Below are positions 1-64,000 of a stretch of DNA of 64,000 nt, in pieces. Each line of letters begins with the position of its first letter. Within the stretch, counting starts at the first letter, position 1. Made by a program: the position numbers and the translations under genes. The notes under the pieces are model-generated. The model did no database searches. It saw nothing but the letters and a program-made list of their open reading frames with translations, and had not been told where the DNA came from. Source of the DNA: Mytilus trossulus (lineage: Eukaryota); NCBI RefSeq assembly GCF_036588685.1, contig NW_026963347.1, positions 496,001-560,000 of the forward strand, read 5' to 3'.

Positions 1-213
1 AAGATGCTACGCAAACACAAATACTCACATTACTGCTTGCTCAACCTATACACGTGTATACCTACTTAAAATTAATAAGAATACACCTTCATGACGAATT
101 TTTCCTGCATTTCTCGTCATATGAATATATTAAAGCAGGAACATGTATTAACGATCATGACAAAATAAGGAGATGGGATATGATTGCCAGTGATACATTT
201 ATCCATTAAAGTG

Positions 214-1298
214 TATGGAACGCCTGAACTGTCTTATAGTGTAAATATTTAAAGTGTGTTGTCGCTTTGCATTTACGTCCTGTCATTTCTTCTTCAAGGC
301 CAAAACTATGCATCTTATTTTAGTGATGCTAACTCATTGAGCCGAGCCGAGGGTATGAAATGGAATGGGCAAAATCCAGCATTTTAGGCAGTTTTAGAGA
401 GTTTGAATATGTTTGGAATTTGGACACTTTTTATATAAATTTTTCATATTTTAAGACTTTTACTAACACCAAATTTTTAACAACTTTATTTAAATTTATA
501 TGTAAGATAATCATCCAAATATCATTGATTTGAGTCTGCTGCCAGAACATAGAAAAAACATCGATTCAGTAGAATAAAATCTATAAATAAGTGTTATACA
601 TAACGTAATAGGTGTTTGCACTTATCGGTATTTGTGTTTACACAAAATGTAATAGGCATTTGCACATGATGTAATAGGTGTTTGCATAACGTTAAAAGTG
701 TTTGCACATAATGTATAACGTGTTTGAACAAGATGTAAAAGGCATGTGTAGATGACGTAATGAATGCTAACAGTGAGTATCAATCACTCGCAAAACGTAT
801 ATAAACTATACCATGATGTATTATGTTTTTCACTGGAGATACATATGTATAAACACAAAATAAAGCCGTTATACTATAATAGCATGAGGTTTTTATAGAA
901 CAAAGATGCATCAAAATAAAAAGTTTAGAACATTCAGCATAATAATCAAATTTGAGACAGGACATAATTATTAAATGACGTACGTAGGAAGAATAGACAA
1001 AACATAGAGACAATATGAAAGAATGCAAAGTTGGTTGATAATAAAGATTGGAGATATTCACAAAATATTTATAACAGTTACAGCATAATATAATGCCTAT
1101 GGCACACACCAAAGTTCAGCATTGACATATCATACAATTGTATGATCAAATAAATAATGAATTTGACATAACATAGAGATGCAGTGTCAGAAAATAAAGG
1201 CACCTGCACATAACATAAAGAAGAAATGACAAGACGTAAAGGCGAAGCGACAAAACACATTATATATTTACACTATAAGACAGTTCTGGCGTTCCATA
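214..1298. mobile_element. Non-autonomous TIR DNA transposon with internal ~22-bp tandem repeats
   Basis: TATGGAACGCCTGAACTGTCTTATAGTGTAAATAT (214-248) is the reverse complement of 1264-1298 with 1 mismatch. The imperfect inverted match extends to ~80 bp. Degenerate TGCACATAACGTAATAGGTGTT units lie at ~590-770. The element splits a copy of a common interspersed repeat (~165-213 / 1299-1430). Confidence 0.8.
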
Positions 1299-2468
1299 AA
1301 AGATCAATTAGGGTGGATACAAGAAATTATCGGCAACCGTATGGCCGTATTAACAATAACGAAAATAAATAATGTGTTGTCAACTTTCAAAGGCCCCGAC
1401 ATAAAAAATAAGAAACAAATCCATGGAGAAAACTTACGGTAATATATATAATAAAACAGTCAACGAAGAAAAATTGACAGAGTGACATGAACTTACAACA
1501 AACAATGCACTACAGACTCCTTTTTTTCTCTTTATATCTCTCTCTCTCTTTTAAAGATGGTAATCAGTGACATTTGTGTTGATTTCATGTTAATGTACAA
1601 AGCGAATCTATGTGCTTATTATATACATATATTTATATGTATCGGTTAATGGGAGACAACCAAAGGAATATTTCAAAGATTTGAATCCAGATCAAATGGC
1701 TTGGTACATGGTAAACGTTGGTGAAATTTTGCTCAATCTAACCGTCAGATAATCCCAATCTTCAAATAGGAAATTAACAAATAACGGAAAATTCGAAGTC
1801 ATTTGTCATTGGACAGAACGTCAACAGTTCTAGATCTGTTTATTATGAATCGGTGTCTCTCTCACTAGTGAGACAAATTGTTTAATCTTAATTACATACT
1901 GTCACAATCCGATTGTTGTATTTTATAAGCAAGTGCGACACAAAAAATTTAAAACGATATTTATATATCTTGCTTTGTATCAGACCGACCCTGTAAGTCA
2001 TATTTTAAATGTGCCAACTCATGAAGGAATCGTTTGACCCTACTGCCATACCAACTTTAGTCTTTTGATTGACCGCTCTTAATTGTTTTATCTCTATATA
2101 CTGTGTCTATGACAGACAGAGAAACAGCCAACGAATGTACAACCCAAGTCGTTCACGAGAGGTGATAATGAATTGGTACTTAACGTCAAGCGGCAAATAT
2201 TACAAGAATGTAAGATAAGATTATATTTAGGCAAAAAAAAGATACCTTATTTTTTACTATATCGACACGCTTAAGTTAGCATGATATAGTCAATATTCAC
2301 CTTTTATATTTTCGTGCAATATTTTAACTTTAAGGTATGACTGTTATCATAATATAATTCCTCATACCATGAAAACGAGGTCGCTTTTTTTCTTTTTGGT
2401 TTCCCATATTTGTAACTTCTGTTATCCGGTGTATACATTATACATATTTGAAATAACTTATATTGTAG

Positions 2469-5244
2469 CATGCTCGGATGGAAAGTATGGTGAGGATTGT
2501 AATAGTGACTGTAATTGTTCAACATGTAGTACCTGTGATAATGCTACAGGCAACTGTTTATGTTATGAGCAATCGATTCCTCTGGAAAAATTAACAACAA
2601 AAGAATACACATCAGGTTGCAATTTTAGTTTATAATTTGGATTTCTGAAAATCTTATTGATTTGTAACTTGTCAAAGGCACATTTCATGTGGTATTATTT
2701 TAACAAATTACTTCAATTGGTGCATGCTGACATTATTTTGATGGAAAATATAAGTTTATATCGTTGATGTTTGGAATATTAAAAAGAAGATGTGGTATGA
2801 CCGCCAATGAGACAACTCTCCACAAAAGACAAAATGACACAGAAATTAAAATCTATAAATCACCGTACGGCCTTCAACAAGAGCAATTAAAGCCTTTCAT
2901 CATTGCAAAAGACGAACTGAAAGCGCTAAGTCAATTGATCAGTGGTATTACATGATAACAAATTAAATATCACTCTTGCAAAACTGCTGACTTTGGTACT
3001 TCCATTTATCTTTTAGAAGATGTGAAGGTGTAACGTTTATGCTAGAACAAACAGACATAAAGAGCTCGATCAGTTGATATGGAATAACTTGTAATAAAAG
3101 TTTAATTTGCATTTGTTCAAAACTTGAATTCAATTGATATTAAACAGTATGCCATAAAAGGCTAACCGTAATACATGTGTAATATATATCAATCATAGGT
3201 ATGAACGTAGTTTTCAATTTAGACTCGTTTATATTTTTTGTTTGGGCATGTATCATATTTTCCCTTCGGTTTATATGATCCGTTCGTCCTATATTGTCTC
3301 TTAAATTCAAGAGTCAATCTTAAATTGAGAGTAAATTATATGGCCTTCCAAATACCGTTTCGATCCCTAACATCACTGAAGAGACATATATTGTCGAAAT
3401 CTAGATCTGGTGTAAAAAAAATATTGACACCGAATGTTTGTGGCACAACATCGTGGCCACAAGTTAACATATTTTTTTTTCTGTGACGTATTAAATTTAT
3501 GTTAAGATCCATTTTGTTACATCTTGTGATCAATTTTATTTGGCAATCGCCAATGGCGATCAGCAGGGTTAAAGAACATCAGTTGTTCGACCTGTTAGTT
3601 AAATGCGTTTTGTTTAGATAAACTTTTTCACTTTTTTGGTCTTTTGAAAAATGTTGTTTGTGCTGTTTTTATACCCTTCTACAACGAAATTTGTTTGACA
3701 TGCACACGTATAAAAATTGCGGTTTTTATCCAACGCAATCATAGGTTTGAACGTAGTTTTCATTTTAGACTCATATATATATACAACTCGTCTAAACATC
3801 AACCCAACAATGTTAGATCTGTTAATTGGCGTTCGCAAATTTTTGGTTCTTCCCTCGCCGGGATTCGAACCCATGCTACTGTGATATCGTGACACCAAAT
3901 CGCCTGCACTGCAGCCGTCCCGCTAGACCACACGACCACCTGGGCTCTCAAAAAAAAGCTTTCGCTGGCCATGTGTTACCTTTCCACGCCAGTTTTAATC
4001 TAGCGGCGTACTACAGTACATGATATATAAGGCATGAAGATGTTATTGTTACAGATCAGCTAAATTATCTATAGTAAAGGATCCTACAAATTAATGTAAG
4101 ATACAGTCACAGAAAATAATTATATTCATAAGTACGTCTGAGTCAGTGACAACCCTACAACAGATGTATCCATCGGATCGCCATCAATGATTGTGATACA
4201 TGGCTGTGTACATAAAGTATAAACAACTCGTCTAAACATCAACCCAACAATGTTAGATCTGTGAATTTGCTTTCGCAAATTTTTGGTTCTTCCCTCGCCG
4301 GGATTCGAACCCATGCTACTGTGATATCGTGACACAAAATCGCCTGCACTGCAGCCGTCCCGCTAGACCACACGACCACCTGGGCTCTCAAAAAAAGAGC
4401 TTTCGCTGGCCATGTGTTACCTTTTCACGTCAGTTTTAATCTAGCGGCGTACTACAGTACATGATATATAAGGCATGAAGATGTTATTGTTACAGATCAG
4501 CTAAATTATCTATAGTAAAGGATCCTACAAATTAATGTAAGATACAGTCACAGAACATAATTATATTCATAAGTACGTCTGATTCAGTGACAACACTACA
4601 ACAGATGTATTCATCGGATCGCCATCAATGATGGTGATACATGGATGTGTACATAAATATATATATATACATTTTAAACTGTGGCAGTGGCTGTTTCAAG
4701 CTAATCTGCATTTGTGTACCTATAGTTATCAAATGATCAACACGTAGTTGGGGTATTTTTTCTTGACATGCGTACTGTCCAATAATTGTTTGTTATTTTT
4801 GCAAGAGCCTTTTAACGCGTGTATTAATCAATTTCAAATAGCTTATTTCGAAAATTAAATTTGTTAAAATAAATGAATTTCATTTCAGAGAAGAACCATT
4901 CATCACATTTTATTGCAGTATATGTCGGCATGGCTTCGGCGTTGATGGTTCTTGTTTGTATAGTTGCTGTTATTGTAAGAGTTCAGCAGAAAGTTTACAG
5001 ATTTTTTAGGTCAGGCAAAAGGAAATGTCCCAATGTGAAACATAAAGTACGAAAAATCATTCCGAAAAAGTCTAACGACCATACACACAATGAATCTGTC
5101 GAAGCTGTTCCCAATATTTTTGAAGCGCATGCGCAACCGTTTCTGTGTGAACTTGGTGATGGCTACTGCGAGGTATCCAATGTAATTAGCGCTCCAAATC
5201 ATACTAGACATACTGGTATTGATCATATTGACATTACAAGTTAA
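2469..5244 (+). CDS. 3' part of an EGF-like single-pass membrane receptor gene (gene A; exons 2469-2615 and 4889-5244; 5' exons not identified)
   Basis: An AG/GT-bounded phase-1 exon of 147 nt encodes CSDGKYGEDCNSDCNCSTCSTCDNATGNCLC (laminin-type EGF as in MEGF/SREC). The next phase-1 exon, after TTTCAG, encodes TM helix FIAVYVGMASALMVLVCIVAVIV, a basic stop-transfer segment and a tail with YCEV. Confidence 0.8.
3190..3772 (+). mobile_element. 546-nt hammerhead retrozyme-like element (one unit plus ~37-nt terminal redundancy) in a (TA)n tract
   Basis: CAATCATAGGTWTGAACGTAGTTTTCAWTTTAGACTC occurs at 3190 and 3736 (period 546). The unit contains a canonical HHR and has TA runs on both sides. 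Its 3' end recurs at 49711-49798. Confidence 0.8.
3370..3413 (+). ncRNA. Type I hammerhead ribozyme (canonical core, palindromic stem III)
   Basis: ACAUCA-CUGAAGA-GACA(uauau)UGUC-GAAA-UCUAG-AUC-UGGUGU. Stem I is 6 bp, stem II is 4 bp, and AUCUAGAU is a palindrome. Predicted cleavage is after C3407. Confidence 0.9.
3781..4656 (-). mobile_element. ~2 tandem copies of the ~440-nt tRNA-promoter-containing structured unit, bounded by (TA)n
   Basis: ACAACTCGTCTAAAC repeats at 3783 and 4223. The minus strand has A-box-like TGGTCGTGTGG and B-box GGTTCGAATCC. The same unit occurs at 48909-49700 and 53086-53750. Confidence 0.85.
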
Positions 5245-5370
5245 TTTTTATAACACTTTTCATTGGGCAAGTCTATCCTTGTATATATATATGCTTTAAT
5301 TAATTCACCACATTATTGTTTCTTTAAGATTGAAGTTCATTTACTGGAAATTTTGTTACGTATTGTACAT

Positions 5371-5430
5371 TGATTTAATTAACAATGTGTTGATTTAATT
5401 AACAATGTGTTGATTTAATTAACAATGTGT
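5371..5430. repeat. 20-bp tandem repeat x3
   Basis: TGATTTAATTAACAATGTGT occurs three times in a row. Confidence 0.9.
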
Positions 5431-5507
5431 GTTTTAGAAAACGAATTCATTTATATTTAAAGTACTAGATAAATACATTTTAGTCGGGTTTGTGGAAAGG
5501 TGAGAGT

Positions 5508-5821
5508 AAGAAATGTATAATATTTATCATAATGCATCCCAAACATATTTCTAAGAAATTTATAATATCTATCATAATGCATCCCAAACATATTTCTAAG
5601 AAATGCATAATATTTATCATAATGCATCCCAAATATATTTCTAAGAAATGCATAATATTTATCATAATGCATCCCAAACATATTTCTAAGAAATGTATAA
5701 TATTTATCATAATGCATACTAAACATATTTCTAAGAAATGTATAATATTTATCATAATGCATCCAAAACATATTTCTAAGAAATGTATAATATTTATTAT
5801 AATGCATACTAAACATATTTC
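5508..5821. repeat. 45-bp minisatellite x~7
   Basis: The unit is AAGAAATGTATAATATTTATCATAATGCATCCCAAACATATTTCT. It explains the 15-aa periodic ORFs in the track. Confidence 0.95.
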
Positions 5822-6312
5822 CAGGAAAAAATTGAATACACTAGGGTATCCAAATAACACCTTTATTTCCGTGTGTTATTATCTTCGTTTATTTGGAAAC
5901 AAGACAAAACAATCATTCTGTTTTAGTTTTGTAGATGTACAATGTATCCTCATATATATATAGTTCCACAAAAATATTTTTTAATCATAGTAAATTGGTG
6001 TGGAACTTATCTTTAAATGGTCCTTTTTTAATGATGAGTACTTAGAAACCATATCAGCCATGCTAAACTTCACATCCGTCCAAGTCAATCAAGAGATGTA
6101 ATGTTTTTATTCCTCAAAATTGTAAAATCAAAACACGACAATTGGCTGCACTTCAGGATGTATGAATTTAACACTGGTTTAAAATTCTCTACAGCCCTGG
6201 TTACACCAAGATAACTAATATCACTTTGTCACCTAAAAAAAGGGATTCTTGCAAATCATAAGTAATCGGTACGCTACTATCTCTGTCTGAACTGTCTAAT
6301 TCGTGTATGTTT

Positions 6313-6770
6313 ACCTGGAAAAAGCATTACAACACTTCCATTGAAAACAATCTAAAATAACATGATCGTAGAATGTGTCTAATTTGGGTATTACCAAATA
6401 GTTTTCATCCGTTTATGGTTTAAAATTGAATTTGTGATATTAAACTACATTCAAAAAGTTTTGAATGAATTCAATGCATGCATAAACCATTTGTAAACAT
6501 CTGTTTTTGTTGCAGAACCAATGTTTTGGAAAAAATGAGTCCTGCAAAGTTGGCATTTTTTTTTTAAATAGCGCGAAAAACTTTTTCAGTGCCGCTGTTA
6601 TGTCGTAACCATGTAGCATTGGTATGAGATGAAAAATAAGTTAATACCATGAATTCGACTTTAAATCATTAACGAATCAAAAGTATTTAGCTGAACCCAA
6701 ATTATACTTATTCTAAAACATGTCATTTTACATTGTTTTCAATGGAAGTGTTACAATACTTTTTCCAGGT
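6313..6770. mobile_element. MITE with ~37-bp TIRs
   Basis: ACCTGGAAAAAGCATTACAACACTTCCATTGAAAACAAT pairs with ATTGTTTTCAATGGAAGTGTTACAATACTTTTTCCAGGT. Confidence 0.75.
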
Positions 6771-6934
6771 GTATATTTAACGGGATGGATTGTACTTGAT
6801 TTTTGATATGATAAAGACATATATAATCTTTCAATCAGTTTAATTGAGTTCTGGAGCTGGTGTGTCAGTAACTGCTACATTGTAGATCATTGTAACTAGT
6901 AGCACTCGGCCACGTCCACTTGTATTTTTGTCCA

Positions 6935-7350
6935 TCTGATGAGTTAAGCCTTTTTCAACTGATTTTTATAGTCTGTTCTTATGTTGTACTGTTATACCAC
7001 TGTCCCAGGTTAGGGGAGGGTTGTGATGCCGCTAGTATGTTTAACCCCGCCACATTATTTGTGTATGTGCCTGTCCCAAGTCAGGAGCCTGTAATTCAGT
7101 GGTTGTCTTTTATTTATGTGTTACATTTTTGTTTTTCGTTCATTTTTTTTTACATAAATAAGGCCGTTAGTTTTCTCGTTTGAATTGTTTTACATTGTTT
7201 TATCGGGGTCGTTTATAGCTGACTATGCGGTATGGTGTTTGCTCATTGTTGAAGGCCGTACGTTGACCTATAGTTGTTAATGTATGTGTCATTTTGGTCG
7301 TTTGTGGATAGTTGTCTCATTGGCAATCATACCAAATCTTCTTTTTTATA
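6935..7350 (-). repeat. Interspersed repeat family 1 (unclassified)
   Basis: Matches copies at ~2780-2890, 17450-17630, 24195-24340, 45575-45850 and 57603-57795 (core AAGAAGATGTGGTATGAYTGCCAATGAGACAACTCTCC). Confidence 0.75.
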
Positions 7351-7389
7351 TTTTGTTGATTTATGTTTCATTGTCATTTTGTTTACTTG

Positions 7390-7800
7390 TTCTGACATCG
7401 GATTCGAACCTTTTTTAAACTGGATTTAACTGTACACATTGCTATGTTTTTGTTTATTCAACATTGGCTAGAGGTAACGGGGGAAGTTTGAGATCTCACA
7501 AAACATGTTTAACCCCGCAGCATTTTTGCGCCGGTCCCAAGTCAAGAGCCTGTGGTCTTTGTTAGTCTTGTTTATATTTTAATTTTAGTTCATTTATATG
7601 TTTTGGAGTTAAGTGTTACATTGTACGTCCATTTTCACTGAATAAGTACACAATTTTATTTAGGGGCCAGCTGAGAACCGAACCACTTCGGATGCGGGAT
7701 TTTCTCGCTGCATTGAAGACCCATTACCTAAGGCTATTGTCTGCATTTTGGTCGGGTTGTTGTCTCTTTGCCATATTCCCAATTTTCATTCTCACTTGTA
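7390..7800 (+). repeat. Interspersed repeat family 2 (unclassified)
   Basis: ACATTGGCTAGAGG...CCCAAGTCAGGAGCC...GGGGCCAGCTGA...CCCCATTTCCATT is shared with ~30495-30737, 37150-37540 and 48130-48600 (reverse). Confidence 0.75.
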
Positions 7801-8699
7801 TTTGATATGCTATAATATAACTTGTATTCACCTAAAACAGATTATTTCATATTAATTTTTGTAATATTGTCGCATGATGCTGCATTAAAGGCAACAAATA
7901 TTCAATATTTTAAAATATGTTTGAGATTATTACTGTTTTTGAACTGTTAAAATAGCCATTTGAAATACAGATCTGTTGTAGTGTATGTTATTATCTTTTT
8001 ATTTGGACATTTTTTAAGAAGAACAAATGTGAAGAATTTTTTTTACCGTAATTATTATGTTTCTGTGATACAGTTAATTGATTAAAGTAGACTTTTCATA
8101 GCCTTAATTATGAAGTGTTATGAAAGAACGTTTTCGAATAAAATATATTTTCCGTTCTGTACAATTTGAAAGTTGTTTGTGTTCATTTAATGTTGTTTAA
8201 ATAAGTTATGTGATCATATTAATATTCCCATTGCACAGTATTATAATTTATCTATAATCTCACTAAAGCCCCAGTCCCACTAGACCACGCGTACGATCGC
8301 ACCACGCTCACTGCGATCTAAAATAAATTTAGATCGTGGTGAGGTCGCAGTATGAGCGACATGAAAAAAAGTTATCCGTTAGGCGTCCGTTTGTGCTATC
8401 CGGTAAGGTGTGTCCGAGGCTGAACGAAGGAGTGTGCATGACTGCCAATTCGAACATTCACATTATTCGCTAATTTAAACTGAATCTCTGTATTATACTT
8501 GACTGTACTTTTCTGTGAAATAGAATAAAATCAAAAGATACAAAAACTGAAATGATAGTCTAGGTCAAACTACATGATTTTTTGGTATACGGTTTTCAAC
8601 AACTGCATGTCTATTAAAATATCTTATAAATCAAAAGCTCTTCAATTCCAATAATTATGTGAATAATATGAACATTTATACTTTGGTACGGATGACGAA

Positions 8700-8930
8700 A
8701 GGATTGATGTTAAACGTCACAGCCAGTGGCAAATCTAATTCAAATTCAGGACGAAAACATGATAACGTGGTATGAATATTAATCATACTTGTTCCAGACC
8801 GACACGCTTTAGGTAACAGTCCGGTAGAACACATGTCAACCTTCCTTGACACATTATTTTGTCTCCTGGCAAACAGCTGTCTTTGATCAATTCCCTAATG
8901 CCAGGTGCTCAGCGTAGAGGAAGCTCACAT
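8700..8930 (-). mobile_element. Degenerate SINE relic, apparently interrupted by the adjacent Tc1 element
   Basis: Resembles (from recall only) the reverse strand of bivalve tRNA-SINE bodies and tails. A B-box-like remnant CGAACCC follows the Tc1 at ~10451. Confidence 0.4.
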
Positions 8931-8975
8931 CATACTATATTATATATACTAATTATATATAATGCATTAAATATA

Positions 8976-10442
8976 CACAAAGAAAAAGGTTAAGCACCCC
9001 CAGATATATTTCATTATACTTTTTTTTACAAAAATGTTAATTTGAATATAAAAATATATTTTAACAAGACCAAAATATGTGACCATACAGGTTTGAACGG
9101 TTATAAAGATTTCGACGTATCATGCACGTGAACCATGCCTTCCATGCACAGTACAAAATGCAGTTCTCTGCGCATTAATTTGAGTATTCAAGTCCGGCGA
9201 TTTGTAAATTTTATTCACACTCTATGAACATGGTACGAATACGAATATCGGAGGCTCAAAGACGGCAGATTATCGGCATATGGTTATCATGGTTATCTTA
9301 TAAATCTATTGGACGTCAGATGGGCTTCCATTTTACTGTAGGCAGCAGGCTTGTGCGGAAACACATCCAAACCAATAACGTGTAAGACTTACTAAGATCC
9401 GGTAGACCATTGGTAACATTGCACCGTGAGGACAGAGTACTGCAACGCCGCATGGCTAGACGAATGCCATCGCAACATCGAAATCAGGAGGAATGAATTC
9501 AACAATGGTAATCAGACGTCCCATGTTAACTGACTAATGTTAACTGGTGCAAGATCCATTGGTCAGACGAGAACCGGTTTCTTCTGCATGTAACAGATTG
9601 AAGATTGAGTTTGGAGACATAAAACTTTCAGCATATACCACAAGGAACATCAAAGCAATTGTTCCTTACGGTGGAGGATCTGTGATGGTATGGTGATGCG
9701 TCTCTCATGACTGCAAATTGGACTTGGTAACTATACGAGGAAACCTTAATGGTGTCATAAGAGACGTTTTTCGGTTAGCAGTTGTACCTCATTTTTTATA
9801 ACCACCCATTACCTGCGAGACCTGTGTTTATGGATGACAACGATAGGCCGCGTCGTTTAAGGGCGGTTACCGCAACTATAACAGGTAAAGCAGTAACTGC
9901 TTTTCCATGGCCTGCCATGAGCCCGGATTTAAATCCGATAAAGCATATTTGGGACATGTTTGGCTGTAGGGTACAGGCAACCGAACCACTTGAACAAAAT
10001 GTACGTCAGTTTGGAGCAGCGTTGCACCGGGAATGGCGGCAAATACCATATCAGAAAATTCGACGACTAACTGGAGAGATGAGACGCAGGTTAAGGTGGT
10101 GGTTTTCACCCGATATTGAATACTTAATTATGGATAACGTTAAAAGACTTACAGTGGATGTTTTCTAAGGGAAATGATATTAGTATCATTCATAACGAAC
10201 CCAGAAGGTCCATACTTAAAATGGATACGTTTTAGTGTTTAAACTGGCTTTGTGGTTTTGTGACAATCTATTCATTAATTTATCATTTTTTTTGCACTTT
10301 GTTGTGTATTTATTAAAGCTAATGTAATGTCCTTACAGTCTGCATTACTAATTATGGCACCAAATTGTCCCAGGATCCAATGTCCCTTATTGTAATTTTG
10401 TCAATTCGAAAAAAGGTGGGGTGCTTAACTTTTTTCTTTGTG
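8976..10442 (+). mobile_element. Tc1/mariner transposon, decayed transposase
   Basis: 25-bp TIRs CACAAAGAAAAAGGTTAAGCACCCC (1 mismatch) with TA flanks. Residual motifs include GGGSVMVW, FMDDN and WPAMSPDLNPIKHIWD, with many stops and frameshifts. Confidence 0.92.
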
Positions 10443-10991
10443 TATATAATCGAACCCAAGACATTCACTAGATAATGTAATGTTAAGCATTTTAATTTGA
10501 AAAATATCCATGACAAAATATTCATTTATATTTAAAATATACTTCTAACGACATGAAATTAGAAATTTTGAAGTTTTAATTCAGTAAGAATATTATTCCC
10601 TCAAACAAAATGTATGGAAAAAATTACAGGTGGAAATAAGTAGGCTTAACTTTTTACATACTTTAGATATATTATATCATTATCAAGAAAAAGTGTGGAT
10701 GTGTTGTACAAACATAAATAATAATGGATTAAAAATCAAAGAATAAAGAAAAAAATGAGACGAAAATAAGAAGAATAATGGAATGTTTAAATTTGAAATC
10801 AATAGAGAATAATGGGCGAACATAAAGAAAAGAAAAAAAAAATAGCTAGCATTTAAAGAATACAGAACTTAAGACCCCACCAGCCAGAACCTCGTGGAAT
10901 TTAAACTTCTTTGTTCAAACAATATTTAAACACGTCAGTCACTGGTGAATGTAACTGATAAGGAAATTGTATGTTTTGAAACATAACAGTA

Positions 10992-13011
10992 ATGGAGAAC
11001 TATCAAGTTGGTATGTTAATGTCTGTATTTGTTCTGCTTGGTGCAGTATATGAACACACTGTAAATAAAAACATAGACCAAATAAAAGACGAGTTACTTC
11101 AAAACGGAAATGAAATAATGAAAGGAAAAGAAGGATTAAAATCGACCTACAAGGCATTTGTACAAGTGAAAGTAGAAAACGAATTGGTCAGAAAGGAACT
11201 TACACAAGTGAAAGTTGAATTGGATACGACGAAAAAGGAAGTTAAACAAGTGAAAGTAGGACTAGAGTCGACGACAAATGAAGTTAAACAAGTGAAAGTA
11301 GAGTTGGAGTCGACGAAAAGGGAACTTAAACAAGTTCAAGTAGAATTGGAAAATATTAAAACAGGTAAATAAACCATGTCAAGACCATATTTTAGCTATA
11401 CCATGATACTAGTATTGGCAAATTTTAGTTTTAGCTCACATGGCCTGAAAGGGTCAATTGAACTTTTCGCATCACTTGACATCCGTCGTACGTCGTCGTC
11501 CGTTGTCTCCCGTGGTCCGTTGTCGTCGGTTAACTTTTAGAAAAATCTTCTCTTCTGAAAACTTCTTGGCCAAATTGAACCGAACTTGGGCTAAATCATC
11601 CTTATGGTATCTTGTTTCAAACATGTATCCGATAACCCCTTCCATCAATCAAGATGGTCAATATGGCTTAAGATAGAGCATGGGATAAAATGCAGTATTT
11701 GGCATATAGCTCTGAAACTAAAAGCATTTAAATCAAAACTGACGTGATAAAAATGTTCATCAGGTTTAGACACATTTTCCCTGAAATTTTAAACAGACTA
11801 AAATATCAGTGATGCAAGATCAACGAAGCAGAGATTTTTGGCATGGTCTATTCTCGTCTACAATGTTGTAAAGTGTGCTTTGTTTAATAGTCCCGTAGAC
11901 TAATGTGAGCGACAACAGACTTTTAAGAGGCTCTAGTTTATAAAGCGCAAACGTGTTCTATAAATTGAAGCGCAAATAGTCTTACAAAGCGCAAATGTCC
12001 TATTGAAAAGCGTTCCGCGCCGACTTGTAAAAAACAAAAAATAAAAAATGTAAAGGAATTTGATGCGACTTTCACAAAAGTGAGAGATTAAGCTACCTTA
12101 AAAACAAGGTTTAATGCACATTTTTGTTAATAAAAATTCCGTATAAGATTAACAAATAATACATGATGATCTTGTTGTGTTAATTATTGGTACTGACGTT
12201 GTTTGTCATCTCGATAACGTGTTACAGTGTTCTTTTATTTGTCTTTTTGAACATGTCTTTTACTTTTTAGTCTGTTTTTGATGATATCCATATATCATGA
12301 CTATGTACTTATGATCCCGACATTGTGTTAATATTTTATGATAAATGTTTGATTTTTTACTATCATTCTTGCTTATGTTTTTGGTCCATATACCTTTTAG
12401 TAATTAATTGATACATTTTACGCTGCTCTATACTTATACATCCAGTCATTATGTTATTGTTCTATGTTATTTTTTGAATACTTGTCTTTCATTTTTGCCT
12501 TCATTAATACCTAATGGTAGCATTCATTAAACATGATTAAATGACTAACTTATAAACTAATTCTGTAAACAAGATTATTAGATCATCCTTAACAGCGATT
12601 CAACCTTGATATTTTTCAGAACTTCACACACAAAGACCAGGGTTTTATGTAACTCTATCGGCCCATACTCTCCTACATCAGACTCAAAAAATAGAGTTCG
12701 ACCTGGTGAAAACTGATGTTACAAATAATTATAATAGAATTACCGGAATATTTACAGTTCCAAAGGACGGACTATATCATTTTTCGTTTACAATGTTGTC
12801 TTCAAAGGACAGACTACATGCTGAGATTGTGCATAATCAACAAGTGATTGGACGAAATGTTGGAACTGCCATCTTCGTGTCAGCAACAATTAACGCTGTA
12901 ATTTCCTGTAAACAGGGAGATTTAGTTTTTGTACGGCACCTTGCAGGGGAAGGGACCGAGACAATCACTGGGGCAGGATATTCAGCATTTTCGGGCTTTT
13001 TAATTGACTGA
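10992..13011 (+). CDS. Secreted coiled-coil C1q-domain-containing (C1qDC) protein, ~254 aa; exons 10992-11364 and 12620-13011
   Basis: Hydrophobic N-terminus, then a coiled coil of 14-aa repeats. A phase-1 GT-AG intron (ACAG|gtaaat ... tttttcag|AA) joins it in frame to a gC1q domain (IEFDLVKTD, YNRITGIFTVPKDGLYHFSF, YSAFSGFLI). An additional upstream exon cannot be excluded. Confidence 0.9.
11431..11938 (+). mobile_element. Non-autonomous Helentron-type element (HINE) in the C1qDC intron
   Basis: Starts with TTTTAGCTCAC (subTIR) followed by a short palindrome and a (CGT)-rich microsatellite. Ends with GTGAGC, a hairpin and CTAGTTT. Confidence 0.65.
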
Positions 13012-13869
13012 TATTGCAATCATGAAAGAGTGTAAATCTGTACTGTAACAAAGAGTTTCATGTTCAAGCTGAAGCGGTATTAACTTATGAGTTTGAACGG
13101 CTCTTTGATATCCTTCACTTCTTTTATAGTAGATACAATTAATATTGTTACGTCAGTACTTTGACTGAATTATGTATCTCATCTGAAGCTCTATTATTCC
13201 ATCTAGATATATCTACCAGAAGCATGATAGTTAAGGGGGAAACATGACGATATCCCTTGAAAATAGCAGTATGTGTACAATGATAACACATTGGTGCAGA
13301 TTGCTTTTAGATAAAACTAGCTCGCATCCGTTTTATATCAATTTTCATATTGTAGGTAGCATACATACAACGATGATATTGTATAGATACAATACAGTAG
13401 ACCATATTAAGCACAGATAGATTCACAAACATATTTCGAGGAATTCCACACCTAGAGACGGGCCTCAGATGGTCCCTCAATAAAAATGCGTACTAGTTTA
13501 GTTACCTGGACGTTATACTTAACGATTCTTTTAGTTTAACATTTGTTTACTAATTCAGTGGAAAGCCAATAGAACTAACTAAACCAAAGAAATTATCTAA
13601 TTTATTTTAATTAAAGTAGACAGACATGTTTGTTATATTTAAATCATGTGAGTCGAAAAACCTATAATTGTTCTTTTAATATAGTTTAAACTATAAATCC
13701 ATAAGACAATTATAAATCAGCAGATGCATACATGTATTTGAACTTTGATCACTTTATTGGATGCACTTTGTAGTTATATACTACATTGTATATGACGGAA
13801 GGCCAAATTGATATGTTATTTTAGCATATTTGATGTATAATTACTTGAATACGTTTAACGCTTGCAAAA

Positions 13870-14195
13870 GTGGGGCGTCCGTTTGGCTGTGCGGGATGTA
13901 TTAAGATTGCGGCCACGTCCAGTCGATGCCTCGTGTAAAGATAGTGCCACGATCTGTGCACGTTAAGAACCCTTGCTACAACACTTTAGGGTGAACGTAG
14001 GTGGCCTTTTGCAAGGCAAAATTGCTGTTCCTATCCAATGTACCCTAATTCTCTAGTTGAAATTTCTGCGACAATCATCCCATATGGCCTCTTCCACTAC
14101 AAAACCCACCTATTGTTTTATTGTTAACTTGTTCTCGTCCTGAACATACATTAAATATTTGCCAATGGACGTTAAGCAACAAACAATCAATCAAT
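13870..14195 (+). mobile_element. SINE 3' fragment with (CAAT)n-type tail
   Basis: GC-rich core with TGCACGTTAAGAACCC (MetaSINE-like motif, from recall) and tail GGACGTTAAGCAACAAACAATCAATCAAT. Confidence 0.55.
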
Positions 14196-14384
14196 TCGTT
14201 AAAAAAAGATAGAAAATTCGGTATCGATGACACAATTTTTGTAGCCAGCATAATCATTTTATGAACTAAGTACTTAAAACAGATAAAAATATGAGGTTTT
14301 ACAAAAACGTTTATTATATGAATTTCATTTTGTTTTAAATATTGTCGTGTAGATTAAAATAACTAATTGGACATTTTTTTGATT

Positions 14385-14526
14385 TTTTGGGGAATTTTGA
14401 ATCCTCAATGCTCTTCAACTTTGTACTTGTTTGGCTCTATGAATATTTTGATATGGGCGTCACTGAGTCTTATGTAGACGTCACGCGCGTCTGGCGTATT
14501 TATTTTAATCCTGGTACCTTTGATAA
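14385..14526 (+). mobile_element. 5'-truncated copy of the 359-nt retrozyme with inactivated HHR core
   Basis: Homologous to 42215-42358. The core CTGATGA has lost TGA and GAAA reads GTCA. It ends at the family terminus CCTGGTACCTTTGATAA. Confidence 0.75.
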
Positions 14527-14689
14527 ATATTCAAAATATAAATTGTATAATTGTTCATATTGAATTGATATTTTTTCATCAAATTTGGCAATCATTCATT
14601 GTACGACAACTCTTTGTTTAAGTTTATTTCCTTTGTAATTAGACTTTTCTATGTTTCTCATACATATCAAGGACAGATTTTAACTCAGT

Positions 14690-17600
14690 ATATGCAATGT
14701 TGTTGCGTAAGTTGTTTACACGTTATTATCAAACTTCCGATAACATACATCAATAAACTGGAACTTATATGTATAAGATCGCGTTTTATCACATTGTAAA
14801 CATCCTTCGAGGTGTTTATAATAAGTGATAACGATTGATAAAAATGATAAAATTTTGAATTCCGCGAATCGAGGATACATATTAAATTAAATTTTATATT
14901 TTCTGTGATCCATAATTTCTGATTTGATACAGATACCTCCTGAACAGAAATGTCCTTGAAGATAAAAGAAATCGGTCTCTCTTCATAAAGAAATATTTAT
15001 ATATTAATATACCTAAATGGAATTAAGTACATTAATATTTTTTTTGTAATTATCACAATTTTGTAAACTTTCAATATGTAATATCAATGGTGTATATGAA
15101 AGAGTTAAGCAAATCAGTAAAATATCAATTATTTCATATCTTTTACAATGTTTTACATGTGGTGTGTTTTTTGTTGTTGTTGGGTTTTTTTTTTTTTTTT
15201 TCATATTTTGATGGTTTTTTTTTCAATTTTTTTATTTTAAAATTCAAGTCCAGAACTTTACTTGTGACGACGCTCTTAAAAATATTGAATTTGTGTTTTT
15301 GGTTATACTTTTAAGGATATATTGTATTAGCATAACAGCAAATAGATGTTTTTGAACTGAATCTCGTGTATTTCTTTCTACCAATGTTGACCATTTTTTT
15401 GGTCAAACATCTGTTTATGGACAAGATCCTGACTCCATAGCAAGCCATGCATGTTGTCTTTAACGTTTTCAGCAGATACTACAATTTCGTAGAATATCAT
15501 CGAAAAGATGTCAAGTTAATACCTATTCATTGATAGATTTCAAGTACTGCTACTTTTTGAAGGAAATAAATATGTTGTAACTTTTGTTTATTAAAGATCG
15601 CTCTGCAGGATTTCCTTGAACCTTTAACAACAAATCTAACCTTCAATATCATGGATTTTTTTTTACGAAAATCAACAACATAAGAGTTATTCTTAACAAC
15701 TTCTATACAAGTATGTGATGTCCAAGAATGAGAAAGTAGATTATGATATTTTAGTGTTAAACCATATGCAATATTTAATAAATTAAAATTAAAAGTAATT
15801 CAGAAGAAGAAAAAAAAAACGCCGGACCAGATTTAGTATCGTTAAAAACACAACTTCAAACAAAAATATGAGTTATAACTTATAAGGATTCGGTATCGTA
15901 TACTCGAATTTCAATTAAACGAGTCTAGTATGATTTTCCGCCCGTTGGCTACTCACAGCAATCCAATGTTTTAAATTTTTATATCAATACTTCGATTAAT
16001 TATAATTATCAAATTACTTAAATGGTAATTCGTGTTCTAAATCTAAGTAATGTTCTGTATTCATTTTATTTAACAAAATAAACATAATTAAACATTAATA
16101 TACTGTATCATTGCCACGAATACAATTTTGGGGATACAGTATAAAAAAAGATTATTTCAATGTAAAATACATATGTACAGAAGTTCTTAACTCTCAAAGT
16201 GGGAGCTATTTGTATATATTTAACGTAATATCTAAAATAAAAGTAAACAAGATAAATACTTATTTTACAAAGTATTTAAAGAAATTGAAAATAATCATAA
16301 AGTACTCTAAAACAACAATACTTGATTCAAAATAGTTTCTGAAAATTATAAGCCTTCGGATGATTTTGGATGGTTTTCAGTAAACTAAATGAAAGTGTAA
16401 CCGTGTTAATGATTAACAAAAAAGGCGGGCTAAGTAGTCACTTTCTTGTCCTATCAAAACTGTCCAATGTCTAATTTAATAAGAGGACGTCAAGCGTTGA
16501 TAATAAGAATAAAGTTATCAGTCTGGTGACTTTCTTTATCTTGTTTTATCAAGTGGAAGCTAGAAAGAGATTGTATTTAACATAAGGAATAACCACAAAG
16601 TATGTACAAGTGATAATTGGTCCTCTAAAACACTCATGAAATAAAGTAGATAGATATCAGTCAGCGCGGGAATCATTTGCCAACATACATAAGTGTGTCA
16701 TGTGACAGTGTTATTAATTTAATCATTATGTTATTTTCATTTGAACGGAGACGATTCAGATTCGTATTTAACCCTTCTTCATGTACATATAAGTCATCAA
16801 ATTTGTTAGTGATTGTCTTTTTCGATATCTTGATACTTTTGCTTCCTTTCGATTTCGGAATCTGTTGTTGATGGTTTTTTCATTGTTTTTGTCTGATCTA
16901 CGTGCCGGCATTTGGGACAGCTTTAATTTTGTAAAATCTTAAATTATCCATTGCTGATGACTGCACTACAAAATATTTTTTTCTAGGGCATAAAATCGTT
17001 TCGATACTGTTTTGATAAGTTGGTCCAACATTTCCATATTATCTTATTGATCTAAATGCACACTTCATTTTATGTAGGGATTTCTCAAAAATTCATCTAT
17101 CCATATCAAAAATCTGGATATTTGTGATAGCTTTTTTCGAAACGAATGCTTTTTCACATACATTTGTACGTTCTTAAATTTTCGAAATACGAAGTATAAC
17201 CCATTTCCCGTAATTTAACATAATACCCAAAAGCCCTATGCACTGTTTGTCGGGGTAACAAATCATTTATTTTTCACAAAGTTTTCTGCATACATTTAGT
17301 TAATTAATTTAGATGGGTATTCATTGTGTGTTCCTCTGTTCATTAAATCAGCACCACTATAAAGTTGCTCAGATAATATATGTTTAGATACTATAATTGT
17401 TATAGTAGTTTTTCAATTCGAGATGTATATTGGATATTAACCCATAAATAGTTGTATGAAGTTGTGGCATTAGTGCGAAGGAATCTACTCTCCAGTCAAA
17501 TTCCAATTTGTAAAAGTTAACCATTACAGACTAAAGTACTGTCTGCCACACGGAGCCTTGGCTAACACCAACATGAAAGCTATACAGAGTCTTATAAATG

Positions 17601-19215
17601 ATCAGTGTAACACCATTTAAACGGGAAGACCCATTACTCATAACTTATGGTTTAGTAAAAGTGGAATAGATGTTGTACCTACAACATGTAGATTGTTGCT
17701 ATCAATAATGACTGATAAGTCTAAGAATATTGCAGATACGTTCAATAACGCTGTGTATTTCATTTGATTCGATCACCGAAAAAGCGATTTACGTGTATAG
17801 GATATATATACTCACTCGACATTACATAATTATGTCTTTGTATTTTGATTGAGCTGTTGCGACTGTTTGTTATTCACTTGAACGTTCATACATGTATCTA
17901 CAATTATGAAATAAACCAAATTTCACAATGCATATTCCCAGTGATAAATATTCATTGAGGATAGTCACTACAAATCATTGCCCATCGTACATGTGTTACA
18001 AAAAATAATGCTTTTGTTCTAAGTACAAAGTTCTCAGATATGTATTAAGCAATTCATTATTTCTTTATTTTATTTTTTTCTGTGAATCGTATTTTTTGGA
18101 ATTTGATAAGTGTTATTGGTACCTTTGATAGCTATTGATCATGAAATTTTGTTTTTGTTCTTAATTCTGTGTATTTAAAACTGTGGCTCCTTCTCATTGT
18201 TATTAGAAACATAGACATTAAAAGTATGAGCTATCTTAGAGTCTAGTTTATTATTAATCTGACATAATACCCATCTAAATTAATTTGATTATTTAAAAAA
18301 AAAAGCTTTCTTGTGTGTTATTGAGTTATAATGAATGATTGGGAATAACCTTAGAATTTATCTAGAGAAATAAAGTTCTGAAAATAAATTTGTTTCGATT
18401 TAACCTGGTTTTTTTAATTCACCTTACTCTGCAAAGCTTAAACCCAAACAACATGATCAATGCGTTTATTTAAGTACTTGTAAACTATTACACTAAAACA
18501 GATTATTTGAGGGAATCAGTTCTTACATATATTTTAGTCCGAAAGGGAAGAAATCTTTTTCCAGTAGGACATTTGAATGAAACCAACCACTTTTTATGTT
18601 TAATATATATTATCTGTGTATTAAACTCAATGTTCAAACAGTTATATTTATTGTTAACTTATTGAATATTGGATCAGTTAAAACACTACTAACCAATAAA
18701 AGAGTAAAACGAAACTTTGAATTCTAAGTAGAATTACTCTCCTCATTTTTTCTGGGCCAAATAATAGCCAATTTGTCAGTTTGTCCTATTTATTAAACTG
18801 GAGTTAATTGGGGTATTCTTGATTTTACTTTTGAACACAGTTGGTTTACAGATAGCACTTGTTATGCATAGAACTATTGTCATCATGTGTAGTTATCTAA
18901 TTTAAACCGCTTTTTTATTCGACTTTCATCATGAGAGTAATGGGACTTGGACCATGTGTTTTACTTGTGTAGCACTATAACACCTTGTAATTGCAAATCT
19001 CTCGTGACCATTTGACAAATAGTTGCGCCAGATTTAAGCAATATATAGTTCACCATTTGAATTGATGTCTATTTGATTTGACAATGACACATTGTAAATG
19101 TGTGAACTCATCTGATACCATTTTATCAAAAGGCAACAGCTCATGTTTGGTATGATAGTTTACCAAAACTTGTAATTGAGGATTCCCTACCAGTACTGTG
19201 ATTCAAAACTAATAA
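14690..19215. repeat. Old local duplication, copy 1 (paralogous to ~21285-28255)
   Basis: Collinear matching blocks: 14710/21300, 15590/22250, 16430/23325, 16750/23605, 17725/26010, 18180/26512 and 19085/28133. Confidence 0.85.
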
Positions 19216-22200
19216 GACAAGGGGCGAATTGTACCAAAGAGAAAGTCAAACTCATCATGCTCATAGATCGAAAATAAACGGACAACGCCATTGTTTAAAA
19301 GGAAAATGACAAACAGACAAATTATAGTACACGAGACACAACACACAAAACTAGAGACTAAGCAACATTATTTGTAATTTGGAGTTTTCATTTTTACAAA
19401 TCCAGTAGGTATATCAGAATTGGTGTGTTTCGGGTTTGAAGTGTAGTTAGAATTGTCTGTGCTGTCGTTAATTCATTTGATTTCGGTAGTATTTAACATT
19501 GCCATATAAGTGGGTCATTCAGCTAGCCATACAACTAGGTTCAAACCACCATATGTTCTTACAATATCATGTAAAAAGTCCGAAATGTGATAGTTGTTAT
19601 CAAATTGTCCGTTTCTTTGTATGTTAGGATGGTGGTTTTTTTGGTGTTTTTTTTTTTTTTGGCAGATCATTGTTTTAAAGTTCTAGTTTGTAACCGGCAT
19701 TTGTTCTCTCTAAATCGATTAATGACTATTCGACAGCGGTGAACTGTTGCCATTATAAATGACTTTTCCGAATACAAAGTAGTTTATATTATCATTCGGG
19801 GTGGAACTAAATTGGAAAAAAATCGGTGCTATACAAAATGTTTACTCTTTTGAGATTTTATTGTAAGTATACGACATTTTTCAGTAGTTCAAATGCAGGT
19901 CAAAACTTGCATGGAATTTAGTGTGGAACTCTTCGATAACAAATCTCTGTTTTCTGAGAATAAAATCAAACTATACAGTATTACCACATTTTCTCTCTAT
20001 CCGATTTAAATAAAGCAGATATGAATGGGAAGGAATATCATATATGTTTTTATTTGTCCTAGGATAGATTTTTTTTTCAAAATCACAAGTCAAACCGCTT
20101 CACTAAATTGATTTATGTTGTCAAGATTCTTGGTTATTCTGCTTTTTTTTTTCCTTCTTATTTCGCAAAATACAACAGAATGAATACATTAAGCATTGTT
20201 AAGGACAATTATAAACACATAAAACTGAAACCTTTAACGTAATGACAACCCAATTTGTTAACCCCAACCAATGTTCCTCTCCGAGAAAGGCTTTAAGGTT
20301 TTAATTTACACCACATCTGTTAAAAGTTTTTGACAATGAATTGTAAAATTGAACTACTTGCTGCTTCCAATTTTCAACAAGTACATGTGTTACTGTATGG
20401 AAGAGCCTATGGATTATACAAGAATTGCGGTTATAATCATGACTACAGGTAAGATATGGGTGAATGTGTATATAAAATATAGATCCTTAAATAATGATAT
20501 CACTTAATCTTGACGACATTCTAACGTTTGCATTACTATGCACAATCTGAAGTTCAAATTTGAGATTAACACGCATTTGGCTTCAAACGGATGAAATTTT
20601 GAAAATTGTTAGTATAATATCAAAATAAACAACATTTGTTTTAAAACTGTCACACGGAAAGCTTGCGTAAACTGGTTGATATTAAAAGTAGGGATTAGTA
20701 TCAAAATATGCATTTCATACATGTAGATGAGCACCCATTGATCGAAATAGGAATGCAAATAGCATTACGTAAAAGGTTAGGGTTGGATAAAAAAAACATA
20801 AATCATTTTACGAAAACTTGTTATACGATTAAATTCAATGATTTTGCAAATAAATGCCGACTAAAATATATTATACAAAAAAAGCGCACTTCACGAAATT
20901 TTGTTCTTGTTCAGAAATTTTAAAATTCGTTATGAAGGAGACAACCTTCGAATTCGTAGCCTTCGATATCTTTTCGTTTTATAGAAGAACAATTAAAATT
21001 TGGTGTTTCATCAAAACATTTATTCGGTATATTTTTAAAATACTATCACTAGTTTGAATAAATAGATTTTTTAAATAATAATGATATTATAAAATATAAA
21101 TTGTATATTTTGTTATTTGTTATTTGTTTTATAAAACAAAAGGTGAAATCAACAAAATACTGAAAATTGATATTTTTGCCAATTGGCAATCGTGCATTGT
21201 ACTCCACATCTTAATTTAAGTTAATTGTCTTCTATTCTTCACCTTTTAATATGTCCTTCATATATACTGAGGACTGATTTAAAATCAGTATCTGTGTAAA
21301 TTGTTTACACGTTATAATCAAACTTCCGATAATATATATCAGTAAATGGGAACGTAAATGTATCAAATCGCGTTTTATCACGTTGTAAACATCCTTCTTG
21401 GTGTTTGTAATAGGTGATAATAATGATAAAATTTTGAATTCCGCGAAACGAGGATATATTTAATTGAATTTTAAATTTTCTGTAATCCAATTTTTCTGAT
21501 TCGATACTGCTACTTCCTTGACCAAAATGTCCTTGAAGATACACAAAATCGGTCATCCTTTATAAAAAAAAAATTCATTTATGTACACTAAATTTATATG
21601 TTTTTTAACCCTGTATCTGTACCTTTATTTAACTTTTTTGTTGTCTTTCTTGAGTAAAAAAAATGAAAGTATATGATTGTTTTTGTCCAGTTAAGATTCG
21701 GTCGTAGATTGTAACTATGAATATGTAATATCAATGGTGCGGATGAGTTTAGTATACCATTAAAATAGTAATAATTTTCTCTGTAATATATGTTGGCTTT
21801 TAAAGTTTGGATTTTTTCAACTTTCTAATTTTTTCAATATTTCAATATTTTACTTATTGCGTTTTTAAAATTAAGGTCCTGACTTTGACTTGTGATGGCT
21901 TCCCGAAAAATGCATATACATTTGTACATGTTTTATGTTTTATGAGGATATGTATGTTGACCATAACAGCAAATGAATGTTCTTCAAATTATGATACTAA
22001 AAGCTTTAATAATAATTCAAAGCATGATATTTTTAACTTTATTGTAAAATCAAAATAAAATATATAAACATCGTCACAAATGTTTAATTCCGACCCCACC
22101 CCCCTCTTTCTTTTAAACATACAGTTGAAAGACGTTACGAATGGCTTGACCTTCTTATCTATCTCGTTTATCTAAAGTTAAGTTAACTGAGAGATGTGTT

Positions 22201-24430
22201 GTACTAAATCAAAAAGTCTAGTAACCAGTAAACAATGAGTTTGTATTTTTATTTAAGATCGCTATACATAATTTCTTCAAATCCTTTACATCAAATCTGG
22301 TCTTCAGTATCATGGAATTTCAAAGTAATTATCAACATAGTTGAATCTATTTCTTTTCTTAAACTATATCAACAACATTACATGTACAATTTATTCATAT
22401 ATTTTTAGCGTCGAAGAATGAAAAAGTAAATCATAAGTTTTTAGTTATAAATCGTATGAAATATTGAAATACAAAAAAATCTATAGTCCTGATGAATTTA
22501 ATTGTCGTTTAATTAAAGCAATAGTATTTCAAACAAAAATATAAAGTTATAACCAATAAAAGGTATAGGGTAACATACTTGAGTGTCTAATAAACCAGTC
22601 TAATATGTGTTGCTGTATGATCAGTTGGCCGTTTACGGCAATTCATATAATTTTAATTATTCCATATTGCTAAAATATTAGTCGGTTTTTCTATATGAAT
22701 GGGATTTTGAATAAATAAGCATATTCACCTGCGGAAAAAGGATATTCACCGCGCAAAACGTCGCGTGCTTTTACGTGTATAGTTTTGGTAAAAAACGTTT
22801 GATGTACAATTGGTTTTGGTAAATATTTTCCATTACATTAATTTCTCTCGGAATATGGAGTAAAACATTTACTGTCTTTTGTTTCGGTAAATATGTGGTT
22901 TTATTGACTTTTGAAAAACTGATATCAAACAACATACAGGTACTAGTATATGGTAATTCGTGTTTACTAGAAGGTATTATTTTGTTTTCTACAATATTAT
23001 AAATTTTATAGAAATAAACAATTTTAAAATTGATCAATATTATTAGTAAACAGTGCTTTACATTCAATTGTCTTTAATTAGTAGTTTCTTATTATCAAGG
23101 TGACAGTTATATGTATATACATTTATTTAAGGTATAATCCAAAATAAATCAATTAAGATAAATCTTTTTTACCAACGTATTGATCAAAACTAAAATTAAT
23201 AATTAAAGGCACTAATATTACAAAACTTGATTCAAAATAGTTACTAATAATGAGAGTAAGAATTTTGGATGGCATTTCAATAAACAAATTGGGTTTAAAC
23301 CGTGTTAACAATTTTTCGAAAAGGCGTGACCAAGTAGTTACTCTCTTGTCCTATCAAAACTGTTCAAAATCTGATTTAATAAAAGGACGTAAAGCGTTGA
23401 TAATAAGAATAAATTTATCAGTCTTGTGACTCATTTATCTTGTTTTATCAATTCGAAGGTAGGAAGAGATAATATTTGTTTGATGCACCACCCACAACGT
23501 ATGTGCAAGTGATAAGTGGTCATCAAAAACACCCATAACATAAAGTAGATAAATATCAGTCAGCGCGGGACAGTGTTATTAGTTTATATTTCTGTTTCAT
23601 TTAAAGGGAGACGATTCAGATTCATATTTAACCATTCTACATAAAAGTCAGCGAATTTGTTAGTGATTGTCTTTTTGCTATATCTTGATACTTTTACTAT
23701 CTTTCAAGTTTGAGATTTTCTTGTTGGAGGCTTTTTCCTTTTATTTTGTCTGATCTCCATGTCTACATTTTGGACAGATTTGACATTGAAAAATCTTAAA
23801 TTATCAAATGTTGATGACTGACTATACAATCTACATTTTCCAGGACATGAATAGTTTCGATGCTGTTTTAATGAGATGACCAAACATCTCCATTTCATCG
23901 TTTTGTTAGAGATGCACATTACATTTCTGGTAGGCTGCTTTCAAAAATTTATCTATCCTTATCGAAAATGTGGATCAATGTGATAACTTTTTCGAAAGTA
24001 AGTTTCTCACATATATTTAGTTATTCCATAGTTTACAAATTCATTGTATGTTCCTCGTTGCTCGTTAAATCAGCATAACTATAAAGATTGTTAAAAATTG
24101 AAGTATGTATAATATCACTGCTCAGCGAATATTTATTTCAGTACTATAGCAATTTATCAATTTAGAGGCATTATGAATGTTTACCTATATATAGCTATAA
24201 GAAGATGTGGAATAGGTGCTAATGAGACACCTCGCCATCAAAGTGAACCATTACAGGTCAAAATACGGTCTTCAATATGATGCCTTGGCTCACATCGAAC
24301 AACAAGCCCAAAAAATAACCAGTGTAAAACCATTCAAAAGTTTAGACATTATATTTATATATGTATATATCAACACCATACGCGCAAATGGTATGGAACA
24401 TACGATACATATATATCATATACATATATA

Positions 24431-25948
24431 CTGAGTGCCAATGAAAACACAAAACTTGTAAATTTCAAATATTTAAAAAATAGAAATATTTGTTTTAATA
24501 TGATTACTTATAATGGTTTGAAATTGAATCGTCTGACTCCTTTCGACAACTTTACGCTTAAATGATTTTAGAAAAAAATTAAGTGCTTGGTTACAGAAAA
24601 GGAGGTGAGTCGAATGCACCGATTTTTTATGCACAAGTGATTTTCTCATGTTTGTTTTAGAAAGACTTGCTTAAGAATTGAACATTCAAATCCTTTTTTG
24701 TAAGCCACTGCAATAAACTTAGCCGTAGATGCCAAGACTGTCAGACAACCATAGACATGAAGTTTGGCATGGTGCAAGGAGACATTACAAGTCGTGAAAT
24801 TGCACGCAGAATGCAATGTTCAGCCTCAACAATTACCAGACTTATCCAAGGATTCAACCAAATTGGATCTTTAAATGATACACCACGTCCCGGAAGACAG
24901 AGAGAAACTACTGCCCAACAGGACCGATACATTCGTCTTCAGCTTCAGCGAGATCGTTTCCGTACGGCTGCCCAAACAGCACGGAAGACTGTCGGCTTCC
25001 ATAGGAGACAAATTGGAGCAAACACGGTAACACGTCGTTTGCGTAGCATTTTTTTAAGGGCACAGAAGCCTTTCCGTGGTAACATGCTGACAACAGTATG
25101 ACGCCAAAATTGCCTTAGATGGACACAGCGTCAGAGATGTCACACAGTCAATAGACAGTTATATTATGCATGTTATGGACGGCACAATCAAGATTCCATA
25201 AACGCCGTAGTGATGGACTAACTCGTATGTTCAAACGAGTAGGAAAATTCTATGCAGATTCGTATATCTTAGAGGCAGATCGTTTGGGTAGTATTAGTGT
25301 CATGGTATGGAGAGGAATATCGTTCAACCCTAAAACTCAACTCATTATTATCATTGGCAATTCAAACGCTCAACGCGTCATTGATGAGAAGTTTTCCGGC
25401 CGACCGTTATATCGTTTATGGCTAGACATCAAGATGTGAATATTTTTCAGCGAGATAACGCTCGTGCACATTCCGCACGACCCACAACTTCGTTTATTAA
25501 TAACAACCATGTTCAAACATTTCCATGAGCAGCCTTTTCGCTGGATTTGAGTCCAATTGAACACTTTTGGGATCAATTTGGACAAGCAGTGAGACGACGA
25601 CAGCCACCACCAGTTACGATGCGCGAACTAGAAACTGCATTTCGGGAAGAATGGAAAACATTCCACAACACCGTATCCGACGTCTGGTCAGGTCAATGAA
25701 GCGTCGTTGTAGAGATTGAGTTGCAGCACGTGGTGGACACATTCGTAATTGAGACTGTAAGTTAGTGAATTTTAGCGTTGTGTTGCATAAACGTATTAAA
25801 TTCGAAACGAGGTAATTGATCTTTTTTGTTTGACTTTTATCTTTATATAAGCCCTTTAACTGTCATTAACAATTACTGTACACAAATATTTTTTTGCATA
25901 AAAATGTTATTTTTAAAAACTAAGTGTTGAGTTTTCAATGGCACTCAG
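24431..25948 (+). mobile_element. Tc1/mariner transposon, decayed transposase
   Basis: TIRs CTGAGTGCCAATGAAAACAC / GAGTTTTCAATGGCACTCAG with TA duplication. HTH region (REIARRMQCSASTITRL, RPGRQRETTAQQDRYIRL), SVMVW, FQRDNARAH and DLSPIEHFWDQL are broken by stops and frameshifts. Confidence 0.92.
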
Positions 25949-26611
25949 TATATTAAGGTTAATAAAGGTTGAACAGATGCTGTACTTTCAAAATATACGA
26001 TGTTGCCATAAAGAATATTGCAGAAACGTTCAATAAGGCTGTGTTTTTTGTGTTTCGATCATCAAGAAAACGATATACGTGCATAGAAATCAATAAATAG
26101 GATAAAGGTTCAGATCAAACAACATTTCCGTTATGAAATACATACTGGTATAAAAACAGGATATATGTACTCTCTCGATATAACTGATGTATATGTATTT
26201 TTACTAAACTGTTGCGACTGTTTTTTATTCACTTGTCACTTTTGTATTTTCAATTATGAAATAAACTGAATCTCGTAATGCACATCTTCGTTGATGAGTA
26301 TTGATTTAGGATAATCATGAAAAGAAGGTTTGAACGAATAAAAAAAAAAATGCTTTCGTCCTACATGTAAGTACAAAGTTCTCAGATATGTATTGATCAT
26401 TATATTGTTCCACTGATTTACTTTTCCTGTATATCGTATTATGGGACTCTGATATGTTTTATTACATAAAACTCATATTAACGTGATTTTGTTCTTATAA
26501 TTGTATAATTAAAACTGTGGTTCCTTCTCATTGTTTATAAGAAATAGAAGACATCAAAAGTATGAGCTATCTTAGATTTTATTTTATTGTTAAAAAAGGG
26601 GGTCGAAAGAT

Positions 26612-26905
26612 AATAAAAATTAACGGTACCAATTTTCTTGCACCAGATGCACATTTCAACAATACATGTCTCTTCAGTGATGCTCGTGGCCAAAATATTT
26701 GACATCCAAAGCTTATATAAAAGATGAAGAGCTATAATCGAAAGGTCCAAAAAGTATAGCCAAATCCGTGAAAGGAATCAGAGCTTTGCATGAGGAAGAG
26801 ACATTCCTTAATTTATAACTATTTTTTAATATTTTGTAACAGCAAATTTTAATAACACAAACAAAAATCCGTATTATCATACCAGTACCGAAGTACTGGC
26901 TACCT
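26612..26905 (-). mobile_element. Retrozyme-like element, second family, 5'-truncated
   Basis: Carries an HHR near its 3' end followed by GGTACC. It has the same layout as, and patchy similarity to, the 359-nt family. It is absent from duplication copy 1. Confidence 0.65.
26640..26683 (-). ncRNA. Type I hammerhead ribozyme (near-canonical)
   Basis: The reverse complement reads GCAUCA-CUGAAGA-GACA(uguau)UGUU-GAAA-UGUGC-AUC-UGGUGC. Stem I is 6 bp and stem II closes with G-U. Confidence 0.75.
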
Positions 26906-28844
26906 GGGGACATTCAAACTCATAAATCGAAAATAAACTGATGACGCCACGGCTAAAATAGAAGAAAGAAAACACACAAATAATAATACACAAGACATAA
27001 CATAGAAAACTAGAGACTTATCAACCTAAACCATAAAAAACTGGTTTGATCTCAGGTACGCCGGATCAATATTCAGATCATGTTCTACATGTGGCACCCG
27101 TCGTGCTCATGTTAACGTTAATTTGACATGACACCCATATTACTTAATTTGATTATTTTACGAAATTTTTCAATTTTACAAAGCTATCTTGTGTTTTATT
27201 GAGATGTAACGGATTAAGGGGAATAACTCTAGAAAAAAAAATTAAGAAACATTAATATGAGACTATACATGTGTTGCTTCTGTAGTGGTATTTTGATTCA
27301 TTAATCATGAAGGCTTAACACTGAACATCATTACAGTTGCGTTCATATAACAGATTACGCTAAAAGTACTGGTGGAACCAAAGGACCAAAATGGACTAGC
27401 AGTGGTGACCAGTTCTATTTCTCAGCAAACTGCCAAACATAAAAAAAACTTTTTTTTTTTCATATTTCAAATTGTCTCGTTACTCTGCAATATAGTATGT
27501 TTCAGTATGTTCTATTAGAGAACAAAATATTCGTGTGGATTCAACACGTTCATATTTTATTTGAAAGAATGATGTTTACCTCTGTACATTTGTATTCTTG
27601 ATGGGCGATGACTTTTTTTTTTATAATTTACCTCATGTACATTTATTATTTTTTTTTAAATTTTAATCCGAAGGCGAATACATATTTTTTCAAGAATTAC
27701 AATTTTATGAAATAAACTGCTTGTATTTCATTATCACGTTTTAAGAAACATTATTTGAATAATACACTCACATTTCACACAGTTATATTAACGTTTACGT
27801 CATTGTTAACGCATTGAATAATTTAAATACTGCAATACTTAGAAAACGACTTAGCGAATCGAAATATTGCATACAAAGAAAAAGTATTACGTCATATTTT
27901 CTTGGGCATACATTCTCAGGGTATTTTACGGTTGAGTTGGTAAAATTATTTACCGCTTTTTTATTCAACGTTATGGTTCTTAGACCATTTGTTTTACGGT
28001 TGTACTGCAATGACACCGTCTGGATACAAATGCTCTGAGAGCGTTTGACAAAAGGTTTAGCCAGATTAGTTTAAACAATATTTAGTTCGCCTTGAATTGC
28101 TTTCAATAAGAATTGACAACGTGTACCACAAAGACACATTGTAAATGTGCAAACGCCGCGATGCCATTTCTTCAAACTGCTCATATTTGGTGTAATTGTT
28201 TGCTTAAAAATTAAATTGACCATTGTTTACCAGTACTGCGATTTAACACTAATTATGTGTATTTAGAATTTTACAGTATTGTCCTTCGACTTGGAAGGGT
28301 TGTATTCTGTTAATTTATAGCTGACTTCATTGTACTGCCATTATGATACGACCGTTTTTGCGAAAATTATGAGAACTTTTGCCATTTTACAAGGTCATTG
28401 ACCGAAAGCTGTTTGACACATATGTATCATACACATGATTCCTGTCACACCTGTTTGCAAACGAATGTTTAATTGGTAACATTATTTTATTTTTGTAATA
28501 TTTTATATTAGACTCGAAGATTTGAAATAGAGTCCTTATGAATCAATCATGTTCACAGGAGAAATGCAACTACTTTTTACTATTCTACAAAAGTATATGC
28601 TTTAAATACACGTTCATGACGTTTTCGCGGTGTTTCTGTTGTATGTGTTATACCACGGTAATTACGAACTGTGTATTTTTTTTTCAATTTAGTCCTCGCG
28701 GAGCAGGTTGGTTTGATTATTTATTTCCGACACATACATTTAAAATTTGTAAAATGCTCGTTTCAAAATAGAATCGTATATCTAGTGTCACGCTCGTGCT
28801 CTATTAATAACTCATCATATATATACCAGGGAAAAATTGTATTT

Positions 28845-28888
28845 ACGCCAGATGCGCGTTTCGTCTACGAAAGACTCACCAGGGACGC
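28845..28888 (-). ncRNA. Degenerate hammerhead ribozyme in a short retrozyme fragment (~28810-28935)
   Basis: The reverse complement reads GCGUCC-CUGGUGA-GUCU(uucgu)AGAC-GAAA-CGCGC-AUC-UGGCGU. The A6-to-G core mutation probably inactivates it. Confidence 0.65.
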
Positions 28889-29190
28889 TCGAAAAAGCTA
28901 AAAAGGACAAATTAAGAACGAAGTTGAAGAGCATGAAATTGATTGCTCACAAATGAGTCACGTCTTTTTTGTAAAAAGCAGCATATTCAATAAAAATAAA
29001 ACAGAAACGTTATAAAATGGACCTTCATTTAAAACGACAAATATTAAAAAAGGATGTATGAGAACTGAAACAGTTGAACTATACAAACTAAAAATACACA
29101 AACACAATAAACAATTGCATCAACGATGAACTTTGCTTGATAGAATTAAAAGCATCATACATTTCGCAGGATTATTTGCATGTAAAGGGA

Positions 29191-29227
29191 AAGGGGAAGT
29201 ATTTAAATTTAAATTATATTATAAATA
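29191..29227 (+). promoter_or_regulatory. Putative promoter of gene B: purine-rich ETS site and TATA-like box
   Basis: AAGGGGAAGT (GGAAGT at 29195-29200) followed by TATAAATA, ~80 nt upstream of the ATG. The ETS motif holds the same position before genes C and D. Confidence 0.5.
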
Positions 29228-29279
29228 ATAAGAGAAGTACACAAAGTTTATTTCCGGTCATGTGAACTTTGTTTTAGTT

Positions 29280-32200
29280 ATGCATTATAGTTTGATGCTT
29301 GTAGCAGTTGCATATTTGTTACAAATATCAAATACTCTGAATCCAAACTCGAAGAACGTATGCCCTGAAAAGTTGCCACCAATAAATGAGTACGTAAAAT
29401 TTTATTTTCATAATTCATATGTAGCTATATTATCAATATATATTCTTTATTTCCACTATTTTACAAATAATCAATCGATTTATTTCTTCCTTTTTTTAGT
29501 GAATTTCGAAACATTTCAAAGGATGCGTATGGAGTAAAATGCTGTCCAAACTTCTTGGAAATAAACGGCATGTGTGAATGTAAGTATTATCGGGCTTTTA
29601 CAAGGTAAAATACCCGGGGAATCAAATAAAATAGTTTACATTCAGATGACGAGTTAAGAAGAACAAGAGATATACAACGATATATAAAATAACTGTTTCA
29701 TTTCTTTTAAAACAAAATGAACTATGTTAATAACATGATGTTCAAATAGCAAACAAAAGAGGGACAAACGACACCAGAGAGAGAGTCAAATACATAGATA
29801 GAAAAAAAAACTGACAACGCCGTGGCTTCAAATTTAAAAAAAGACATACAGACAAACAATAGTACAGAAAACACAACGTAGAAAACTAAAGACTAAGCAA
29901 CACTTTACCCGCCAAAAAATGGTGGAGATCTGGAAGGGTTCATAGATCCTGCTCCAGATGTGACACCCGTCTTGTTGCTTATCCATGAATATGTTTATTA
30001 GGTATGGTGAAATTTTCAATATAAGTCTTATTTGTTTAGAGATTATTTTGAAGTTAGGAACCAAACATTCGTTCAGAATTTTGCAATATGTTAACTATTT
30101 CAAACGCCTGCCTGTTGGTACGTTTCGTTTCTCAATTAGGTGTTCGTTGAAATTGAGGGATCGATGAACATATGTATATAACATTATCAACATGGGCATT
30201 GTTATGATATTAACCTATTCTAGATCTAGATCATGAGAGAGAGGGGGAAATAGAGGAAGAGATATGGGTTTGGAAGGAGTTTAAATTTCATCACAATGTT
30301 TTATGTTTTCAGCATGTCCAGCGGGAACTTACGGAAAGTCCTGTATAAACCAGTGCTTACCGGGTTCTTATGGAATGCTATGCAAAGCTAAATGCAATTG
30401 TAGTTCAGTCCAAGAATGTCACAATATATTCGGATGTGTTTGTAAAACAGGTCATAGAGGAGACAATTGTGATCAAGGTAATATCGTCAATGTCCTCTGG
30501 CCTTTGTTAGTCTTGTATGATTTTAAATTTAATTTTTTGTGTATAGTTCGGAGTTTAGTATGCCGTCTTTTATCAAAGAACTAGTATACATTTAATTAAG
30601 CGGCCAGCTGAAGTACACCTCCTTGTGCAGGAGCTTCTTTTTGTTTTGAAGACCCATTGGTGGACTTCGGCTGTTGTTTTCTCTTTGGATGGGTTGTTGG
30701 CTCTTTGGCAAATTCCCCATTTCCATTGTCAATTTAAATGTAAGATCCTAACACAATGAAGGTTGTCACAATAGCTGCATAGTTTAGTGCCGAAACTGAT
30801 AATATTGAAATTAAAATTTTTCTTTTTCATAGTTCTGATACATGTACTTAAGACCAAATGATTAAACAATTAACAACTAAAGGTCACTTCATCAATGAGT
30901 AATAGGTTTATTAATTACTCTGGATGAAAAAGCATTAGCATACCATGCATTTAAATTTACATACCGGATTACATTTATATTATGGAATTAATTATTTCCG
31001 GAAATCCGCTATCGTGTTACTATGAAAAGTGAATAAAGTGGAACTCGTCTCAAACTAAACAAAATGCACATTTGTAATATCACTGCGTTAACGCATAATA
31101 GCAAGTTGTTCAGTTCCGAACATTATTTACTGGGAATGCCAGTTTTATTCTCCAAAGAAACCTGGCTTTCATTTACATTAACAACCTTCTCGATGATATA
31201 GGAAATTGCTCTACAAGGGGCTTTAAACATTGACAATCACTCGTATTCTCAAATAGTTCAACAATTAGCATCACAAAGAAAAAATGTATCAACTCTACAA
31301 AAATTTTGAGGAGGTAACGAACAAACATGATAGTCCATCAGCTAGGTCTCAAAAGCGCTCTAGTTAAGGAGTTTGTGTTACACCTCAGGGTACCGCGATT
31401 TTTTTGGATAGAATTCAACTTCATTATCTTATTGATAAAATACAAGGTGTTAGACTAAATAAAAAGAATCCAAAAGAGATTTAAAAACCTCCCTTTCAGT
31501 GGTCCCCTCATTTAGTAATCACGACTAAGTAATTTGTAATTAATTTTTTTGATATAAAGCGACTAAAATAAAATAAAGTATAGGAGTAAACAACCAAAAC
31601 AGATACAAAACTATCATATTTAATGTTACTCTGAAGATTTTTTGTTTAAAAAAAAGTTTTTTTTACATTACAAACAATCCGATTTTTTGGGTTAAAATTA
31701 AGGCATATTTTTTCCTTTCATAAAGAAATTCGTTATACATTTACCCGTTTTAGTTAATTAAACTTTAGAATTAATCATTATACAATGTTTCAATCATTTG
31801 CAGTATTTATATATCGTCTAAAATATGACATATTTGATAAAATATATATACGTGCAAATACTCGTTAAATTACGGAAATCATCAAATTACCGTCTTTGAT
31901 TCAGTATACAACATGTACAATGCATTCACACATACGCATTATCAATTTGCAACTGAAAACACACATTTAAATGTCGATTTATGATGTTTTGGTGAGACAA
32001 ATTATTTTATAAAGTGAATGTGTAACAAAATATTACTGAAAAAGTACAAATTAAGGTGTTTTTTTTTTGCGTTCAGAAAAGGTGCACTCTATCGAACTCA
32101 ATAAAAGTGTGCTTGAGTACATTTTGTGTTTTAGTGTTTGACTTTGAATGAACGTCAAATAGTCAGTTATGAGAATTGGCCATACTTTTTATGATCTTTG

Positions 32201-35200
32201 GTTTCTAACAGATAAAAAAAAATGGCTTTGTTGTTTTTAGTTTTAATAAAGATTATGTTAAGCGTTGGTTGTTAAATGTACATGAAATTGTTATCAAAGG
32301 TACCAAAATTGTAATTTGGTATGCCAGACGCGCGTTTCGTCTACATAAGACTCATCAGTGACGCTCATATCAATATATTTGTAAAGCCAAACGAGTATAA
32401 ATTTGAAGAATATTGAGAATACAAAATTCCAAAAAGTTGTGCCAAATACGGCTATGGTAGTCTATGTCTGGGATAAGAACATCCTTAGTTTTTCGAACAA
32501 ATCTAAGTTTTATAAACAGAAAATTTATATAAATGACAACATTATTGATATAAATGTCAACACAGATTGTTGACTACTGGGCTGGTGATACCCTCGGGGA
32601 CGAAACGTCCATCAGCAGTGGAAGGAGCTTCAATATCCTTAAAATTCGAGATTTAGTAGGAATGGGTAACCCTGAAACTCCGCACAAAAAGAACTTTAAA
32701 AAACTCGAATGTCGCCTGCTTGTCATAGCCCAGACAAGATAGTTGGTTGCGCAAAAGGCTCTCCAGTTTGAATTAGGTCCTCCTCCAATGTATCTTACAA
32801 ACTTTGATGGTACACATGTAACGAAAATTAAAATCTGTCCTGGATGGTCTTTTATAAAATGGTCATCTCTTAGAAAGCATGTGAATATTTGAAGACATGG
32901 CAGTTATTCAACCCATTACTAGGATACAAAGCACTTTTTTTATTTGGCAATTGTTATTTTAAAAATAATCCTTTAAGTTTCGAAAAGAGGTCCCGCATTG
33001 ATTTTGTCACTGATTAGTATCCCACAATATCCATAACAAAATTAAAACAGCAGGTCCTTGGGAGGGACAAATCTTTACGATAAGTTCTAGACCATCACAA
33101 TCGTGTTCTTGGGAATGGAAGAAATGTTTGTTAGTTGGGGAAAACAAAGTTGCTCTTGTTGAATTCTTTGGTTCGGAAAAGAGTAAATAATCCTATAGAT
33201 TTACACTTGAATGTATTGATTTATGTGTATCACACGGAAGTATGTGCCACAAAATAAATGTTGGAAATGAAATAGCGTAGAATGGTTTTATCTTATAATC
33301 AAACAGGAAGAAGCCGATTACAAAATGTTTCTTAATGCAAAAATATGCAGCTGACAAAAGTAACGACACCATTGTTATAAAACCTTCTGACATTGATGTG
33401 GAAGAATTGGCCTACTATTTTCACAGTTGCATATCAATTCTAACATTGTTAGATTGGTGAGAATGTTTGTAGAAAACTGCCAGGATTTCACGGCAGTACA
33501 GGTTGTGATTCAGTAAGTGTTTTGTGTGGTAAAGGAAAAAAAGCAAAGTATTCGGCTTTTTGACACGTTATGTGTTTTCGGAAGGTCTATTCCATCGTGG
33601 TGAAACCTTTGAAGAGGTTGACGAAGAGTTGACAAAACTCTCGAGAGGTTTTCGTGTTCTATATATGCATACGAAATTTAAAATATCGATGAAAAAAGAT
33701 CAGGACGTTTTGAAATGCAACCAAAAACAGATTTATTGACATCTACTGTCCCCAACAAAAGATGCAATGTTAAAGCACATAAAACCATCCAACTTTCAGA
33801 CGAAGATTTGGAAATCTGCTCTTAAACACAACACTGGTCTGTTGCTAAACAACTATAATTGGATTGTTCAGAACGATTTGATCAGTATCAATTGGCTAGA
33901 CCAACCACCAGCGTTAGATGCTTTAATAATTATGAAGTGCTGTTCATTTAAAGCTGGTTGTGCCAACAACAGATGTTCATGTGTTCAACAAGGTTTCTCC
34001 TGAACAAATACCTGTATGTAAATACTCGAAAGCTTGTAGATATAAGGATTATCAAAACGTTGATATTGCTAATAGCGATGACCACGAATATGATGGAAAT
34101 GATGATAATGAAAATTCGGTAGATGCAGGTGACCAAACTGATGATGATTCTATGGATTGAACTTCTGCATGACCTTTAAATGTAGTGATTCGGTTGTTAA
34201 AAAAAAATTAAAAAGATAGAGATCTAGAAACCCTGACAGTTTTGTGTGTTTTAATATGTTAGTTATTTCATGAATATGATGTATGAATTTGTGACAGAAT
34301 CGTGCATTTCTAGTTGCCTATGTTTGTGTCTGTCGTTGATTCTATATTTTTGTTTCTTACCTTTAAATGTTTTTTTCAACAGCCTTTACATTGTAGTTAC
34401 ATTATGCTCTATGTTTTAATATGAAAAATATACCGTATTATCAAGAAAATTAGTACTTTTGCTTCTTTTCATTGAAAATCATGAATTTTGGAAATTACCC
34501 TCCCCCTTTTTTCTTGGTCCTCTACGATTGAAAAATTAATTGAAAATTGGCCTGCGTTTTAATAAGATATAATTTGTTCCATTTAATAAAAAGAATAGTA
34601 CTGAATTATTGGTTATTTTTACATTTTTCTGTAAATATGTGCAAAACAAAATTTTTGATATACCCTTAAATAAGTCCCCTTTTAACCCCTTTTGGACACT
34701 TTTTCAAAAGTCTAACACCTCTTAAAATATTCTTCATATATTACTCTTTAAATTTATACCAAAAAATTGCTGTACCCTGGGGTGTACTCAGAATTGAAAT
34801 TTTGCCCTACCAGCTGATGGACTATGAACACGAATTATATTTTCCTAAGGAGGATATACACAACCAGAAAAACGAACATTGTTTGGGGTAATAACTCTTA
34901 AAAAAAGGTCCTCGGCTAAAAAGGATGAGTTTCAAAGCGTAATATAAATGTTTGATATAATATTCAAAACATATTAAAGACATCTTGCGATACCCCTATA
35001 AACTGCATGAAAAATAGGTGGAAAATTAAAAAAAAATTTAGTTTAAACAGAATCTATGGATTTTTCCTACATATAAGAGGTAAGACCTAATAAACGGGTT
35101 GGAAATTCGGGAATAATGCCATGTATTTTGGATAAGCAAGGAGAGTATGCATAGATAAGGGAAGAAAACATGCCTCGCAAATGGATAAATCTGGACTCTA

Positions 35201-36911
35201 TAATATTTTAGAGTTGTACTATGGGTTCTGTAACGAACAGAGAGTGCAACAGACCAGGCTTCGGATTTAACGTTCCCCATCAGACCACGAATCGACACAT
35301 CCAGCACAACAAATGAACGCCTATATTTATCAATGGTTTTACTGCATTAACGGAAAGAGTCAAGGGCTCATCATATTTCTATATTCGTTTACTCTTTTTT
35401 TCTTCCCCCCCCCCCCCCCCCCCCCAAAAAAAGTTAATTAAATCTTATATGCTTATAATTACTGAATTTGACAATTTAAACATAATAACGTCTAATGATC
35501 TTCTTTGGTATACGACAGTAATCCATGTGAAACCTACACAGATAAAAAATAATAATTCTTAAGAATTTTATTGCAGATATATCCTATGAAGACAGTACTG
35601 CCACATTAATAATTTCTACTAGCATTCCGAGTAAATGTATCATTATTGGAGAGACAACAATAACATACAATGGTAGGTAGTAGCAACAATTTGTTTATTT
35701 CAAATAATAGCAAAAGTAACTGCCATGTTATTTGCAATAAGCAGATCCAATTTAAAAAAAAAATGCGATATATAGGTTGGGTAGAGGTCAATCGGTGCAA
35801 CCGATGTCATCGAACAATTGATTCTTATAGTGACTATATCAAATCCGCATGTTTTTGGAGTTGCACGATTTGGAAAGTTGTCTGTTAATCACATGGTACC
35901 GGTTGGGGTTATATATTTGTATAAAAGTCAAAGAAAAGTATACTCGCTATACCGTTTCTTTTAATTCTGATTAAGTTACAAGAGTGATGCAAAGTTTTGT
36001 GAATCGCAGTTCTGTGTCTTTTAGTAAATTGTACACTTGTATATCTACTGCCGTGATAAATTGATTTCACTTTTGTAGGATCATCAAATATGGATTGGCT
36101 TTTGTATACACTTTGTATAGCTGCCGTTATAGTGTTGACTGCGTTTACTCATTTATTGCGTTCTTACCAACAGCGAAAATCAACTAAAAGATCTAAAAGC
36201 GAAAAAGTAGTTTGGGAATCGACTACAACTTCTCCGTATACTGGCACTTACGACGAAATTGACGAAAACGTATTAACAGATAACACGCCAGGTTTATGCG
36301 TGACAGCACAGCAATCTATAACGGAAGCTGTATACTTTGTTCCACAAGAAAGTTCTTATAGCACAACAATCACTGGACAAGTTAAAACAGATTATCTTGA
36401 TCCTGTTTTTGAAGCTGAAATAGAAGGAAAGAAATCGAAGGATCAATTTTTAACTTGCTCCTCGTCTATAGTTCAAACAGGTATCGAAAGTGTATGTTCC
36501 TCTACATCTACGGACAATACGCATGAACATTCACATGGAAATAGAGTACCAGTGACGATTCATCAGTTTATCGAAAGTTCATCGGATACTGAAGAACATA
36601 CTGCAGATAATAAATGTCATACGTATCAATCCCTACAAAAAGACAGTCAGATTTCAAATAACAAGTATGAAGAATTTCAGAAACCAGAAAGTAAGATCGC
36701 ACACGATACAAAATTACAGGCAGTTACTCAATTTATATATGAAACCAGTGAACTACCGAATGAAATAAACAAGTCTGCCGTATCTGACAAAACAATAAAC
36801 AATTTTGAAGAAAATCCGTCAACTCACGACAACATGGACAAGCTGATGAAAGGCGACGAAAATCCTAGTGCTGAATTTAGTCTTAAGAAAGTCCACTTAA
36901 TTAACATGTAA
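29280..36911 (+). CDS. EMI/EGF single-pass receptor (Draper/MEGF10/PEAR1-like, short form), gene B, 427 aa; exons 29280-29389, 29500-29579, 30313-30477, 35577-35672, 36079-36911
   Basis: All introns are GT-AG and phase-compatible (110+80+165+96+833=1284 nt). The product has a signal peptide, an NVC...CCPNF...GMCE EMI-like motif, EGF-laminin repeats, an S/T stalk, TM WLLYTLCIAAVIVLTAFTHLL and a Tyr-motif tail. Internal exon sizes match the paralogues. Confidence 0.88.
29757..29985 (+). repeat. Interspersed repeat family 3
   Basis: ...ACAAACAATAGTACA...AGAAAACTAAAGACTAAGCAACA...CACCCGTC is shared with ~19215-19370, 26905-27115, 56865-57010 and 63850-64000. Confidence 0.7.
32290..32621 (-). mobile_element. 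359-nt-family retrozyme copy nested in the Academ element
   Basis: Reverse-complement homologue of 42020-42358, ending at GTTATCAAAGGTACC. Confidence 0.8.
32321..32364 (-). ncRNA. Type I hammerhead ribozyme (canonical core)
   Basis: The reverse complement reads GCGUCA-CUGAUGA-GUCU(uaugu)AGAC-GAAA-CGCGC-GUC-UGGCAU, with an ACGCGCGU palindromic stem III. Confidence 0.88.
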
Positions 36912-39900
36912 ACAAAGCTTTCTGTTCACAAGTAGACAACAATAGTAACGCAAATAGTTATGCTGACGTAAACCTTTGTTACAAAATATTATTCTACTAA
37001 CAAAAAGGATAAATGTAGTTTTCCGATGTTCAAGTTTCATAAAACCATTGGGATAAGCAAATTTAAATAAAAATCTAAAGTAAGGTAATGGCATAAGCTT
37101 CTCATGTTATCCTTGTATCATGTGCCATGTACATTCAAGCTAACATCATAATTGGACTTCTCTGGAACTGAATGATTTAATATGCGTATTGTTATGAGTT
37201 TACTTTCTGACATTGGCTAGAGGTATAGGGGGAGGGTTGAGATCTCATAATCATGCGTAACCCCGCCGCATTTTTGCCCTTGTCCCAAGTCAGGAGCCTC
37301 TGGCCTTTGTTAATCTTGTATTATTTTTAATTTTCGTTTCTTGTGTACAATTTGGAGTTAAGTATGGCGTTCATTTTCATTAAACTAGTATATACATTTG
37401 TTTAGGGGCCAGCTGAAGGACGCCTCCGGTTGTGGGAATTTCTCGTTGCATTGAAGACCTCTTGGTGACCTTAGGCTGTTGTATGTTCCATGATCGGATT
37501 GTTCTCTCTTTAACACATCCCCATTTCCATTTTCAATTTTAAATTAAAAAGAAACGATCAGGAGTAGGACACACTCGGAAATATTGCTAGACGTATCTGG
37601 TATATTTAAGAGCGCATTTGTTTTTTTTACCTAAACGATGTTAATTGTTACGCGCTAAGTCGCTTAATACATTTGTTACTTATACATAAATAATTATCTT
37701 GTGTGTCAATGTTGACATCGTTCATTTTAACAATAAATGTGCAAAAAAATCATTTAGTGGTTTGTCGTTCAGGCTTCAAAACAACACATTTGCTTCTGCA
37801 TCCGACATTTATTTGAATGTTTAAAACTTGTTGTTTTCGCTCATTTCTGATCATTTATTTCTCACACTTTTACTTTAATTTTACAATATTTGTCTGTAGT
37901 CTACTTTAGTCACACTGAGCAGGGTCGATAAAGTTCATTTTAAGATGTTTTTGATTTTACAACTGACCGCCCACTTAACGAAAGTCTCAGGTGACAAAAT
38001 TGCAATTTAGGAACAAATGCACTATATGGCAGTAACCTCTTCAATCGATATAAACAATCGGCTACAATTGAATCTGCCATTTGAATACATTATGTCTTAA
38101 ACAGTAAAATTTGATAAAGTAAAATCACGAAAATAATGTCAATACATTCGTGAATTGGGTCGGAAAGCTTTGATTTAATATCATCTCGGCTTCTTTTTTT
38201 TATTATTGATGTTAATTTGGTACAGGGAAATATAATTAATAACAACTTAATGGACATATGCAAAAGTTGTATTTTCATACAAGATGTAGTTTAAACACTT
38301 TTCATGCGTATGACCAGACGGAATGTCCCGTACGAAATAAGAAGTATTATTTCACCTAGACAATAGAAGGGATGAGGTAGGAATCTACCTAGAATCAAAG
38401 ATTCCATATAGAAAGTAGGCGGACATGGAAAATGAACAAAATTCTGACTGGATTTTTTTCTATTCCTACTTCTAAAATCCTACCTACTACATGTACCTAG
38501 GTGAAATTTTAAAAGTCTGTACGGATTTTTTCTGTTTTGAAAATCTGATTTGATTATTTTTTTCCTACTACCAGTACAAGCTTCCTACCAGAATTAATTT
38601 ATAAATTTCTACCAGAAAGTCTTTCTTCCTGGAAAGTAATCTTGATCTGGATCCCTGTTTGCTAATGACATGCATTTTACACTGCTAAATGCAAGCAAGT
38701 TCCAGTTCACAAATTCAAAATTTAGAGGGGAAAGAATGGAAAGTTATGTTGGAACACATTGCTGCAAGCTCGGGTCACACAACTACAATATAGATTCCTA
38801 CTACTGTCTGACTGAAATATTACTCTCTTCTGGTAGGAATTCAAAGCAATTTTCCTTCTATATTCCGTGTACATTACATATGGAACAATTCATACAGCTA
38901 TTAACACGTAATCCCTGGCATGTGGTAACATTTTGTAGTATAACAAAAATATATTATATGTAGATATCCACCTGCAATACACTAAATTGTTTCAATAAAT
39001 TGCATTATATTTTGGTGTGTTGAAAGACGGAAATGTTGTTTTGCATGTTAATATGTGTTCCTGACTCAATATTGATATTTCTTTTTGTTTAACGCACGCA
39101 TTTTAAAATAATAAAAAATCATTAAGAAGATGAAGTCAGTTAAAACATCCATATATCTATTCACATTAAAATATTACAAGACCGTGAAAATTCCCGAATT
39201 AGAGCTTGCAGAAATAATTGTTTATTATCCATAAACATTGTTTAGTATCCGTGTTTATTTCATCACCATTACAAGCAGCAAAATAAATCAAACGTGTGTC
39301 TTTCCTACTAATTAACGTCATGTATATTTTCAGTTATCCAAACATATGTGCTCTAGTTGATAAGTTCAGGTTTACTGTCACGCGGTACGTTAACTGGCAA
39401 AGATTTCATTTTATATATATACGAGTTTATTTAATGAATTAATGACTCTGAACTGTAGGAGTTTTATAAACCAGTTCCTCCCAATATGTAGTTTGTCTTT
39501 ACTATTACTTGTTACTTTTGTAATGCTTTTTTTTTCAATGGTTTTCTTTTATTTACCATATAAAGGCAGCAATAACACACTACACGTCATCTCGGTTTTC
39601 GAATATAACTCATGTATTATATATCGTTTAAAACGTGAACTCACAAAAATATTGAACTCCGAGGAAAATTCAAAACGGAAAGTCTCTCATTAAATGGCAA
39701 AATCAAAATCTCGTACACATCAAACGAATGGATAACAACTTCAAATTTATCTTTGCAATTTTATACAAGTATGTTATGCATTACAAGTGCAAATGCAGAT
39801 AAGAGTGAATATATTCGCCAATCAGTTATAAGTTTAATCTTTCACAAACTTTCTTTTAAAACTGCAACGATAACAATTAATAGACTGTATACTTTCTTGT

Positions 39901-39969
39901 TCAAGCTGATGTGTTGATTTTTTATTTTTACAGCTTCTCTCCTTTTTCTTTTGTTCCGCTTCATTATCC

Positions 39970-40435
39970 TTGAAAATGCCTGTACCCAGTCAGTAATATG
40001 ACTGTAGTTGTCAATTTGTTTGATGTGTTGTGTCAGTTGATTTGCCATGTGATTAGGGACTTTCAAATTGAATGTTCCTCGGGGCTCAGTATTTTTGAGA
40101 TTTTACTTGTATCAGTATCTTGCTACCAAGTTATGTACTTGTCTCTGACTTTTGCATTTAATAGGTTTCTGAAATATAGTTTATAATTCAAATATAATAT
40201 AAACTGTAAATATAACGGAATTTAGTGAGACTGTCATTAAAGTGAGAGCGTTAGCGCTATAGAAACAGGTTTAATTTACCATTTTCTACATTCGAAAATG
40301 CCTTTACAAAGTTAGGAATATGACAGTTCTTGTCCGTTCGTTTTTGATGCGTGTTGTTATTTGATTTTGCCATATGATTATGGACTTTCCGAATTGATTT
40401 TTCTCTAAGTTCAGTATTTTTGTGTTCTTACTTTT
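39970..40435 (+). repeat. Interspersed repeat family 4, two adjacent copies (inverted copy at ~39640-39740)
   Basis: GAAAATGCCTKTAC...AATATGACWGT...TGATTTGCCAT...GGACTTTC...TCAGTATTTTTG occurs at ~39972 and ~40294. Confidence 0.7.
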
Positions 40436-41963
40436 TCCTGTATACAAGTGTTATCGCATATTAAAGTTATACAATTCTAACAAAGTCAACATAAGTAAGG
40501 CGGTCTTACTGTAAGTTTACTGAGGTGATGAGGTCAAACAATTTTCGTTAAATGACAGGTCAGTAAATGTATACAATGAAAGTGAACAATAAAAATGTAA
40601 ACATTTTGACGAACCTTGTTTATGTGACCGTATTAAGAAAAGGAAGAAAATATTAATATGTCAAACTTTTATTTATAGGTTTTGGTCCTTGAACACTTAT
40701 AACTTAAACAATGATATTTCCTATCGGTTTTAGTATGTTAATTCATATATTTCCGTTTTTGCTAAGCATGCTAAGCAAATAAAATTTAAAAAAAGGAAAT
40801 TATTATAAACATCAGTTTTGCATCTGAGTTTGACTCTCCTGTTACATAGGAGTACAACTGAAAAATGTTTCATAATCAATTCTTACCAGTACTAAACATC
40901 ATCTGTTTCGGAAAATCATTACCAAATTGAAAAGAACATCGCAATTCAATAAACCAGAGATACGTATACAGGTTTAGATAAATCTGCATTATGTAATATA
41001 ATAGGACACAGATATTACTTTTTGATATTCTCGGATTTTTATCAAGAAACGTTTTAAATTATATAAACATAGCTCAGGGGAGTTCTATTTATTGTATTCA
41101 TTTCATGCTGATAAATATGAATTTGAAGAAGAAAAAAAATCAACACTGGCGTCACGACTTCCTTTTATCCATTTTGAGGGAATATAAAACAGATTGAACC
41201 ATTGATGTCTAAAGTATCGTTTTCTTGTAATTGAGTAATGCATTTTGAATAGGGTGATGTCTTATTTATATTGACAACATGCATATGTATATAGAAAGAG
41301 ACCATCTGGTCGGACGATTAAAAAATCATCCGACAATTGTTATTTAATATATACACAAAATACTACAAGATGATGTTTTTTATTATTACTATGATTAAGT
41401 TTGAATTTATATAAAATAATAAGTTAAAATAAAGAAACAAGAAACTTGGCACTAGTGTATAAAAAAAGTATCTGATAATGTAAATCAATTAACTTTACTT
41501 ATTACTGTTTACGGCTATACTAATTATTGATTGCTGCTATATCAGGTAAATGATCACGGCTACACTTGTTTAGCAACTAATTACTGCTTCACTGATAACT
41601 ATTACGTTATATAGCGGAAAAACACAACCATCCTTTCTTTTAGTATCAAAATCACCATCAATACCTATAGGAAATACATTATCCTTGCGTTATCTCATAA
41701 TCAGCAATAGTAACATGTTCAATGGATGTGTACTAGGGTGCTCCGTTTTTGATAATTCTAAAATCTTATGGATGAGTACCTTCATCTGAAAAGCTCGAAA
41801 GGCCTTTTCATAACATATGATCAAACGAATGGCACCGGGATGACTTTTTCGTGTTTTTCTAAATCTTGATAAATGTATTATTATAATGTAGAACAAGCTG
41901 AAATATTATGCAATCGGTTATAAAAATGTCAGTAAAATTGAAGAAATGCTACCTAGTGCTCGA

Positions 41964-42358
41964 GGCGTACTTAATTATAATCCTGGTACCTTCGATAACC
42001 ATTTACACCACTAGGTCGATGTCACTGCTGGTGGACGTTTCGTCCCAGAAGGTATACCAGTCCAGTAGTCAAAATTTCGGTGTTGACAAGAATATCAATA
42101 ATATGGTCATTTTTATAAATTTCCACTTTACAAAACTTTGAAATTTCCGAGAAAAAGAAATACGGATTTTCTTATCCCAGACATAGATTACCTTAGCCGT
42201 ATTTGGCACAACTTTTTGAGATTTTTTATCCTAATTGCTCTATAAATTTGTACTTGTTTGGCTTTTAAAATAATTTGATATGAGCGTCACTGATGAGTCT
42301 TATATAGACGAAATGTGCGTCTGGCGTACTAAATTTTAATCCTGGTACCTTTGATAAC
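41964..42358 (+). mobile_element. Full monomer (359 nt) plus ~36-nt redundancy of a hammerhead retrozyme
   Basis: GGCGTACTWAATTWTAATCCTGGTACCTTYGATAAC occurs at 41964 and 42323. The 5' end coincides with the HHR cleavage position. Confidence 0.85.
42284..42327 (+). ncRNA. Type I hammerhead ribozyme
   Basis: GCGUCA-CUGAUGA-GUCU(uauau)AGAC-GAAA-UGUGC-GUC-UGGCGU. Predicted cleavage is after C42321. Confidence 0.88.
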
Positions 42359-42675
42359 TACATGTATTTGTTCACACAATCATCGAATAAAATACATTTG
42401 TATGAAAGTGGGGTTAACCGTATTTGATAACCTTATAATCGATCGGAAATATTTTGTTTCACGTATTTAAAGTACTCATGATCAATTGAAATCAAATATG
42501 CCAGGTGTTAGTAGCGATACTCTTTATACATACTATACAAACCATATTGTCGGTAAAATGCGTCGACTTTGGACTGCCACTCAAAAACAGGATAAATAGG
42601 ATTTCATGTAGGAAAAAATTTTGCATTTCAAAAGCCGCATATGGAACCACCAAATAGTTGTTGCAAGGGGTTTAA

Positions 42676-42924
42676 GGTGGTACCTAACACTTCCAACTAA
42701 AATTAATTTGGCTGGTTTAATTTTCTTAAAATTTTGACAAAGTATTAACTTTGACCCTTTGACAAAAATATAGAAATTTCAAAAAATTTGGCACTGGTTA
42801 TATAGCAGTTTGACAAACACCTATTTTGATCATTGAGAACCTTAATATTCCCTGATGAACACAACGTCATTAAAACGTTCTGCTGATTTTACAGAGTTAT
42901 CTCCCTGTAATGTTAGGTACCACC
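42676..42924. mobile_element. MITE, probably Kolobok-type
   Basis: TTAA followed by TIR GGTGGTACCTAACA / TGTTAGGTACCACC. The right-hand TTAA is not preserved. Confidence 0.65.
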
Positions 42925-43884
42925 TCTCTTTGGCATGTATCGGATATAACACCCTCCGTCTGACCCGACGTGGCAGCGAACTTGAACATCAAACGGGTGC
43001 CCAACTTGAGCAAAGGTTTTCAGTCGGTCCTAAAATGACCTGAAGTGACCATATTCATATTCCCAAGTCACCCTTATGTGTAACCCAATTAAAATTTTCA
43101 TCACAAATTCTTAAACTCTATCTCCAACGCTGGAAGATGACAACAGTGTCCATGTAATGAATGCACTATTAAGGTCTAATACCACCATTGATTTTTCCCT
43201 ATTGGTCTTTGTTAAATTGACACTTTTAAAAAAATTTACAGTATTTACCTTTATTTCAACCAAAGAAATACTTTGCATGTATAAAGTTTGATCCTTTCCA
43301 GTGAAACAGTGAAAATTTCACACTACATTTCATTGCATATAAGAAAGAAACCAACACCGGAAGTAAACAACCCAATTTTTACACTGTTATTTACTGGTTA
43401 CCTGCTTTGGTAACTATGTAACCTTAACGTTCCAAAATATTTTAAAAGACCATCAAATAATAAAAGAATGATGCTTTCAGACTTCCAACATACATATTTA
43501 CGACTCAGAAAAATTTAAGTGCATTGAAATGCAGGGTTAATTTTCTACAACTGTCAAATTCAAGGGAATATTTTGTTAGGCCTACTTTTATGCAACCGGA
43601 TGCGACAGACCATGATTTGGTGGTATTACACCTTAAGCATACTCCGCAGTCAATTACAAAGCAAGAACAAATTAGTGGTGTTTTGAAATTGATACATCTT
43701 AAACAATTTAGAACTATTTTCACTTACAAAAATCAAATTTCTCTATATAAAAAAAAAACTAACCAATTGCATATTAATTATGTTTTGTGGAAAAGAACAC
43801 CCGACATATTTTGGTTTGTGAAAGACAAAAAGACAAAGCTAAATGAATCGTGTAATTGTGCATTTTCTGTGCAAATCATTGTCG

Positions 43885-43945
43885 TCGATTGGTCAACAAA
43901 CATTCTTCACAGGATATTCTCCAAATAGCAAAAAGGAAGTAATTG
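43885..43945 (+). promoter_or_regulatory. Putative promoter of gene C (inverted CCAAT, CAGGAT, ETS GGAAGT)
   Basis: GATTGGTCAA...TTCACAGGATA...AAAAGGAAGT is conserved with 63095-63150. Confidence 0.5.
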
Positions 43946-44024
43946 AATGATAATTCATAACATAATAGAAATATATGTATCACATAATTGTGTAATTGAC
44001 GTTAAAGTTTATTGTATTCTCAAA

Positions 44025-47000
44025 ATGTATTGTTTAATCATAGTAACAGCATATCAGTTAATGCAGATATCAAGAACTCTGAATTTGACTTCGAAGAATG
44101 TTTGCCCTAGACATTTGCAATCTGTTAAAAAGTATGTATTTTTAATTCAGCCATGACAGCAAAAGCACACTTTTATCATTTTGTAATTACATTGTTTTAC
44201 GGGTAACGTTTAGATGTATTTCCATTTATAGCGTGGTTCATAACATTTCAAAAGATGTATTGGCAGTGGAGTGTTGTCCGAATTATATCATTAAGAACGG
44301 CATATGTGAACGTAAGTACAAGATTAATTGCGATGCATTAAAATTATTTCTAGTTGATAGAATTAAGGATGTTCGCTTGTTATGTTTTTTTTTTTTTTTT
44401 TGTCAGATTTTCGAAATCCTCTGGTTTTATTTATTTGAATGCTTAAGAAAAATTTCATCATTGACCTTCATTTTTCTTTTTAATAATCTTTTACATGACT
44501 GTATAGTTATAAGCCATCTGTTAAAGTCTTATAAAATCTTTGTTATCTTTCAAAGGTGTTTGCGAACTTAAACTTGTCAATGATAAAGCTATGAAAAATC
44601 AAGAGAGAGCGTTTTCGCGCCAGAATTGTAATGGCTTATATCTCGAAAACATGCAAATTGACATATACTTTTTTTTTGTTCTTATGATTTCTTTATTAAT
44701 CCCTTATTAATATATACCAATGCTGTATAACAGCTTGTTATTTTAAAACTGAGAAGCGAACCACCATTAAGATAATATTTGTAAGCCTCTACCAAATTAA
44801 GATAGATCGGGTGATTGTTTTCTGGGTATGATGCAAAAATACCGTTATGCAATTAAACATTTTACTAAATATCATCCAATAGTCAGACAACAGAAACATC
44901 TAAGTTCTGTAATTTTAATTCTTAACGATAAAACGAATAAGGTGCCGTAAATAGTATTTCAATATAAAAAAAATGTAAAAAAATCCATCTTAAATAAAAG
45001 GCAGATAAGTATATTGAAAGGAGTAGGTCCGGATAGGGCCAATTTTGGCCTCAAATTTTAGGTTCATCTGGTGAAAGATTTTGTTCACTTTTTAAACACT
45101 TTAGTTACTACTTCAGTCGATTCAATTAGTTTGTGTAAAATACTTAAACTGATTTAGTCATTTCAGACGTTCACATTCAATCTTAAATATGAAAAATCTA
45201 TCAATTTTGCAATTATATGTCACTTTTCAGATAATGTTTGTCAAAATGAAAGTGGCAGCATCCGTGTTCATCCTAATCCTTTATATATGTTATGTTTTAT
45301 CATCAAATACAACTTACATTTGAATATTAAGAATGAACACGAATGTGGCCACTTCCATTTAAGACGACAACCGTCGAAAATATTTAACTCAAATGCTGCA
45401 ATTGTGAGGATTTCAGTAATTTAGCATGACTTAATGATGATAGTTTCCGATATACATTTTGTATGTGCATTACACTACAAACCATTAAAGTCTGAAATGA
45501 CATTCATTTGTACCCGACTGTACTAATTTTTACTCGACCAGTCTGAATTGGTTTGACTTTTACTTGACATTAATGGACTCCAGAATCTGATGTACAGTAG
45601 TTGTCGTTTGTTTATGTAATATATACGTGTTTCTCGTTTCTCGTTTTGTTTATATAGATTAGACCGTTGGTTTTCCCGTTTGAATGGTTTTACACTAGTA
45701 ATTTTGGGGCCCTTTATAGCTTGTTGTTCGGTGTGAGCCAAGGCTCCGTGTTGAAGGCCGTACTTTAACCTATAATGGTTTAATTTTTAAATTGTTATTT
45801 GGATGGAGAGTTGTCTCATTGGCACTCACACCACATCTTCCTATATCTATCCAATCTGAACCATACTTGACTGTACGGAATCGGACTTGACCCTTATATT
45901 TGCCGTTGAAAATAATCTGAACTATTACTCGACTAGTCTGAACTATTACTCGACCAGTCTGAAACAGTCTTAACCCAATCTCGACATATACTCGACAAAT
46001 TTTTCCAGTCTAAACCATAAAAAAAGTCTACTTTTTTAACTGTTAAAAAAAATCTTTTTAACTGACAGATATAACAACAGCCAACAAAAATCGTAAAAAA
46101 AATTAAACTCATATTACAAATATATCTATGATTATAAGGATGAATGAAAAAGTATATCATATATAACTTATATAATAAAAGGATCAAATTAAATGAATAA
46201 ATTAAATTGTTTTTTTTCTGATTAGTGGTGAAATATAAGGATTAACCTCTGCTTGGAGGCAAACTCATAAATAAGATCACACCTGGTCAGAGGTATTAAA
46301 TTCTAAAAAACATTGATTCAAAATTGCAACATCCTGTCTAATTTAAATAACAAGGCCTTTCGAATATACATGTATGTACTAGATATTTCATTTATTGGCG
46401 CAAGTAATACCATCAAATTAAAAGAGAGTGGCGCAATCAATACCTTTTCAAAACTGCAATTGGCGCAAATTGATTCTGCCCATAAGTTATACATGAATTT
46501 TAAAATATAGGGCTTTCTTTTTACCTGTAAAACACACATGCACTGAGGTAATTATAACATATCCAAGTGCTGTATGTATGCCATGTTAATTTGACCAAAA
46601 AATTACTTGAATTAATTGAAATAAATATTTACTATTACTTTGGAATACATCTCCTTTTTTTTAAAAGGTTATCAAGGATTGCTATGGATATTCTATTATC
46701 ATGATAACATTAAATTATTGGTTCAATAAAACAATACAATTAAGCTCTCATTTTTTTAAATTTATTAAGTTGTTTTATATACTATTTTATATATATTAAT
46801 ATATATGCATATTAATAAAAAAAAAATCACTGCATTATTAATTAAACTCAACTAAATCTCTTCTAGGCTTAAGTTAATGGTGAAAATAGTCCAGTTACCA
46901 TAAAATACTTCCGAAATATTCATAAAATTTTGAATAAATATTGAAAATACTAGTCATTTGTTAAACACAAATGCTTTTAGATTATTTGATCAGCTTGGTT

Positions 47001-50000
47001 TTTTTTTATATTTTAAAAATTGATATATATTAGTACGTAAGTGTTAATTAACATCGTGTTGAAGTTATATTATGATTGTTTATTGTGAAATTTTAATTTC
47101 TATACTGTATTGAATACATTTTAAATTTCAAGTTGTTGTTCAAATTTTATTATAAAAAAACAAAATTGATAAAATTCAGTTGATAGATTCAAAGAATAGG
47201 TCTAGGTTGGTTAAGACTTGGTCGAGTATGGTTCAGACTAGGTCGATTACGGTTCAGACTTGGTCGAGTACGGTTTAGACTAGGTCGAGTACGGTTCAGA
47301 CTAGTATAAAATGGTTAAGTACTGGTCAAGTACACATTCAGACTGTTAAGTATGGTTCAGACTACAGTCGAGTAAAAATCAGTTCAGTCGAGTACAGATA
47401 TAGGCCATTTCAGACTAATAATGGTTTGTAGTGTTATATTGTCAAAAATAGCCCATATTTATGTAACAATGAATAGCTAAAAGTTCACATTATCAAAATT
47501 TTGTAAAACTGATTCTGGGACCAAAAATGGGTCCTACTGAACCTACTCCTATCATATATTACAGGGAAACGTGTGGGTTTTTTTCATCAAATGATGCCAA
47601 AAGTTAAAAAAATGTGTCCTATGACCCCGCCTGTCAACTAACATGGACAATATAGCTAAACATAAAACACGGGTAAAATGCAGTTTTGGCTGATATCTCC
47701 GAAACTAAAGCATTTAGAGGAAATTTAACAATGGGTAAAAATGTTTATCAGAATAAGATTTATCTGGTAAATGAAATGTTTAGCCGTTGTTGGTTTGCTA
47801 ACCCTGAATGAGTAATTCCAAAAAAAAATGCAGTTTCTGATTAGTTTTGTAATTTTAAAAGTAACTGTAATTCAAAGTTACATAATTAACAATTATTTTG
47901 TTCAACTATAATTGATAGGGCTTGGTAAAATTTCACATTAAATGTACCTTGAAGATATTTAATTATATTTTTTTTAGAATTGTCTACCTAAGGAATATAT
48001 TTCCTTTTGCTGGATTTTCACAATACTTTCGGAAATTTGGTTCTACCTTTTTTATGTTGCCTAATGTTTCTATTATTCTTTATTGTTTGACGTCTGGTGT
48101 GCACAAAGTTAATTAGGTATAGCTAACAAAATTAAGAAATGGAAATGGGGAATGATTCAAAGCAAAAACAAGCCGACAAAAGAGCTTAAAACAGCTCAAA
48201 GCCATCAATTGTGAAATGCCGCACCCGGAGGAAGGCTTTCGCTGTCCCCTAAACAAAAAATATGTACAACTAGTTCAGGGAAACTTGCCGACAAACTTAA
48301 CTCCAAAACATAAAAAAAGAACTAAAATTTCAATTATTACAAGACTAGCAAAGGCAGGATGCTCCTAACTTGGTAAAGGCACAACAATGTGGTAGGGATT
48401 TACATGTTTTGTGAGGTCTCAATACTCCCAAATACCTTTAGTCAACTTAAAACAAACAAACACACAGCAATATGAATAGTAAAACTCAGTTTAAAACAAT
48501 TTCGAATTCGATGTCAGAATAGGTACATGTAAAAAAAAAAATAAGTCAAATTAAAATGATACATAAAATAACAAAGAATTCCTAGCAGTTACTGATATGC
48601 TTCCTCGTGACCTCAATTAAAGGGATTGAACGATTATGTCTTCGTCATATGAAAATCAAGCACAATCCCTCCCTATGGGGGTTGAGTATAATACCATCGT
48701 AAATATATAAGAAGACCATAATCCGTATCATGTCAAGAACTGGTCCAGGAATAAATGTAAAAATTGAAATGGGGAATGTGTCAAAGAGACAACAACACGA
48801 CCAAACAAGCACAAAACATCCAACGCGTTACGACTACCGATGTGTCTTCAACACAGCGCAGTATGCTCCCACTGTTTATTTCGTATACAAAGACCCTACA
48901 TATATATAGAATATAATTATTTTCTGTGACTGTATCTTACATTAATTTGTAGGATCCTTTACTATATATAATTTAGCTGATCTGTAACCATAACATCTTC
49001 ATACCTTATATATCATGTACTGTAGTACGCCGCTAGATTAAAACTGACGTGGAAAGGTAACACATGCCCACCGAAGGCTCTTTTATTTGAGATCCCAGGT
49101 GATCGTGTGGTATAGCGGGACGACTGCAGTGCAGGCGATTTGGTGTCACGATATCACAGAAGCATGGGTTCGAATCCCGGCGAGGGAAGAACCAAAAATT
49201 TGCGAAAGCAAATTTACAGATCTAACATTGTTGGGTTGATGTTTAGACGAGTTGTATATACATTATGTACACAGCCATGTATCACCATCATTGATGGCGA
49301 TCCGATGGATACATCTGTTGTAGGGTTGTCACTGACTCAGACGTACTTATGAATATAATTATTTTCTGTGACTGTATCTTACATTAATTTGTAAGATCCT
49401 TTACTATAGATAATTTAGCTGATCTGTAACAATAACATCTTCATGCCTTATATATCATGTACTGTAGTACGCCGCTAGATTAAAACTGACGTGGAAAGGT
49501 AACACATGCCCATCGAAAGCTCTTTTATTTGAGAGCCCAGGTGGTCGTGTGGTCTAGCGGAACGGCTGCAGTGCAGGCGATTTGGTGTCACGATATCACA
49601 GAAGCATGGGTTCGAATCCCGGCGAGGGAAGAACCAAAAATTTGCGAAAGCAAATTTACAGATCTAACATTGTTGGGTTGATGTTTAGACGAGTTGTATA
49701 TATATATATAGAAATTTGTTTGACATGCACACGTATAAAAATTGCGGTTTTTATCCAACGCAGTCATAGGTTTGAACGTAGTTTTCAATTTAGACTCGTA
49801 TATATATATAATTTATATATATAAAAGTCTATAAAAAGGACCAACCAGCAAATTTACTATGTACCGGATCGTCTAGAATAGGCGATACTATGCAGATAAG
49901 GAAAAAATTATATCAGTCTAAAGATTTGCACAACGGTACTGATATAAGGTGTTATTAAACAAAAATGTTGTTATAAAATCGTGTTGACAAATATTTCGGC

Positions 50001-53000
50001 TCAACAAATGGCCTTCTTCTTGTGTCACAAGTTTTAACAATACTGATACATAATGTACAAGGTGTGAAAATAGATCAGTAATAATACAGGTAAGTTTTGG
50101 TCGATTGATTTTAATCCTGAATATCATAATTTAAACAAAACACTATAAATCAATATACGTGACTGTGTATATTAACAATAAAAATAAGTGAAAAACAAGA
50201 CTGTTAGTATTTCTTATTGATGCCGTTTGGGTGATGTACATTAAGTTCCTTTATCCAAAAGCTTTCCCGAACCTGTCGCTGTGTATCACTCCAGTGAATG
50301 TTCTGCTCAATCACTAGAATTTTCATGCGGTTAAAGTCATCAAGTTTGTGATCCGACTGTCTGAAGTGCTGAGAGACTGGAAGAAGTGGCTTCTTCGAGA
50401 TATCACTCCTATGGCCATTGAGGCGTTTGTGGAAAGGCTGCTTTGACTCGCCAACATATTGGAGGCCACAAACCGAACATTCTAGTATGTAAATAACATT
50501 CATACTTTTGCAGGTAACATTGCAAAATATCTTATAGTTATTTTCGGTTGCCTTACTGTGAAATGTTGACGAATGCTGCATCTGTAAACAGCATTTGCAG
50601 CGTTTTTTTTCCACACGAACGACATTCTCCAGGAGTACTTCTATTATCAGACACTTCAGCCCGCACTAGCAGGTTCCGCAGACTACTAGGTTGCCTAAAA
50701 GCTATCATTGGAGGCTCAGGGAAAATCTTGGACAGTTTGGAATTCTTTTCAACTGATTTCCAATGCTCACGAATGACACCAAAGCTGTTTTTGAGAGATG
50801 GGTGATAAGTAAGAACACATGGAGTCCTTTTATTTTTCTTTTTAACTTTGTATTCCAATAGTTTACTCCTCGGAATTGACTCCGTTTTCTGAAAGCTTTT
50901 TTTTGATATTTCTGTGTTTGTAGCCCCTTTTCTTCAAGCGAGTTTCAAGTTTACGCAGTTGTCTTTTAGTTGTTTCTGTGTTGGAGCATATTCGCTTGCT
51001 TCTAAGTGCCTGACTGTATGGAATGCTCTTGGTAAGATGAGCAGGATGGCAACTTTAAGGGGACAAATATTGATGAGTGTCAGTAGGCTTAGAATATAAA
51101 TCTGTAGATATGATGCCCTCTGTGAGCGAACTTGAAGTATCGAGGAAGGCGATTTTGGATTTAGACTTCTCATGAGTAAATTTGATACTAGGATGTATGT
51201 TGTTGGCATGAGTGATAAAAGTGTCTAAATCCTCGTCGCTTTTGTTCCATTTCATATCCACATCATCTATAAATCTAAACCAGGAAAGCGGTTTTTCGAT
51301 GGAAGTTTCAAGGAGTTGTTTCTCTAATTTGCCCATAAATATGTTGGCATATGACGGAGCCATTTTGGTGCCCATGGCAGTTCCATTTACTTGCAAATAA
51401 TGATCTCCATCAAAAGTAAAGTTGTTTTTCTTAAGTACTAGCGTGAGCATTTTGACCAGGCATTCAGTAGGTGGATATTTTACTGGTCTGGAATTCCAAA
51501 CTTCTTTGCATGCATCGATGCCATCTGCATGTGGAATATTAGTGTAGAGGGAGGTAACATCCATGGAAACAAGAGTCGTGTCGGAGGGGAGTGGGTTTAA
51601 GGCCTGCATTTTTCTAAGATAATCGGTTGTATCTTTGATGTGAGATGGTAAGTCTTCAACATGTTGACGAAGATGGAAGTCAACAAATTCCGATATTTTT
51701 TCCGTCGGATGACCGTTCGCTGAAACTATAGGTCTTCCGGGGTTATTGGCCTTATGAATTTTAGGTAATAGATAGAATCTGTCCGGTTTTGGGTTTTCTG
51801 GTTTCAAATATTCAAGAGTTTTGTCATCGATGAAACCATCGTCATGCATTTCTTCCAAACTATTAGTAATATCTCTGCTAAAAGATGTAGTAGGATCAGA
51901 GTCTAGTTTTTGGTAGAACCTTGCATCGCTAAGTTGTCGTTCAGCCTCTTGAATATAGGCAGTTTTATCCATGACAACCACTGCACTGCCCTTGTCTGCA
52001 GGTTTAATGACGATATTGTTGTTAGATCGTAAGTTTTTCAGTGCAGTCCGTTCTTCATTGGTAAGATTGTCAAAAGGTTTATTGTTATTTTTAGTATTTT
52101 TAATAATGTATGACTTAAAGTTATCAATAAAAGATTCCAAGGTAGCATTTTTGCTCGGTCTAGGGATCCAAGAACACTTTTTAATAAATTTGTAGTTGTT
52201 CTCTACTTCTGAAATTTCTGAGTCCCCATCCGCGCTTATTATGTTATCCTCCTTCGACGCGAAATATTCCTTAATACGTAGACCTCTAGCAAAATTGTCA
52301 AGGTCTTCCGACAATTTGGTGTCATTGACAGGAGCAGGTAGAGGACAGAAGTTAAGTCCTCTAGAGAGAAGAGATGTTTCCGATTCCGTTAATTGGTGTT
52401 GAGAAAGATTGACCACGATGTTGGAGGGTGAATCAGTCTGTTGAGGTCTACGTTTAAAGCGTCTTATTCGTTTAGTCTTTCTCTCTGATGGTAATGAAGG
52501 GTGGGTGTATTCTATGCCATCCCTGCGGAATTTTCGTTTTTGTCTTTCACTTAAGTTGTTGGATTGTATAGTAGTTATGTCCTTGAGACGAGTGTTGATA
52601 GCATCACAATTGTCAGATGTTAGATCTCTTTTGCAGCTATTCAAAAGGGTGTTAAACTCGCCAGTGAGAGTTTTGAGATGTCCTTCGCAGTGTTGTTTAA
52701 GGAGGACCACTAACCGCTTTGAACAATGGAAGAGGGTTTGGTCCCATCTGCGAAGTAGTGTTTTGGATAAAGAGCCAGGTGCTTGTGGCTTGATCTTGAT
52801 TTGTAGTCCGTTAGGAATACGTTCATTAAACTCGTAGTTAATCAAATTAGATAAATGGTGTTCAGTTCTAATTTGTTTTTGTTTAATAGCTCTAAGTTGT
52901 TTAAAATAATCATTGATGTTCATGATATAAGAGCTAAAAACTTAAATTTGCTGGGATTATGTGAGTAACATGATACAGGTCATTCAGGGGGAAAATAATA

Positions 53001-56000
53001 TAAAAGTCTATAAAAAGGACCAACCAGCAAATTTACTATGTACCGGATCGTCTAGAATAGGCGATACTATATATATATATATCTATACGCCGCTAGATTA
53101 AAAATTGACGTGGAAAGGTAACATATGGCCACCGAAAGCTCTTTTTTTTAGAGCCCAGGTGGTCGTGTGGTCTAGCGGGACGGCTGCAGTGCAGGCGATT
53201 TGGTGTCACGATATCACAGTAGCATGGGTTCGAATCCCGGCGAGGGAAGAACCAAAAATTTGCGAAAGCAAATTTACAGATCTAACATTGTTGGGTTGAT
53301 GTTTAGAAGAGTTGTATATATATATATATATATATATACATATACAACTCGTCTAAACATCAACCCAACAATGTTAGATCTGTAAATTTGATATATATAT
53401 ATATAAGTACGTCTGAGTCAGTGACAACCCTACAACAGATGTATCCATCGGATCGCCATCAATGATGGTGATACATGGCTGTGTACATAATGTATATACA
53501 ACTCGTCTAAACATCAACCCAACAATGTTAGATCTGTAAATTTGTTTCGCAAATTTTTGGTTCTTCCCTCGCCGGGATTCGAACCCATGCTACTGTGATA
53601 TCGTGACACCAAATCGCCTGCACTGCAGCCGTCCCTCTAGACCACACGACCACCTGGGCTCTCAAAAAAAGAGCTTTCGGTGGGCATGTGTTACCTTTCC
53701 ACGTTAGTTTTAATCTAGCGGCGTACTACAGTACATGATATATAAGGCATATATATATATATATATATGTATGTTTCAATATTAATACCAAATTATTCCA
53801 TCTCTGATGACCTTACAACAGTATCCTAACTATATCCCTTCTCAGTAAGTCTGTTTAAAGGTTTGTCTGCTTTATATAATATAATACCCTAATAAAAGAT
53901 TGGATGTTAAATACCTGAAAGTATAAATTTCTGCATGATGCCTTCATTGCCAAAATATTTAAAAATGTTTTGACTAGTTTGTGAAATCGAAAACCCTGGT
54001 ATATTAACAATGTTGCAGTAACACAGATATTTCTTTTGTTAAAATCAAATACATTTCTTATAAACAGGTTGCATTATAACGCTGTAACATTATTTTTTTT
54101 CAAACTGAGCAAATTTCAGTTTGTATGTTTTGAGCAAACTATATTAGATTAACTCATCTTTCCACATTTTGCTTTCAACATGTTTTGGTCGGGGGGAAAT
54201 TTCTAAAATTATACAATCATCCAAATTTTGGCTATTATTCTTTAATGCAATATTAAAAATAATAAAAAAGCAATAAAAAACATAGAGAGAGATAGAGTGC
54301 ACACGAAACACATATAGTCGGATGATTTTATTATTTTCTGAAGCATGTCCAGCAGGAACTTACGGGAAGTTTTGTAAGAATCACTGCCTAAAAGGTCAGT
54401 TTGGTAAAATGTGCAACTCTACATGCCATTGCAGTTCAGTTCAGGTATGCAACAATATATTTGGATGTGTCTGTCCAGAAGGATTAACAGGAAACAAATG
54501 TGATAAAGGTAATGTTGGAAATAATTCATTCAACTTTAAGACATGCTCTTTTTTACTTCAATCATGTGTTAATAATATAAAACAACAAAATTTTATGTTA
54601 ACACTGCAATTGTCAAATTCAGATTGAAATTAACCTTTTATACTCGCCATTAACAAATATATTAACTATAAAGATTGATAGACTAACTGTTGATTTGATT
54701 AACGTTCAGTGTCAAATGTTTCAAGCATTTTAAGATTAGACAAAAGAAAAGACGTCAATATTATAAGTAGGCATTTCCGATAATGTATTTTCTATTGTTT
54801 TTATGCCACAATTTTTGACCGGCACTTGAAGCTTTAGTTAATTGAATCCACACTATTGTCACTGGTTTTCACAGTTTATAACGTTTTAACTAAACGGATC
54901 CACAAACAAGACGCAACGCTCACTGGTGATACCATGGATATTTTTCATCAATACATCTACTTTCAAAATTGGTATCTGTATTGTTGGAAATTGGTTGATG
55001 TGTCATTGACATACAGGCCCTTTTACACTATTTGAAATAGATGATGTGAATGATAACTGATGAATATATATATATATGCCTTTTACATGACTATTTTTAC
55101 GTTGGCCTATGGAACGTTTTTTTATCTTCACCAGAGTGCATATTCTATGTTTGTCATGTGAAATCTAAACAGAAAAATTGCAATGTTTACTAATTGTTAT
55201 TGTAGATGTTACATCTGTAGAAAACACTTTCACAAATATTGTTGTTACTGGTTATGCAAGTGAAGCTATCACTATCGAGGAGACACCAATCAAAAGCAGT
55301 GGTAGGTAGATGCAGCATCTAATAATAATAAATAATAATGACAACTTAAATTGACTTCCAATTGACGAATTTGACTTATCACAAAGAGGCGAATAAACGC
55401 ATCATCAACATGTTTTATAAAACCAATTTCTCCCGCTACCTTTACCATGTTTACATATCAACAAAATACATTGTATATTTGAAATGTGGATACAGCTCGA
55501 TAATGATACATATTATTTTTTAAATAACATGGTAAAAGCAGATGTTATATTTGTAACAAAATTTCACGCGAAAATAAATTTATCAGTTTGATTTACCTTT
55601 TTACAAAATTTTCATTTTCACTTATTTTACCATGAAATATGAATTTCGTTATTGTAGAACCATCGAATAAAGAATGGCTATGGTATACAATTTGTATTAC
55701 TGGAGCTATAATAATAACTGCGTCAAGTCATGTATTGCGTTCTTATAGAAAGCGAAAATTAAGACTTACAAATGAAGAAGCAGTGGTGGAATCAACAACA
55801 ACTTCTCAGTATACTGGTTTCTATCATGAAATTGACGAAAACATTTTTAAAGATGTCACACCAAGCCTATCCCTGGTATCACACCCATCTAAAATGGAAG
55901 CTATGTGCTTTATTCCACAAGAGAATTCGTTGATCACAAGAAGCACTGAACTTGTAAATACAGATTATCTTGATCCTGTATTCGCAGCAGAAGACGACGA

Positions 56001-56337
56001 AGAATATTCGCAACAACAAGAATTGCATAAAAAAGATAACATGTCAACGTGTTTCTCCGTAATAGTTCCGCTTAGTATCAAATCTGTCAATCCTTCCAAA
56101 GTCACAGAAACTCGGCATGAACATATGCATGGGTATGAAGTACCTGTGATGGTTCATCAGTGCATCGAAAGTTCATCCGGGTCTGATGAAGATGCAACCG
56201 ATCATAAATATTCTCATGTGTATCAATCACTACAAAAAGACAGTCCAACGGAAAATAACGAATACAAAAAACTGCGGACGCCTGAAAATAAGATAGTAAA
56301 TGATGAATCACTGCAAGCAACTACTGAAGCTATATAA
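44025..56337 (+). CDS. EMI/EGF single-pass receptor, gene C, 375 aa; exons 44025-44131, 44232-44311, 54344-54508, 55206-55301, 55658-56337
   Basis: GT-AG, phase-compatible exons of 107+80+165+96+680=1128 nt, homologous exon by exon to gene B. Intron 2 is ~10 kb and packed with TEs. Confidence 0.85.
44367..44766. mobile_element. Kolobok-type MITE (same family as 62087-62476)
   Basis: TTAA-GGATGTTCGCT...AGCGAACCACC(A)TTAA, with an internal match to 62087-62476. Confidence 0.7.
45019..47550. mobile_element. MITE split by a nested CACTA element
   Basis: TIRs AGGAGTAGGTCCGG / CTGAACCTACTCCT with further inverted similarity inward. Confidence 0.7.
45473..47433. mobile_element. Non-autonomous CACTA/EnSpm element
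   Basis: CACTACAAACCATT / AATGGTTTGTAGTG termini, a TTA target duplication and ~20-bp subterminal repeats (AGTCTGAAC...TACTCGAC) at both ends in opposite orientation. Confidence 0.85.
48909..49700 (+). mobile_element. ~1.8 tandem copies of the 442-nt tRNA-promoter structured unit, bounded by (TA)n
   Basis: GAATATAATTATTTTCTG occurs at 48909 and 49351 (period 442). tRNA-like heads lie at ~49093 and 49535. The array ends GAGTTGTATA(TA)n. Confidence 0.85.
49711..49798 (+). mobile_element. 3' fragment of the 546-nt retrozyme
   Basis: Near-identical to 3686-3772 and flanked by TA runs. Confidence 0.85.
49985..50027 (-). ncRNA. Variant minimal hammerhead-like motif in the PLE 3' region
   Basis: The reverse complement reads UGACA-CAAGAAGA-(A)GGC(cauuuguuga)GCC-GAAA-UA-UU-UGUCA. 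Stems I and II, GAAA and an AUAU palindrome are present, but the core reads CAAGAAGA instead of CUGANGA. Confidence 0.5.
50204..52923 (-). pseudogene. PLE polyprotein (RT + Zn-knuckle linker + GIY-YIG endonuclease), ~900 aa if repaired
   Basis: Motifs include IKPADKG, YLLPKIHK, GRPIVS, DVTSLYTNIP, GTAMGTKMAPSYANIFM, FRFIDD and NVIYILECSVCGLQYVGE. Lesions are one in-frame TAA (51055-51057) and two +1 shifts in T8 runs (50897-50904 and 50603-50610). Confidence 0.92.
53086..53318 (+). mobile_element. 5'-truncated copy of the 442-nt unit
   Basis: Matches 49468-49700 and has TA runs on both sides. Confidence 0.85.
53341..53750 (-). mobile_element. Two further partial copies of the 442-nt unit in reverse orientation (53341-53390 and 53403-53750)
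   Basis: Reverse-complement matches separated by TA runs. Confidence 0.85.
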
Positions 56338-57029
56338 GAACTAGTTAATTCCCGCATTTCATACACAATTCAAGGAAGCTCGATCTGACAAAACAATAGA
56401 AAAGATTTGTTTTTTAAAGAGAATGTGTGATGAAAAATATCTGAGATAAACAAGTTGACGACAGGTGACATGCACACTGTTGATGCTTTTGAATGTGAAG
56501 AAAGACAAGACCATTAACGTTAGGAAAATGTACGTTGTCACAGAGACGTAACTCAAAGCAATCATGCAAATCCTTGTAAATACAAAATGTAATAGTGCTG
56601 AAATTTTGAATCAGAATTTTAAATGATTATGCTATAATTAATTATTATTAATCTATCAGTATATGCAAAGCGAAATGGAAGAGCATAAACTCCGAACGGA
56701 GCTAGAACGGTTTGACAACAGGATAAGCGTATCATTCTTTGCCTGCATCACTCGACATGCACATCAAGGCTCAGTAAAAGTTACCCTTGAAAAAGAAAAT
56801 AGCAAATTAACTTATAACGACAATTCCAAAAGTACGATTAAAAAACAAACACATTTACTGTAAACAAAACAGACAAACAATAGTAGACAAAACAGAACAT
56901 AGAAAACTATACAGTGAGCAACATGAACCCTATTATAAAATAAGTCTGATCTCATGTGCTTAGGAAAGATAAGCAGATTAACAAATGGCACCCGTTTTGT
57001 TGGAATGTAACTAACTCAACATGAAAATT

Positions 57030-57330
57030 CCACAATTGAGAATCTGAAACCATTTGATGTGTCTCAAAGTTCTATGTTCAGCCGACCCTTATTGTAAATT
57101 TCTAGACACTGTATGAGGCTCACTTAACGCTATTAATTGAATTCTTTATTTCAAGTCCAATTGAATAAATGTGTTCACCAAATTGTGATTTGTTTAGTGA
57201 AAGAACATCTTCTATAGAGTGGACAGTACTGTTAAAGTGTATTGCTAACTTTTTTTCGTCCTTCCTTAGAAGTAGAATCAGCCTCATATGAATATTAGAA
57301 GCCGGTAATGGCCCCATAACATTTCACTTT
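57030..57330 (-). pseudogene. Highly decayed reverse-transcriptase fragment (PLE-like)
   Basis: KKLAIHFNSTVHSIEDVLSLNKSQFGEHIYSIGLEIK resembles the F-x-x-T-F-R-YIDDVLSLNN region of PLE-type RTs. It lies next to a family-3 repeat. Confidence 0.55.
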
Positions 57331-58084
57331 TAGGGCTTTCTCATTATGATTGCAAACGATTAAATACATATTGGTCAAATATATCTTGATATCATTTTTT
57401 CGACTGTCAGTATAAAGACGCTCTTGCATCAAATTGGTGTTAATAGGACATATGTTACATAAACTCTGTTTAAATGATTTAAAGTATGAAAATTGTAGGT
57501 ATTCGAATATCACTGTATAAGAAATAATCTAGAAATTATTAAAAGGATACATGCTATGTCCATTTCTAGAATATGAAACAATTTAAACTCGCAAATCTAT
57601 GTATTAGACCGTTGGTTTTCCCGTTTGAATGGTTTTACACTAGTAATTTTTGGGGCCCTTTATAGTTTGTTGTTCGGTTTGAGCCAAGGCACCGTGTTGC
57701 AGGCCGTAATTTGACCTATTATGGTTTACTTTTTTAAATTGTTATTTGGATAGAGAGTTGTCTCATTGGCACTCACACCACAGCATCCTATATTTATGTG
57801 AGTGAAAAAAAAAACTTTATTTAAAACTTTATTTAAAACTTTGTGGTGGTAGAATGGCGCAATATTCAGGTTTCTTTGCTCAATAGAAACACAATACGAA
57901 TATTACTCAAATATGTTTGAATTGTACGTCCGTCGAGTAATGATTTTTGTGTAAATGCTTATTCTTCATTTTTTTTAAATATATATAAATAAACCTCTTT
58001 ACGATCATTTGGGAATTTTCATCGGACATGCATATATTCAACTGTATTTGTTCTCCTTAGCAATATGTTTGTTAAGCAAACTAA

Positions 58085-58170
58085 ACCTTATCGACAGGTT
58101 TTAGATGTTCATATGTGCACGAACTGCGCCCCATTAATTGTGGAGTGTTTCCTCTGTTGTTATGTTTATC
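58085..58170 (+). pseudogene. Decayed RT fragment
   Basis: Translates as DVHMCTNCAPLIVECFLCCY, resembling the G-I-P-M-G-T-N-C-A-P-L motif of PLE-type RTs. Confidence 0.45.
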
Positions 58171-58886
58171 GTTTATTGCTAAAATTTCCTGAAATAAAAA
58201 AATGCAACAACACTAAACCTAACCGTTATCTTAAATATCGTTAAAAAATTTTGTCTTGAGATTATTAAGAATTCTTTAGATATAGTCCTTATATCTAATC
58301 AAATGAACTTGCTTAGAATCAGTTAATTATAATCAACAATAGCTGTCTTTTTTTTTTAATTTATATATTTCAGTTTTACATGTAATTCGAAAAACTTTTA
58401 TGCAAATAGTGGACTGGAGGGATATGTTTAGTTCCTTACTGGTCATTTCTCTTGCGTAATCAGATATTCCTTTGACCATACTTTACAATTTACTGATGTG
58501 GTCTTTACATTCAATTACTGTCAACGATAATTAATAAGACATTGTTATCAGATATTTTGAATATTGATTCAAAATTAAAGTTGTATATGTATGCGGCTAC
58601 ACTAATGTCCTAAATAAATGGAACCTGTAGCATTTTGTCTCTGGTGGAATCTTACCATATCATAAGATTTTCTATATTTTGAGATGTTAATCATTACAAA
58701 ATATTCAACTGCTGTTAAATTTAACACAATTTATATCACACTATATGCTCTCTTTGTTGTCCTTGCGTTTCTAGAGCGCTGCGGTAAGTCACCTAATTAT
58801 CGTATTCAGTCTTTAATTACAACACACAATCTTCGTTTATAATACAGTTTTAATAACTTACATCAATATACATATTAAACAAAGTA

Positions 58887-59094
58887 CTGCGGATTCATTA
58901 ATATACGTTGGATACCAATTTTCGTGGATTTCGTAGGTACAGGAGAACCACGAATTCAAATGTTCAACGAATAACAAATTTTCTAAAGGAATGAGTGGAG
59001 ACTTTGCCAAAACCACGAAATTAAATATCCACGAGTATGTAAATTTTCCTCATACCACGAAAATTGGTACCCACGAAAATAAATGAATCCACAG
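58887..59094. mobile_element. Tc1/mariner-type MITE
   Basis: TA-CTGCGGATTCATT ... AATGAATCCACAG-TA, with internal CCACGAA repeats. Confidence 0.8.
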
Positions 59095-60015
59095 TAAATT
59101 AAACATGTGAAGAACATGTTTTATTATATTTTTTTTTGTTTTATAATTCTGACTTACGTTTAATTTGGTCGTACAAAACATTCTATAATACATGGAGTAA
59201 ATTAATTCAATGTAACTCTTAAAACATATCCATTGAAAATTGAAAATACTAATAAGCATTATACTAAGATATTCTGGAATGGTTCTGGACCTGACTGATT
59301 TAAATAAGTTTATGTGATGATATGTGATATGTATGTTACTGGTATCATTCTCCGAATAAGAACAACTTTATTACTATTGGTAAGACCAAAAATTTGATGT
59401 CAATGGAAAACATTCCAATTTTCATTAACATGTAACACCAAATGTATTCTCACAATAACAGTTTACACAAAAATAACAGTCCTATAACAGCTAACAAGTA
59501 ATAAACCAATACAAGCTAACATCAGATATATACTTTCAGAATAACAGATAACAAAGAATTAAATTTCCTCTAAACAGCATGACAAATGAACTATTTGCCC
59601 CCTCTAAAAGTTAAATAGGTCGATGATTCAAAAAATGGGTAAATCTATATCAGTCAATCTATAGATTTAAATTGAACAGTAAGGATCAAAACATTGTAAA
59701 GGGACCTTGTACATGTGATCCTATTTGAAAATATATTGAAGAAATATTGCTTGTCAACATACTATATATAAATTTTGGTCCTTGGATACTTACAACTGTG
59801 ACAATTATAGATATGACATACGATTTCCTGTCTGTTTTAGTAGGTCAATTGACTATTATAACATTAATTTATGTATTTCCGTTAATGCCAATCAAGTATC
59901 ACATGAATAAACATGCTAAAGGAAATAAAACTTTTAACATCAGTTTTTCTCTATGTACTTAATACTACAATTAACAAATTATCATAATAAAAAAAATATA
60001 TATTGTTTCTATTAC

Positions 60016-60788
60016 AACAAGAGTGCACCACTGAACGGTTCTGCCTTTTTTACTGACCATTGCTATTAAGTTGATAGTCATAAACATAAAGCTTTATAAC
60101 ATCTAGCATGTAAAAATAACATGATCAATGAAAATGAGGTCAAGGTCAGATGAACAAAACTAGAAATACATGTACACCGTACATCATTCCATACACCAAA
60201 CATGCTTTAAATATAGTTGACATATTGCACATCTTTGAAACAAACATAACCAGGAAATCTTTATATTAATCAATGAACCATGAAAATGAATCCAAGGTAA
60301 GACAGACATGTAAACCTTACAATCATGACATGTTTTTAATTTAGATGACCTATTGCATATAGTGACTATCTACGAAACACACTTTTAAACAGGAAAACTT
60401 AAGATTCACCAATAATTCATTAACATTAGATTATGGGCAGATACTTATTGCCAGAAAGACCCCTTACAATCATTTCATACACGAACTAAGTTAACTTATT
60501 GCTTATAGTATTAGAAAATCAGAAAATAACACTGAACATTGAGCAATACTCTGTTAAAATGAAGTCAAGGTAAAATAACACATGCCCGACGGATATTTAC
60601 ATCGTAAAATAGAAAAACGGAAATTGTATAACAAAAGACATCTACAGACAAAGTATGAAGGATCTAGATCTCCTTCCTTCAGAAATATAAAGCTTATTTT
60701 TAAAATACTTTTGGTAACGCCAGCGCTTTCGGATAACTATCCACACGTCGAGCTGCTGTGATGGAAGTAGCAGGCTCGACAAAAAAAA
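60016..60788 (-). mobile_element. HINE/Helentron-like element with diverged central tandem repeats
   Basis: Starts AACAAGAG. ATGAAAATGAGGTCAAGGT-like units recur at ~60130, 60280 and 60555. It ends in a GTCGAGC...GCTCGAC palindrome followed by an A run. Confidence 0.55.
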
Positions 60789-62086
60789 CAAGGCACATGT
60801 TCCAAATGTTCGCCTTATCAAAAAAGAACAGACACCACAAACTGCTCAAAGACCATATTTTACTGATGGAGCACAAATTTTACTTGACAAGACTCAACAT
60901 AATCTCGATAGTACTTATCTGTACTCGAATTAGGTCTCTACTTTACCTAACTCGATAATCTTGGTATGGTCTAATATGGTCTCTACAAATGCCATGTCAT
61001 ATGTTGTCACTTATAAATTTTCAAGGATCTTGAGTTCGCATTGTAGATACAAGTTTATAGTAATTTTTGTTGTAAGACATATATATGACAAGAGTATATG
61101 ATAAGGTAAGATGATGGGGTATGGTTGTCAAAGAAAGGTTTCACTTCTATTCTTCCCAGTTTGAAACGTTTATAGAGTTTTATATCAAATCCATCCAAGG
61201 TATTTAACAAAAGACTAACGGTGTTTGCTTTAATCATCATAATATTTCATACATTAACATATTCATTCTAACTGATTTAAGAAATTATAAACAAATAACT
61301 CAGTCTGCTTTATTTATAGATAAATATCCAGTTCCCTCGTGGGTTGCTTCTAGTTATGATTATATATATTGCAAAGCTCTAATCCTCAAAATATAGAGAT
61401 ACGTATTATTAAACATCACCAAAAAGCTACACACACAGCCTCTTGTTTCTCCGAATAAAGACACTGTTTGGCAGTAAGAACCTATATTGTGTACCACTCG
61501 TGTATTGATTGAAGTAACTTTTCGTGAAGCATCTTTAACATTACTTGCATGTATGATACGATTTTGTGTTGTGGTAAAATGATTTTTATATACTTCAATT
61601 AAAACTATTTAAGTATATCCCACCTTTATGAGACCACACCTGCAGGATGCGTAAATGAAATGCTTATTGTGTACAATAGTAGCAAAGTGCAACATGTTTT
61701 AAGAAGATGAATAGTCTGCAATGTAACGATATTTGTTTCAATTTGGTTAGTCCGTCGTATTAAATAACTATGTCATTTTTGCCATGGCGTTTTCAGTTTC
61801 TCTTTGATGATTGGATTGAGGCTATCCTTGTAGATATTTCGGACTAATGTACATAAATTACAGATTTGGATCTGCTTGTTTTTTTCGCTTTCATTTTGCT
61901 CCGACTGTGGCGTTGTCGGCGGTACGGAGTGTTTGACCGGTCTGACAGTATGGCATATTCTATATCTTCTTCTTACATATCTTTTGTTTTATTTTATAGA
62001 GCTGCTTTCGTTTTGTTTTATACAGCTGCCAGCAAGTGATCGATGGTTGTTGACATGATCCTTCTGTGTAGTGCACTTGTATTTAA

Positions 62087-62476
62087 GGATGTTTGCTTGT
62101 CATGTTTTGGAGTTTTTGTCAGATTTTCGAAATCCTCTGGTTTTATCCATTTCAATGCCTTATCATATTTTGCCCATGAACCCCCATATTTCTTTTTATA
62201 AATCTTTTCAATGTATAATAATAAGCAATTTGTAAAATTTTTATAAATTTTTATTTATTTTTTGATAGTTTTTGAGAACTTTAACTGGTCAATGATAAAG
62301 CTATGAAAAGTCAAGAGAGAACATTTTCCCGCCAAAATGTCAATGGCTAATATCTCAAAAACAAGCGCATTGACCCCTAATTTTTTTTTGCTTTTTTGCT
62401 TCTTCAATTTATCCCCTATCAATATATACTAGTTTTATGGAAAGTTATTTATTATGAAACTGAGCAGCAAACATCC
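62087..62476. mobile_element. Kolobok-type MITE
   Basis: TTAA TSD on both sides and TIR GGATGTTTGCT / AGCAAACATCC. Confidence 0.8.
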
Positions 62477-63094
62477 TTAAGTGGAGTTAAATGTATATAA
62501 TAACCTAATATCCGATCAGAAATCTTTTATTCAGGTATTTGAAGTACTCAATTGATATCAAGTTTTTGAAGTGTTAGCATCGCTAGACTTGCAAATACAA
62601 ATGCTATTGTTTGAATGACTGCCATGAGTCAAACTTGTATTAACTTATTAGTTTATAACTTGTTAGATCTCGTTATAAACTACAGACATCAAATGTGGTA
62701 TCAGTATATATAATAGATTAAATAAATCGCAATAGCGGAGGTTTTTTTTTTTTTTTTCAAAACAAAATTACCTGTGGCTAATATTAACAAATTCTTGAAT
62801 TAAATCTGTGACAGCATACATTCATAATGCTTATAATGCAGTACGTATGCCACAAAATTACTTAAACTGAAATTTGAGCACAAATTAGTGTTGTTTTATA
62901 ACTGTTACTTTTAGATAACTCAATTAACTAAGTTTCGGTTCAAACTTTTTTCCACTTGCTCAATTATAACATATTAATCTTCATTGATCTAACCGAATTA
63001 AAAACTTCACGGCTTTTGTGAAAACGCAGTAATTATAAATTAATTAAAAAACGGACTAAGGAAAAGTGTCTTTTCTGTGCAGATCAATGCTGGT

Positions 63095-63190
63095 TGATTG
63101 GTCAATTATCTTTTTTTCACAGGATATACTTCAAGTAGGAAAAGGGAAGTTTTTGAATGCTAGTTTATATATATCATAATATAAATACAT
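63095..63190 (+). promoter_or_regulatory. Putative promoter of gene D
   Basis: GATTGGTCAA, TTCACAGGATA, AAAGGGAAGT and TATAAATA occur upstream of the ATG at 63243. Confidence 0.5.
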
Positions 63191-63242
63191 GTATAACATC
63201 ATTGTGTAATAAATGTTAACTTCCGTATATTATCTTCACAAA

Positions 63243-63529
63243 ATGTATTATTTTTTACTTATAGTAACAGCATATCATATGTTGCAGATAACAAACACTC
63301 TGAACTCGACTTCGAAGAATGTATGCCCTGCAAAATTGTCACCTGTAGATGAGTATGTTTTTTTAGATTATTTAACTTTTATACTATGATCTTATATTTT
63401 GTCATTTCAAAGTTTTAAATTTTTGTTGTATTCTAATTTTGTTTTTCAGTCGGTCCCGCAACATTTCCAGAAATGCATTCACAGTGAAGTGTTGTCCTAA
63501 TTATTTCGAAAAGAACGGTATCTGTGAAC
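63243..63529 (+). CDS. EMI/EGF receptor paralogue, gene D, first two exons (63243-63352 and 63450-63529); continues beyond the window
   Basis: MYYFLLIVTAYHMLQITNTLNSTSKNVCPAKLSPVD|DRSRNISRNAFTVKCCPNYFEKNGICE. The 110- and 80-nt exons have the same phases as gene B. The ORF track misses it. Confidence 0.88.
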
Positions 63530-64000
63530 GTAAGTAAAATTAAAAAAAGAACTTGTGAAAATAAAGCAAGAATACATGTTTAGGTTATCAACGACTTGAA
63601 ATATATAAAATGTAAAAATTTAGACAAATCATGCAATTCATTACGCTTCTTTCAATCGTAGATTTGCATTTTATCAAACTTTATTTAAAAAAAATTAAGG
63701 ACACACTATGTACATGTAGATGTGCACATCTACAAGAAATTGTTCTAGGATTCCTGCCCTTTTGAACTTAGAGTTTTGGCCAAAATACACTCCTGCAACA
63801 ATTTCCATCTCATATAAAACTTTACAGACAACAAGGATATATTATGTAAAAGAGAGGTGAAAGATACCAGAGGGACATTCAAACTTATGAGTCGAAAATA
63901 AACTAACAAAGCCATGACTAAAACTGTAAAAAGATTAACAGTCAAACAATAGTACTAAAACACAACATAGATTTTAAAACTAAATACTGAGCAACAATAA

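Follow-up and report, generated by a model that had tools for sequence, protein, structure and literature searches.

A Penelope-like element family and two non-coding repeats nest together in (TA)n tracts of Mytilus trossulus

We analyzed a 64-kb stretch of Mytilus trossulus DNA (GCF_036588685.1 NW_026963347.1:496001-560000), called the window below, whose positions are used for all coordinates. Blastn self-comparison and direct reading identified 48900-53767 as a single interrupted (TA)n tract carrying a Penelope-like element (PLE) and pieces of two non-coding repeats, the 442-mer and the 546 family. We consider it likely that both repeats are passengers, copied into TA tracts by the kind of machinery that the TA-targeting PLE family possesses. 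The insertion structure, target specificity, common 3' box, chimeras, open frames and RNA abundance on which this explanation draws were all observed directly.

Results

Organization of the interrupted TA tract

As shown in Table 1, the tract holds, in order, 1.8 units of the 442-mer (+), a 101-bp 3' piece of the 546 family (+), the PLE (-) and three further 442-mer pieces (+, -, -). This TA-separated layout had been proposed in a first-pass annotation of the sequence and was confirmed by blastn and reading, except that the last 442-mer copy ends at unit position 96, a recurrent second 3' end type, and not at position 441. The short form of the 546 family has the family's 3' end and an AGAC box without a hammerhead. 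The 3' end of the PLE, at 49819, is of type '3179', and the alternative internal type '3089' would fall at 49909. Note that the (TA)12 run and the 442-mer tails flanking it form a long hairpin; a candidate microRNA gene at 53272-53387, which had only sub-threshold hits when 48800-53900 was searched against Rfam, corresponds to this hairpin and was rejected.

Table 1. Features of the interrupted (TA)n tract and of a second nest in the window
Feature	Position	Strand	Basis
Left TA run of the tract	48900-48908	.	direct reading
442-mer, 5'-truncated, unit positions 90-441	48909-49260	+	blastn, 96.9% vs next unit
442-mer full unit, sets unit phase	49262-49703	+	blastn, main-type 3' end 49702/49703
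TA run between 442-mer tail and 546 piece	49697-49710	.	
546-family short form, unit positions 497-548 plus 1-45	49711-49811	+	96% identity to 3686-3786
Interrupted TA run between 546 tail and PLE tail (tail-to-tail)	49799-49823	.	
PLE, one full unit, 3179 bp	49819-52997	-	blastn
PLE overlapping frames 50858-50553 and 50614-50204: Zn-finger-like linker and GIY-YIG endonuclease	50204-50858	-	
PLE first frame, encoding the reverse transcriptase over 622 aa up to the in-frame stop	51055-52923	-	
Pseudo-LTR, 73-bp partial copy of PLE 3' end, upstream of PLE	52998-53070	-	100% direct repeat of 49819-49891
TA run	53068-53081	.	
442-mer positions 188-442, head-to-head with PLE pseudo-LTR	53070-53321	+	blastn
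(TA)12 between two 442-mer tails, tail-to-tail	53315-53338	.	
442-mer 51-bp 3' piece, positions 390-440	53340-53390	-	blastn
TA run	53392-53405	.	
442-mer positions 182-441 plus 1-96, second 3' end type (position 96)	53396-53750	-	blastn
Right TA run of the tract	53750-53767	.	
Second nest: 1.1 units of 546 family, candidate type I hammerhead core from 3376	3190-3786	+	
Second nest: two 442-mer units, tail-to-tail with 546 copy across TA run 3774-3783	3777-4656	-	
Second nest: further TA run	4658-4669	.	

The PLE family

Pfam detected RVT_1 in the 622-aa frame of the window PLE and GIY-YIG in its last frame. This copy is dead, with an in-frame stop at about 51055-51057 and extra bases in T runs at 50904 and 50610, which break the linker and endonuclease part into two frames; its earlier description as near-intact thus holds for its 98-99% identity to open copies but not for the stop and the two extra bases. 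Four of seven full-length copies keep an open 905-aa frame, and the open frames contain RVT_1, GIY-YIG, a DKG motif, a CX4CXXC linker and CCHH. Specifically, Pfam placed RVT_1 at aa 416-593 of a sister-copy ORF, followed by a C-terminal GIY-YIG at aa 808-894, and inspection of the translation located C-x4-C-xx-C just before the endonuclease (EN) and C..C...H..H around the GIY/YVG core, with DKG present and no N-terminal EN. Sequence identity among the copies is 97-99.5%, and the family is young and probably still active.

The family matches published hallmarks of canonical C-terminal EN+ PLEs with a Zn-finger linker, of the Neptune/Nematis type (Craig et al. 2021, PMC8557442). Like those elements it shows a pseudo-LTR (pLTR) derived from a partial tandem (73 bp in the window), 5' truncation and adjacent inverted 5'-truncated copies, with truncations and head-to-head pairs overlapping by 2-8 nt in many of 30 loci, as well as a (TA)n preference, which in those elements is linked to the linker domain. 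It differs from them in its two 3' ends 90 nt apart, a distance longer than the published 30-40 bp 'tail', and in having neither a canonical nor a minimal hammerhead anywhere in the unit: Rfam reported none at E<=5, and CUGANGA...GAAA was found on neither strand. A hammerhead in the pLTR/3' region is expected of canonical Neptune and Poseidon elements, so that the 'Neptune' of the first-pass annotation agrees with the domain order, the CX2-5CxxC-type linker and CCHH but not with this absence, and we infer the label from domain order and Zn-finger motifs only.

A second PLE family in the same genome, with 43% aa identity to the window's family, carries a PLE-type minimal hammerhead and ends in AAGAC-AT-(TA)n. 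A protein search returned PLE proteins in the thousands, many of them from Mytilus, and the database matches were all 'uncharacterized'.

TA association and a common AGAC box

End statistics were collected from 40 merged genomic regions, 204 kb in all, which had been selected because they resemble the window's copies. Canonical 3' ends were followed within 4 nt by (TA)>=4 at 34/43 PLE, 29/36 442-mer and 8/14 546-family ends, whereas random positions were followed by (TA)>=4 in 0.1-0.4% of cases, a 200- to 800-fold difference. Since, in addition, 9 of the 13 (TA)>=5 runs of the window adjoin the three families, chance is excluded as the source of the association. TA also precedes several simple 5' ends. 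Two earlier proposals, that the PLE is TA-specific and that the passengers have mostly fixed 3' ends fused to TA together with variable 5' ends, are borne out by these counts and by the spread of 442-mer 5' ends described below. The TA at 3' flanks may in principle have been added by the element, as opposed to being there beforehand.

The three families use five 3' end types, namely PLE positions 3089 and 3179, 442-mer positions 441 and 96, and 546 position 45. At all five, AGAC occurs within 14 nt upstream, 2-10 nt ahead of the TA run. Among the 11 other TA stretches of at least 5 nt in the three units, AGAC accompanies one, inside the candidate hammerhead core, and no end was observed at any of them (Fisher p=0.0014). 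The 442-mer contains AGAC twice only, at its two 3' ends. Beyond this short box, similarity between PLE and passenger tails was not significant in shuffle tests, so that a classic common tail of the LINE/SINE type was rejected and the PLE-passenger partnership rests on 4-7 nt plus TA; the 442-mer tail has only the AGAC-(TA)n box in common with PLEs.

Compound nests and PLE/442-mer chimeras

5' truncation and tandem copies were found in all three families, and head-to-head pairs with 2-11 nt overlap in the PLE and the 442-mer. A passenger lies within 1.5 kb in 20 of 28 PLE-selected regions, and a PLE tail faces a passenger tail across a TA run in 13 of 43 cases, in line with the proposal that TA tracts are reused as landing sites.

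Three chimeras join the 442-mer to 5'-truncated copies of the window's PLE family in the same orientation, with no TA at the junction and 4-9 nt of overlap (442-mer position 390 to PLE 259, 410 to PLE 1234, and 131 to PLE 1307). These junctions look like cDNA template switches and would tie reverse transcription of the window's family to 442-mer RNA.

The chimeras also bear on whether the passengers are instead mobilized by another TA-targeting PLE family or families, the window's family merely using the same landing site. The second PLE family has the same AGAC-(TA)n end, PLE proteins abound in Mytilus, and a candidate ribozyme is present in the 546 family and a minimal hammerhead in the second PLE family, whereas the window's family has none. 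However, the 442-mer is joined directly to the window's family, which is young, has open frames and bears the box at its two ends, and we regard this alternative as unlikely. The proposal that this very PLE family drives the passengers thus agrees with the target, the 3' box, the 5' truncation, the 442-mer inversions and the chimeras, but is weakened by the second family with the same box. Because at least one other PLE family has the AGAC box and many PLE families occur in Mytilus, the protein could also come from a family other than the window's.

The 546 family

The 546 family consists of tandem units of 546-578 bp that are transcribed but do not code for protein; genome-wide, its favored 5' end is unit position 497. 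Each unit contains one candidate type I hammerhead, with the core CUGAAGA...GAAA and helices I and II conserved in 13 copies, although a search with Rfam Hammerhead_1 at E<=5 gave no hit to it. The palindrome of helix III covaries (UCUAGA/UCCGGA/UGCGCA), and cofolding of a dimer gave an 8-bp helix III. In being transcribed and non-coding, with one such candidate per unit whose helix III is palindromic, like that of PLE and newt ribozymes, the family resembles the non-LTR retrozymes of animals, for which PLEs are the proposed mobilizers (Cervera & de la Pena 2020, PMC7229834; Li et al. 2026, bioRxiv 10.64898/2026.07.22.740005). Its unit is longer than the 350-390 bp of described mussel retrozymes, and its link to the PLE consists of target, 3' box and architecture, and not of pLTR homology.

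RNA abundance

RNA depth, estimated from two stranded runs that were each sampled to about 6%, was ~1300-1800x for the 442-mer, ~120-220x for the 546 family and 1-8x for the PLE, so that passenger RNAs were roughly 300-fold above PLE RNA. Passenger RNAs were strand-specific, and the first-mate strand flipped with copy orientation. The scarce PLE RNA lay, in one run, mostly on the strand opposite the ORF, given the usual library convention. Read 'ends' at 49114/49124 fall on clustered mismatches of the first 442-mer unit and were discarded as mapping artefacts, and 'goes back' joints (49703->49395 and others) were not taken as circular RNA, since genomic arrays can yield the same joints.

The 442-mer

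The full unit at 49262-49703 contains an A box-like stretch at 49550-49560 (9/11 match, ~50 nt upstream of the B box), an exact B box at 49609-49619 and AGAC at ~49687-49690. Its RNA fold has z = -5.0 with the ends paired, and it has no ribozyme. The exact B box is present in every copy covering that part; six of the seven B-box matches in the window (0.05 expected) lie in 442-mer copies, and the seventh, at 7400-7410, sits in unrelated sequence and was rejected as a 442-mer head. Neither ARAGORN nor Rfam detected a tRNA in the head, and there is no cloverleaf.

The 45 5' ends analyzed are scattered over the whole unit without a constant terminus, and 24 of them adjoin (TA)>=4. In the interval 6-22 nt ahead of the A box, close to where Pol III is predicted to start, there are seven of them where 1.7 would be expected, and TA-flanked monomers of 166-176 bp exist. 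Most copies are multi-unit arrays that include the 270 nt upstream of the head, begin with a 5'-truncated unit, form head-to-head pairs and adjoin TA directly on both sides, with no other element's terminal sequence between.

These ends are informative about carriage of the passengers by Helitrons, Helentrons or other AT-inserting DNA transposons. Insertion between A and T is characteristic of Helitrons, and satellite arrays occur in bivalve Helentrons; nevertheless, the missing fixed 5' terminus and the direct contact with TA exclude Helitron or DNA-transposon ends on the passengers and leave this explanation a negligible probability.

Units differ by 0.14% within arrays, where they are nearly identical, and by 1.0% between arrays. 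This pattern, and the fact that TA tracts are known fragile sites, would suit an origin at the DNA level, either by satellite expansion or by re-integration of extrachromosomal circles at TA tracts, without reverse transcription. Such an origin is very improbable given the polar ends, 3' fixed at boxed sites and 5' variable, the abundant strand-specific RNA of matching polarity and the chimeras with a retroelement. Note that within-array identity is equally compatible with rolling-circle copying and with the copying of master arrays that are themselves homogeneous.

Finally, the 442-mer might be a conventional SINE of tRNA origin whose tail is (TA)n, with a LINE doing the copying and recombination producing the tandems later. 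It resembles bivalve tRNA-derived SINEs (PMC11481361, PMC4758252) in its A-box-like stretch and B box, its 3' microsatellite, its lack of coding sequence and the existence of some head-to-tail monomers that begin close to the predicted Pol III start, and both the excess of 5' ends near the A box and the TA-flanked monomers fit such a SINE. It departs from them in lacking a cloverleaf, a LINE-derived tail and any known conserved core domain, in its PLE-type insertion signature and in occurring mostly as multi-unit arrays. Most copies reach far upstream of the head, the arrays are truncated, inverted and TA-bounded as described above, and the chimeras are with a PLE, not a LINE; we therefore hold this reading to be quite improbable.

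Discussion

The explanation we favor is that the kind of machinery encoded by the TA-targeting PLE family copies both passengers into TA tracts. The GIY-YIG/Zn-finger endonuclease of the PLE would cut (TA)n microsatellites, and reverse transcription would begin internally on PLE RNA, at a UAUA that lies 2-10 nt downstream of AGAC and could base-pair with the TA end left by the nick. The 442-nt and 546-nt RNAs, which bear AGAC-N-(UA)n, would be copied by the same kind of machinery, and this sharing of box and machinery would place them in the same tracts as the PLE, in either orientation because the TA target is palindromic. Variable 5' ends could result from incomplete cDNA synthesis, tandems from copying of multi-unit transcripts or from template jumps, head-to-head inversions from priming off both cut strands, and the PLE/442-mer chimeras from template switches. 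Every insertion would leave TA at its tail, so that the tract could be hit again and the nest would grow. The parts of this scheme that we infer are which protein is responsible, what AGAC does and in what form the RNA serves as template.

Biochemical precedent comes from in vitro TPRT with the Poseidon element PAc of Anolis (Frangieh et al. 2024, PMC11167929), whose protein cuts and extends both strands and, when offered unprocessed multimeric RNA, starts synthesis at two internal sites; cutting and extension of both strands would explain the head-to-head copies. The PLE described here, known from sequence, likewise has two discrete internal ends, an AT-rich target and, in our scheme, multimeric RNA as a possible template. 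The PAc start site is an AC-rich stem-loop that is not target-homologous, whereas here UAUA would be able to pair with (TA)n and is preceded by AGAC.

TA targeting and the link between PLEs and retrozymes have been published; the common AGAC signal and a passenger with a tRNA-like head have not, as far as we found, and our literature search retrieved no paper on a PLE-dependent SINE-like element. On how PLEs choose their RNA templates, and on how animal retrozymes and similar non-coding repeats are copied, the prior evidence consists of one in vitro study (PMC11167929) and correlative work (PMC7229834, bioRxiv 10.64898/2026.07.22.740005). The present locus offers a short, mutable candidate cis signal common to autonomous and non-autonomous partners, natural chimeras resembling template switches that connect the PLE and the 442-mer, and, in the ribozyme-less 442-mer, a passenger that separates mobilization from hammerhead function. 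The proposed copying would also account for TA microsatellites of mussel genomes turning into compound repeat nests, which bears on bivalve genome assembly and repeat annotation.

It is possible, though somewhat short of probable, that a TA-targeting PLE clade uses AGAC-N(2-10)-(UA)n as the signal at which reverse transcription is initiated internally, and that this signal was acquired independently by two or more unrelated non-coding RNAs, including a ribozyme-less one with a Pol III tRNA-like head. If so, the 442-mer would represent the first PLE-dependent SINE-like class, a box of ~10 nt would be enough to turn any abundant RNA into a PLE passenger, and insertion into the TA microsatellites of these genomes would reinforce itself and make them grow.

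Results

Short TA runs separate all pieces of the nest at 48900-53767 in the window (G000:C72:496001-560000 of the 1.30-Gb assembly), and direct reading together with blastn self-comparison bore out almost exactly the map drawn in the first-pass annotation. The 546-family piece of the nest is the short form running from unit position 497 to 45, which carries no ribozyme. A smaller second nest holds the same two non-coding families, and 9 of the 13 (TA)≥5 runs in the window adjoin the PLE or passenger families. DNA runs under five organism labels contain the stretch. As side observations, two 442-mer tails face each other across (TA)12 to give a near-perfect hairpin of ~115 nt, which yields sub-threshold matches to many microRNA models, and such tail-to-tail nests could be a source for small-RNA pathways; a tandem repeat elsewhere has no relation to the nest.

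Features of the nest, the window and a related region
Feature	Position	Strand	Evidence
442-mer, 1.8 units	within 48900-53767	+	reading, blastn self-comparison
546-family piece, 101 bp	within 48900-53767	+	reading, blastn self-comparison
PLE, 3179 bp, with 73 bp of its 3' end repeated upstream	within 48900-53767	-	blastn self-comparison
442-mer, three further pieces	within 48900-53767	+,-,-	blastn self-comparison
Second, smaller nest	3190-4669		
442-mer tail-to-tail hairpin	53272-53387		
Tandem repeat, 21-nt unit (42 and 63 nt also scored)	47209-47364		76-92% matches
Type I hammerhead	32321-32364	-	Rfam, 35 bits
Hammerhead core	26633-26682	-	86% similarity to the 546-family core
Second PLE family, 3' part	L040, a region of the same assembly (G000:C2:14282268-14287656), nt 3976-5331	+	43% amino acid identity

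Target specificity was assessed in 40 regions, on which all end counts are based. In the 30 loci fetched with the PLE, its copies stop at unit position 3089 or 3179 and, internal tandem junctions aside, run nearly always directly into (TA)n. With (TA)≥4 within 4 nt downstream as the criterion, 34 of 43 canonical PLE 3' ends were TA-flanked, compared with 0.1-0.4% of random positions, confirming the proposed TA specificity of this family; the corresponding values were 29/36 for the 442-mer and 8/14 for the 546 family, with shorter TA at most of the remainder. Since 24 of the 45 5' ends of the 442-mer, and several simple ones of the PLE, likewise have TA in front of them, the data argue for insertion into a TA tract already present and not for a tail added on one side.

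The 3' ends of the three units share a short signal. AGAC lies 2-10 nt ahead of the terminal TA stretch in all five 3' end types, as TAGAC in four and CAGAC in one. When AGAC was sought within 14 nt upstream of the 16 TA stretches of at least 5 nt in the three units, it was present at 5/5 stretches used as ends versus 1/11 unused ones (Fisher p=0.0014), the sole exception sitting in the hammerhead core. In the 442-mer, the internal TA stretch of greatest length (7 nt, position 188) lacks AGAC, and copies never end there. No tail similarity between PLE and passengers was found beyond the box.

We next consider the autonomous element, which had been called near-intact. Pfam detected both RVT_1 and GIY-YIG, as claimed, but the window copy is dead: a stop codon interrupts the frame near 51055, and the T runs at 50904 and 50610 each contain one extra base. 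The family is young, its full-length copies being 97.6-99.5% alike, and a 905-aa frame is open in 4 of the 7 read. In its protein, DKG and a C-x4-C-xx-C linker are present, a CCHH pattern surrounds GIY/YVG, and the endonuclease is C-terminal, an arrangement of the Neptune/Nematis type described by Craig et al. 2021 (PMC8557442); the best named match is a Mytilus edulis protein (94% identity), which marks the genome as blue-mussel-type. Rfam and a pattern search of both strands revealed no hammerhead in the unit. For this reason, and as the label comes from architecture and not from a tree of named references, assignment to Neptune is plausible rather than established.

Arrays of the 442-mer reach at least 16 units of 98-99% identity and begin with a 5'-truncated unit; where inverted arrays meet head to head, the two are truncated at almost the same position and overlap by 2-11 nt. 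The 3' ends are fixed and fused to TA, as anticipated, at position 441/442 (n=29) or 96 (n=7), with TA beyond in all. The unit matches the B box exactly and the A box at 9 of 11 positions, and neither a tRNA fold (ARAGORN, Rfam) nor a hammerhead (pattern search) was detected. Because 7 of 45 5' ends fall in the interval 6-22 nt before the A box, where 1.7 would be expected (P about 0.002-0.007), and TA-flanked monomers of 166-176 bp exist, Pol III transcripts may be some of the templates. The predicted RNA fold is strongly structured (z = -5.0), with paired ends.

Arrays of the 546 family comprise up to about 13 units; their 3' end is fixed at position 45, and position 497 is the favoured 5' end. 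Rfam misses a type I hammerhead core that is present in every unit; this core is kept in 13 copies, and its helix III palindrome covaries. As modelled, the core could form a dimeric helix III, as known in PLE and newt ribozymes. Position 497 (window 3686 and 49711) is the exact start of many arrays genome-wide, with a terminal redundancy of 97 nt; RNA reads cross this position, so RNAs do not generally begin there. Separately, the only Rfam gathering-level match in the window (32321-32364) belongs to another repeat, and a start like that of this hammerhead (CACTGATGAGTC) occurs downstream of the 3' UTR of a third PLE family, at about nt 985-1000 of C6:52891744-52895184 (same assembly). The core at 26633-26682 (86% similarity) has different surroundings and no clear TA-flanked ends; it seems to represent a retrozyme-like family that is either older or distinct.

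RNA was examined in two stranded runs of a related organism label, about 6% of each being read. Depth was about 1300-1800x for the 442-mer, 120-220x for the 546 piece and 1-8x for the PLE. The first-mate strand switches with copy orientation, and, under the usual library convention, passenger polarity agrees with the box at the 3' side; the hammerhead-bearing 546 strand gave the same result. In one run, X22, the few PLE reads (49879-52975) were almost all on the first-mate strand of the (+) 442-mers, hence antisense to the ORF under the same convention, and may be read-through out of adjacent passenger arrays.

Discussion

A passenger lies within 1.5 kb in 20/28 PLE-selected regions, and 13 of 43 PLE tails oppose a passenger tail over a TA run. 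At three loci 442-mer sequence runs straight into a PLE copy that has lost its 5' part and points the same way; the two overlap by 4-9 nt, the junction contains no TA, and at one of the loci TA flanks both outer ends of the composite. Such junctions are what a reverse transcriptase switching template from PLE RNA to 442 RNA would leave.

The pattern fits published PLE biology. In one study a preference for (TA)n is associated with the linker domain (PMC8557442); in another, on PAc, multimeric RNA served as template, initiation was internal at two sites, and both strands were cut and extended (PMC11167929). The start sites here differ from those of PAc in being able to base-pair with the target. 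The dependence of retrozymes on PLEs has also been published (PMC7229834; bioRxiv 10.64898/2026.07.22.740005), while we found no literature description of the short shared box, of PLE/passenger chimeras or of a tRNA-headed tandem passenger without a ribozyme. The second PLE family has a PLE-type minimal hammerhead in its 3' UTR (CUGAUGA...GAAA, helix III cut to about 1 bp) and ends in AAGAC-AT-(TA)n, followed in L040 by a 442-mer. This same box end makes the signal stronger, but the signal is then not exclusive to the window's PLE family.

What the first reader, a model, noticed from the sequence alone, without database searches (positions are those of the whole stretch)
48909..49700. 442-nt tRNA-promoter unit that behaves like a retrozyme but lacks a canonical ribozyme
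Seen: the unit has a tRNA-Leu/Ser-like head (GCCCAGGTGGTCGTGTGGTCTAG...GCATGGGTTCGAATCCC, 49535-49620) in the middle of the inserts, with a T run just upstream of the head. It occurs as head-to-tail partial tandems longer than one unit. Four of five inserts end at GAGTTGTATA(TA)n, with no poly-A or LINE tail. An ordinary SINE starts at its tRNA head and is monomeric. Inference: a Pol III-transcribed RNA copied from a circular or multimeric template by PLE machinery. I do not recognise this class, though it may already exist in repeat libraries as a satellite or SINE.
Basis: partly seen in the sequence, partly recalled or inferred. Interest (0 to 1): 0.85.

Follow-up and report, generated by a model that had tools for sequence, protein, structure and literature searches.

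The report
Ribozyme-less tRNA-headed tandem retroelement, Penelope-mobilised
The 442-base repeat is a real, young, heavily transcribed non-coding jumping element that lands in TA repeats as multi-unit arrays with the insertion footprint of Penelope-like retrotransposons. It behaves like an animal "retrozyme" but has a tRNA-like promoter module instead of a self-cutting ribozyme.

Summary
Window 48909-49700 holds 1.79 head-to-tail units of a 442-nt repeat. The window has five inserts: four end at ..GAGTTGTATA+(TA)n and one ends at ..ACGTACTTAT+(TA)n.

Exact genome-wide counts:
- 4,243 internal unit junctions
- 2,755 array ends at unit position 442
- 584 array ends at position 92
- 3 array ends at the unit's best plain TA site

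The two used ends follow the only two AGAC motifs on the sense strand. 5' ends are scattered. Whole 2-4-unit arrays carry 5-19-bp target-site duplications. Units within an array are near identical. Symmetric head-to-head pairs share rare variants.

There is no hammerhead on either strand, although my scan found four hammerheads elsewhere in the window. Stranded RNA reads show 30-50-fold sense bias. Unit junctions are 13-30 times over-represented relative to array ends.

A (TA)n-specific Penelope-like element (RT plus C-terminal GIY-YIG, 73-bp pseudo-LTR, tail ..TAGACTTTTATA(TA)n) lies 119 bp away. A 546-nt hammerhead retrozyme with the same kind of tail lies beside two arrays.

Best reading (0.7): a Penelope-mobilised non-autonomous element. 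Pol III transcription and a circular RNA remain unproven.

It is a new variant of a known kind. The scan already found this family on other DNA of this genome (s1-820576, s1-823567).

The parts
48909..49258 (+). 5'-truncated first unit (unit positions 93-442), preceded by (AT)n at 48900-48908
   Evidence: blastn of the unit against the window, 96.9% identity; sequence read
49259..49700 (+). Full 442-nt unit; the array ends at ..GACGAGTTGTATA and is followed by (TA)n at 49701-49710
49535..49631 (+). Degenerate tRNA-derived module: A-box-like 49550-49560, perfect B box 49609-49619 with an intact T arm. The same module in the first unit starts at 49093.
   Evidence: Sequence read. ARAGORN negative at default, 90% and 80% thresholds; a weak call at 70%. 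No Rfam tRNA hit.
49523..49530 (+). T run just upstream of the head (T7 in the family consensus). It is a candidate Pol III terminator and forms the loop of a predicted hairpin. It is also the most indel-variable site in the RNA reads.
   Evidence: reads with 1-2 bases left out at 49526-49527
49687..49700 (+). Main 3' end signal AGACGAGTTGTATA (AGAC at unit 429); 2,755 exact array ends in the genome
49339..49350 (+). Second 3' end signal AGACGTACTTAT (AGAC at unit 81); 584 exact array ends in the genome, used by the insert at 53396-53750
3780..4656 (-). Second array of the family: an exact dimer (unit 5-442 plus 1-442) in (TA)n, with its 3' end facing the 546-nt retrozyme
53070..53318 (+). Third insert (unit about 191-442), ending at position 442 in the (TA)n at 53315-53344
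53341..53750 (-). Two further inserts on the minus strand: 53396-53750 (unit 185-442 plus 1-99, ending at the AGAC-81 site) and 53341-53390 (unit 393-442). They lie tail-to-tail with the third insert.
49819..53070 (-). Candidate mobiliser: a Penelope-like element, decayed in this copy (at least 2 frameshifts). RT ORF at 51055-52923. GIY-YIG ORF at 50204-50614, with a Cys-rich linker upstream. 73-bp pseudo-LTR at 52998-53070, identical to 49819-49891. The tail is ..TATAGACTTTTATA(TA)n.
   Evidence: Pfam RVT_1 4.9e-10 and GIY-YIG 4.7e-08; 100% direct repeat; three-frame translation. In the genome: at least 3,049 candidate places, intact 911-aa frames, 122 exact tails in (TA)n, and 4 tail-to-head junctions, 3 of them beside 911-aa copies.
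49711..49805 (+). 5'-truncated 95-bp end of the 546-nt hammerhead retrozyme (tail ..TTTAGACTCG+(TA)n), inserted in the (TA)n behind the array
   Evidence: loose ends of the reads at 49711 continue into that element
3190..3780 (+). Full 546-nt hammerhead retrozyme unit (3235-3780) with a 45-bp partial tandem copy upstream. The hammerhead core CTGAAGA..GAAA is at 3376-3420.

Best explanation
The 442-nt unit is a young, abundant, non-coding, non-autonomous retroelement: at least 3,300 insertions and roughly 7,000 units, with a median of 4 differences between units of different arrays.

Its sense strand carries a degenerate tRNA-derived module with Pol III-type A and B boxes, and a T7 run a few bases upstream of that module. 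This strand is strongly transcribed.

A Penelope-like element (PLE) reverse transcriptase and GIY-YIG endonuclease, supplied in trans, copies the RNA into (TA)n tracts by target-primed reverse transcription. A (TA)n-specific 3.25-kb PLE family with intact 911-aa frames is the likely source; one decayed copy lies 119 bp from this array.

cDNA synthesis starts at one of two sites of the form AGAC-N5-6-TAT(A). It runs for more than one unit length, either on a circular or concatenated RNA or by repeated jumps from the 5' end to the 3' end of the template. It stops at a variable point, which gives the 5'-truncated first unit. Sometimes the cDNA folds back at a short palindrome, which gives head-to-head inverted arrays.

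The element does what hammerhead retrozymes of the same genome do, but it has no ribozyme.

Shown: the insertion anatomy, the target-site duplications, the 3' end rule, sense transcription, the excess of junction-containing RNA, the absence of a hammerhead, and the presence and (TA)n specificity of the PLE.

Inferred: that the PLE is the mobiliser, that Pol III makes the RNA, and what form the template takes.
For: 1. Polarity. In 47 arrays the 3' end lies at unit 442 in 30 and at 80-107 in 9. 5' ends range from 5 to 413.

2. The 3' end rule, genome-wide. There are 2,755 ends at position 442 and 584 at position 92, against 3 at the unit's longest plain TA stretch. AGAC occurs on the sense strand only at 81 and 429, just upstream of those two ends.

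3. One-event insertion of multimers. Arrays of 2.1, 3.2 and 4.3 units are flanked by target-site duplications of 14-19, 5-9 and 9-12 bp. Units within an array differ by a median of 0 positions, against 4 between arrays.

4. Inverted pairs. Three of five head-to-head junctions are symmetric about a palindrome, and two of these share a rare variant in both arms.

5. These features (5' truncation, partial tandems, an adjacent inverted 5'-truncated copy, microsatellite targets) are the published PLE hallmarks (PMC8557442).

6. The PLE. RT plus C-terminal GIY-YIG and a pseudo-LTR are present in the window. The family has 122 exact tails in (TA)n and intact 911-aa frames. Its tail has AGAC three bases before the TA run. 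So does the tail of the 546-nt hammerhead retrozyme. 50 of 199 (TA)n borders in 195 kb have AGAC within 18 nt, against a 4.5% background.

7. RNA. Depth for reads whose first mate lies on the minus strand is 850-2,500, against 10-80 for the other direction. Junction depth is 850-1,370, against 24-64 at the array end, a ratio of 0.02-0.05 (the DNA ratio is 0.65). The unstranded, DNA-like run X24 gives 0.55.

8. No hammerhead with up to 1 core mismatch on either strand, while the same scan finds four elsewhere in the window. No Rfam ribozyme at E<=10.
Against: - Apart from AGAC plus the TA run, the unit's tail shows no significant similarity to the PLE's (z 0.3-1.3). The partnership therefore rests on a 4-nt motif, a shared target and a shared footprint.
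- The array sample (window plus 20 loci) was chosen from the best-scoring hits and is enriched for the family, so the AGAC enrichment at (TA)n borders is partly circular.
- No discrete RNA 5' end at the head or 3' end at the T run reached the tool's threshold. Reads cross the T7 run at about half the flanking depth, which fits Pol III poorly.
- Arrays of 11-17 units exist and could have grown by unequal exchange.
- The window's own PLE copy is broken. Other PLE clades of this genome, such as a family 54% identical in the endonuclease, could be the real source.
- Dfam and Repbase could not be searched.
Confidence: 0.7

Rival explanations
1. Satellite-type DNA spread. The unit is a satellite monomer whose extrachromosomal circular DNA is amplified by rolling-circle replication. 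The product re-integrates at fragile (TA)n tracts by microhomology-mediated repair, and arrays then grow by unequal crossing-over.
For: Arrays of 11-17 near-identical units exist. TA microhomology is present at many junctions. The 2026 preprint on animal retrozymes discusses satellite birth from such repeats.
Against: - The ends are strongly polar: the 3' end is fixed at two AGAC sites (3,339 cases) against 3 at the best TA microhomology site, while 5' ends are scattered.
- Whole arrays carry target-site duplications of 5-19 bp.
- There are at least 3,300 dispersed loci with a mean of about 2 units.
- The RNA is strand-specific and abundant.
Confidence: 0.08
2. Ordinary LINE-dependent tRNA-SINE. 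A LINE with a (TA)n-type tail mobilises it, and tandem copies arise secondarily.
For: A/B boxes and a tRNA-like T arm. Target-site duplications. Tandem and palindromic SINE structures are reported in bivalves (PMC11481361).
Against: - Insertions do not start at the head: 2-4 of 47 start near it.
- The head lies 276 nt into the unit as defined by the insertion ends.
- Multi-unit arrays lie inside a single target-site duplication.
- There is no poly-A or LINE-like tail.
- Head-to-head fold-backs and (TA)n specificity match PLEs, and hammerhead retrozymes of the same genome share the footprint.
Confidence: 0.07
3. PLE-mobilised, but with the tRNA-like module a dead relic. Pol II or read-through makes long multimeric transcripts of large arrays, and no circular or Pol III RNA is involved.
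For: Reads run through the T7 run at about half depth, and no start pile-up at the head was reported. Long arrays exist and could dominate expression.
Against: - A 30-50-fold sense bias, although arrays lie in both orientations, argues for a promoter inside the unit.
- The B box is perfect and the T arm intact in a consensus of 71 units.
- RNA that runs from the last unit into the flank is 13-30 times rarer than the DNA ratio predicts.
Confidence: 0.15
4. Cargo of a Helitron or Helentron. The tandem repeats sit inside a rolling-circle DNA transposon, as described for other bivalve satellites.
For: (TA)n flanks would be compatible with A|T target sites.
Against: - Array flanks are unrelated from locus to locus, apart from other (TA)n-seeking retroelements.
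- There are no shared terminal sequences outside the unit.
- 5' ends are variable.
- Target-site duplications are present; Helitrons make none.
Confidence: 0.02

Closest known systems
Metazoan non-LTR retrozymes (Cervera and de la Pena 2020, PMC7229834; Li et al. 2026 preprint 10.64898/2026.07.22.740005)
   Same: Non-coding units of a few hundred nt in dispersed short tandem arrays. Strongly and constitutively transcribed. Thought to depend on PLEs. In this genome a 546-nt hammerhead retrozyme shares the (TA)n target, the fixed AGAC-type 3' end, 5' truncation and tandem form. The predicted RNA is unusually structured (z -4.6 as a circle).
   Different: There is no type I hammerhead or any other known self-cleaving motif, which is the defining feature of a retrozyme. 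It carries a tRNA-derived A/B-box module instead. A circular RNA has not been shown here.
Sm-alpha / Sj-alpha SINE-like elements of schistosomes (PMC2770079 and references there)
   Same: tRNA-like sequence (tRNAscan calls thousands of Sm-alpha copies tRNA-Gln) in a short, high-copy, non-coding retroposon that also occurs in tandem.
   Different: Sm-alpha carries an active hammerhead; this unit does not. There is no sequence relation. They come from different phyla.
Penelope-like elements: Naiad clade and the Neptune/Nematis type with a Cys-rich EN linker (Craig et al. 2021, PMC8557442)
   Same: The insertion footprint: 5' truncation, partial tandems (pseudo-LTR), an adjacent inverted 5'-truncated copy and a microsatellite target. 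(TA)n is the published target of Naiads, which also lack canonical hammerheads. The window's PLE likewise shows no hammerhead.
   Different: The unit encodes nothing and is 442 nt. The PLE found here has a C-terminal endonuclease, so it is not a Naiad. Its clade was not determined.
tRNA-derived SINEs of bivalves (PMC11481361, PMC4758252)
   Same: A/B boxes, short length, non-coding, high copy number, target-site duplications.
   Different: The head is internal to the insertion unit. There is no LINE-derived tail or A-rich end. It is inserted as multimers and targets (TA)n.
Cassandra / Helenus / Ajax (TRIMs with Pol III-type small-RNA modules, PMC10886601)
   Same: A small-RNA-gene-derived Pol III module borne by a non-autonomous element that uses a non-LINE machinery. 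Tandem arrays are reported.
   Different: Those are LTR elements with a primer-binding site and polypurine tract, mobilised by LTR retrotransposons. This unit has none of these features.

Membership tests
Non-LTR (metazoan) retrozyme | A type I hammerhead ribozyme in every unit | tested here: not met
   No Rfam ribozyme at E<=10. My own scan (CUGANGA with up to 1 mismatch, helix II of at least 3 bp, GAAA) finds nothing on either strand of a dimer, yet finds the cores at 3376(+), 42290(+), 32358(-) and 26677(-). The only look-alike (consensus positions 227-261, CTGACGT..GAAA) has two core deviations and no helix I.
Non-LTR (metazoan) retrozyme | Short tandem repeats dispersed in the genome | tested here: met
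   4,243 junctions and 3,339 array ends; mean about 2 units
Non-LTR (metazoan) retrozyme | Abundant unit-length circular RNA | tested here: inconclusive
   Sense RNA is abundant and junction-rich, but short reads cannot separate circles from multimers.
PLE-dependent non-autonomous element | PLE insertion footprint: 5' truncation, partial tandem, inverted 5'-truncated copy, microsatellite target | tested here: met
   searches compared with PMC8557442
PLE-dependent non-autonomous element | 3' end shared with an autonomous PLE of the same genome | tested here: inconclusive
   Only AGAC plus the TA run is shared. The 70-nt tails are not significantly alike.
PLE-dependent non-autonomous element | An active PLE with the same target present in the genome | tested here: met
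   RT plus GIY-YIG; 911-aa open frames at 98-99% identity; 122 exact tails in (TA)n
tRNA-derived SINE (LINE-dependent) | Pol III A and B boxes in a tRNA-like head | tested here: met
   The B box is perfect. The A box matches 7 of the 9 specified bases. The spacing is 48 nt. The head is not a foldable tRNA by ARAGORN.
tRNA-derived SINE (LINE-dependent) | Insertions begin at the head and are monomeric | tested here: not met
   5' ends range from 5 to 413; only 2-4 of 47 lie near position 277. Multi-unit arrays lie inside one target-site duplication.
tRNA-derived SINE (LINE-dependent) | LINE-derived or A-rich 3' tail | tested here: not met
   The ends are ..GTATA(TA)n or ..CTTAT(AT)n. A matching LINE was not searched for genome-wide.
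Satellite DNA | Long homogeneous arrays at few loci that grow by unequal exchange, without target-site duplications | tested here: not met
   At least 3,300 loci, median 1.25 units in the sample, target-site duplications around whole arrays. A minority of arrays reach 11-17 units.
Helitron/Helentron cargo | Conserved transposon termini around the arrays and no target-site duplication | tested here: not met
   Flanks are unrelated; target-site duplications are present.
Functional tRNA gene | Cloverleaf with an anticodon, detected by ARAGORN or Rfam RF00005 | tested here: not met

The most novel reading that the evidence does not exclude
A ribozyme-free circular-RNA retroelement. Pol III starts at the tRNA-like head and stops at the T7 run of the next unit, which gives an almost exactly unit-length RNA. 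A predicted long stem holds its two ends side by side. A host enzyme of tRNA processing or ligation closes the RNA, or the PLE reverse transcriptase simply steps across the nick. Rolling reverse transcription from the AGAC..UAUA site then writes multi-unit arrays into (TA)n. This would show that the PLE/retrozyme life cycle does not need a hammerhead, and that a tRNA-type module can take over both transcription and unit-length processing.
Probability: 0.3. Interest if true: 0.85.

Novelty: new variant of a known kind. Interest (0 to 1): 0.62.

Why it matters
Animal retrozymes are defined by their hammerhead, and the ribozyme is assumed to make the unit-length, circularisable RNA that a Penelope-like element then copies. 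Here an element in the same genome has the same target, the same type of 3' end and the same tandem and inverted footprint. It has several thousand young copies and very high sense-strand RNA levels, and it manages without any ribozyme. That separates the Penelope copying step from ribozyme processing.

It also gives concrete handles on the poorly understood Penelope integration cycle:
- a 3' start rule (AGAC a few bases before UAUA), supported by 3,339 ends against 3;
- target-site duplications around whole multimers, which show that tandems are made in one event;
- palindrome-centred fold-backs, which explain the inverted copies.

It would also be, as far as the held literature shows, the first SINE-type (tRNA-module) passenger of a Penelope-like element without a hammerhead.

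Tried and rejected
- Ribozyme in the unit: rejected. Rfam finds nothing and my own hammerhead scan finds nothing while its positive controls are found. The only candidate I found (CTGACGT..GAAA upstream of the T run) has a changed A9, a changed 16.1 and no helix I. It also covers the three most variable positions of the family (247, 251, 255).
- Functional tRNA, or a tRNA-Leu/Ser identity: rejected.
- Extended homology of the unit to the PLE or to its tail: none. Homology to the 546-nt retrozyme is a single 44-nt stretch, 77% identical, E 0.008. That is too weak to build on.
- Gapless inverted-repeat search inside the unit: nothing. The predicted long-range stem between positions 203-256 and the head rests on RNA folding with G-U pairs and bulges. 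At DNA level the complementarity is only z 2.9.
- Discrete Pol III ends in the reads: not seen at the tool's threshold. The dip at the T run may be partly a mapping effect of the homopolymer.
No loci could be cut for other PLE copies either. PLE tails other than the window's were therefore studied only through exact pattern counts.
- Literature search for printed stretches of the unit: no paper.
- Dfam and Repbase are not available here.
Full report
**What is there**

Window 48909-49700 holds 1.79 head-to-tail copies of a 442-nt unit: 93-442, then 1-442. The window has five inserts of the family:
- 3780-4656(-), an exact dimer
- 48909-49700(+)
- 53070-53318(+)
- 53396-53750(-)
- 53341-53390(-)

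Four end at ..GACGAGTTGTATA followed by (TA)n. One ends at ..GACGTACTTAT followed by (AT)n.

The sense strand carries:
- a perfect B box (49609-49619) inside an intact T arm;
- an A-box-like TGGTCTAGCGG (49550-49560);
- a T run ending 5 nt before the module (T7 in the consensus of 71 units).

It is not a tRNA gene. ARAGORN finds nothing until its threshold is cut to 70%, and Rfam's tRNA model is silent.

**Size and age of the family**

The genome is G000, 1.30 Gb. Exact pattern counts give 4,243 internal 442>1 junctions, 2,755 array ends at position 442 next to (TA)n, and 584 ends at position 92. The reversed control patterns give 0. Units of different arrays differ at a median of 4 of 441 positions, so the family is young. 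Runs labelled as four organisms, and a fish-gut metatranscriptome, also hold it.

**Anatomy of insertions**

I tabulated 47 arrays from the window and 20 fetched loci.
- 3' ends: position 442 in 30 arrays, positions 80-107 in 9.
- 5' ends: spread from 5 to 413, with clusters at 89-101 and 382-403.
- Length: median 1.25 units, mean 2.1, maximum 16.7.

AGAC occurs on the sense strand only at 81 and 429. Each occurrence lies 11-13 nt before one of the two used 3' ends. The unit's longest plain TA stretch (about position 191-197, no AGAC) serves as a 3' end only 3 times in the genome, against 3,339 for the two AGAC sites. The 3' end is therefore chosen by a signal, not by TA microhomology alone, and the process is polar.

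Where the target is not pure (TA)n, whole arrays of 2.1, 3.2 and 4.3 units are bracketed by target-site duplications of 14-19, 5-9 and 9-12 bp (L033, L045, L047). Units within an array are near identical: a median of 0 differences over 180 pairs. Multi-unit arrays are therefore laid down in one event from one template sequence.

Head-to-head inverted pairs are common. Three of the five I could read are symmetric about a short palindrome (GGATCC, CTGAGTCAG, GCAAATTTGC). Two of these share a rare variant in both arms, so they are single-event fold-backs. An asymmetric pair with a TA spacer has arms of very different age, so it is two separate insertions.

**No ribozyme**

Rfam finds no ribozyme in the unit at E<=10. 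My own hammerhead scan (core with up to 1 mismatch, helix II, GAAA) finds nothing on either strand of a dimer. The same scan recovers four hammerheads elsewhere in the window, one of which Rfam missed. The only look-alike has two core changes, no helix I, and covers the most variable positions of the family.

**The neighbours**

119 bp downstream lies a Penelope-like element on the minus strand (49819-53070). It has:
- an RT ORF (Pfam RVT_1, 4.9e-10);
- a C-terminal GIY-YIG ORF (4.7e-08) preceded by a Cys-rich linker;
- a 73-bp perfect pseudo-LTR;
- a tail ..TATAGACTTTTATA(TA)n.

This copy has frameshifts. The family, however, has at least 3,049 candidate places, open 911-aa frames at 98-99% identity, many inverted pairs, 122 exact tails in (TA)n, and tail-to-head junctions beside three of the 911-aa copies. 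It shows no hammerhead.

The 95 bp directly behind the array (49711-49805) are the 5'-truncated end of a 546-nt tandem element (full copy at 3190-3780). That element carries a type I hammerhead with a 6-nt palindromic helix III, ends in ..TTTAGACTCG(TA)n, and flanks unit arrays in 8 of 21 sources.

So three unrelated sequences (PLE, hammerhead retrozyme, tRNA-headed unit) share the (TA)n target, the tandem and 5'-truncated form, and AGAC just before the TA run. 50 of 199 (TA)n borders in the 195 kb at hand have AGAC within 18 nt, against a 4.5% background. That sample is enriched for these families. Beyond this motif the tails are not significantly alike.

Craig et al. 2021 (PMC8557442) list exactly this footprint for PLEs: 5' truncation, partial tandems, an adjacent inverted 5'-truncated copy and microsatellite targets. 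They report (TA)n for Naiads, canonical-hammerhead-free Naiads, and a Cys-rich EN linker proposed to mediate microsatellite bias.

**RNA**

I laid four raw RNA runs of organism A on 48850-49760.

In the three stranded runs, depth for reads whose first mate lies on the minus strand is 850-2,500, against 10-80 for the other direction. By the usual library convention this means RNA of the tRNA-head strand, at 30-50 to 1. About 500-700 reads per million were laid.

Coverage is continuous around the whole unit, including the 442/1 junction at 49258/49259.

Sense depth at the array end (49700) is 24-64, against 850-1,370 at the junction. That is a ratio of 0.02-0.05, while the DNA ratio of ends to junctions is 0.65. 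The unstranded, low-level run X24 gives 0.55, and the antisense reads of the stranded runs give about 1-2. The laying method therefore does not lose end reads.

The abundant sense RNA is thus specifically junction-containing. This fits circles, long multimers or transcripts confined to arrays. It does not fit uniform read-through.

Depth falls to about half at the T run, but no pile-up of starts at the head or of ends at the T run reached the tool's threshold. Pol III initiation and termination are therefore neither shown nor excluded.

Folded as a circle, the sense strand has an MFE of -137 kcal/mol, against -107 +/- 7 for shuffles (z -4.6). A predicted long stem places the region upstream of the T run against the 5' half of the head. 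At DNA level that complementarity is only z 2.9.

**Mechanism**

The most likely course (0.7):
1. Sense RNA is made from a promoter inside the unit. The A/B boxes make Pol III the obvious candidate. This step is inferred.
2. A (TA)n-specific PLE endonuclease nicks a TA tract.
3. The exposed TA end pairs with the UAUA that follows an AGAC motif, and the PLE RT starts there.
4. The RT copies more than one unit length, either on a circular or concatenated template or by stepping from the template's 5' end back to a 3' end.
5. It stops at a variable point.
6. Occasionally the cDNA snaps back at a palindrome and copies itself.

The anatomy, the target-site duplications, the end rule, the RNA strand and junction excess, and the PLE's presence and target are shown. 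The identity of the mobiliser, the polymerase and the form of the template are inferred.

**Rivals**
- PLE-mobilised but made by Pol II or read-through, with the tRNA module a relic: 0.15.
- DNA-level satellite or eccDNA spread: 0.08. Contradicted by the polarity, the end rule and the target-site duplications.
- LINE-dependent SINE: 0.07. Contradicted by the internal head, multimers inside one target-site duplication, and the lack of a LINE tail.
- Helitron or Helentron cargo: 0.02.

**Comparison and novelty**

The unit works like a metazoan non-LTR retrozyme (PMC7229834; preprint 10.64898/2026.07.22.740005) but fails that family's defining test, the hammerhead. The nearest precedent for a tRNA-like module in such an element is Sm-alpha/Sj-alpha of schistosomes, which do carry a hammerhead (PMC2770079). 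It is not an ordinary bivalve tRNA-SINE (PMC11481361).

I found no paper describing a tRNA-headed, ribozyme-less PLE passenger. Dfam and Repbase could not be checked. I rate it a new variant of a known kind.

The scan has already met this family on other DNA of the same genome and reached the same reading (s1-820576, s1-823567). This report adds:
- the genome-wide 3' end rule;
- the target-site duplications around whole multimers;
- the fold-back evidence;
- the RNA ratio of array ends to junctions, with its internal control;
- the direct neighbourhood of the PLE and the hammerhead retrozyme in this window.

**Limits**
- The array sample is the best-scoring 20 loci plus the window. Further genomic DNA could not be fetched.
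- Only one read-laying run was available.
- The organism's name is coded. Earlier notes call the genome mussel-like, which I did not verify.

Noticed in passing
window 3190-3780 (+): 546-nt tandem hammerhead retrozyme: unit 3235-3780 plus a 45-bp partial copy upstream. Its core is CTGAAGA-helix II-GAAA-TCTAGA-TC at 3376-3420, and helix I is CATCA/TGGTG. Rfam missed it even at E<=10. It ends in ..TTTAGACTC(G/A)(TA)n and forms tandems in L040.
   Followed up: partly
window 32321-32364 (-), 42290 (+), 26677 (-): Three more type I hammerhead cores with a palindromic helix III. Only 32321-32364 reaches Rfam's gathering score (35 bits). No tandem array was detected around them. They may be ends of other retrozymes or PLEs.
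   Followed up: no
window 53268-53391: The tail-to-tail pair of unit inserts across (TA)n forms a long perfect hairpin. It draws many spurious miRNA-precursor hits below gathering scores (best mir-5014, 77 bits against a cutoff of 101).
   Followed up: partly
G000:C7:16256125-16266735: Eight exact PLE tails spaced about 1,455 bp apart on one strand: a tandem array of a 5'-truncated or internally deleted PLE derivative of about 1.46 kb. It could be another non-autonomous passenger. Seen only as pattern hits.
   Followed up: no
window 49346-49351 (unit position about 88-93): Sense RNA depth steps up abruptly from about 1,200 to about 1,850 and stays high to unit position about 247. The position coincides with the AGAC-81 end site and a 5'-end hotspot. 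Unexplained; it could be a sub-family lacking positions 1-92 or a second transcript start.
   Followed up: no
window 5507-5828, 11192-11350, 47209-47364: Unrelated minisatellites: 45 bp x 7.2 copies at 93% matches, 42 bp x 3.8, and 21/42/63 bp.
   Followed up: no
G000 (e.g. C13:16145429-16156414; C5:12551316-12555889): A second PLE family, 52-55% identical in the endonuclease, with open frames of 908-934 aa, tandem copies about 3.53 kb apart and inverted pairs. One pair lies within 1 kb of a unit array on C5. It is an alternative source of the machinery.
   Followed up: no
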